Positions 1 to 64,000 of a stretch of 64,000 nt of DNA are shown here, piece after piece. Every line of letters begins with the position of its first letter. The stretch's first letter is position 1. The stretch comes from Podarcis gaigeae. Taxonomy: Eukaryota. The notes below the pieces were generated by a model. The model ran no database searches. It saw nothing but the letters and a program-made list of their open reading frames with translations, and was not told the DNA's origin. The DNA is taken from the NCBI GenBank assembly GCA_964106915.2, contig OZ066923.1. One strand, given 5' to 3'. A program made the position numbers and the translations under genes.

Positions 1-120
1 TGAAGACCTAATGTATCGGTGTGAGGAATCAGCATGAGGCAGTGGCTGAAGCATGCAGCTGGGAAACCCAGCTTCACATTCCCATGCACATGTAAAATCT
101 AATGGTGCCTACCTTTCAAG

Positions 121-474
121 GGTAAAGGTAAAGGGACCCCTGACCGTTAGATCCAGTTGTGGCCGACTCTGGGGTTGCGGCACTCATCTCGCTTTATTGG
201 CCGAGGAAGCTGGCGTACAGCTTCCGGGTAATGTGGCCAGCATGACTAAGCCGCTTCTGGTGAACCAGAGCAGCGCACGGAAATGCCATTTACCTTCCCA
301 CCAGAGTGGTACCTATTTATCTACTTGCACTTTGATGTGCTTTCAAACTGCTAGGTTGGCAGGAGCAGGGACCGAGCAACAGGAGCTCACCCCGTTAAGG
401 GGATTCGAACCACCAACCTTCTGATTGGCAAGTCCTAGGCTCTGTGGTTTAACCCACAGCGCCACCCGCGTCCC
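121..474 (-). mobile_element. Sauria SINE, full length
   Basis: tRNA-like head (GGGACGCGGGTGGCGCTGTGG ... GGTTCGAATCC box B) and (ACCTTT)n tail; TSD CCTTTCAAG at 112-120 and 477-485. Confidence 0.9.
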
Positions 475-1240
475 TTCCTTTCAAGTGTACTATGATGTTA
501 AGATGCTGCTCCGAAATGTTTAGAAAAAGGAGGGGATAATAACACATATAGGATACCATGGAATGACGGTAGGTTTAAACAAAAAATAGGAGAACCGTTG
601 AATGATAGCTATGAGCTTTCAGATAATTTTATGCAGGACAAATGGAGAAAGCTCCAACTATGGAAAAGATGTGTTTGCCGTGGGTGTGGGTGGGAGGAAA
701 GAGATTCTGCTGCTTACTAACATGAAGGTAAAAGCTTAATATCTATTTCAGTCATTTAATCCTTTTTTCCCCCACAAGTATATTGCGGCTTAGTTCTATT
801 CAAAATGTTATTTTTGCTCCTATTGCATTCTGCACGCAGAAGTGGCATGCGATAAATTGCTACCCTGACAACTGTACTCCTGCTTTTGACTGTCGAAGAA
901 AATAACCCAAGAAACAGCCACACAAAAGAAACACTGTAATTTTCTGTGGAATGCGGCTTCATCTCCCAACTGCCAAAGTGTTCTGCCAAGAAACCCCCCA
1001 CCAAGTCTGGGCAGTAAACAGGGACTTCCTGGTATTCCTACTGGTTTTCTAGAGGCACACACTCTGTCCAGGACTAAATCGCCTCCCATCTCATCTCAAA
1101 TGGTTGCTTTGTAAGGAAGAAGAAAGCCTGAATATACAGCTTGCACAAACTTGCATAATACCTCCTTTTAAAAACGTAGTCTTCTACAGTTGTGCTTAAC
1201 TAAACGCTCAGTTTCTATACGACAGTAATAAAACTTAAGC

Positions 1241-1376
1241 CAGGCATCCCCAGCCTTCGGCCCTCCAGATGTTTTGGACTACAATTCCCATCATCCCTGA
1301 CCACTGGTCCTGTTAGCTAGGGATCATGGGAGTTGTAGGCCAAAGCATCTGGAGGGCCGCAGGTTGGGGATGCCTG
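1241..1376. mobile_element. Palindromic hAT-type MITE
   Basis: CAGGCATCCCC...GGGGATGCCTG with a nearly full-length hairpin; 8-bp TSD acttaagc/acttaaac. Decayed relatives at about 1810, 14780, 19880, 22380, 25640, 49305, 50855, 53060 and 60245. Confidence 0.85.
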
Positions 1377-1949
1377 ACTTAAACACACAAGGAGAAAAAT
1401 ATAGCTACACTTTCAGTTCTTGCCTACAGTGGATACGGTGCTCTCCCTTTTTCTTACAGCCTACATAAATGAGAATTAAAGCTTCTTTTAAAGTTCACAG
1501 ACACACAAATTACTTTTTTGTAACCAAGTCTGAACCTCGTGGTTTTCTATATTGCATACCCAATTTCCATGGATCACAAATCAAATATACAGAACTGATA
1601 TAAGCTGGAAACTGCAGGACAATTGATCATCCTGAAAGTATGGTTGGGCAAGGCAAAACTGCTGCAAACACAACAGCTCAAAAATCACGGTGTTTCTGCA
1701 AGTATCACGCATGTTGTTGCTTAGAGGGAACTATTCAAAAGAGTTCTCCATCTCGTAATAAATATTCAATTCATTCCTCTGTCATGAATGGTATGAGCCT
1801 TGCTGTCATGTAGGGACAGCAAATGTGGGTCCCTCCAGATGTTGTAGAGCTCCAACACCCATCACCCCTACCATTTGGTAATGCTGGCTGGGGCTGGTGA
1901 AATATAAACCAACAACAATTGGCTAACTCTGCTGTAATGATTGAATCTT

Positions 1950-2470
1950 TATTTGCGGCAGCCATCGGCCATAGCAATAAAACAAGAATGCGATATACAA
2001 AGAATAGAAATAAAAGGTCAATTATATAAAATACATTTTAGGGTTTTGAATCAATAGTCAAAATAGTGGATCTTATTCTGATTGCCCCAGCTAAAAACCT
2101 TGCAAACTTTGCTGTCACCTGCTCATCTTGATCTGCCAAGAGAAAGGACATGGTGGCAGTGGTTGGGCGACCCGGAATGGACAATAAAAGAGGGGTGATA
2201 ATCTCATTCCTCAAGTCTTTATAAAGAGTGCAAGCCAGAAGGGCATATGCCATTGATTCGGTACTTCCATCTCCACAGGGACAGAAGCGTTTTTCATGTG
2301 GAATCTGTTGGAATCATTCCTCAAGTACAGCTGAGGGCAATATATTCAATCTTGCAAGAGTAAAAGCGTGTCCATATTTTAGAATTGCTAGGTTATGCAG
2401 ATAGGGTGCCAGAGATTCGAAATGGGAAGGTGTAATCAAATCAGTAGTGTGGGTCAGAAAAAATTTCAGT
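1950..2470 (-). mobile_element. Degenerate non-LTR retrotransposon ORF2 3' fragment
   Basis: Minus strand reads HAFTLARLNILPSAVLEE*FQQIPHEKRFCPCGDGSTESMAYALLAC, a decayed zinc-knuckle region of a LINE ORF2 C-terminus; clade not determined. Confidence 0.6.
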
Positions 2471-2495
2471 GCTTTTATTTTTCCAAAAATAGATA

Positions 2496-2966
2496 CCGTA
2501 TTTTTTGCCCCATAGGACGCACTGGCCCATAGGACGCACCTAGTTTTTTGGGGGGGGAAATAAAGGGGGGGGAATTATTTTTTTTCCCCCAGGTGCGGGG
2601 CTGGGGCGGGGGAAGCCCGAGCTTCCCCCGACCCCAGCCCCCAGAACAGGCTGCTATCTGCAGTCGCGCAGCTCTCCCACGGCTAGCGGAGCGCTGCGCA
2701 AAGCCCGAAGCTTGGGGCGTGCTGAGCTCAGCGCGCCCCAAGCTTCTGGGTGCAGGCAAGCTCTCCGCTAGCCGTGGGAGAGCTGAGTCTCCCACCACTT
2801 GCGCAGAGCTTCCTGAAGCCTGGAGAGGGAGAGGGGTCAGTGCGCACTGACCCCCCCTCGCTCTCCAGACTTCAGCGAAAGCCTGCATTCGCTCCATAGG
2901 ACGCACACACATTTCCCCTTCATTTTTGGAGAGGGAAAAGTGCGTCCTATAGGGCGAAAAATACGC
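2496..2966. mobile_element. Tc1/mariner-pogo (Tc2-like) non-autonomous DNA transposon
   Basis: TA-flanked terminal inverted repeats (TIRs) CCGTATTTTTTGCCCCATAGGACGCAC ... GTGCGTCCTATAGGGCGAAAAATACGC; CpG-rich interior. Confidence 0.85.
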
Positions 2967-3126
2967 TAGATAGATAGATAGATATTCATTTCATAAGCTC
3001 ATTAGTAGCAAAGACTGGATGACAATTACAAATATGGTCTTTGGGAGGTTTGGCAGTATCAAATTTTTAGCTTTGTTTATTAAATACAAGTGAAACAAAC
3101 ATTCTAAGTTAGATCATTCTCTAGGG

Positions 3127-3335
3127 CAGAGCTTTCCAAATTTTTCAGGTTGGTGAAACACTTTTTAGACATACATCACTTTGCGACACAGTAATTCAGT
3201 TTTACTTAGCACACCACAGAGGTTGAACTAATCCCTTTCCGGCCCCAGGAGGAGAGAAGAGAGTGTTTGTGTGACACACCTACACAGTGCAGCCGACACA
3301 CTAATGTGCCGTGACACACAGTTCGGAAAGCTCTG
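3127..3335. mobile_element. hAT (Charlie-like) MITE
   Basis: TIR CAGAGCTTTCC/GGAAAGCTCTG; 8-bp TSD ctctaggg/ttctaggg with a TCTAG core. Confidence 0.8.
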
Positions 3336-4046
3336 TTCTAGGGCATCTGAACATTTTCCGAAGCAAGACACCCAATTTGGATAGGAAGATTTTCCAGAAT
3401 TATTTTCAGAATGTCCACAGCTAACCAGAAGACATAACCTGACCATACCATGCCTTTCTTTAATACTCAATATTTACAATAGAATCTGTTGTACTTTGAC
3501 TTGGTGTGTTTGACCAGGCTTAATCCCTAAAAATCGTCTTATGAACATCTTTAATAATAACAACTATATAAAAATCATGAGGGTCAAAGCTTCCCAAGGC
3601 ATTGCATTGCTAAATCTTTGTTTTATACAGTCAGTAATCCAAACCCCCAAGGGAGCTGGTTGTTACCTGATGCAACTCCTGAACTCCCTTCCCCCGCCAA
3701 GCACATATCGAGGCTTGAGGATTTTTAGCAAGACAGGCAGCTGCATTCAAACAAAGGATTTGGAATGCACGTAATTGACACTGAAGAGGATGTAAACAAA
3801 TTACAGTAAATAATTTAATGTTTCTAGAGACAGCATTGAACAAAAAACCTCTATTCGTATTTTACAGCTAAGCATTGTCTTAGAATTCAACTTTTAGCAA
3901 AAATAAATGGCGAGGGAAGAGATTACTCCAGAAACTATTGTAGCAGGATGGTTCAAGTAGTGCAGATTAATTCCAGGAACAGGCATCTTAAGATATTCAT
4001 TTTACCTCCAGAAGCAAAAATGAAAAAAGCAACATGCTATCATTAA

Positions 4047-4560
4047 GAGCAATGACAAACCTAGACAGCATCTTAAAAAGCAGAGACATCACCTTGCCGA
4101 CAAAGGTCCGTATTGTTAAAGCTATGGTTTTCCCAGTAGTGACGTATGGAACTGAGAGCTGGACCATAAAGAAGGCTGATTGCCGAAGAATTGATGCTTT
4201 TGAATTATGGTGCTGGAGGAGACTCTTGAGAGTCCCATGGACTGCAAGAAGATCAAACGCATCCATTCTGAAGGAAACCAACCCTGAGTGCTCACTGGAA
4301 GGACAGATCGTGAAGCTGAGGCTCTAATACTTTGGCCACCTCATGAGAAGAGAAGACTCCCTGGAAAAGACCCTGATGCTGGGAAAGATTGAGGGCACAA
4401 GGAGAAAGGGACGACAGAGGACGAGATGGCTGGACAGTGTTCTCTAAGCTACCAGCATGAGTTTGACCAAACTGCGGGAGGCAGTGGAAAACAGGAGTGC
4501 CTGGCGTGCTCTGGTCCATGGGGTCACAAAGAGTCAGATACGACTAAACAATAACAACAA
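4047..4560 (+). mobile_element. BovB (RTE clade) LINE, 5'-truncated 3' end
   Basis: AMTNLDSILKSRDITLPTKVRIVKAMVFPVVTYGTESWTIKKADCRRIDAFELWCWRRLLRVPWTARRSN is the BovB ORF C-terminus. In-frame stop at 4325-4327 and a (CAA)n-like tail. Confidence 0.93.
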
Positions 4561-5270
4561 ATAGGTAACAAAAAATGGACACTTTTGATCACCTCGTCAT
4601 AGTCATGCCAGAGACAGATAAGGGAGGGGGAGCATGCAAGCCCCCAAGTCTTGTTCCGGCCATGATCAACTATGGTTGAGCATGACTTCCCAACTGGCCA
4701 ATTTACACACAATTTGATCCTAGCATTCGGCATTGCTCTAGTCTGGAAGTGTCCTTGTCTTCATTGTGAAAAGATGAATTAATCAAGTACAAATGAGAGC
4801 AGCAACAAAACTCCTGCTCAGTCAAGTTGTGCCCTCTTCCAGGATACTCCAATCCATTCAATGCCACCCCCTTTTCCATTTGTACCTTTCGAGTCCACTC
4901 AGCATGCTCAGCTTTAGCCAGGCTGGGTTTTTTGGGTGGGGGGGGGCAGCTCTTAGGGTATTTCTTCTCAAATATGTTCTGTACTTCTGGGAACCATGCC
5001 AATCATTCTCTCTTGCTTCAGTGGCCTCATTTTGGCTAAGATCCTGCCAGCACTCACCAGCCAAACCAGCTATTAGAGGGAGTGATTTACACTTTCAGGT
5101 AACAAAGAAATGAATACAAGAACCAGTTTTGTGCTCATTCGGATGTAAAACAGACAAAACAACTTTGTGTTCTTACCAAGCACTGAATGGTGTTGGAAAC
5201 GCCAATTTCAGAAGTAAAAAGGACCTTAGAACTTCTATAGAGATAGTTATGCCATGTTTTGTCACCATTA

Positions 5271-5618
5271 AAAGGTAAAGGTAAAGGTACCCCTGCCCAT
5301 ACGGGCCACTCTTGACAGACTCTAGGGTTGTGCGCTCATCTCACTCTAGAGGCCAGGAGACAGCGCTGTCCGCAGACACTTCCGGGTCACGTGGCCAGCG
5401 TGACAAGCTGCATCTGGTGAGCCAGAGCTGCACACGGAAACTCCGTTTACCTTCCCGCTGGTAAGCGGTCCCTATTTATCTACTTGCACCCGGGGGTGCT
5501 TTCGAACTGCTAGGTTGGCAGGCGCTGGGACCGAACGACGGGAGCGCACCCCGCCGCGGGGATTCGAACCGCCGACCATGCGATTGGCAAGTCCTAGGCG
5601 CTGAGGTTTTTTTGACAC
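5271..5618 (-). mobile_element. Sauria SINE, CpG-rich young subfamily, slightly 5'-truncated
   Basis: (ACCTTT)n tail; perfect 14-bp TSD TTTTGTCACCATTA at 5257-5270 and 5619-5632. Confidence 0.9.
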
Positions 5619-8399
5619 TTTTGTCACCATTATTATATGGCAAATAAGACATTTTATGTAAATTACTGCCAGAGTAGTTCTACGCTCTCAAAGAAAAGCC
5701 AGCTTAAGCCTCATGTGTAAAGACAATCTAAGAAACAAGGAAGTTCCAATATTTAAATCTCTAGTGAAACAGTGACAGAAAGTTGTAAAAACACTTTAAA
5801 AAACAAACCACCATTTAAAGCTTATTTATGTTTTAGTTCTATAAACAGGGTGAAAGTGATATGGTTTAATCAGCACTCAAGGCTTGCTTACACAATGCAT
5901 TAGCCTCTGAGGAGACCTTAAAACATGTTTCGGTGTCACATGTGTCATAAGTTGCAAGCTAACGAAAGGAAAGAGGCTTTGAATACAAAAAGCTTTGGAC
6001 TGGCCTCTGTACAATTTCTGGGTAAGTGGCTAATAAATTATATTATGGACTTTAGCTTGGTAAGCACCAGACACTGGAGTCATGGACACAGTTCTCCAAA
6101 CACCACACAACACGCAAACACAGGGTCAATCCACATTTTCCGAAAGCACATGTGACACAGAGCTAATTAAGAGGGTACTTCAGTAAGGTATGAGATAGAA
6201 ATCCATACCTAAACTCATCCTAAAGTCATAAAACTTACAAAGTTTTAAGTTCTTAAAATATAAATCATTTTAAACATGCATAATAGGAAGAGTCTATGAC
6301 CACATCATTCCTTACATAATATATACATTGGAATTTTAATGTAGATAATGACCATTTCAGTTTTCCAGTCCATTAGAATGCTAACTTACATATCAGAAAT
6401 TAGTGTATCATCAAAAATAGGGAGGGAAACAGATTTTAAAATATTTTTCCCCACTTCTAATAAAGACATAATCTTGCCATTCTTTCCAGTAATGGTCTTC
6501 CCTTCAGGGGAAGACATCAGCACTCAGTGCCCATGGGCAGCTGTCGAGACCCCAAATCCCTGCCAAGGTCCAATGCTAATGTCTGTCTAGCCCCCCACTT
6601 TAGGTTTCCCCCCACCTCACGTAGTGCTCTGATCGGCACTGGCTGGCTGTCCTAGGTACCATTTAATTCCCCCCAATTCCCCCAATGAAGTGGCACTCTG
6701 GAGCATTAAGGGAAATTTAAATAATTCCCACCCAGGGCTGCAACTGACTGCTGCTAAAGTTGGGTAAGCCAGGGCCAAAAGAAATGGGGATTCACCAGGA
6801 AGGCCCTTTCTCCAGAGAACCAACAGAACCTGCTCATCTTCCAACTTTCTGCCCACCACCAGATTCCTAAGGATTTGTGTTTTTCCTGTATGTGTAGGAC
6901 AACAGACTGAGAGGTTCCTCAATTCACTTAAACAACAGCATTGAAGGGAAGGCTAACTCAAGATATTGCACATTTATAGATGAAGGATTAATTCTCCGCT
7001 AGGTACACAGCATGAACTGATAAACACACGTGACTCGCCAGCAGGCTTTTGCAATTTAGGGCTATTTTTGGCATTTTGAGATTCACAGACGTCTTACACC
7101 CACTCTATGCAGAATGCAGAATGCCACATTTAGATTCGGCCTCTGCATGAAAACCCTTAATGAACAGCCTGCAAGACAACCTCATTTATCCCAATCAAGC
7201 AAGACATAATCAAATCAGTAGACTTTTTAAAAAAAGAAAAACGTTAGAGGCAAGGGAATAGTTACATCTTTGATGAGGATTCTGGAAGTTTCCCCAGATT
7301 CCTGCCATCACTAGCCTTTGCACCCAATCACCAGAGACTACCTTCATCAACAATAACAACATAAGACAGAAAGCTGCTTTCTGACTTCTCTTGCTGTTTA
7401 CGATGAGATTCTTTTAAAAAATAATCTAGTTTCAACTGCAGATTTGCACCAGGTTACTACATATTTTAATAAACATTGTATAATAAAAGTGAGCATTTAT
7501 TTTTTTAAAAATACGAGAACTGTTTGAGTGGAAACTTATATGCATTACTAGTGAATTTGCATTCATCCCATTCAGTGTTCTTCCATTAAGGAATGAGGTT
7601 TCTAATCCTATTTGCAACTCTAATGCCCATTTCTGTCAGATGCATTTTTTTTATAATAAAAAAGGAAGAAAGAGCAATAACATGTAATTGAATATTTTGA
7701 AAAAAGTGTGAATTCAATCACTTTTGTTGTAAGGAAGATAACAGATATGTAAAGTGAGCCCCTGGTGCAGGAGGAGGAATGGACTATTTCTGGATAGAAG
7801 TACAAATGTTAACTGTTGGTTTACTATGGAGTTGAGCTGGTTAAAGATCTTAAGCGTAGAGCTTTACCTATCTTAAATTCCAAAAAATCTGTCTTTCGTT
7901 AAATATTTTAAAGGTAATCTTCCTAGCAAAATTCTTTCAATCTTTGCCATCTCTGCACAACACAAAGCTATGGGTTGTTTTTTTACTCTGACCAAAGGAC
8001 ACGACTCCCTTGAGTTAATGTTTATTTGGCAGGAAATGTTCCACCACTTCTTCTGCTACTCTTATCCTCTACACTTTTAGTGTTAAATCTCAAAGTTTCC
8101 ATTAAAGCCAAACATTTAAAGAGACAGTGTGATATATCAGTTAGAATGTTGGACCAGAATGTTGGAAAATCTCCACCCAGCTGTGAAGTTAACTAAACAA
8201 TCTTGGGCCAGGCTCTCAGCCTAACCTGCCACACAAGGCTGTTGTGAGGAGAAGCATGCACAACATTTTCAGCACTCTTGTGGCAAGAGGAACATCGGTG
8301 TGATAATAAAATAAATCTCCTGCACAGTCAGATAAAAGTTCTCTGGTAGAAGGTGGCTAGCAGAAACCCTGGAGAGCATCAGTCAGAGTAAATAGTAAG

Positions 8400-8750
8400 T
8401 AAAGGTAAAGGAACTCTGGATGGTTAAGTCCAGTCAAAGGTGACTGTGGGGTTGTGGCGCTCATCTCGCTTTCAGGCCGAGGGAGCCAGCATTTGTCCAC
8501 AGACAGCTTTCCAGGCCATGTGGCCAGCATGACTAAACCGCTTCTGGCGCAACGGAACACCGTGACGGAAGCCAGAGTGCACGGAAACGCCGTTTACCTT
8601 CCTGCCACAGCAGTACCTATTTATCTACTTGCACTGGTATGCTTTCAAACTGCTAGGTTAGCAGGACCTGTGACAGAGCAACGGGAGCTCACCCTGTCAC
8701 GGGGATTCAAACCGCCGACCTTCTGATCAGCAAGCCGAAGAGGCTCAGTG
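8400..8750 (-). mobile_element. Sauria SINE
   Basis: Aligns by eye with the copies at 121 and 38428; 5' end truncated. Confidence 0.88.
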
Positions 8751-9209
8751 GGTTACAAATGGCAGTTTGTGTATTCAATAGCAGGTATGTGAGGTTATAC
8801 AAAGGATGCCTTGCTTGATTCTTTTGCTAGTATCATGAACATGTAAACACTACAAACATGTATTTGGTGCATGTTACAAATCAAGTTGCTCAGCGGCTCT
8901 GCTAGGTCACTGAGCCACTTCTCGATAAGCACCTAATCCACTGAGCCAATGGCTCAGCGGGGCTATATCACTAGCTAAGAACAACTTGCAGGATGACATA
9001 AAACAGGCAGTGCAATGAACCAAGGTGATCTTGGAAGCAGAGTGAGGGCTAACAGAAGTGCAGGACTTATATCAGGCAAGCAAAACACAACTTTGTGGCT
9101 GCATAATGTTACCTACTAACTCAAACCCTAAGGCCAGAAATACTGTTAAATCAATTAGGCCCAAACTCCAAATGACAGCTATAATGTCCCCTCCCCTTTT
9201 TCCAGATTA

Positions 9210-9414
9210 CAATCATGCCTCGGGTTATAGATACTTCAGGTTGCGCACTGCGCCGAACCTGGAAGTACCGGAACAGGTTACTTCCGGTTTTCGGTGCTTT
9301 GCACATGTGCAAAAGCGCCGAATCGCGGTCTGCGTGTGCGCAGACACGGTGCTGCACTGCGGGTTGTGAACGCGCCTCCCACACGGATCCCGTTCGCAAC
9401 CCAAGCGTCCACTG
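9210..9414. mobile_element. Tigger/pogo-like MITE
   Basis: TA-flanked, ends ...CAACCCAAGCGTCCACTG-TA; internal GGAAGTACC/GGTTACTTCC inverted repeat. Confidence 0.6.
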
Positions 9415-11619
9415 TATTACATTGCCCCCTAAATCTCTCTGCTTCCCCAATCATTATCAGTTGCTCAGTCTGACTAGTAGTGCTGCTCCTGAGACCAACC
9501 AGTTCTCAGACACAGTGTGAAGAACTGCTGCTGCAGGTAAACAAATGAGACAGTAGCCTATGTATCCAAGGAGCATGGCAACCAGTGACAAACAGCAGTT
9601 GACAGAGAATGCGCATGGCAATGCGGCTATGAATCAGGACTAGATTCCTAGGCAAGCTAGGGGTAATACTGTTTACTACTTGCATTGGGCAAATTAAATT
9701 TGCATACCTGTGCCCATAGCAATCTGTGCAGAGTACAAGGCTACTTTTCAATGTGCACTATTAGAATATCCATTAACTTGCTTCTAGGTCATTTAAAAAA
9801 TCTTCAAAATATATTTGTTTGCAGGGTGCTAAGGAGATGTCATGATACTCAAAATATGTTTTGCTCTAACGAAAATGACAATTCTAAGATACACTTGAAT
9901 ATTCTCCACTAAATATGGCCCTTCTAAAATGAGATTTGAGTATTAAGTGTCAGCTGCAAGTTACATGGACATTAGTTATTTATTAAAAGCATAATGACTA
10001 GGATAAATTATTTATCCCTCTTTATTCTCAAGGTAATGTTAACCTAGCGTAACAGAACTCTAGCACTAGTAAATGGCCTTGGGGGGTTGAATAGACAAAG
10101 GACTTAAGGGGGGGAGGGGACAGATTAAGGGTGATGTGACCATGCACAGAAAACAAGAAACATATATAAACTGCCAGAAACATTAAAAAGCACACAATTT
10201 TGTTTTAATTTCTGCACACCATCCCCCTTGTTTCATGTATAATAGATTAAACTTATGCAGTAATGACATTCATATGCATGCATTATCAACCTTTCATCTA
10301 CGTTAGAAGCAATTTTCAAAGAACCATACATTATTTCTTTTTTTATTTTTAATGCCCTACCGTTTATGAACCAAGCAGACAAGGAAGAGCTTGTACAAAT
10401 GAGAGAGACAAGACCTATCAAAATAAAAGTTGCTTTCACAACTTTTTCAAACCAAACACTGCTTCAGAAAATAGTTGTTTTGTTCCCCCACAAGCCACCA
10501 TCCAGAACTTTTAACATTAACTGTGAAGGAACAGAGACTCCATTTATCCTTCCTTCAACTTAACCTCAATTTCATAATACTGTTACCTTAAATCTGCAGT
10601 ACTTACAGTATTGGTAATCTCCAGTTACAAGGTATTAGCATGCTATTGAAAGTAGGTCTCCTATTGATAAATTGTTCTAGACAACACAATGGACACTTTA
10701 ATTTTAAGAACAACGGACACATTCTGCTTTACATCCAGCAGAACTGTCAAGTTCGTATCAAAACTTTAAAGACAATGTTTTAATGAAAAACGTCAATGTT
10801 TAACTCCAAGAACAAAGTGTTACTGTCAACTCTTCATGAAGAGTAATTCCAATCCATTCTCCATGTTAATTTTTAAAGCAACGATTACCAGCACCTTCCC
10901 ATTCCCTTCATGAAATTTGCCTCTTAAATTCATTTAACTTTGTTTCTTATGCAAAGCTTTCTCTATCATCCTCCCAAATTCTAGTCCCCCTTCAGTCAAG
11001 ATCAAGTTCAGAATAAGTTGTGCTAATTAAACTTGCATATATTGCCCTTGTATAATTTATTCTGCTTTCAAGATGGAATATAGGGGATGACAGCTGGGAA
11101 CAGCATTAAATTATGTAGCCGGCAGAGCCAGGAAAGCAGGGCATAGAAACAACAAACGCTCTTGGAGCAGACGACTGGCTAGCCAGACATCATTATGGCT
11201 GCCACAGGGTTGCAAACATTACTCTGCACGTTTGCAGGCTTTCCAACTTGCAAGTGCTGGCTTTCTGAAAAACAACAGAAAGACTGACTGTGCAAAATGT
11301 GGCCGTCTGCAGACGGCCGGGCCACAGGCGCTGAGTGCTGGGAACCTCGTAGGGTGTCTAGAATGAATGCAAAGCCACTTTAAAAAGTGTCAAGGGTTTA
11401 AAAACCATAGATCCTGGGTGTCCAACCCTCTCTTAAGAAACACCGTTAAATGCAGTGCTATCTAGGAAGCTGCATCAGGTTACCCCCCCCCCACCTCCAT
11501 CAAATACTATCTTCATTCACCCCTTCTCGCATCTGAACTGGTGCCATCGGTATATGGTGGTTAGACACCCTTCCTTGATGAATGCACTAAGGTGGGGGAG
11601 GAGAGAAGGAGCCGCTCTT

Positions 11620-12330
11620 GAGCGCATTTGGGCAAGGTGACTCCGTCGAGTTTGAGGGCTGGAAGTGATCTAGGAGGCGCACCCCGCGTGGAAAGAGAGG
11701 GGTGCAGAACGGCGCCTCTCCGCCATGGGTGCCTAGCAAAACACAGCAGGGACGGAGGTGGCGGCGGGGAAGGGAAGGGCCTCCCCTCCAGGCGTCCCGG
11801 CTGCTCGGGAGCTGCGTGTTTCGGGTGCTCCGCGGAGCCCCGGCCTGGGGACAGGAGGAGTCCCCGACGGGGTGGGAGGCGAGAAGGTGCCACAGGTGGG
11901 CCTGGGCGCCCCGGAGAGCCAGAGTTGCAGAGAAGGACAGAAAAGGCTTACCTGCCAAGCCGAGTGAGACGCTTCCCTGCCAAAGGCGGCGGCGGCTCCC
12001 TGCGCTGCTCCCTCTTCCTTCGGCGGCTGCAGCCAGTCTCTGATAACAAGAGGGCAAGCGGAGAGGCGGGGAGCCGCCGCGCATGCGCCCAAGGGGACGC
12101 GGCGCCCTCAGGCCGGGCGGAACTCCAGTAATCAGATGCCAGGTAAGAAGCAGCGGCCCGCTGGGTAGGAGGAGGAGGAGGTCCAGGTAGGCGGCGCCAG
12201 AGGGCTCCGCGGGCTCCTCCTGGAGGCTGCGTCCCGTCACTTCAACGCCTCTCCGGGCCCCAATCATGGGGAAAAAGAAGAGAGGGGCGGAAACTCTGCA
12301 AAGCTCTCCCTTTGCACTCAGCCGGACAGC
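11620..12330. promoter_or_regulatory. CpG-island promoter, probably RAB3IP (minus strand) with a non-coding first exon ending at 11952
   Basis: GC- and CpG-rich island in AT-rich DNA. NRF1-like CGCGCATGCGC at about 12078-12088, CCAAT at about 12260, GC box GGGGCGG at 12284-12290. Minus-strand donor CAG|GTAAGC at 11952/11951. Gene identity is inferred only from the mammalian order RAB3IP-BEST3-LRRC10-CCT2; no RAB3IP coding exon was found in the window. Confidence 0.7.
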
Positions 12331-13279
12331 TTGCAAATTGCTGTAGCTTCAGCGGTCTGGTTTCTAGCACTTATAAAGGGATAAGTGGAGTGGTCTGGGC
12401 TCCTCCTGCCTCGTGGTCCCCTGAAATTTGAGCATTGATCAGGAGGGAAGCGCTGACTAACTGCAACAAATCCTTGGAGGGGATTGTTTTTTTTAATTCA
12501 ATAAAGTTGTGGTATTTTATTATGAAAGTTAATTAAAGCTGTGTTTTAACCAAGGTACACTGAGAACTTAAAATTGTTAGTTTTGCAAAGCAGAATGTGC
12601 TAACCTTGAAAGATAACAGTGCAGCCAAGACCCAGAAATTCTTATAGCCAAGAAATATATTAGCAACTACAGTACTTAGAAGGAAATGCTACTTTTAATT
12701 AAAAGGGGTGTGTGTGTGTGAATGGTTTTCCTTGTCAAGGCTGAAGCTGGGGTGCAATCAAGGGGTGAAGATCAAGCTATACCTTTTAATTCTGAAATGT
12801 AAAATTCATTTTTTTTAAATATATTTTTTATTTGTGGTATTTCTATCAACTGCCCAATTACACAGTCCTCTGCATGAGGATATAAAGATAAAATGCTAAA
12901 ACACAATATGAAATATATCATTTTCCCCTGGTTTCTCTCTCTTCTGTTTCCATTGTTTTATTGTTGGCTTCTTGATTTAATGAATTTGGTATTGTTTTGT
13001 GTCATTGTTTTATCTTAAGATACTCTAAAGCCATCATGAGTTGACATTTTGTCTAGAAAAGTGGGATATAAATTTCAATGTAAATCGTAAGATTTATTTA
13101 AGTATATTTAAGACTATGCCTAGCAGAAGGAGCAAATCCTTTGCATGCTTATTCAGAAGCAAGCCCAATTGAGTACTCATTTATTTAACCATTCAATTGA
13201 TTTATTAGCCACCATATAACAGAAGGTCTCTGGGTGGCCTGCAAAGGAAAACAATAATTTTAAAAATCACATTAGGTTT

Positions 13280-13795
13280 AGTAAGCAGAGAAATATACAA
13301 GCAGGATAAAACATTGTTTTTATATGCAGCAACTGCGGAAAGAATGTTACTAGCCCAAAGATGGAAGCAAGAAGATTTACCAATGAAAGAAGAGTGGCAG
13401 ATGAAATTAATAGACTACGCAGAATTGGTGAAAGTGACGGGGAAAATTCGGAACCAGCAGGATCAGTCTTTTCAGAAAGACTGGAATAAATTTGTTATAT
13501 TTGAAAAGACAACTGTAAACAATTAACATCACTAGCAGGGTTATAGGAAGTTTTGTGAGGAGAAATTAATCACTTATTACCTATTGTAGTTAATTAAGTA
13601 ATTATATAAGGATAAGATTTAGCAGGAATAAGAAATATAGGAAAACGCAATATATAGAGATTTGGTTTGAAAACCATCAGTCAGGTAGGAGGGAAGTCAC
13701 AAGCTCTTGGAGCCAGATGTTCTACTTTTGTAAAAAGGTTGCTATGATGTCATGTAAGAAAGTATTTGTAAAAACCAATAAAAATTATTTAAAAA
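13280..13795 (+). mobile_element. L1-like LINE 3' end
   Basis: LYAATAERMLLAQRWKQEDLP..EEWQMKLIDYAEL...FQKDWNKF resembles a reptile L1 ORF2 C-terminus, followed by AATAAA and an A-rich tail; a similar fragment lies at about 36430-36665. Confidence 0.7.
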
Positions 13796-14998
13796 ATTAA
13801 AAATCACAGTTCTGTGAAAGACAGTTTAAATGCAGCAAAAGTACAGCTTTAAAATCAGATAGCTTTAAAGTCAAATAGAACCACTTAGAACAAGCAAATA
13901 AAACACCACAGCATCATAACAATTAAAGTAGAGAGCAAAGAAGTAAAACCTATCAGAGAACTAAATAACAACATAATAAAAATTTAAATGGTGTTAGAAA
14001 ATAAAGAGAAATTTACATGGCACTGAAAAGACATTAGTGCATTCACAATTGCAGACTAGAGCTTCCTTTGAGGTAAGACTTCATTTAGGAATCAACCCAA
14101 GATAGAAAAACTCCCTTATTTTCAAGACTTGTTAAAACTCAAATATTGCTGTGGCTGTGTTTATTTATATTTGCGTGCTATCAGTATGAGAGTAGTATAA
14201 TTTTTGGAAATTTACAGTTCAATCCTGTGTATATTTACTCAGAAATAATAAATTCTACTAAGGTAAATAGTGCAAATTCTCTACAAGTCAGTTTTAAGAT
14301 TGTAGTTTGAATGTTCGCAGCATACCTGAAGTACTGCATTGTCAACAAACTATTGAAGTATCCCCATACTGAAATAAGTGGTTGATAACAATGTCTGGAT
14401 AGGATCCTAAACACATTTACATCTAAGTAAATCCTCTCCCCATTTGCTCACACATTTCTGGCAGGCTTTTGTTTTGTCTGGAAAGGGAAATGTCTCCTTT
14501 TCGCAGCCAGTGTTTTCCTAGACACTGCCAAGAACTGAGCAAGCAGCTGGTGCCCCTGAGCAAAAAGGCCATGGCCCCAATCCAGCAGAGGATCGGGGTA
14601 CCTACTGCTGCACTCACTGAATACCCATTAGCATCTAAAATGTTAGCAGTTGTAAAAGTGCTGATCTCTTGATCGCTGGCAAAGATGGAGCGTCTCGATT
14701 CCCTGTTCTTCCCTCCTAAGAGGTACTATCAGTGCAGAGTTGAGCTTTGCAAATTCATCCCAGGTACTAAACAAGGCGGGCTTGGGGAACCTGTTGCCCT
14801 CCAAATGCTGCTGGATTTCAACGCCTGTCAGCATAGACGGTGACCATGGATGATGGGAGTTGTAGTCCAATAAGAACTGGAGGACCATAGGTTCTCTGCC
14901 CCTGAGTGCAAGGTACAATTGCCCCCTCTATAGCAATCCTTTGTACACAGCCAATCTACACACACGAGATCACTCACACAGATTGAAGTGCCCAAATA

Positions 14999-15263
14999 CG
15001 GTCATACCTTGGTTTTTGACCAGCCTTGTTCTTGAACGTTTTGGCTCCCAAACACAAATGCAGGAGTGTTCCAGTTTGCGAACTATTTTTGGAAGCCGAA
15101 TGTCCAGTTTGTAAACTATTTTTAGAAGCCGAATGGACCTCAGGTTACATACGCTTGCAGGAGCTTCCTGCAGCCAATCAGAAGCTGCACTTTGGTTTCC
15201 AAACGTTTTGGAAGTCAAACGAACTTCCAGAACACATTCTGTTCGACTTCCAAGGTACGACTG
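14999..15263. mobile_element. Tigger/pogo-like MITE
   Basis: TA-CGGTCATACCTTGG ... CCAAGGTACGACTG-TA. Confidence 0.75.
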
Positions 15264-15468
15264 TACAAAGGTTCTTACTTGGGATGGAGGCAAAATTCAG
15301 TTTTGTTTGTATGGTCAATGAGAAACTACCTGTTTCACACTTCTTGAACCAACACTCAGATTGAAACCCAGTTAGCCTTTGAAATTCACACTTGATGCAG
15401 TTCTGCCACCCAACAACGTGTACAAAAATGCTTGAACATGGAGAAAGTGAATATGGAGAAAGTGAATA

Positions 15469-15694
15469 CAGTGGTACCTCAGGTTACATACGCTTCAGGT
15501 TACAGACTCTGCTAACCCAGAAATAGTGCTTCAGGTTAAGAACTTTGCTTCAGGATGAGAACAGAAATCTTGCTCCGGCGGCGTGGCAGCAGCGGGAGGC
15601 CCCATTAGCTAAAGTGGTGCTTCAGGTTAAGAACAGTTTCAGGTTAAGAACGGACCTCCGGAACGAATTAAGTACTTAACCTGAGGTACCACTG
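15469..15694. mobile_element. Tigger/pogo-like MITE (family also at 45171, 49920 and 53688)
   Basis: TA-CAGTGGTACCTCAGGTTA ... TAACCTGAGGTACCACTG-TA; internal TCAGGTTAAGAAC repeats. Confidence 0.9.
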
Positions 15695-18019
15695 TATGGA
15701 GAAAGAAATGCATGTATTAGTGAAATTACTATACAAATATGCATATATTAAAGGAAATTGCCTGTAACGTGTTTAGGTGCATACAAAAAAATTCTCATCA
15801 GGGGACATACACACTGAAATGCTGGTGAATTTTCGTTAAGTTTTGTTTTGTTTTTTAATTTGGATAGTACTGCAAAAATGTGGAGAACTGAATCTAAGAG
15901 TAGGAACATAAGAAATGGGGGAAACTGGCAGATTCATCCATCCATAGTTCTTGCTGATGGCCTATATGTTTATTAAATGGAAAACCTGAATGAACTACTG
16001 AATTGATGTATCAGAATAAACTACGGTATCTCTGAGTACTGGAAAAATAGTCGAGAACAATGTCACTAGCAAAGCCTAAAAAACTCGGTCAATAATGCAA
16101 CCATTTCATCACATGTCAGACTTAAGTCCTGATTCATTCATCTCACATATCTACCATGTCGTATTATTTATGTTAACTAATTCTACTCTGCATTCCAGAC
16201 ATTGGTCCCTTCAAGCCCCAAATAAATTCCCTGAGCCACTACTTCTCACTAGATCCACTCATTTCCAAGGAATGAGCAAGCCTCCTGCCCCACCAGTCAG
16301 ACCCCTAACCTTCCTTATCTTGTAGGCTGTGGAGGAGAGAAAAAATGCATCACAGAATTCCTAATTCTTCCACCAAGAACCCTGGGCCACCAAAACAAAG
16401 CATATTCACATCATGAGTCAGGTTGCAGAAAACGCACTCACAAATGACATGTTCAATGTGCATAATTTATTCTAATTGACTCCCCCCCCCCCCTATTTTC
16501 TGCTAACAGGATTTAGGATTTTTTTAAAGCCCAGAATCCAAAGACCTCATACATCTTCCTAATCTTCAGATTAATCACATTATTTTTGTAATGATTCTCC
16601 TGATCTCAGAAACCACTGGAAACAGGCACAGACAGATTGCCTTCAGAAGAAAGCAAGCAGGCAAAGCAATACCTATTTATTGATCCAATTCCCCTTCACC
16701 AAATTCCACAAGTTTTTGAACTTTGCAGAACGGTTAAGGTTGCTCTGTAGCACTTTAAAAGAAGCAGGCTCTTGTTTTTTGAAGTGGTTCTTTACTTCTT
16801 CTGCACTAGGCAGATGGCAGAAAGGGGGGGGGATCCAAGCTGAAAAAACAACATGGCAAATCATGCCCACGGTTGGTTCTGCATTCAGACCAAAGGGGGT
16901 CCTCCTTTGGATAACGAGTGATAATTATAGATTAGAAAAGAGCCAGATCAGCAGCTGCTGCTGCTGCTTGCGTTTGTTCCCTGTTGTAGCTGACAGCAGT
17001 AGAGAACTTGGCAAAAACAGGCTTCCAGAAGTAGAAAGACATGTTAACCCCTGTGCTTGTCAGTCCGCTATGGTGAGGACTCCAGGGAGCAATTAAAGCC
17101 CTGATAGGCTGTGTGCCTAAGGTGGAGAGGGAAACAAAGTGACCTGAACGCTCCCACGCTTGGGGAGCACAGAAGGCCTCAGATCATCATCTCTGTGCTT
17201 GAGTGATCTCATCAGGAGAGCAGGTTAGTCGATTTATATTTTGATATCCCTCCGTGCTTGAGTTAACCTGAGTTAACACTTGAACAAATATTGGGGGGGG
17301 GGGGTTTAAACATGCAGCAAAGCCTCATTTACTTCAGTCAGTCATGCTGTAGCCTTTCTTATGCCTGCATGTGATTGATGTTCTTACGGTGTTTTATTTA
17401 CACTTGCAATTCTAGGATACACAGTTACTGTACAACACACACAAAACCCACAGCAGTTATTTATAGTTGCATTAAAAGTACTGACTGCAGAGGCATTCGG
17501 TGGTTGCTTTTCACGATGGGGAGATTATTGTCTGTTTGTGATTATTTAATACTTTTTTAAAAGCTTGCGTGATCAATTTATATGAGCTCGTTTCTTGGGA
17601 GGGTGTCATGAAAAGGCCTCAAAGGGGAAATGATGAATAGAGGTGGGATTAATACTCCTTTCCAATATGAGTTTTAAAAATCTATTATTTTTTAAAAAAA
17701 TTGAAAAGTTTGAGTTATAAATTGAATAAATAATATGGTTTGGAGGCTAATGTACAATCCCATTATCCATTATGTGTGGCTAATAAAACCATGCAAGTCT
17801 GCATGCAAGTAAATCCCCTTGAATTTCCCAGGTCAAGTGTTTAGGGGATTACAGCCTAAATTCCACCATTTTCAGTAAAGCCAGATTGCAGCTCGTGTCT
17901 TTGTTAGGTGGTTTCTTAAACACGGCCAATGCATACTGCCAATAACATTGCAACTAATGCCTTTTGCTACTTTGGGTCCCAACTGGCTTAATCGGTGCTT
18001 TGAAAATGTTTCACTGATG

Positions 18020-18229
18020 CAGGCATGTCCAACAGGTAGTTTGTGATCTACCGGTAGATCACTGGATGTCCGCGGTAGATCATTGGCTCCCCCCAAAGAA
18101 GCTGAACAACTATGGCTCCCCTAAAAAAAGCTCAACAACTTTGACCTGTACCCCAAGAAAGGGGGTAGATCACTGCCAGTTTTTAACTCTGTGAGTAGAT
18201 GGCCGTCTCTTGAGAGTTGGTCACCCCTG
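18020..18229. mobile_element. hAT MITE
   Basis: CAGGCATGTCCAAC ... GTTGGTCACCCCTG; 8-bp TSD cactgatg/cactaatg. Confidence 0.8.
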
Positions 18230-18899
18230 CACTAATGGAACATTTGTCTGGGTTGGGAAATACGTCTCCTACTGCTGAGTCTACCCAGAGGATGGAAAGC
18301 TGCATTCTAAGCAGCATGTTGAAACCCCAGTAAAGGTCCAGAGGGTCTATTGGTATTTCTATGCTCACTGCAGCATCATTGCTAATGACATGTTAGATTG
18401 GCGTTAGAACAGCTTGAGTTACGTAGAATAAAACCTGTCTATTAGCAGGGTTGCCACACAATTGCAGGATCCGGTGTCTCTTATAGAATTCATAATTTAC
18501 AGCATATTGTTATCCCTTGGAGCTACATAGCTTGGTAAAATGTAGGCTATGCCTGTAGAAATCACAGCAGGCATCCAGATTGCACGTGCTGTGAATACTC
18601 TGGTAACACTGTTCCTTGTGGTGGCTGCTGTGATGCTGTATGTCCAAGTTGATATTCTACGTAAAAAAAACTGAGCTTAAATCCTGGAAAGAGGGGCCTG
18701 GTGGATGAGTAGTTCCCAGATCCAGGAGACAGCTGGTTTTCCTGTTCTGGGTGGGGTTGCACTTTCTCTGAAGGAGATGCGGTCTGTGGGTACACCTTGA
18801 GCCACCTCTGTCACCAGAGGCCCAAGTGACCTCCATGACCAGGAGTGCTTTTTACCAGTTCCTGCTGGTATGCCAGCTGCAACTATTTATGGATTACAA

Positions 18900-19505
18900 G
18901 AGCCTGACCACAATGGCTCATGCACTGGTAACCTCAAGGCTTGATTACTGTAACACGCTTTACGTGGGTCTACCCCTGTATCCCTTCTAAAAGTTTCAAC
19001 CAGGGCAAAATGAAGCTGCCAGACTGTTCACAGGAGTAGGTTACTGGCAACAAGTTACTCCGCTCAGTAACTCTGCTGAGAGAGATGTGCTGGTTGCTGA
19101 TTTGCTACGCAACCAGGTTCAAGGTGCTTGTGTTAATTCACAAAACCCTAGTCAGCTTAGGCCCAGATTACTTAAAGAATCATCTGATCCCTTCAATGCT
19201 ACCACATGTACTGAGATCTTCCGATGGAGCAAGTGTGGTAGTCCCCCACACCCCTGAGTTTCAATTGTCCTTCACTAGGGAGTGAAAAGAGGCATTAGTG
19301 TGGCCTGTGGAACATCTTACCAGTAGAGGTTTGGTGGGACCCACTCCTATCTTCTTTCAGACCCCTTTTTTAACCAATGATGCTTTCTCGATCTTATAAT
19401 AGCATTTTTATGGATGCTTTTTCTGATTGCATTCTTATATGTAGTATACCACCTTGGTGTATATTTTTTAATGAAAGTGTGGATTAATATGCAAATAATT
19501 AAATA
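18900..19505 (+). mobile_element. Old L2/CR1-group LINE 3' fragment
   Basis: Decayed LVTSRLDYCNTLYVGLP ... QNEAARL ... RFKVLVLIHK motifs. Related fragments at about 32580-32860 (-) and 44530-44980. Confidence 0.7.
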
Positions 19506-19570
19506 AAAATTATACGGGTTACCTGTTGTGTTTTGTCTTTCCATTTTCCCAGGAGCAACCAGCAGAGGCG

Positions 19571-19722
19571 ATGACAGTCACATACTCTAGTAAAGTAGCA
19601 AATGCCACTTTCTTTGGGTTCCACAGATTGCTTCTCAAGTGGAAAGGAAGCATCTACAAACTGCTTTACAGAGAATTTTTGCTCTTTGCTTTTCTCTACA
19701 CTGCAATAAGTCTATTATACAG
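19571..19722 (+). CDS. BEST3: BEST3 coding exon 1 (exon starts at 19553 with 18 nt of 5'UTR)
   Basis: ttttcccag acceptor; [15 protein letters not shown]...AISLLYR; gtactg donor. Confidence 0.95.
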
Positions 19723-22700
19723 GTACTGGGTTGTTGTTTTTTCCACCTCGTGAAAAACTCCGTATTGCAATCTTTCCTTGGATAATGATGGAGGGATCTG
19801 CAACAAAACGTTTCAGTATGTTGTTTTCTGTTCAGGATGCAGTTGTAGCCAATCCTGCCCTTTCTCAAGATACTCTGTTCCAGGGATGTGTAGCCCTCCA
19901 AATGTTGTTGGGAGTCCTATCAGCTCAAGCCATCATGGCCAACCATGGTGAAGGATGATGGGAGTTGTCATCAAGCAACATCTGGAGGGTGAAAGATTAC
20001 CCACACCTCCTAGTTTTATGACTCCCATCCCCCTCACCAGCACTCAAGTGATCTGTGGCCTGAACTATTCCCTTGCCACAAATACATGGGCTTGTTCTCC
20101 TCCACAAGGAATTCTCCAAACCTGAATTTCCCCCAGGTCTGCTTGCATCTTCTTGTAGAAGGATGGTGCTATCTAGGCCACATAAAGATTGGTACTTGAA
20201 GAAAGACTTGAAGAAACATGATTATGACACAATCCACTACGATGTTCTCCTGCACAAGCTCTACTGAAGGAGCTATGCAATATCACTATTTATTTAATCT
20301 TCTTAAATGTATATCCTACTTTTCTCATGGAACCCGAGACAGCGTACAAGTGGTTTCCCAGGGTCTACCCATCCAGGCACTGACCTGACTCAAACCTGCT
20401 TGGCTTCAGCAAGAGCATACAAGGTCCAGGATCTCTTGTGCAGCCCCCATGCCTCCTGTTCCAATAAGGAAGCTGATTGCCTTGCAGTTATCTTGGGAGT
20501 CACTCCTACACCGACTGACAATGAAATGGAAAAGTCTCTGATATTCAACAGCAAAAGTGTTGTGAAAACAAAGCTACATCCCTTTATGAAGACAAATACT
20601 CAATTATAACAATATGTCAATAGGAGAGCTATAGCTTCCCCTCCCCCAATTAGTAATACATTCTAGCAAAAACAGGCCCATTTATGTCTTGCGGTGGTTT
20701 TTCCTATCAAATTTCTGCAAGTAGAGCTTTGGGTGTGGGTTGCTTCCTGAGGTGTCCTTGGCCAGAGCTTTGGGTTTCTTCAGAGCTGGATCACATGACA
20801 GCTTCTCCAGGGACATTAGACTGGCCCCATCTCTGATGACATTTAGGCAGGCAGCAAAAATGTTTTATGATTGCAATGGTTTTTCATTTACTGTGCTCTT
20901 GTTTGATCTGTAATTTTCTGTTGTAATTTTGTTGTTGAATTTTAATTTTGTTGTCGTCTTCTTGTTCACTGCCACAGGGGGCCCTAGTTAGGACTGAAAG
21001 GTGGTGTAAAACTGTGTTTATAAATGAATAAAAGGGGGGGAGTGCAATCTAGCCAATTTTGTCTTGTTATAGATCTTTTGGGGAATGTCCTGAATAGTAA
21101 TGAGAGTCGTTTAGAAGCAATCTGCATAGTTTGATCTGGGTGCTGATGTGGATTTAGAGTTTGCATCTTTCACAACCTCCAAGATTCACAACGTGCATAA
21201 GCTATTGTTGAGTGGCCATTGTTTGATTGATTCCTCCTTTCCCACCATGGATTATATAATCAGATGTTTTTAACGGGCTGTATTATTAACGTTATACAGA
21301 ATTGTGTTGTTGTAGAAATATTGTGATAATGCACTGAATATTTCTCATTTTCACCCACGTTGCTAAGCAGGGACAAGCCTATACATGTCTGCTGAGAAGC
21401 ATGACCCAATGAGTTATATGCCCGGAATAATAGTTGTATAATGCATTTCATTCTGCATATCTGAGATTTTTCCATTCACTTGTCAGTCTCGCAGCAGTGG
21501 CTTTTGTCATAATTGTGAAACACACAGACGAGCTTCCTTATCACCTCCTATGCAGTAAATATGACTATTAATACTAATATTCCGGCTTGCTCATATTATA
21601 TTCTTAATATGGAATTAACCTCCTCTTTATAAGAAACTAATTTGAAAAACTAATATCTCCCCCCCCCCTTTTTTTTTTCCTTTTGTCCTTGCAGATTTTT
21701 TCTTACTGGTAGCCAGAAACGATACTTTGAAAAACTGGCCATTTATTGTGACAAATATGCAGAACAAATCCCAGTTACTTTTGTGCTTGGTGAGTATATA
21801 CGTATGTATATCCCATAATTACCATGACTTCGTTTAGGACTTCACCACTAACCTTGAAGCAGGGATGGGCAGGAAGGCTTTTGGGATGTACTGGATAGAT
21901 CTCTGGGTGAGTCATAGTAGATTGGCCCAGATTTCTTACTCCCAAATTGTTTAACAATATTAACTGCACGTCATATGCACCAGGGGTGTACAGCCAGTAG
22001 GCAGCTCAGTTCACAAGCTGCTCTGATGCGATCACAATGTCAGTACCAGTCTGAGGATGGGAGACATGCTAGCACTAGTTTCTCCCCATTTACCAGAGCT
22101 GGCAAAGTGTAGCATCCGCTTCAGGCAGAGCGGATATCATGAAAAGGCAGTGAGTTGTTACTTATTTAAATTCTTAGGATTGTACTTTTACTGCTTGGGA
22201 GGAGAAGGAGGGGAAGTGCTTGTGGAATTTTCTGCCTCTGTGGCCAAAATAATATGGCTGATCTTGGGTGCTGTGCACCTTGAATTGTGGCGTGGGAGTA
22301 GGAATGCACTTGCTGCTCTGTCGTGATATTTTCCTGTTGAATACTCCCGTCAAGAAATCTGACATCACAAAAGAGCTACAGCAGTGGTGGAAAACCTCCT
22401 TTGGCCCTCCACACATAGGAGCCAACTCCTAGGGGCCGAGGTGCTTTCAATCCCCCCAATAAAATATTTGAAGGGCCCGTCCCCCCTAAAGTTGATGGAC
22501 ATTGCCATTCAAATGGTGTGTGTGTGCCACATCTTGTGATCAATTGGCGGGGCTTCCCTGCCCCCCCCATATTTTATTCAAGTTGGCACCCCTGCCTCCA
22601 GATGTTACTAGACTGCAACTCCCATCAGCCCTAACCATTGTGCTTCCTGACTAGGATGGGTGGGAGTCCAGAAGCAACTGGAGAGCCACAAGTTCCCCAC

Positions 22701-25700
22701 TACTGAGTTATAGGCCCCAGCGCTTTCCATGACGGAGGTGTTGTAAGCCTAGGTGTATATTTTAACGGCGCACATTTTTAGAAGAGCCAGAGCTATGTGA
22801 TGATTTGCAGCAACGAATGTGAATCGGGATCTTTCAAAATCTCCAGGCTTCTATGTTACTTTGGTGGTGAACCGTTGGTGGAATCAGTTTGTAAATCTGC
22901 CGTGGCCAGACAGACTTATGCTCTTGATCTCCAGTACTATCCAGGGGAGAGACGAGCACGGCCGCTTGCTCAGAAGAACTCTAATACGTTACGTGAATTT
23001 AACGTCCGTCCTCATCTTCCGTTCAGTGAGCACAGCTGTCTATAAGCGATTTCCAACAATGGACCACGTGGTAGAAGGAGGTATTTGTCCATTTCTCTTC
23101 TTCTCCATCTCAGCCATGTCACATGTGGTCATAACTGAGCAGGGGCAGAATCTTTTGACGTATCAAAAGCATATATATATAGACAAGGCACAGGGCCACA
23201 CAGTGGCGTAGCGTGGGTTGTCAGCACCCGGGGCAAGGCAAGCAATTTGTGCCCCCTAACCCGTGGATTTGCGCCCCCTAACCCGTGGATTTGTGCCCCC
23301 TAACCCTAACCCCCAGGTGTTGCGCCCGGTGCGGCTGGCCCCCCCTGCACCCCCCACGCTACGCCACTGGGGCCACATCATCAGAAAGAGAAGCATCACT
23401 TCCGTCCTTATCCTGGGAGTTGCTTTTCCAGTTAGTAAGTACTTGGGGTGATGCATGAACCATGACAATCATGCTAAATGTAGCATTATAGGAAATGGGA
23501 TTCCACAAGCAGGTTCAGTTTGACTTTAAGAGCTTAGATTCAAAATGGTAGAAACCCATTGTTAAGAGTTTCTGTCAGAGGCCAGGCACCTCCTTCCCAA
23601 AGCCAAGGAAGATTCTGCCCAGCTTAGGGAGGAAGGCGTGATGCTCACACGCACAACAAGCCCCCCCCAAAAAAAATTGTCCTCAGAAGCTGATATCTCT
23701 GGCTCTAACTGTTCCCCTACAAAAAAATTCACCACATGTCACTGCTATCCTCCACATTCTGCCAGTGGCGTAGCGTCGGTTGTCAGCACCCAGGGCAAGG
23801 CAAGTAATTTGCACCCCCTAACCCGTGAATTTGCGCCCCCTAACCCTAACCCCCAGATGTTGCACCCAGTGCGGCCGGCCCCCCCTGCACCCCCCCACGC
23901 TACGCCACTGCATTCTGCACCAACTGCTGCCTCCAGACCAACCCCAAAGGTGGTTTGGGACCACCATATATATATGCAGTACACAGCATGAGCTGTTGCT
24001 TCTCTTTCTTTCAGGTGAAACTGACAGTTTTTTGTTTTTTTAAATACACCATGGCTACAATTTGGTTGGGCCACTGAAGGTTATATAAAACTGCTCCAAG
24101 AGCCGATTCGTCACCCTTGTTTTAGACATAACGTTTGATTGTATGAAGGGGTTCATGGTCATCCTTTTAATAATACATACTTATAAGCAGAAATGAGTAA
24201 GGTTGTCTGGGGTCACGTGCTTCAGAGGATGCGCTTTCTGAACATATATAGGAGATCCAAAGCCAACTCTATTTCTTTATAAACAGGTTTTATGACACCA
24301 GAGGAAAGGAAAATATTTGATGAACTTAAATCTCCCCACCTTAAATACTGGGTCCCCTTTGTCTGGTTTGGAAATTTGGCAGCGAAAGCACGACAGGATG
24401 GAAGGATCAGAGACAGTGTAGACTTACAGACCCTTTTGATCGTAAGTAAGCCAACACAGCATAACGCCATAGGGGGTGAGATGTGCTCTTTCTTAAACAT
24501 GCCTGTTTTACGTATATAAACCATAGGCCTGTCTCTTCCCTTTCCATTATATCACAGTGACTGGGTTTCATCCTACACTACAGTACACCAGGGCCAGCCC
24601 TAGATCAGATGACACCCCAGGCAAGGCATCTTCACATCCTACCCTTCCATTGGTTCGCATTTTGAATGCCTTATTTTCAAGGGATTTGTAGCCTATTGCA
24701 GGGCTGCTGTCAGGCTTGAGTGTGAGGCAGACAAAGTGCCCACTAGTGATTCTCCTCCTATGTTGGCGAGTCTCCTCTGGCTTGCCTAACAGCAGTACTA
24801 GGCAATTGCGTCTGGGAGCCGCCATTTTAATTTCCCACAATGCCCTCGTAGTAGTGTCATTCTAGGACTTTGTAAGACATTAAAATTGCTGTTCCTGGCC
24901 CCAGGAAACATGAAAGGTGTGTTCCAAAAATACAGTGTTATATTGTCAGCTGTCATACGCAAGTGACCTCCTCTGGCCTGTAGCAATGATATGATTTAAA
25001 GTTCAACTGAAAAATCCAGGATATAATTGCATAGTTCAGGCTGCAATCCTGTCCACATATACCTGGATGGAGCAAGCCTCATTGAATTCAAGGGGACTTA
25101 CTTCTGAGTAGACATGTATAGATTGCACTGTTAATTTCATAAAATGTTACTATTTGGCTTTAAGGTTCCAGCCTTAGGGTTCTAGCTCTAAGATCTGCCA
25201 TCCCCCTAGGCAATCCACTGCCTAAACCAATCCTGCTCTGCTATTCTGTGACATCACATCAGTTAAACCAATTGCAGCCAGAGAGTCTGTTACATCACTA
25301 TTATTACCAAGCTCCACCATGCTAATAATAACAAGAATGAAGTCATTCTCTTCAGTGACCACATCAACTTTGTGTTTGTTTGTTTTCCACTTAGGAGATG
25401 AATCGTTATCGATCATGGTGTAGCCTACTATTTGGTTATGACTGGGTTGGAATTCCCCTAGTGTACACACAGGTATCTAAGTGGAACCTTTTGCCAATAT
25501 ACAGAAACAATGTTGAATGGTGGGTAGAGATGGATCTTGGGGTGCTGAAAAGTTTAAACTTAAATTTAGTGTATATTCGAAGCCTGGAAAGTTTGTGTGT
25601 CTCCCTCCACCTCTTCTTGCTTTCACAAATAGTTTATTCCATGAATGGGGATCCTGTGGCCTTCTAGATGTTGCTGGACTCCAACTCCCAGAAGCCCCAG

Positions 25701-28700
25701 CCAGTTTGCCCAATAGCCAAGGATGGTGGTAGTTGGAGTCCAGCAACCTCTGGAGGACCACAGGTTTCCCATTCTGGTTTATTCACTTCTTAGGGCTGAG
25801 GTGGAACTGGAGACTGAATAAAGACCAAACCCTAACAGCCCAACTTGGAACTGCTCTCCCACTGCCATATCACATTTGTATCATCTTGCATGAGAATGTA
25901 TTGCACTGTAGGTGGCCTACAGAACNNNNNNNNNNNNNNNNNNNNNNNNNNNNNNNNNNNNNNNNNNNNNNNNNNNNNNNNNNNNNNNNNNNNNNNNNNN
26001 NNNNNNNNNNNNNNNNNNNNNNNNNNNNNNNNNNNNNNNNNNNNNNNNNNNNNNNNNNNNNNNNNNNNNNNNNCAGTAATTATATCCGTAATAGGGACAC
26101 AGGTGGTGCTGTGGTCTAAAACACTGAGCCTCTTGGGCTTGCTGATTTGAAAGTCGGCAGTTCAAATCCATGTGACAGGGTAAGCTCCTGTTGCTCTGTT
26201 CCAGCTCCTGCCAACCTAGCAGTTCGAAAGCAGTGCAAGTAGATAAATAGATACCACTGCAGTGGGAAGGTAAACAGCATTTCTATGCACTCTAGCTTCC
26301 GTCATGGTGTTCCGTTGCGCCAGAAGCGGCTTAGTCATGCTGGCTACGTGACCCAGAAAGCTATCTGTGGACAAACGCCAGCTCCCTCAGCCTGAAAGTG
26401 AGATGAGCGCTGCACTCCATAGTTGCCTTTGACTGGACTTAACCATCCAGGGGTCCTTTACCTTTTACCTTTGCCTTATTATATCCATAGCAGTAGTTTA
26501 ATGTGGCCTTAATTCATTTCAGGTTGTAACACTTGCTGTCTACACCTTCTTCTTCACGTGCCTGATAGGACGTCAATTTTTGGACCCTGAACAAAACTAT
26601 CCAGGTCATGATTTAGATCTTTACATTCCTATCTTCACATTGTTACAGTTTTTCTTCTATGCAGGATGGCTAAAGGTAAATCGCTACTATAGTTTTCCAG
26701 TGTGTTCGGAATTTTCTTGTGATTTGTTTGTTCAGATTCCATGAGTAAGATTTATTCCAGCCAAGTCAATGGAAGTAAAGGGCCCCTTTAAAAAGCTATC
26801 TATACTTTTATTGCTCCTCTCCTTCCCTCCCCCCCCCCCATTCCTCTCTCCCATTCCCTTGCAAATCTGCTCTGGAAAATCTGCTCTGGAAAGTCTGTCC
26901 TGTCACTCAGATAGAAGTCCATTGTGGTCACACGAGGTCACCACTGGACACAGCCCACTGTGTTTCATGAAGCTCAGCCAACAGCATCATATCTGGCATC
27001 CATGTCTCATAGTCCAAGCTAAGATAAAGTAACAATGATATTCAGACTGCTTTTTTCTATTAAAAAAATATTCTATAAAGCTTAAAAGCACACTGGCTAT
27101 GCTTCTCAGGCTTGCAATCTGAATAGACGCAATTACAAAGTAAAGGGGATATAGAGAGGGACACTTAGCAATTATTCAGCATACAGCATCACATAGAGAT
27201 TTAGGCAGTGCTTTTTTCTGGGGGGACGCAGGGGTACACATACCCCGAAACATTTTGTGAATCTAAGTTTGGCCTCATTGAGGGGCAGTATTTCAATATG
27301 AGTAGGAAAATGAGAGTACCCCTAAACATTTTTTTAAGGAAAAAAAAGCACGGGATTTAGGTAATACTAAAAATATATAGCTATCCAATGTGCTATGTTT
27401 CTTACAATGATCTGAACACATTCACACTGCTGATAGTGCATACCGCAGAAGGTTTGGCATTTACGATGACACTGCAAGCAGCATTTCTGGATCACAAACT
27501 TCTTACAAACTCCAAGTATTATGCCAGTGGCGTAGCGTGGGGGGTGCAGGGGGGGCCGGCTGCACCGGGCGCAACATCTGGGGGGGGCGCACTCGCACTA
27601 ACTAACTAGTGGAAGAGACTCGAGTGCTAAAATCCACGGGTTAGGGGGCGCAAATTACTTGCCTTGCCCCGGGTGCTGACAACCCACGCTACGTCACTGT
27701 ATTATGCACAGCATCCTGCCCACACCAATGTGTCGAGGCACATGTAGCTCAACTTTGCAAACAGCCCCGCTCATCAGTGCAGGTTTTGGCAGTTTTATAC
27801 ATAGCCTACTATAAATTGCTGCAAGTGTTATTCTGTCTCGAAATCCCACTGAGAAGGCTATGTATGTGGTGTATAGAGGAATCTGCCAGCCTTGGATTTC
27901 ACAGATCACTTCATCAACTGTAGTAGTGGGGGGTGGGGGGGTTTTGAGGCTGCCTTTAAAGGGCAGGAGCCCACTCAGTGGTGCTTACAAGGTAAAAACA
28001 AAATAGTACAGAGAGAGACAGAGAGATATGAGTGAGTAGCCAGAGCTTCCTGCTTCTACCATAGTGGATATCACAGATGAAGAGGGAAGTTGCTCTCCAA
28101 TCATTGTCCTACAATGTACAGTGGTACCTTTGTTCTCAAACTTAATCCATTCCGGAAGTCCGTTCCAAAACCAAAGCACGCTTTCCCATAGAAAGTAATG
28201 CAAAACGGATTAATCCGTACCAGACTTTTAAAAACAACCCCTAAAACAGCAATTTAACATGAATTTTACTACCTAACAAGACCATTGATCCATAAAATGA
28301 AAGCAATAATCAATGCACTGTACTTTAAAATAAATAAGACAGTATTGTAGATGATAAAAATAAAATAAAAAGTATTTCTTACTTGCACTGATGATAGTCA
28401 TTGTTTGGATGGGGGGCTTTTATCCATTTCCACACTCACACATTCAATCAATCAGTAGCTGGACTGGGTGCCACACAGTCACAAAAACAATTTAACCAAA
28501 AAATCCTCAAAAACAAAAATGCAAAATAAACAGCAAAAACAAAAGCGCCAATTACAGTGGTACCTTGGTTCTCAAGCATAATCCGTTCCAGAAGTCTGTT
28601 TGACTTCCAAAATGTTCAGAAACCAAGGCATGGCTTCTGATTGGTGCAGGAGCCCCGGAAACAATAGCCAACAGCCAAATTGGACGTTCAGCTTCTGAAA

Positions 28701-31700
28701 AACGTTCAAAAACCAGAACACTTACTTCTGGGTTTTCGGTGTTTGGGAACTAAAGCGTTTGTGGTTCGAGGACCCGATCCCCGCGTAGTGGAATGAAAAC
28801 ACAAGGACATGTGATATAAGGTTAATGGGCAAGAAAAGGCCACAACTTTATTGATTACAGCAAGTGAAAAGGTATTGGCTTAGGCATTGGATTATGTCAG
28901 CTGACTCCACCCCCTCAGAGTAACCCTCTGGTACTATCCTCCTCCAGAGAAAATTGATCTCTAATGATGCCTATTTAGGAACATCAGACCATATGTTTTA
29001 ATCTGATTTTACCATATGAAGTAATAATAATTTTATTATTTATACCCCGCCCATCTGGCTGGCTTTCCCCAGTAGGTTATGTTTACATTGTAACTCTCAC
29101 ACATCTTAAATCCTAGATATGGGGCAGGTTATACATTTTAATCAGACATAGAATCATAGAATTGTAGCGTTGGAAGGGGCCACAAGAGTCACCTAGTTCA
29201 ACACACACACACCCCCGAAGGAATATTTCCCCCCAATGTGGGGAGAAGTAATAACAAATCACAGCCCAGTCCAATTTCATCATAAGAACTTCCTAATGTC
29301 ACAATGCAACTAAAAAAGTAGCAGCACTTCCAGTCTCCCAAAGTCCCGAGGCAGCTACATGACAAGTCCTTCTTGCAAGTACAGCCATGCATTGGAAGCC
29401 TACAGAGCAGACCTTGTCATAGTGAAATCGCAAGTAGGAATACACCCCCTGCTGCAATTTTTATCAAAAGAGGTTTGTTGCAATTATGCTGCTGGCCCCG
29501 GTAACGATGTTAAAACACACGCTTCTGTCCGCCTAATACGACAGTGTGAAGAACGCAAAAAAAATGGTGTTGACTTGTTAACCAACAAGAAGTACAAACA
29601 TAACAGAAATAAATAGCAATGTAAACCATAAAGCATTACAGCCCAGAAGGAGTAGTTACAGCACAGCTCCAAAGGTATTATGCAAAGGTTCCTTCTACAA
29701 ATAACAAAGATACATAAAAATAAAAGCATTCTCCTTCTGTGAGTTCTATCCTCACTGAAAATAAAGGTTCTATGAAGTCTTAGATGAAAGGGACATTTGC
29801 ATCTACTGCTGGCACTGAATACAAGTTAGTTTGCAAAACAGGTTATTTGAAATCATTGTCTGGCTGCCAGTCATTGCTGTTATGTATAGGACAACAGTCC
29901 CCCTCACATGAGGCCCTTTTAATCCTACTTTGTGTTGTCCTGGATTAGTCACTAATCTGTTCAGTTCTCATATCCAGGAATCCTAAAATAGCACTTAATT
30001 GTCCTGGTTTGCATTTCTTTTCAGACTGTGATATCATGTGCCGCATTGCCTGTGGCAGATGAGCCAACGCAATGTTTCCACTTGTAGTCACTCTCCTTTA
30101 TATCTTCCACATTCATTTAAGGATGCCCTGCAATGTGATTTCTTGTTCACAGATATCTGCCTAGCTGGGTAGTATAGCAAGTCTCATTGTCCTACTTCTG
30201 TAGCATCTAGATACATAATTGTTCGTAAAATCGTAATTCATCTTGAATCCACTGGGTTCCTGCTAGGAACCACTGCACCCTTGAGCCAATACTTCCGCCA
30301 TCACAGGATGGTAAGATAGGCCCAATATAGGCCTTTTCGTCATGTTAGCCCAGGAAGTAACATAATGAAATAACACTTTCCTTCCTGAACCACCCACCTT
30401 CCGCTCTCGCAGTCATGAGCAGCTGGGCTTTCGAGGTGATATTGGTCATGCAGATACTATGATGCCATAAGATCCACTGTCTTGTAATATCACATATGAG
30501 CTTTAAGTACTAATGAAGTCCAAGACGGCAAAACAAGGCCATTATTCTGGAAATCCTTGTCTAGACTCTGTGTAAGGATTTTGTGGAACTGTAACAACCT
30601 TTCATGTGGATTTTTTGGACTTTACGAACAGACAGATGGAATAGACACCATTACACAGATGGACCTTATGCATGAACTGACTAAAGTATGATCTGATCCA
30701 CTGGGTCTTCTACTTTGTTCGTTTGTTGAACTTTATAAGTTACTTCTGCTGCAATTTATAATTTGATACTATGAATAGTATACCTTATTTATCTAAGAAC
30801 ACAGCCGGTTACGTCTCGCATGCTTATTGGGTCTGTTAAGCCCCAGCACGACTGACGAGGGATTTGGATTCTTCTACCCATTCCTCTTTGTAACTGGCAG
30901 AATCTGTCAGATTTATCAAAGAAAACCCAGCCTCTTTGTATACTTTACCTCCCCTACTCCAACAGATTTCTCAGTCCAGTAGATCAGGTGCCGCGTGCTG
31001 CAAAATCCACTTGGGAAAATGTGGAGATTGCACAATCACCTATCAAAAGCATCGTCCTTACCCTCTAGGGGACTGTGCATTAGTACAAATCTGTAGCATA
31101 AATATCTTTTGATATTTCAGCTTTTGGTGATGTACTTATATATACGTGCAATTCTAATAACAGGTTGCTGAGCAGCTCATCAACCCATTTGGTGAAGACG
31201 ACGATGATTTTGAAACAAATTGGTGCATCGATAGGAATTTGCAGGTGTGACTTTTCTTGCTGCCACTTACAATTATTTTCTGCAGCAATGTAATTTTTTA
31301 AAAAATTTCTGCCATGGATAATATTGCGTGATGCCCTCCTCCCACATTTCACAGATTAGACTACAGACATATTTCGAACACTTCTTCGCAAGCTCCACTT
31401 CAACACATTGCTGAAGGCTCTTCACTGCCTGCCATGTTCGTTTATTTTGCTGTGACTGCTTTCGGAGCTAAGAGGCAGATTGTTCTCTTGGCAAAAGTAC
31501 AGGGGAAACACATCATTACCCTACAATATGCTATCATCAAGAGTTCTAAATATTTTTTTGCTGCAGTATCTGAAATGTCAGGCTGCATGGCTCTTTAGTG
31601 TTCATATGCATGCATTTTTCCTACAGCAGGTACTCCAAACCCTAGTAAGTGCTCTGGCCAATGGTGGCGTTTTCTCCTCTGAGGTTGTTTCACTTTCCTC

Positions 31701-34042
31701 TGGTTTTGGCTAGTCTGGACAGATTGTAGCTTAAAGCTACCAGAAGAGAGCTCTTTTATGCATGCTCAAAGGCCTGCAGACACCCTGTGGGAGCAGATCC
31801 GCCCTACTCCAAACAGCAACCACTTCACAAATTGCTTCTGAAATGCCCACATTTCAATATAATTTTGTCATAGGGTGCAAGGAGCTGCTGCTTGGAAAAA
31901 AACTAATGACCAGGTCATGTTGGGTGTTCTGGGTATGAATAGTGCAGTTCTCTCTATTCTCTAGACTGTGGTCAGAGTTTATTGCGCCTAAAACTGCATT
32001 GCAAGCTTTCTAATTCACGGACATTGTTCCAGGTTTCACTTCTGGCTGTTGATGAAATGCACATGAATTTACCCAGGATGAAAAAAGACATTTACTGGGA
32101 TGATTCCTCCGCCCGCCCGCCCTACACATTAGCAGCTGCAGACTCCTGTATTCCATCTTTCCTTGGATCCACCATCGAAATGCGGTACGCAAGTCTGCGG
32201 TCTCCTACCATAGTTAAGACAGGGTCAAAATGGTTCCTCATGGGCCCAGTTTGTTCCATCGTTAACAGCCCAGTCCTAAAAGAATTCAGGCTTAGACATA
32301 CCGAATTCTTGATAGAAAATACCAGATGTCAGACTATTAAGAACATAGCTCTTTTGTCTGATCCAGCAGAGCTCTTGCTATCTCATGCAGTCTCTTGTTT
32401 CCAGTCACTAGGCAAGCACATGAGGGCAGCAGCACTCTCTCACTGTTGCTTCCAGCAAGAGGTATTTTGGAGAACGTTGCCTCCAATCCAGTATAGGCAA
32501 CCTTTAGCACCATGACTAGTAGGCAAATTCATGTTAGAGGAAGCTATCGGTGACTACTAGTCAGAATAAACTACAAAAAACACATGTAAATAACTAAAAC
32601 AAATCAGTGGAACAATAACCCACCCTTCCCACAAACACATATTAAAAGCCTGCATAATATTAATCTGCCTGAGGCCTGGTTGAAGAAGAACGTTTTTGTC
32701 TCATGCCTATAATGAAGGCACCAGACGAACCTCCCTGGGAGAGAGCGTTCCACAAATGGGGAGCCACTACAGAGAAGGCCTGTTCTCGTGTTGCCACCCT
32801 CAGACCTCACATGGAGGAGGCACACCAAGATGGGCCTCAGATGATGAGCATAGGGTCTGGGATGGTTTATATGGGGAGAGGCAATCCTTGAGGTTGGGAT
32901 TTTTTTTTTATGTTCCCCTCATAGAGTTCCCCTCCCAAAGGTTTTGTTGTACTTCTGTAAATCCTGGGGGATTTGCCTCCCTTTTCTTTGTGGATGATGC
33001 CACCATGTGTGGATGGGGCCCCATAAGGATCCACACGCTAAGAACTGAGTTCATTGTTAGCAATGGGGATGATAACTGCTTTCATGTTTCAACTTGCAGC
33101 CTGACTGATAGCCAGTTCCTCCATGGAGAAAACTGGCCGCGGAATAACGATAAACCCAGAAGGCAGCATTCGATGCTGAGAAAAGTGAAACGGTTCCTGA
33201 GTGTCCGTGAAGGCTCTCCTGCTCCAACAAGACGGTCCTACCAAAGGCAGTCGAGTGAGAACTCTGTTTTCTTCCCCTCTCACGAAATGCATCACATTGG
33301 CAAGTTGCTAGAAATGCACTCCAGGGGGAGACATTTCTCCTCAAACAGCATGAAAAGCCATGAGAGGGGGCACGGGAGCATGGATCTTGGAGTCATTAGA
33401 GAAAGCAGCAGGAATGAAGGTCTGGAGACAGGCTACCAGTCTGGTGCAGAAGAAAACCTAGCTAAAATGGACTCGGCAGCCGTTGAAAAGATGGTTGTTG
33501 AAAATGAAGGCAGATTGAATTCACAAATAAACAAGGACATTAACATCCTGACAGAAGAAGATTTTGACAATCAAAGTGAGTCAGAGACTGATTCTGAAGG
33601 ACCTGTGATGACCCACTGTGCTCCGCTGCACAGCTCTCCCACAGATTTGCTCATATCTCCTTCAAAAATTGCACCACCTCATATGGGATCCAGGCAACAG
33701 GATTCATCCACTGGTGCAAAACAGGAAAAGGAACCTCGCACCCATCAAAGCACCACATCCAGCAACCTGCCAAATGATCAAATGTGGCAATACCCAGATG
33801 TTTTTACTCACCATGCGGCACCTAGGACAAAAACTGAATCTCTTTCAACAGAGTCTGGGACAATGCCTGGAGAAGGCAGCTTAAGTACTGAGAGCACTCC
33901 CACTTCTTCTTCTTCTTCTTCTCCTGCTGCTGCTACTAATACATTTGACACAAGCCACTTACCGGAACAAGTGGATGCTAGAGAAACTGATATCCTTTAT
34001 ATCGTTGAGTGTAGCAATGAGAAAAATAAAGGGCACCTCTGA
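19571..34042 (+). CDS. BEST3: Bestrophin-3, Ca2+-activated anion channel (gene span; 9 coding exons, 2043 nt, 680 aa)
   Basis: Exons 19571-19722, 21695-21789, 22847-23080, 24287-24441, 25395-25472, 26523-26675, 31164-31244, 32033-32184, 33100-34042. All junctions are GT-AG with consistent phases. Sizes 152/95/234/155/78/153/81/152 match the conserved bestrophin exon pattern. Motifs: [54 protein letters not shown]. Lies next to LRRC10 and CCT2, as BEST3 does in mammals. Confidence 0.96.
21695..21789 (+). CDS. BEST3: BEST3 coding exon 2
   Basis: Long polypyrimidine tract then gcag; [31 protein letters not shown]; gtgagt donor; 95 nt. Confidence 0.95.
22414..22594. mobile_element. hAT MITE nested inside a palindromic MITE (host about 22382-22705)
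   Basis: CATAGGAGCCAACT ... AGTTGGCACCCCTG; TSD cctccaca/cctccaga splits the host motif ggccctcca-gatgt. Confidence 0.75.
22847..23080 (+). CDS. BEST3: BEST3 coding exon 3
   Basis: [15 protein letters not shown]...[13 protein letters not shown]; 234 nt; ag/gt flanks. Confidence 0.95.
23201..23369. mobile_element. hAT MITE with CCCTAA motifs, copy 1
   Basis: Perfect 17-bp TIR CAGTGGCGTAGCGTGGG; perfect 8-bp TSD GGGCCACA. Confidence 0.92.
23763..23910. mobile_element. hAT MITE with CCCTAA motifs, copy 2
   Basis: Same TIRs; perfect TSD CATTCTGC. Confidence 0.92.
24287..24441 (+). CDS. BEST3: BEST3 coding exon 4
   Basis: [25 protein letters not shown]...[10 protein letters not shown]; gtaagt donor; 155 nt. 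Confidence 0.95.
25395..25472 (+). CDS. BEST3: BEST3 coding exon 5
   Basis: [26 protein letters not shown]; 78 nt. Confidence 0.95.
25926..26073. other. Assembly gap (148 N)
   Basis: Run of N inside a BEST3 intron; the flanking exons join in frame, so no coding exon is missing. Confidence 0.99.
26094..26475 (+). mobile_element. Sauria SINE, full length
   Basis: GGGACACAGGTGGTGCTGTGG head and (ACCTTT)n tail; TSD attatatccgta/attatatccata. Confidence 0.9.
26523..26675 (+). CDS. BEST3: BEST3 coding exon 6
   Basis: [51 protein letters not shown]; 153 nt. Confidence 0.95.
27206..27353. mobile_element. hAT MITE (relative at 45426-45594)
   Basis: CAGTGCTTTTTT ... AAAAAAGCACGG; perfect TSD GATTTAGG. 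Confidence 0.85.
27525..27699. mobile_element. hAT MITE, copy 3 (opposite orientation, different core)
   Basis: Same TIRs as 23201 and 23763; perfect TSD TATTATGC. Confidence 0.9.
28119..28930. mobile_element. Composite: Tigger-like element with a second left end at 28555, truncated at about 28760 by an LTR-like segment
   Basis: TA-CAGTGGTACCTT occurs twice and the right TIR is absent. The following segment starts TGTGG and carries a reverse-strand AATAAAGTTGTGGCC. Confidence 0.55.
31164..31244 (+). CDS. BEST3: BEST3 coding exon 7 (Ca2+ clasp)
   Basis: [27 protein letters not shown]; 81 nt. Confidence 0.95.
32033..32184 (+). CDS. BEST3: BEST3 coding exon 8
   Basis: [50 protein letters not shown]; 152 nt. 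Confidence 0.95.
33100..34042 (+). CDS. BEST3: BEST3 last coding exon (long low-complexity C-terminal tail)
   Basis: ttgcag acceptor whose phase continues the frame of ORF 32696-34042; [12 protein letters not shown]...[15 protein letters not shown]...NKGHL-stop. Confidence 0.88.
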
Positions 34043-34302
34043 CAAATTGGAGAGCGCCAAGATCTTGTGCTGCTGACTCATGCCATGCAGGGCATCTATT
34101 TTTTAACAGCTCACCTCAGGACAGGCAACAGCTTGCAGGCAACATTATGCTTCACCAAAAGCCTCAATATTGATAATACAATTTGAAAATATTTAATCCT
34201 ATCTTGGTTTAATGATTCTGAGTAATTTAGCTCAAACTGAACAGGTAAATATGAGATACAGGTGGGGGTGTATGTGTGTGTGTACACAGTAAGATGACCA
34301 TA

Positions 34303-34544
34303 CAGGTAAGTGCGCCATTTATGCATATTCAATATGTGTGCGACTGTGTATACAACCATTGCACCGAACCCAGAAGTGACCCAGAAACGTCATAAAGACG
34401 TCACTGAAATGCCACTAAAAGGGCAGAATGGAGGGTGGGGTGGGGTGTTTGCAGGCTTTTTTCAGTGGGTTTCAGTTATGTACGATTTCACCGATGTGTG
34501 TGTTGCCTTGGAACGTAACCTTCGCATAAACAGGGGGCTGCCTG
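34303..34544. mobile_element. Tigger-like MITE in the BEST3 3' region
   Basis: TA-CAGGTAAG ... GCTGCCTG-TA with imperfect TIRs. Confidence 0.55.
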
Positions 34545-34797
34545 TATCTCAACTGGTGTTGAAGCTTCTTTAAGAGCCACAGATAAGAAGGCAGCGGCAA
34601 CATTCAGCAGGCATATTTCTGCCCATTACTGGGACATTGTGACTGGAGAAGGGTGAAGATTCTTTCTCTGAGCCCTGTCCATTCTGGCAACTGGTTGACA
34701 TTTTACTGGTGCATTTCATTCCGTATCATTTCTAGCCTGTTTTGCTACTTAATAGGTAGAAAAGAAATAAGCTCATAGAACTTCCCATCAGTCACTA

Positions 34798-35234
34798 TGT
34801 CAAGGTCCGGTTCACAGGCGATCGAAGTCCCGGCAAGGGAAGTCAAGACTGGGGGCAAGATGGTGGGGTAGGAGCAGGAACAGGGGTCCAGAAGCCAGGA
34901 GTCAGCAGCCAAGAGTCCGAGGGTCAGAGAGCTGGAGTCAAGAAGCCAAGGGTCTGAGAGTCAGGAAGCAAGGAGTCAAGAAGTCAAAGGTCCGAGGATC
35001 AAGAAGGAGGGAGTCAAGAAGCTGAGGTTCAAGTATCAGGAAGCAAGAAGCCAAATGCAGCAAGGCAGGAAGTGTGTTGCTGTGGCAAAGAGCTGAAGGG
35101 AAATGCTGACCACCTATCCCTTCCCAGCTCTATCCCTTGGCCACGCTTTGCCTCTTCAGAACAAACTTAGGAAGGCCCCAGTCCTGCAAAGTCCTATTGG
35201 TCACAGGGCCTGGCTCCTGCACGCACACCTGACT
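34798..35234. mobile_element. Solo LTR (Gypsy-like)
   Basis: Ends TGTCA...TGAC(T); 5-bp TSD CACTA on both sides; internal purine-rich GGAGTCAAGAAGCCAAGGGTC-type repeats. Confidence 0.7.
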
Positions 35235-35692
35235 CACTAGCCTTATCCTCCGTGGTTAATTGTTGCTTAATCACATAGAGCTACTAGCCATGATGGTCTC
35301 ACTCTCCTTCCACAGTTAAGAGCCAGTATTGCTTCTGAATACCAGCTGTTGGAAACTGCAGGAGCAGATGGAGCTCTTGTGCTTAGGTCCTGCTAGCGGG
35401 TTTCCCATTGGGGTATCTGCTTGTCCACTGTAGAACAGGACACTGGGCTGGAGGAGCCATCATCCTGATCTAGCAGGCTCTTGTTAAGATTGCGTGAAGA
35501 GGGCATGGCATTGCTTCCCATTGGCCCTGCCCCACCACCACTGCCAGGTCCACCTCCATGCCACGTTGGAGAAATGTCTGCAATGGGGAAGCCTGGTGAA
35601 TCTGTGCATAGCCTTTCCCTTGATATCTATTTGCCTGTGGTAGCGATGCAAAAGGATAATCTCCCCTTTCTATGTGATGTTTCCCCTGCCGT

Positions 35693-35698
35693 AATAAA
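35693..35698 (+). terminator. Candidate poly(A) signal of BEST3
   Basis: First canonical AATAAA I found after the BEST3 stop, followed by T/G-rich sequence. Confidence 0.3.
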
Positions 35699-37588
35699 TT
35701 TGTTCTTGCTACTGTAACATGGGATCAAGACACGCTCCTTCACTCAGTTGCAGAGATTGTTACAGTTCCCGCTTTATTTATTCAGCACTGACTATATTGT
35801 ACGGATGGGATATTGCACTACAGTCACTCAAAGGCAGCACTGTTCACAAAAGGTAAAATGTGGCATGCTTTGAAACAACCATTACTTTCCCTGTTGCCTT
35901 AAGATCCATCCTTTCCCCTTCAAACTGTGAACAAGTAAAAATGAGTTGTCTTTGCTCACTAACACTCTGGCAGGTTTGGCATTTTGCAAAATAAGCCCCT
36001 CACAGTTCTGACACCAGCATTGGAGCATCAGTTTCTATCAGGCCTTCTTAATTAGTGTGACATTTCTGGTGATGTTTTCAATTAGAAAGTGCCACACAAC
36101 TATTTCAGCGGCCTTCTTCAACGGAAAAGAAAGCCGGTTCGAAAACATGCAGGAATTTTCGAAAAACAGCATACGCTTGTGCAAATATTATGAGTGTTAT
36201 TTGCTTGAGGTGGGATATCACTACAATGGCTTTGTTTCTCTTGAATTGTCCTTTTCATAACTAACGCCTTTCAAAACTTTTCTTTCTTGTTGTTAGTAAA
36301 ATTGTACTCAGGTTTTCAATAGCTAGCTCAACAATTATAGAAAATTTAGGAGCCAATTGACTGGAAAGCTCAGGAACCAAGAAGACCAAAAGAATGGGGG
36401 GAAATGATCTAGGAGACCACTATAAGCAGATGAAAACATTAGCAGGATTCTAATAACACTTGTATGTAGCAAATACTAAGGTTGATATGGAGAGATATAA
36501 AATGTGGACTATGAAATAATATGCAGTTGAGAAGGCGGACAATAGGACCCATGGAGGGGAAGGTGGGAAGTCTAGAGATTTGGGAAATATCTCTAAATAT
36601 GGATATGTAATTTGTATTGTTATAGTTCTATACTTGTAAAATCAAATAAGAATCATTTTTTAAAAAGAAAATTTAGGAGCCAAAAATAGTCCTAATGATT
36701 AGCACTACGAGAGTTACATTATCTTACTTTGGAGCAAATAGAGAAAGTTGCCTATCAACAGAGTTGCATATAACAAGAGGTTCTCAAACTGGCTCATGGA
36801 TCACCAGTGGCCTGAGAGCTCCACGCTGGTGGTCCACAGTGTGAAGAACAGCAGAAACAGCAGCTGCTCCATCATAATCTAAGCCTAAGCTTTGTGGTGT
36901 AGCTTGCCCCCCACCCCCCGCACGTCGCGTGGATAGCAAAGCAGTCAGTATTCCCCTTATCTCTTTTTTCCCAGCTCTAGCTGCAGTGGCATTCTCCTCA
37001 GGATGTACACCAGTTCTAGACCACATTTACTTTATAATATGTTTAAAGCCCTCTGATACCACTTTAAATGCTTTCCACAAAGAATTCTGGGAGCTGTAGT
37101 TTGTTATGGGAGCTGGGAGTTGCTAAGAGACACTCCATATTCCCCTCAGATAGCTACATTCCCCAGAGTGGGTTAACGATAAAACCCCTCATGACAGGGA
37201 ACTGTATGTATGAAGTGAATATGGCCGCTGTGGCCACGTCCACACCCTATCTCTGTGCATGTGCATCAAGCGACTTTTCAGGCACACAGTCAGAGAAATT
37301 AGGGCTTGACAAACAGTGTCACAACTATTTTCCTTCCCCTCTTATGCCCCCTAGGTGTCCTTCCCTCCTTCCCCATTTTGCAGCTCCCTTTGATGCACCG
37401 TACCCCCCCCCCCAGTCTCACTGTTTGAAGCAGAAGTCTAATTTCCCCCACAACAGTCTGAACACTCTTAATAAGGCTGGTGCCATTGAGAGACACAGAG
37501 AAGCTTTAAAAGTCTGAGGTTTCTCCCCCCCACCACCCTCTTTCTTTCCCTCTGTAGTTTTGTTGGAAGTCGCCCAGAGTGGCTGGGG

Positions 37589-37626
37589 AATAATAATAAT
37601 AATAATAATAATAATTATTATTATTA
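37589..37626. repeat. (AAT)n/(ATT)n microsatellite, probably the tail of a short retroposon fragment
   Basis: aataataat...attattatt following gcccagagtggctgggga. Confidence 0.8.
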
Positions 37627-38427
37627 AAACCAACCATGGAAATCAAGTCCCTTCAAGCCTCAATTCCACTTAGCATATGAACTTGCCTTCTTGCTGCTCC
37701 ACAGCATCCCATGGCTGGGCGATTACCTCCTTCCGTCTGCCATGTGGACCACCTGAGGGCTGAACGTCGCAGCAGTTGCCAACTGCGTTCTGGTAGGAAG
37801 AAGGGGATGGACCTCCTTTATATCCACCCAGTAGCATTATTGCTTTTGTGACATCATAGGCAGTCCACAGCCAATGGCAGTAGCTGTGGAAGCATCATCA
37901 TGACCTCAGCAAGACCTCACAATGGTGGGTGTGGTTCAGCAGCCTTTATCTGCACTGGTACCAGAGAAGACATTTTGATACCCAAGGCAGAATCCAGCCC
38001 AATGGCTGCATCCCCTTATAGTGACTATTCCAGGGGCTGAGTGCCAAGAGTGGGTGAAATAATGTTTTTTTAAAAAATAAAAAATAAACAAACAATAAAA
38101 TTGAAGTGAAAATAACCAGTGTAGATGATAAACCAACAGGGTACAAATTAACAAACTGACAGGAATGAAACATTGGTAAAGGCCTGGTGTCATGAACAGG
38201 TTAGAGAGTCCAAAGTGCGGGCAAAGGAGGCAGGAAGATGATCCAGGAGAAAGGACCGGTGATTTGTGGGGTTCTGTGCCATCCATGAGGCAGGGGGAAG
38301 AGGAAGAGGCCTGGCAGTCAGAGACAGGAGAAAAAGCTGCAGGGAGGCACAGAGGTGGAAGAGACAGTCCCAAAGAGAGTTGGGCCATTAAAATCTCCTT
38401 TGTCCTTCTCCCACTGTCTGTAATATA

Positions 38428-38800
38428 AGTAAAGGTAAAGGACTTCTGGACGGTTAAGTCCAGTCAAAAGCGACTATGGGATTGTGGCGCTCATCTCGCT
38501 TTCAGGCCGAGGGAGCTAGCGTTTGTCCACAGTTAGCTTTCCGGGTCATGTGGCCAGCATGACTAAACCACTTCTGGAGCAACGGGACACCGTGATGGAA
38601 ACCAGAGCGCACGGAAACACCATCTACCTTCCCGCTGCAGCGGTACCTATTTATCTACTTCCACTGGTGTGCTTTCGAACTGCTAGGTTGGCAGGAGCCG
38701 GGCAGAGCAACAGAGGCTCACCCTGTCACAGGGATTTGAACCACCGACCTTCCGATCAGCAACCCCAAGAGGCTCAGTGGTTTAGACCACAGCGCCACCT
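38428..38800 (-). mobile_element. Sauria SINE
   Basis: Same structure as the other copies. Confidence 0.9.
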
Positions 38801-39709
38801 GCATCTGTATCTGAATGCAAACGGCATGTGGAGGTAGTGGGGCAGAAGAAACAATGATGTTTGAATCTGCACACGGGAATATCAACTAAAAGAGGAGCTC
38901 TCACAGGATCCATGAATCTACATTTAGGGTGTTTATCCTTCTGGCTGAAGTAAGAACTGTCCTGTTTATAATAACAGGATTCCTTCAGATTTAAATATGC
39001 TGTTTGTTTCCATCAAATATCTCCAGTCAAATTAGGAGAATGCAATGAAAGGAAGAGGTGTAAATCAAAGTCGACAGCAAACACTTTGGAGATTTCCACA
39101 CCATTACATTTGGATTTCCCCCCTTTTATGCCTCACAACAATAGAGACATTTCTTTGTATGACAGAGTTAATGTCCTCCATTCCCTTTTCCCACAGCATA
39201 AATCCGCAAGAGGACACAAACAGAGTGAAGTCATTTGCAAATGAAAACAAAATGGTCAAATAAAGTGAAAACAGGACAACCCCAAAGGGCATTTTCTTGA
39301 TCAACTTTAATTCATCCATACATCTGATTCTAAAACCAGATTTAACAAATCTAGCCCTGTGGGCATTAGTGAAAAATGCAGCCTTTTAAAGTATCTGTTT
39401 AAACACATTTGATTAGTATTCAGCCTTTGTAAAATATTTTTGTGTAGGAGAGATGGCCAAAGCAGGATCTAAAATGTGACATGTTGACACAGTTGCCAGA
39501 AGTAAAGTTTAAATTGCTTTAAGCGATTTCAGCATCTGTAGTTGAGATTTAAAAACCAAATTGCCTGGAATTCTCTCCTTTCCACTGTGCAAGTGACAAA
39601 TTCCAGACTTACAGCGCAGCTCTGCATAAGTTTAACCTGTAAATCCCATTCATTGGACCATGCGCACTTACATGGCAATAAGCCCCACTGGAATTTGTTG
39701 ACTTCTGGG

Positions 39710-40145
39710 TAGGGATGGAGGAGAACTTTGATTCAGTACACATTTAAAGCCTTATCTATTAAATTTGCACTTGCCAAAGCAATACGAGAACCAAAACACA
39801 GATATCCTACAAAATTCAGACTCGGCCAAACTTTGCGGTGCAGTTCTCCAACCAAATAATGTTTACATAATAATGAACGTGTTATGGAAAAGTGTGGATA
39901 CAATAGTGAAAATAACATATGAAAACACCTATACATAAGGGAAATGCTTGCAAAAATGTGTACATTAGTTAGAACATACAAAAATATGTTTATTTGGAGA
40001 AACCTGCACTAAAAATGTGGATGAATTTCCATGAGGATTTTTTAGAAAAGATTCACAAATTGCCACAGAAATGGAAAGAACTTAATTTAAGGTTGGAAAA
40101 CTGAGAAACTGGGAGAACTGAAAAGGACAGATCCTTCCATCCTTA
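39710..40145. mobile_element. hAT non-autonomous element (relatives at about 15400-15946 and 52110-52475)
   Basis: TAGGGATGGA ... TCCATCCTTA; TSD cttctggg/cttctgag. Confidence 0.75.
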
Positions 40146-40548
40146 CTTCTGAGTAAACCATGCATAGGATTGCACAGTCAAAGGATTTTTTTATTATTAT
40201 CACTGCCTACCTATAACGCAACACAAACTCTGAGAAGCCAAGACTCCCCTTTCCATAACTACTGCTCAGAAGAAGGGGAAATCCAGTTTGCAGTGAATAA
40301 TTTGGGTTCTTCCCTTTCGTATTAGTCTGGTATCCTATTCCCTCCACTAAGAAATGTGCCATTGGAAGAGCACGGTAGGTGAGAACAATGATGCACATAC
40401 CATTCTTTGAAAAGTGGGGCTGCTCTGGGAGGGCCACCATCCCTGAGACAGCTTCACCTCCTGCTTCGCCTTCAGCTCCTTGAGAAAAATTCTAGTCCAG
40501 AGATTTAAAATACAATTCCATGCATTTTTAGCCCCAAGTTTAATGGGG

Positions 40549-40554
40549 TTTATT
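40549..40554 (-). terminator. Candidate poly(A) signal of nothepsin
   Basis: First minus-strand AATAAA I found after the stop at 41015, with ATTAAA immediately downstream (40539-40544). Confidence 0.5.
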
Positions 40555-40562
40555 CGCAAGTA

Positions 40563-40804
40563 CAGTGGTACCTTGGTTCTCAAACTTAATCTGTTCCGGA
40601 AGTCCACTCAACTCCTGAAACAGTTCAAAAACCAGGGTGCGGCTTCCAATTGGCTGCAGGAGCTTCCTGCACTCAAGCAGAAGCCGTGTCAAACATTCAG
40701 CTTCTGAAAAACATTCAAAAACTGGAAAACTTACTTCTTGGTTTTCAGCGTTCGGGAGCCGATTTGTTTAACAACTAAGCCATTCGAGAACCAAGGTACC
40801 ACTG
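40563..40804. mobile_element. Tigger-like MITE in the predicted nothepsin 3'UTR
   Basis: TA-CAGTGGTACCTTGGTTCTC ... GAGAACCAAGGTACCACTG-TA, a perfect 19-bp TIR. Confidence 0.88.
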
Positions 40805-41014
40805 TAAGTGGCTACAGGGTTGCAACCTACGACTGCTTTCCTATTCCCACATAGAGAAAAAAAACACTGATTTACTTCCAAGTCGATCAAAGAATTTTCA
40901 AGTCTTCTTTAACACTGCCTCTTCCCCTGCCCCTCCTTGTCCAAATCAGTTGGACTCATTGCACCTAGGACAGGTTTACTGGCGGGATGCAAACCGCTGT
41001 CAAAGCATTTCCCA

Positions 41015-52871
<11,857 letters not shown>

Positions 52872-52920
52872 GGTTTCAGCTGGAAGTGGAAATAAAGCTG
52901 GCTTTTCTTCTCTCTATCTC

Positions 52921-52929
52921 TTTTATATA
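52921..52929 (-). promoter_or_regulatory. TATA box of nothepsin
   Basis: TATATAAAA on the minus strand, 50 nt upstream of the ATG at 52871. Confidence 0.7.
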
Positions 52930-53687
52930 CTTTGCTGGATCACAACCAGCTGTTTGCGGGGTCAGTCAATGACTGCAGGTCAGTTGCTTGGCAGGACATT
53001 TGTAATGTGCTGGACAAGGACCCGCCAATTTGTGTAAATACTGCAATCTGTTACAACATGGATGGGGAACCGGTGGCCCTCAGGTTGTTGTTGGACTCCA
53101 ACTCCCATCAACCCCAGCCAGCATCGCCAATAGCCAGGGATGCTGGGAGTTGGAGTTCAGCGACATCTAGGGGACCACATGTTCCCCACATCTGCATTAG
53201 AACACTCCAACAAGGGAGTGATGGAGGCAGGTAGTAGCAGTGCATGTGGTAGGGCTTGACGCTGGTGTGGTTGCTTACCTGAATGGGGCTGAAGTGCCAA
53301 TCAGGGCGAGACTGTGCAGTTGCACTGACAGGAATGCTGGACCGGCAGGGATGCTCCCACTGGTGCAACCACCCCACCCCAACCTCGCCACTATTGCCCT
53401 GCCCCAACGCTGTCCAAATAAGGAGCAGTGACAGAGGTGGATTTAGGGAAGCGTGACTGGTTCACCCGCACTGGTGAGAGGGCGCTGCAGGGGGGCTGAA
53501 ACAATGACTTATAATGAAAGTCTAGAGATGTGGATGGGGGTGTCAAATTTTGTTGTGTTGCGCAGGGCGCCGTTGAAGTTTGAAAGTCTGCGTCTAGTAG
53601 ACGACATTGTAAGGAGGTTGGCTGTGTCTCACTACACATGCCACTACCTCTTAAGAATAATGCGTCTTTTTCAGTGTGGACTAAGTA

Positions 53688-53916
53688 CAGTGGTGCCTCA
53701 GGTTACATACCCTGCAGGTTACAGACTCCACTAACCCATAAATAGTACCTCAGGTTAAGAACTTTGCTTAAGGATGAGAACAGAAATCACGCGGCGGCGG
53801 CGCGGCAGCAGCAGCAGGAGGCCCCATTAGCTAAAGCGGTGCTTCAGGTTAAGAACAGTTTCAGGTTAAGAACGGACCTCCAGAATGAATTAAATATGCA
53901 ATCGGAGGTACCACTG
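53688..53916. mobile_element. Tigger-like MITE
   Basis: Same family as 15469. Confidence 0.88.
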
Positions 53917-55341
53917 TAGTTATAAACCAGGTCTTACCATGTCCCCAGGTTTTCATAGGTGAACCTATGCAATTCAAACCCCTATAGAAAGATGAAGGGT
54001 AAATGGCCTCATCTGAAAGATTCAGCACCATAACAAGCAATTTGACCTTTCCTTATGTCACCTTTTCTCATTAGCTATTACTGAATTACTTACATTTAAC
54101 CTCTCCCCAAGGAGGCAGGTGCAAAGCTTGCACTCTAAGGCTGTGTCGGCACTATATACCTTTAAACCCCACTTGAAGCACATTCTTTCCCTCGAAGGAT
54201 TCTGGTTGCTGTAGTTTACCCCTCGGGGAGCTATAATTCCCAGCACCTCATAAAGAAACGACAGAGTCCAGAATTCATGGAGAGAGAGAAGGTGCTTCAA
54301 AGGTACAGTCTGATTGCAATCCAATTCATCAGTTCAAGTTATTCCTACAAAATGTATCGGAGATGGGGAATCTCAATCCTGGGGGCAACATTCACCCCTC
54401 CAGATTAGCTGTCTCCAGTTTGCACCTCTTCCTCCTCAGCCACACGGCCTCTCCCCAGGCCATGCCTCTCACTAGCCCTCTTTTGCACCCTCCTGGAGCT
54501 CAAGTGCGTCCTTGAACTCTGGCAATGCCTCTTCCTGACCTCTGGTTCTCCCCATCATTGGCATGTGGCCCCCAGAAGGCTGCTTGGAGAGGAATGTGGC
54601 CCTCTGAAAAAGCTTCCCTACTCCTGACATATATAACATGGAGCTGAGTAATCCTTGTGTCAAAAACTGTTGCTCAATGGCTCTGGCCTTCAGCTTGCAC
54701 ATCTAATGCAAGCAGCTTTGCAAAGACTTCAGGGCAAGACCAGTGAGTAACGGAGACTATACAGGCTCATCCCTTAGGGAAAATGGCTCACTGCCCCACC
54801 AAACCCAAACTTGGCCAGCTGCTTGCTTACAACTATAGCCCAAGGGGTAGCCTTGCCTATCGCTTCCCTCCTCCTCCCCAGTTTCTCTGTTCCCATTGTA
54901 AAACTCAGCAGGGACAAGGATGGGGTCCAAACGAATTTAGTTGGCTCTGTTTGTCATTGGCTGTGGCTCCACTTCCTGTTGGCCTCCCTGCCTTGCACTC
55001 CAGCAGTCCCAATGGGCACCAGTGGATGGAGTCACTGCAGGACCATTTGGGGACACAACCCGAGCTGAATCAGGATTCAGTCAACACTCACATCTGATCA
55101 CATGCAGAGGGCTACGTGAATCAGCTCTTGTTCTCTTGCAGACAAAGGTGCAACTACTGTCTGTCTCAAGACTTTCACCTCTGAGAGGTACAGCATCCTA
55201 CATTAACTGGTCTTCACCCCCCATCACTCATTAAGGTCCTCAAAAGTCCAGACTCTGGCTATTTTTTCATTGCCTTGATCTCATTAGCTCATTGCAAGGA
55301 GACTTTGGCTTGCCAACATAGTCACAAGGTGCAGCAATCTA

Positions 55342-55356
55342 AGGTCATTGTGATCT
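55342..55356. promoter_or_regulatory. Near-consensus estrogen response element
   Basis: AGGTCA-TTG-TGATCT against the consensus AGGTCAnnnTGACCT (1 mismatch), followed by TGATAA and an HNF1-like site. Confidence 0.55.
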
Positions 55357-56294
55357 GCATTGATAAGACTAGATTAATAGTTAAACTGTGAACCAGAGTT
55401 TTTACCCCATAATATATTTAAGTAAGTCCTAAATATGTTCCTTAACAACAAATAAATGTAAATAAGCATTCTGCATCCAGAAATAGCAAAATGTCATATA
55501 AATCAATGTCCAATTTAAGCAGTAGGATTTGCCTAATTGTGCCATGAAATTTGAAACCATCCATTCAGAGTCAAATTAGATGTTAAAAGTGTCTTTGAAT
55601 CCCATGCTTAAGACTCCCACATATTTTTTAACCAAAAGCAGCCAATGGAGTCCAATTCAGTTCAGGTTTGTGGTACAGGTGTAGGGTGGTTTACATCAGG
55701 TATACTAAAACAGCCGCACCTATCCAGAACGGGAATCTGTCACAGTTTAGGGCCAACAAGAATTGCTTGGCTGATGGTTGAACCCTGACTGAAGGCTATG
55801 GCTGAGAGCCCTTTAGCTTGTGCCAGAGGGCATAATATGTTACTTGCAATGAATAAACACTTACAGTAGATGACATTTACATAAATGAGTACTGAACATG
55901 CCTCTCTCTCATGTTACTAGCAAGTGACTATAGCATAAAGCACCATTAGAGCCGAGCCTTTAGAGTAGAGCATGCTAAGGGGAACATTGGGACTGTTTTG
56001 GAAAATATGTCTGATTAACCACTGTGCAATCTCAGAACTTCACCTCGGTGTTTTCTGCTGCTTTTGCGCACGAGAGCTATTCCAAGGCAATGCCTGTATT
56101 TCTCATCAGCAGACACTCATTCAGTTATCAGGAACATTTCAGGGCTCTTGAGATTCATGATTGTTGCTATGTGGACCATATATATTGCAGCAAGGAGGAG
56201 GGAACAGCACACAAAATAGAAGCCAGGCAGCTTCCCTGCTCCATAAGCCTGATTCACTAGCAAAGAACCAATGTAATTTTCCAAAGTTGTTAGG

Positions 56295-57125
56295 ATGGGC
56301 AACGCTTTCCGAACAGTCATTGCTTTCTTCCCATCAGATGCCTGCCAGAAATACATCCTGGGAGACCTTGAAGAGATGCCAATTGATAAAATGTTGGATC
56401 TGAGCAGCAGGCAGGTGAGGAGGTTCCCGCTGCACGTTTGTTCTTTCAGGGAACTGGTCAAATTGTACCTGAGCGACAACAATCTGAATCATCTGCCCTC
56501 TGAGCTAGAACAGCTGCAGAACCTACAGATCTTGGCACTGGATTTCAACAATTTCCAAACGCTTCCCCCGGTGGTGTGCACCTTGAAGCAGCTGTGTATC
56601 CTTTACCTGGGCAACAACAGACTCGGAGACCTGCCTGTGGAGCTGCGCCAGCTGCAGAACCTGAAGACGCTCTGGATTGAGTCCAACTGTTTGTATCACC
56701 TGCCCAACGTGGTGTGCGAGTTGAAGCAACTCAAGACGCTGCATGCCGGCTCCAATGCGCTGCACTCCCTGCCTGCCCAGCTGTGGTACCTGAAGGACCT
56801 GCGCAGCATCTGGCTCTCAGGCAACCTGCTGCCTGAATTCCCCCCCGTGTTGCTCCACATGCCATTCCTGGAAATTATCGACGTCGACCGCAACGTCATC
56901 ACTTACTTCCCCAGTCTCATGCACCTGAGCAGCTTGAAGCTGGTGATCTATGACCACAACCCCTGCAGAAACGCACCCAAGGTAGCCAAGGGGGTGCATA
57001 GGGTTGGGAGGTGGTCTGAGGAAAGCCCCGAACCTAGGAAACGCTCTGGTATGGATAGGGACAAAGGATCTGAGGACATCGACTCTATTCTCCCCCCTCC
57101 AGGCCATCTCAGTCTAGCCGAGTGA
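56295..57125 (+). CDS. LRRC10: Leucine-rich repeat-containing protein 10 (cardiac), single coding exon, 276 aa
   Basis: Intronless ORF starting MGNAFRTVIAFFPSDACQKYILGDLEEMPIDKMLDLS. Tandem LxxLxLxxNxL repeats and VIYDHNPCRNAPKVAKGVHRVGRW. Adjacent to CCT2. Confidence 0.96.
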   Translation: MGNAFRTVIAFFPSDACQKYILGDLEEMPIDKMLDLSSRQVRRFPLHVCSFRELVKLYLSDNNLNHLPSELEQLQNLQILALDFNNFQTLPPVVCTLKQLCILYLGNNRLGDLPVELRQLQNLKTLWIESNCLYHLPNVVCELKQLKTLHAGSNALHSLPAQLWYLKDLRSIWLSGNLLPEFPPVLLHMPFLEIIDVDRNVITYFPSLMHLSSLKLVIYDHNPCRNAPKVAKGVHRVGRWSEESPEPRKRSGMDRDKGSEDIDSILPPPGHLSLAE

Positions 57126-58577
57126 CAAAAATTTCCACTAGAACTTGTAAGTTTGCCGCAGGAGCCTTCTCAGACAGGGTGTTCATCACCAGATAAAGAT
57201 GAGAGTATCTGGACTGTGTTTTCACAGACTGTATAATCCAGTGTAAAGCTGCATGTGTTCGATTTCACTTGATTTCTACAGTATTGTGTGCATGCCCAGC
57301 TTGGTGAGTAATTTAAATATCTAGAATTAGCAAGATAAACTCTGAACTGTGACAGCCAGCTAACGTACCCCTTCTGATACCTGCAGCTCTTCTACAGAAT
57401 TCAGATGGAATAAAACCTAGAAACAAATCTTTGAGAAGGGGGAAAGGAATCCATTTAAAGATAAAAATGCAGGTGCCTTGCTTCTGTAATATTAAAACCA
57501 ATGCTACAGCACTAGCTCTGTGGTATTAAAGAAATTGTGTGTATTTTGAAGGCAGTTTGAAGATATTTCATCCTGCAAATGTATCTAGTACAGCCAAACA
57601 GGGAAATTCTTTGCATTTATCCTGATTTTGTGTGTAAATGAGAACTTTTAAGTTGGGGTTCACCAGTTACAAATCCAACTACATGGAGTCTATCTGCATA
57701 CCAGCTTGAGCGCTGCTCAGGGAAATGTAGAATGTGTAGAGTTAGGAGAGATAGGACCCCTAGCATAGTGTTCAGCACCATCAGTCTCTGGGGAAGCCAT
57801 GACTGATAGAAAAGCAAGATTTATAGATATGCCATTAGAATAGTTTGTTTCCATTTAACTATTTAACTCGGTGTTATCCAATTAATGAAGTACTGCAGAC
57901 CCCATTTTTCAAGTCAAGCTAATGACCCTCCTACTTTTGAAAATGTAGCTATTTCAGAACTCTGAAAGTAGACTACAGCCTACAAAAGCTCATGCCACAA
58001 GACATGCGGTCATAGTTAGAGTACCACAGAACTCTATCATTTGCTGCAACCAGCTAATACGGTTACTTCTTCCAGATTTTTTTTTTAACATGCCAACTAG
58101 AAATTAACTTTTTTTTGTCTTGGGGAAGTTATGTACTTGAACCTCCAATTCCAGCAAAAGCAGTGAGGTTTCAGATTACTTCCTCCTTGCCGAGATGTGA
58201 TAAACACACAACTAGCTAAGGTTTAGTGGCGTGTATTATCTTCATGAAATGTTTAATAAAAGGATCACACAGGATTTTTAAATACTAGCAGTAAACTTTG
58301 CTTTCATGATCAGCCACCTGCATATTATCTGAATTGTGCTCTCACTATTTCACACGTATGCATTCAAAGGTCTTTCCAATAAAAAGCGCAAACTCCAGTA
58401 CTATACCAAGGTAAATAGAAAGTCAAAACAGATTTGAAACTTTTATTATAGGGTACTACAAAGAGGATGGTGGGGAAGTATAGATGTTATACAATAAGAA
58501 TGAATTGGTCTTTTTGAAACAATATAATTTAAACCAACAAAAGAATGATCACATGCCAAGGATCGATATTCCATCCC

Positions 58578-58583
58578 TTTATT
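58578..58583 (-). terminator. Candidate poly(A) signal of CCT2
   Basis: AATAAA 75 nt after the CCT2 stop; a second one at about 58442-58447. Confidence 0.55.
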
Positions 58584-58657
58584 CATCAAATCGGTCTGAA
58601 GCGCACAACGTATTTTGCAAACTTCTGGTCCACGTGTTTTTACTGACCATGGAATAC

Positions 58658-58688
58658 TCAACACGGATAACGATCTGGTACTCTTTTC
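58658..58688 (-). CDS. CCT2: CCT2 last coding exon
   Basis: ttcttctttcag|G AAA AGA GTA CCA GAT CGT TAT CCG TGT TGA; AATAAA 75 nt downstream. Confidence 0.9.
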
Positions 58689-61600
58689 CTGAAAGAAGAA
58701 TCAGAATTCAGTACACGCAAATGTTGGGAGGAAAGAAGAGTCTCCAAGTTCATTGGAAGCCTAGAATGTAAGAACCTAAAAGTGTTTGTACATGTTTGTT
58801 GTTTAGTTCATCAGCAATCAGTCCACTCTTAATTGCCCAGGTAATCCCAGAGTAAGTTACAATGATATTTCAATTCATAACAGTAGCAGGCAGAGATAAC
58901 TACAAGTCAAGAGGGTAGGACCACTGTTCGGCCCACTACCACAGATGCCTAAAAGAGAGTTGGCACCAGCTGTATCTGAGGGGGAGGGAATTCGACAGAC
59001 AACCAACCCCAAGAAAGTCCTCCCTCCTGTGCTGTTTATCAGTCAATTAAAAGGACCTCCCCACAGATCTTCATGTATGAGCTCCCCACATGTTGGATCC
59101 CTCTGGCCAAGCCCTTCTGATTATTTTGAATCAGCCAAAAAAGGCAAGTGCCGAGAGGGTATGTTTCCAGTCCCGCTGCTTCAACTCCCTTGGCCACATC
59201 CTCAGGCCTCAAAACCTGAAACGGATCCTACTAGACCAAATAGGACACTGATAGTACCTTGATGGGAGTATATCCTATCTTAGCCAGTAGCATCAAATGT
59301 ACAACCGTAACAAAATTTCATAAACATAGAAGCATACCTATTATAAGGAAATTATAGTTCAAATCAATTGTTTTTCTGATAAAGATTGATTACGGCATTG
59401 TCTCGCAAGAACTGGGAAAGCTTTGGGTTTTACCTTGGAGCTGCTTTAATAATATCATCGACACGGAGAATCACCTCTGCAGCTTCAGCAGCACTCAGCA
59501 AAACTTGCCGTTTCACTTGAAAGCTTTCCACCACTCCCAGAGTTGCCATGTCTGCAATGGTAGCCTCCTTCATGTCTTCAAGAGATTAAAAAAAAAAGTT
59601 TATCAGTGTTAATAAGGCAAACATCCCATTTCCATAGCCGTTTTGCATTTTCTATCTTGGCACTGTTAAAATGATACTGATTTTAATTAAAGGTCTACAC
59701 ATTTTCAATTGGAATTTGCATTTAGTGAAATTCAGTCTTATGCCAGATTTTAATTTTCACTGCTGCTGTTGAATGTAAAGCACCCCAAAGCAGCTTCTAT
59801 TCCCACTGCAAGTATTTATTAGTCTTCGTTACACAAAGGTGTATTTTTTAAAAATAAAACATACAAACTATATATAAAAATCCTTACCAAGTCCATACGT
59901 GGTTTTCCCTTCAATATGAGCAGCTCGAAGCTGGGAAACCAAATCTGCACTGTCATAGCCAGCATTATCAGCAATGATAGTTGGGAGCTAACAAAATAAA
60001 GCAGGCTTGTTAGACCATTTGGCAAAGAACAAACCTGCAAACTACGTGCCAGTTGCAAAAATAAATAACAATAACACACATATAAGCGCTATTAGTTACT
60101 ACTGTACTATTGCACTATCCTTACTCAAAATATGTGTATCCTTGATGCAGAATCTGAATTTGTCAATACTAACAATCTTTGGCAATCCCTCCCATTCATT
60201 GAAGAGAAACAAGTTTACAAGAGAATCCCAGATCTCTGCTTAGGTCAGGGCTAGGGAACCATTATCCCTGACCACCAGCCACGGCTGATGGAAGGTGGAC
60301 TCCAACAACATCTGGAGTGCCACAGTCCTCCATTCCTGGTTCAAGGGAATCCTGCTACAATTGGTTTGGAGAGAGAGAAAGCCAACCCATGTTTTAGAAG
60401 TGGTTAGAAATAACACTATGTAAAGTCAGCCAAGCCAAAAGAAACATGGGAAAGGGCCTAGAGGAAGATAGGTAATGTTACTGTTCCTTGGTTAACAAGG
60501 GCACAATTTGGTTGCATGAGCCACAAACCTGAAAACTACCATCTCAAAAGACTTTGCAATGACCAACAAGCAGTAAATGTCGTTCGGGTGCTCAGCCTCC
60601 TCCTCATAATTACTAGCTTTCCAGAGCACTATGCTTCATTATACAGGTAGTAAAGAGAACCAAACACTAGTTTACCGTGCTCAAGGCCTTAGCGAAAGAC
60701 TCCATTGCTACGGATTCCTTGCCTGGTGTCCTCTTTGCAAGCTCCCAGACAGCATTAGCCATTAACATCTCTGAGCAGCCTATGTGTTAGGAAACAAACA
60801 GACACCTTGTAACTAACCTGAGCAAGTATTAAAGTTAAACTTTCAATTGCTGGAGTTAAAATAAGATCACTGTATATTTACCTCCACCATACACCGTTCT
60901 AGTATCTTTTACAGTCTGGGCAAGAACACAGAGTGCATCATGCAGAGATCTTTCCGCTTCATCTATGATCTGTTGTGTTGCACCACGCAGAACTACGGTG
61001 CATGCTTCACCTAAAAGGTATAAAAAGGTAAGGAAAAGCAATAAAAATATTTCCAACAAAATCCTGTCTCCTACATATAAAAGGACATTGAACCTGCTGC
61101 CCTGCTGTCTATCAAGCCAAATCCTAAAGCCGCATAGTGTTGACTGGTTGTTATTATTATTATTAATTATTGTTAAAATATGTGTACCACCCTTCATCTG
61201 CAGATCTCAGGGCAGTTCACTATATAAAAGCATAAAAACAAGAAACAGCAATAAACCAATAACCCCCCTCCCCCCACTAGATGAACTGAGCTACCAGAGA
61301 TGATTGCTCTGTAGCTGCTCTTGTTGCATATTCAGGCATTTCCCTTTGCATACTTGCAAAAGGTGTTATTCTGTCTCAAGGTGGTAGAGGTGTTGGGGTC
61401 ATTGCTCTTTCCATGTGTGGGTAACATATGAGCACTGCTGCTAACCACCATCCCTGATAGTTTCCAGGGACGTGCCTGTTGTTTTTAAAATTTTCAGACT
61501 GTGGGTATCTTCTCCTCCCTTCCTTGGGTAAAGCATGAATGCAAGGTGGCAGCTGCTCCACAGACACAGCAGTGGACGGTAGCTGGTGCATATGATTGTT

Positions 61601-63217
61601 CTGTCCAACACTGAGCAGCAAAACCTACCCATGGCAACTCCAGAGAAATGAAGAAGTTTATCTTCACCAATCATGACTTCTTCAATCAGCTTGCAGCTTC
61701 CTAGCTTCACCAATTCTGGATGGTCAAAAGTTGAAGCAATTTCACCACCTGAGAATGAATGCAACTTCGTGTTAGCCTTTTCCCACCACAAGTGTAAAAT
61801 AGTTTTTGTAACTGTTTACTTAGTAGACATACAAACCTGAACTTAAAAAAAAAAAGCTTTTATGAAAAGAAGTATGAGCAGTATGTATGTTCATCAGTCT
61901 CTCTCTCTCTCTGTGTGTGTGTGTTTTTTTTGTTTTAAAGAAACTACTATGCTGATATGCCACCTTTCACCTTAAATTATGGAGACATCCTCACTATCAT
62001 TGTGCGAAAAAAGTTTAAAAAATGTATTGGTAGCCAATTTCAGCTCTCATGGTTGGCCCACAAGCAGCAAAGAAGCTGGGTTCTTGTCAAACTTTCCCGA
62101 ATAGCTAAGAAAGAAATCAGATTTACAGTATGTTGTAAAAAAAAAAGAAGTGTAGGAGTAGGAGTTCAGATCCTTTGTTCAATGGATGGTACTTTGCCAT
62201 CAAGGTAAAGTATTTACTATGTGATTCCTGGCATATTTTTCAGTAAAAGGCGAAACCAGAGTACTATTGGCATGTTTTTTCTGGTGCTGCTGATTTACTT
62301 TTATTATGCAGTTGTGTTTTTTTTGGTTTTTTTACTGTACCACATTCTGGGATCCCTTGTGTAACAAAAGGCAGGTTAAAAATAATTCTGTACCTGTAAC
62401 AAGAGCTAGACGTTCAACTCCAGCAAAATCTGCATGTTCAATAGCCATAACGCCAGCAGCAGCAAACATCTGTTCTGGGTAGTTATAGATCAATTGCCTG
62501 TATTAAGAAAAGGTGCTCATAATAATGTGGCAGAAAACATATCTTAATTTATCTCAACAAAAACTTCCATAGTGCTTAACAGTACAATGATTTTTAAACA
62601 CTGTGTATGACTTTAACTGTTAAAGACTAGTAACCAAGGTTTTGTTCTTGGGTTCAACAAGCCAGGCTCTAGCTTTCATCCATGGTATGGCATGGCGGCA
62701 GCAGCAGCAGATATGAGAAAGGAGTGATATGGGAATGTCTGAGCACCTTGCACCAGAATGCTGTTTGCTCACACTAATCTACAGTTTGTTTTAAGCTGTG
62801 GTTTAAGGTGATGTGTGAACTGTGCCACTATGTAGTTACAGGCTTGTCAGCAGAGGCTCTGAAGGGTCAATCAGCATGTTCCAAACATCCCTCAGCATAA
62901 TACATACCTGTTGATAAAGCAGTTTATTCCATGCTTCAGAATACGTTCAACCTTCTCCTTCATTTTCTCTTTTTCTGCTTGTTCAATTTCTGCCACTTTT
63001 GCTGTGGAGTCCACTCTTACACGGGAGCCAAATATCTAAGAAATAAATATGGCAATATTAAGCAATAGCTCAACTGCTTTGACTACACTAGGATTTGCAC
63101 CACAAAAATTACGTACCTTAATTTTATCAGTATCCATGCCAGTATTTGCGATAAGGATTTTTGCATTTTCAATCCTTTTTGGCTGGTTGACCCCAATTTT
63201 TTTATCCAACAGAAAAC
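58658..63217 (-). CDS. CCT2: T-complex protein 1 subunit beta, 3' part (last nine coding exons; 5' exons lie beyond the window)
   Basis: Exons 63117-63217, 62908-63035, 62394-62497, 61629-61748, 60882-61010, 60676-60779, 59888-59987, 59434-59575, 58658-58688. [34 protein letters not shown] ... [13 protein letters not shown] ... [22 protein letters not shown]-stop. Confidence 0.96.
59434..59575 (-). CDS. CCT2: CCT2 penultimate exon
   Basis: [48 protein letters not shown]; acceptor ends in aag. Confidence 0.93.
59888..59987 (-). CDS. CCT2: CCT2 exon
   Basis: [33 protein letters not shown]. Confidence 0.94.
60676..60779 (-). CDS. CCT2: CCT2 exon
   Basis: [35 protein letters not shown]. Confidence 0.94.
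60882..61010 (-). CDS. CCT2: CCT2 exon
   Basis: [43 protein letters not shown]. Confidence 0.94.
61629..61748 (-). CDS. CCT2: CCT2 exon
   Basis: [40 protein letters not shown]. Confidence 0.94.
62394..62497 (-). CDS. CCT2: CCT2 exon
   Basis: [34 protein letters not shown]. Confidence 0.94.
62908..63035 (-). CDS. CCT2: CCT2 exon
   Basis: [43 protein letters not shown]; follows an 81-nt intron. Confidence 0.94.
63117..63217 (-). CDS. CCT2: CCT2 exon
   Basis: [34 protein letters not shown]; 101 nt. Confidence 0.94.
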
Positions 63218-64000
63218 CTAAAATGAAGAAGAATCAGACTTTCGTTATAGCAGCAAGGATTATTGGGCATATTTTATGAAACTGAACAGGTTGCCTGGGT
63301 CTCTTTTCACTCAAACTGTCATAGAAATAGATTCAAACACTTAGCTGAATAAAACAAAGCAGTATCCCCCCCCCCCCAATCATATGAACCATCAAGGAAT
63401 ACATAAGGCAGGCCAAAATGAAACAGTAACAGAATCAGAAGATACTTAGCTTCTTAAATGTAGATAATTTGAGGCTACTTCAGATGCTTAATTCGTACAA
63501 TACATTATGAAGTGACCCAAGTGCATAAATATGAAAAGGTTTCTCAGAATGGGCAAACATTCAGTTTACATAGGTAATCCTGTGATTTAAAACCATTCAG
63601 GAAGCAATGTAAACACTTACGTTTCACATCTATGGAAATAGCTTTCAGAGGCCCTTCTCTGCATGCAAAATACTACATTGGAACTTGCCTTCAAAATTTT
63701 ACCAAGGCTAATAGAAATATACAAATACTGGCTGCACTTATATATCACAGTAAGCCATAACCCATCTTGTTCCTTCCATTTTCAGCGCTATATCTGAACC
63801 AGTGATTGTGTTTGTTTTGCTCCTACAAACAATGAGCAGGAAGCAAAGAAGATTACAGATCAGTTTACTTAGAGTGAAACAAACTATGATCCCTGGTTTG
63901 GGCATAACACTAAGACAGGAATTGTGAGCTAGTTTTCTCCCAGTGCAAGCTTGTAGGAATAAAGCAGGCACCTTTTTTTTTTAACACTGTCTGGTGTTAT

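Follow-up and report, generated by a model that had tools for sequence, protein, structure and literature searches.

A candidate estrogen-responsive liver enhancer between nothepsin and LRRC10 in Podarcis gaigeae

Estrogen-regulated liver genes and nothepsin

Vertebrate liver cis-regulatory modules generically combine sites for FOXA, HNF6, C/EBP, HNF4 and HNF1, and the Xenopus vitellogenin B1 gene carries a promoter-proximal pair of imperfect estrogen response elements (EREs). For chicken vitellogenin II, Davis and Burch are said to have described in 1996 a GATA-dependent estrogen response unit in which GATA and the estrogen receptor (ER) act in synergy. The initial annotation of the locus analyzed here had taken as established that EREs of estrogen-induced yolk-protein genes work together with liver-enriched factors, and passages on vitellogenin in two papers bear this out: an ERE combined with liver-factor sites is a known regulatory design of vitellogenin genes, GATA, HNF3 and C/EBP cooperate with ER at these genes, and ER acts with CTF-1, HNF3/FOXA and C/EBP at the Xenopus vitellogenin B1 promoter (PMC4227248, PMC8398935).

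In egg-laying vertebrates, nothepsin is described as one of the liver genes that respond most strongly to estrogen, with an induction by estradiol of more than 4,475-fold in trout liver and 86.8-fold in zebrafish males, and 35-fold higher levels in laying hens; among mammals only monotremes have kept it, and little is understood of its role (passages from PMC3495648, PMC2678157, PMC4556936, PMC6839265 and PMC3547925, cited here as a group). The nothepsin transcript has already been proposed as a biomarker in trout, and it is this transcript that the idea of a xenoestrogen biomarker fits, not the DNA element for which the initial annotation had put it forward.

The response of chicken nothepsin reportedly runs mainly via ER-beta, and early work on Podarcis nothepsin is said to exist. 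We take the chicken gene ENSGALG00000010018 to be nothepsin, from its identifier and from its place 2,029 bp after CCT2. In estradiol-treated chicken liver this gene, labeled "uncharacterised", rises from 55 to 578 FPKM, and the strongest motif in ER-alpha peaks of chicken liver is a forkhead motif, according to passages of the same study (PMC8190866). The 113 ER-alpha/ERE direct targets given there do not include the presumed nothepsin orthologue; they also lack APOV1, a validated target by the study's own account (PMC8190866), so the list is insensitive and the negative for chicken nothepsin is weak. Should LRRC10 lie within the 2,029 bp that separate the end of chicken CCT2 from the presumed nothepsin gene, a spacer of about 1 kb would remain. 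Our literature search, with most subscription journals outside it, found no description of nothepsin cis-regulation.

The nothepsin locus and its ERE-like palindrome

The window, a stretch of 64,000 nucleotides from contig OZ066923.1 of the Podarcis gaigeae assembly GCA_964106915.2, carries BEST3 (+), nothepsin (−), LRRC10 (+) and CCT2 (−) in this order. BEST3 and CCT2 are presumed names that we drew from Pfam families, synteny and general knowledge, and the presumed name LRRC10 draws in addition on the label in the initial annotation. BEST3, the convergent neighbor of nothepsin, contains an assembly gap (an N run at about 25930-26080; 148 N in the window), and a CpG island at 11501-12500 upstream of it is probably the promoter of a neighboring gene, which by synteny we would guess to be RAB3IP. 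A fragment at 3992-4327, presumably RTE/BovB-like, resembles the final part of a LINE reverse-transcriptase frame. The small final exon of CCT2 was not found in the window.

The nothepsin (cathepsin E-A-like) gene, the presumed target of the element, spans 41015..52871 on the minus strand and encodes 403 aa in nine coding exons (exons 1-5: 52871-52816, 51693-51516, 48298-48181, 46726-46608 and 46106-45907; exons 6-9: 43792-43670, 42781-42637, 41928-41830 and 41188-41015). It is intact, with GT-AG introns, both catalytic D-T/S-G motifs, the Pfam Asp and A1 propeptide domains and no break, and 396 of 400 aligned residues are identical to the cathepsin E-A-like protein of Podarcis muralis. The acceptor of exon 5 (46107-46125) has a poor pyrimidine tract before its AG; the exon still matches the P. 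muralis protein fully. In a tree of 19 rows, 18 of them hand-picked from the 120 matches listed, the gene groups with named nothepsins and apart from cathepsin E (100/100), which supports the identity given to it in the initial annotation. This A1 aspartic protease of the nothepsin clade lies in a CCT2-LRRC10-BEST3 neighborhood that is old: according to passages of PMC13389413, nots adjoins cct2 in zebrafish, and other fish have best3, lrrc10 and cct2 as markers of this interval. A snailfish 'cathepsin E' record (P0067) also carries a TCP-1 chaperonin domain, probably the product of a gene prediction that ran the neighboring cct2 and nots together. The gene next to the element is intact, and liver induction is known from its trout, zebrafish and chicken orthologues.

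The element lies within the 3.4-kb head-to-head spacer between nothepsin and LRRC10, the latter a single open reading frame (56295..57125, plus strand; 276 aa with leucine-rich repeats) that is the nearer gene and the rival target and has its own GATA site at 56125-56130. The ERE-like site is separated by 2,471 bp from the start codon of nothepsin (52871, minus strand) and by 939 bp from that of LRRC10 (56295), in agreement with the 2.47 and 0.94 kb first annotated; the element is therefore 2.6 times closer to LRRC10. Copies of interspersed repeats, with no strand assigned, occupy 53046-53229, 53674-53927 and 54134-54366 on the nothepsin side, so that the distance to nothepsin was probably once shorter. 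The proximal promoter of nothepsin (52920..53040, minus strand) comprises a TATA box (52920-52930), two RGGTCA half-sites (52959-52964 and 52977-52982) that stand 12 bp apart just upstream of it, FOXA motifs on both sides of the pair (52951-52957 and 53031-53040), and a 13-bp palindrome with a 1-bp spacer (52963-52975). The window has 49 RGGTCA half-sites and just 2 non-overlapping pairs whose members stand within 30 bp, this one included, and judging from these motifs the two half-sites and two FOXA sites could take estrogen input themselves.

The candidate ERE itself (AGGTCATTGTGATCT, read as AGGTCA-ttg-TGATCT; 55342..55356, no strand assigned) is an imperfect palindrome with one of 12 positions mismatched, identified by a match scan and graded by published position tolerances (PMC6542189). 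As the best ERE of the window it has held its place: it is the only 15-bp match with at most one mismatch in 64 kb, where three others have two. The count of 11 of 12 consensus positions was likewise right, but the mismatch falls at core position 9, within the least tolerated pair. Passages of PMC6542189 give the tolerance for one-variant EREs over 157 ER ChIP experiments as 3-8 > 1-10 > 5-6 > 4-7 > 2-9, so that the variant lies outside the well-tolerated positions (3-8 or 1-10) and ranks last in this order, which is a preference and no absolute requirement. The same source defines the ERE class as a GGTCA-nnn-TGACC palindrome with a 3-bp spacer and at most two variants, to which the candidate conforms with one variant in 10 core positions and a 3-bp spacer; it reports that one-variant EREs, taken as a class, bind ER well above background and that ER prefers A/T flanks, which the candidate has, and its argument is that ER works with the two sides of an element and not with lone half-sites (PMC6542189). 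The TTG spacer is only half a fit to CNG, the preferred spacer in a passage of PMC8190866. At position 9 the base is the one found there in glucocorticoid/androgen elements, and the right half is one change away from an ERE half and one from a glucocorticoid/androgen half; a glucocorticoid/androgen reading of the whole site was ruled out by 3 mismatches in 12.

Markov models of orders 1-5 predict 0.11-0.21 matches per 64 kb to the 15-bp form with at most one of 12 positions mismatched, and a probability of 0.10-0.19 for at least one in the window. For the 13-bp core with at most one of 10 mismatched, simulation gives 1.0-1.8 per window against one seen, and mouse genome counts in a passage of PMC6542189 correspond to about 1.8 per 64 kb, so the 13-bp match is at chance level. 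The background-rate check that the initial annotation had proposed for the whole window does not make the ERE by itself convincing. Within the 10-kb stretch around the nothepsin start, expectations are 0.017-0.032 (15-bp), 0.05-0.10 (R/Y flanks) and 0.16-0.28 (13-bp). Judged on its letters, the candidate ERE is weak by itself; as a weak ERE dependent on its neighbors, it looks like part of an estrogen response unit, but also like a chance match.

There is no better ERE elsewhere near nothepsin, the intronic sites at 46436 and 48369 having two core mismatches and low liver scores. Structured RNA was rejected with zero Rfam matches at gathering score over 52800-59500. The initial annotation had placed the site outside any recognized repeat, and we indeed found 55056-56300 to be without a match to the rest of the window by self-BLAST and nhmmer, by which a repeat present as a single copy in the window would escape. 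Copies of an interspersed repeat of about 370 bp, which we take to be a Sauria SINE, lie at 235, 5393, 8522 and 38552, and every one of them contains an ERE-like site of 13 bp whose variants occupy the best tolerated positions, 3 and 10; this repeat is a possible source of ER sites in lacertids.

Liver-factor motifs around the candidate ERE

The ERE-like, TGATAA, HNF1-like and GCAAT strings first annotated were all found where they had been placed. A full GATA site (TGATAAGA, 55361..55368, plus strand), with TGATAA at 55361-55366, lies 4 bp from the ERE; WGATAR occurs 139 times in the window and 3 times in the 3.4-kb spacer, and lies within 45 bp of 16% of random anchors. An HNF1-like palindrome of moderate match (55372..55386, no strand assigned) is centered 30 bp from the ERE center. 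Its core at 55373-55385, ATTAATAGTTAAA, has the two mismatches claimed when measured against the consensus of the initial annotation (9 such sites in the window) but three to the strict GTTAATNATTAAC (32 sites). To the left, a weak C/EBP-like site (55329..55338, unstranded) includes the GCAAT at 55334-55338 and carries little evidential weight: the window holds 167 copies of GCAAT and 106 loose C/EBP matches, and the half-site, which had been offered as support, was dropped as uninformative. Absent from the initial annotation were two tandem forkhead (FOXA/HNF3) motifs on the minus strand (55448..55464), the second of which (55455-55464) is strong, and an HNF6/ONECUT-like motif at 55498..55510 (minus strand). 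Two adjacent C/EBP-like motifs at 55528..55545 (unstranded) form the right edge of the module, and no HNF4 match was found within it at 2 mismatches.

Six liver motif classes were scored in each 200-bp segment of the 64 kb, the ERE being masked, with consensus strings from general knowledge as matrices and not database matrices; the classes were picked after the FOXA- and HNF6-like strings had been noticed, so the test is not blind. The segment 55346-55545 ranked first in the 64 kb with a score of 7.48, made up by GATA, HNF1, FOXA, HNF6 and C/EBP-like sites, against 5.95 for the runner-up. Under alternative consensus sets its score was reached by 0.3-1.2% of anchors at 200 bp, and by 1.4-2.9% with sets from which GATA and HNF1 were removed. 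None of 60 column-shuffled decoy sets attained the observed rank (4 of 60 at the 5% level), and in dinucleotide shuffles of the two 185-bp flanks four liver sets reached the observed score in 4, 32, 6 and 3 of 1000 cases, whereas a cardiac set did so in 292 of 1000. The candidate has the top liver score of the 18 ERE-like sites outside repeats (23 in all, with 5 in repeats dropped).

Scale matters to this result: the cluster is clear at 200-300 bp and mostly not at 100 bp, where four of five motif sets find it unremarkable (6-8%; 29-79% without GATA and HNF1), and at the 60-bp scale of the initial annotation its value is 2.2%. Clustering of liver motifs was upheld, but the 45-bp module first described became one of about 200 bp with FOXA and HNF6 added. 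Within the bounds of a non-blind test on consensus-string matrices, the motif context of a hepatic estrogen response unit is above background here. The motifs, their clustering above background and the gene models are seen in the DNA itself, and the position of the candidate ERE 2.5 kb from a gene with estrogen-induced orthologues, together with the top liver cluster, lifts it above chance. The result is a credible candidate enhancer, larger than the one originally described.

Competing explanations and a proposed mechanism

On balance, we lean towards reading 55329-55545 as a hepatic enhancer built like an estrogen response unit, one that has a part in nothepsin induction; by analogy with other species, in which nothepsin is induced by estrogen and ER is combined with GATA, HNF3 and C/EBP, it would probably be an ordinary estrogen-driven enhancer such as vitellogenin genes are known to have. 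We infer every binding event and the target gene of the module. In hepatocytes, FOXA, GATA4/6, HNF6, C/EBP and HNF1 would bind the AT-rich right part and hold the module open. With the rise of estradiol during vitellogenesis in females, an ER dimer would settle on the imperfect palindrome, its weak binding stabilized by GATA 4 bp away and by HNF1 three helical turns away; the module might then reach across about 2.4 kb to the TATA promoter of nothepsin, where the promoter's own FOXA sites and half-sites would receive it, and raise transcription. The nearer LRRC10 promoter is proposed to remain silent in liver, where the cardiac factors on which it depends would be missing. The initial annotation had called the element "the switch" that couples nothepsin to vitellogenesis; liver motifs are indeed enriched in the flank and cardiac motifs are not, but the half-sites and FOXA sites of the proximal promoter and the absence from the chicken list make that term an overstatement.

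The same observations would suit a genuine nothepsin liver enhancer that is independent of hormone, its ERE-like 15-mer incidental or minor and estrogen acting by way of the proximal half-sites, of another site or of an intermediate factor that ER induces. In its favor, the liver cluster stays significant once the ERE is left out, the mismatch sits at a poorly tolerated position, the RGGTCA pair of the promoter is one of only two within 30 bp and is flanked by FOXA, and the chicken ER-alpha list is negative; yet this reading requires as an accident that the best liver cluster has the best ERE of the 64 kb at its edge, EREs with one mismatch are collectively bound well above background, and the relevant passages of PMC6542189 favor ER use of both element sides over lone half-sites. 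We regard it as unlikely. Chance, meaning frequent short motifs that fell together in an AT-rich part of the spacer and regulate nothing, is a poorer explanation again: 10-19% of random windows contain a 15-bp match of such quality, both GATA and GCAAT are frequent, the flank to the right of the ERE is 29% GC, and the site was picked post hoc with motif classes that were not blind, but composition-preserving shuffles and decoy motifs fail to reproduce the score, and the estrogen-induced liver gene next door is independent information.

We consider it improbable that the site is instead a cardiac element of LRRC10, with GATA4 at 55361 and possibly an ERR monomer on AAGGTCA. The LRRC10 start codon is only 0.94 kb away and the GATA site at 55361 is present; passages of the literature describe NKX2-5, GATA4, SRF and MEF2C as controlling LRRC10 through conserved near-promoter elements (PMC11110685, PMC4971440) and cardiac enhancers as co-occupied by ERR-gamma and GATA4 (PMC9008061). 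The cardiac motif score is ordinary, however, being reached at 30-51% of anchors as well as in the shuffles given above; the accompanying NKX2-5, SRF and MEF2 motifs are not above background, with no exact NKX2-5, CArG, MEF2, TBX5 or TEAD consensus near the ERE, and the second half-site, HNF1 and HNF6 are left unexplained. The extended half-site of ERR is TNAAGGTCA, from which the extension here (CTAAGGTCA) departs by one mismatch; the exact form is absent from 55250-55450 and occurs once in the whole window. The text and 6 supplements of PMC9008061, as far as covered, contain no mention of LRRC10 as an ERR/GATA4 target. A bolder reading, to which we would give little credence, has the module in dual use within a head-to-head spacer of ancient origin, with ER and GATA/FOXA/HNF1 firing towards nothepsin in liver and spilling over to the neighbors CCT2 and BEST3 while GATA and, on the palindrome, ER or ERR feed LRRC10 in heart. 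Were this true, cardiac LRRC10, a modulator of the L-type calcium current, would be estrogen-sensitive in breeding females, and therian mammals, having lost nothepsin, would keep the GATA part and lose the ERE.

Signals have been described for both outer neighbors. In passages of PMC8190866, CCT2 (chr1 35.46-35.49 Mb) is up 2.1-fold with estradiol in chicken, and no other CCT subunit appears among the 962 liver genes that respond to estradiol; in great tit liver before laying, BEST3 rises with CTSEAL, and the authors suggest co-regulation (passage of PMC6720064). Read-through or unrelated regulation could explain the signals of both genes.

The preferred reading, an estrogen-responsive liver enhancer of nothepsin, relies on a textbook mechanism, so the gain would be incremental. 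If it is real, the 220-bp fragment would nevertheless be a concrete and cheap-to-test handle on direct ER targeting of squamate nothepsin and a small natural example of an enhancer that bypasses a nearer promoter; Podarcis is described as already in use to monitor soil estrogens.

Comparison with described regulatory units

Compared with the cardiac elements of mammalian Lrrc10, as described in passages of PMC11110685 and PMC4971440, the candidate lies on the same genomic side of LRRC10 and has a GATA site, but no exact NKX2-5, CArG or MEF2 consensus is adjacent. It resembles the generic liver module in its length of about 200 bp and in four to five of the motif classes, and differs from it in having no good HNF4 match and an ERE at one edge. 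Like the Xenopus vitellogenin B1 promoter, it places an ER site with FOXA and C/EBP motifs before a gene of hepatic vitellogenesis, although with one imperfect ERE about 2.4 kb upstream in place of a promoter-proximal pair. With the reported chicken vitellogenin II unit it shares an ERE beside a GATA site upstream of a liver gene; the target in chicken is an estrogen-induced yolk gene, whereas here it would be a protease gene, and the candidate adds HNF1-like and HNF6-like sites and sits in a spacer that it has in common with a heart gene.
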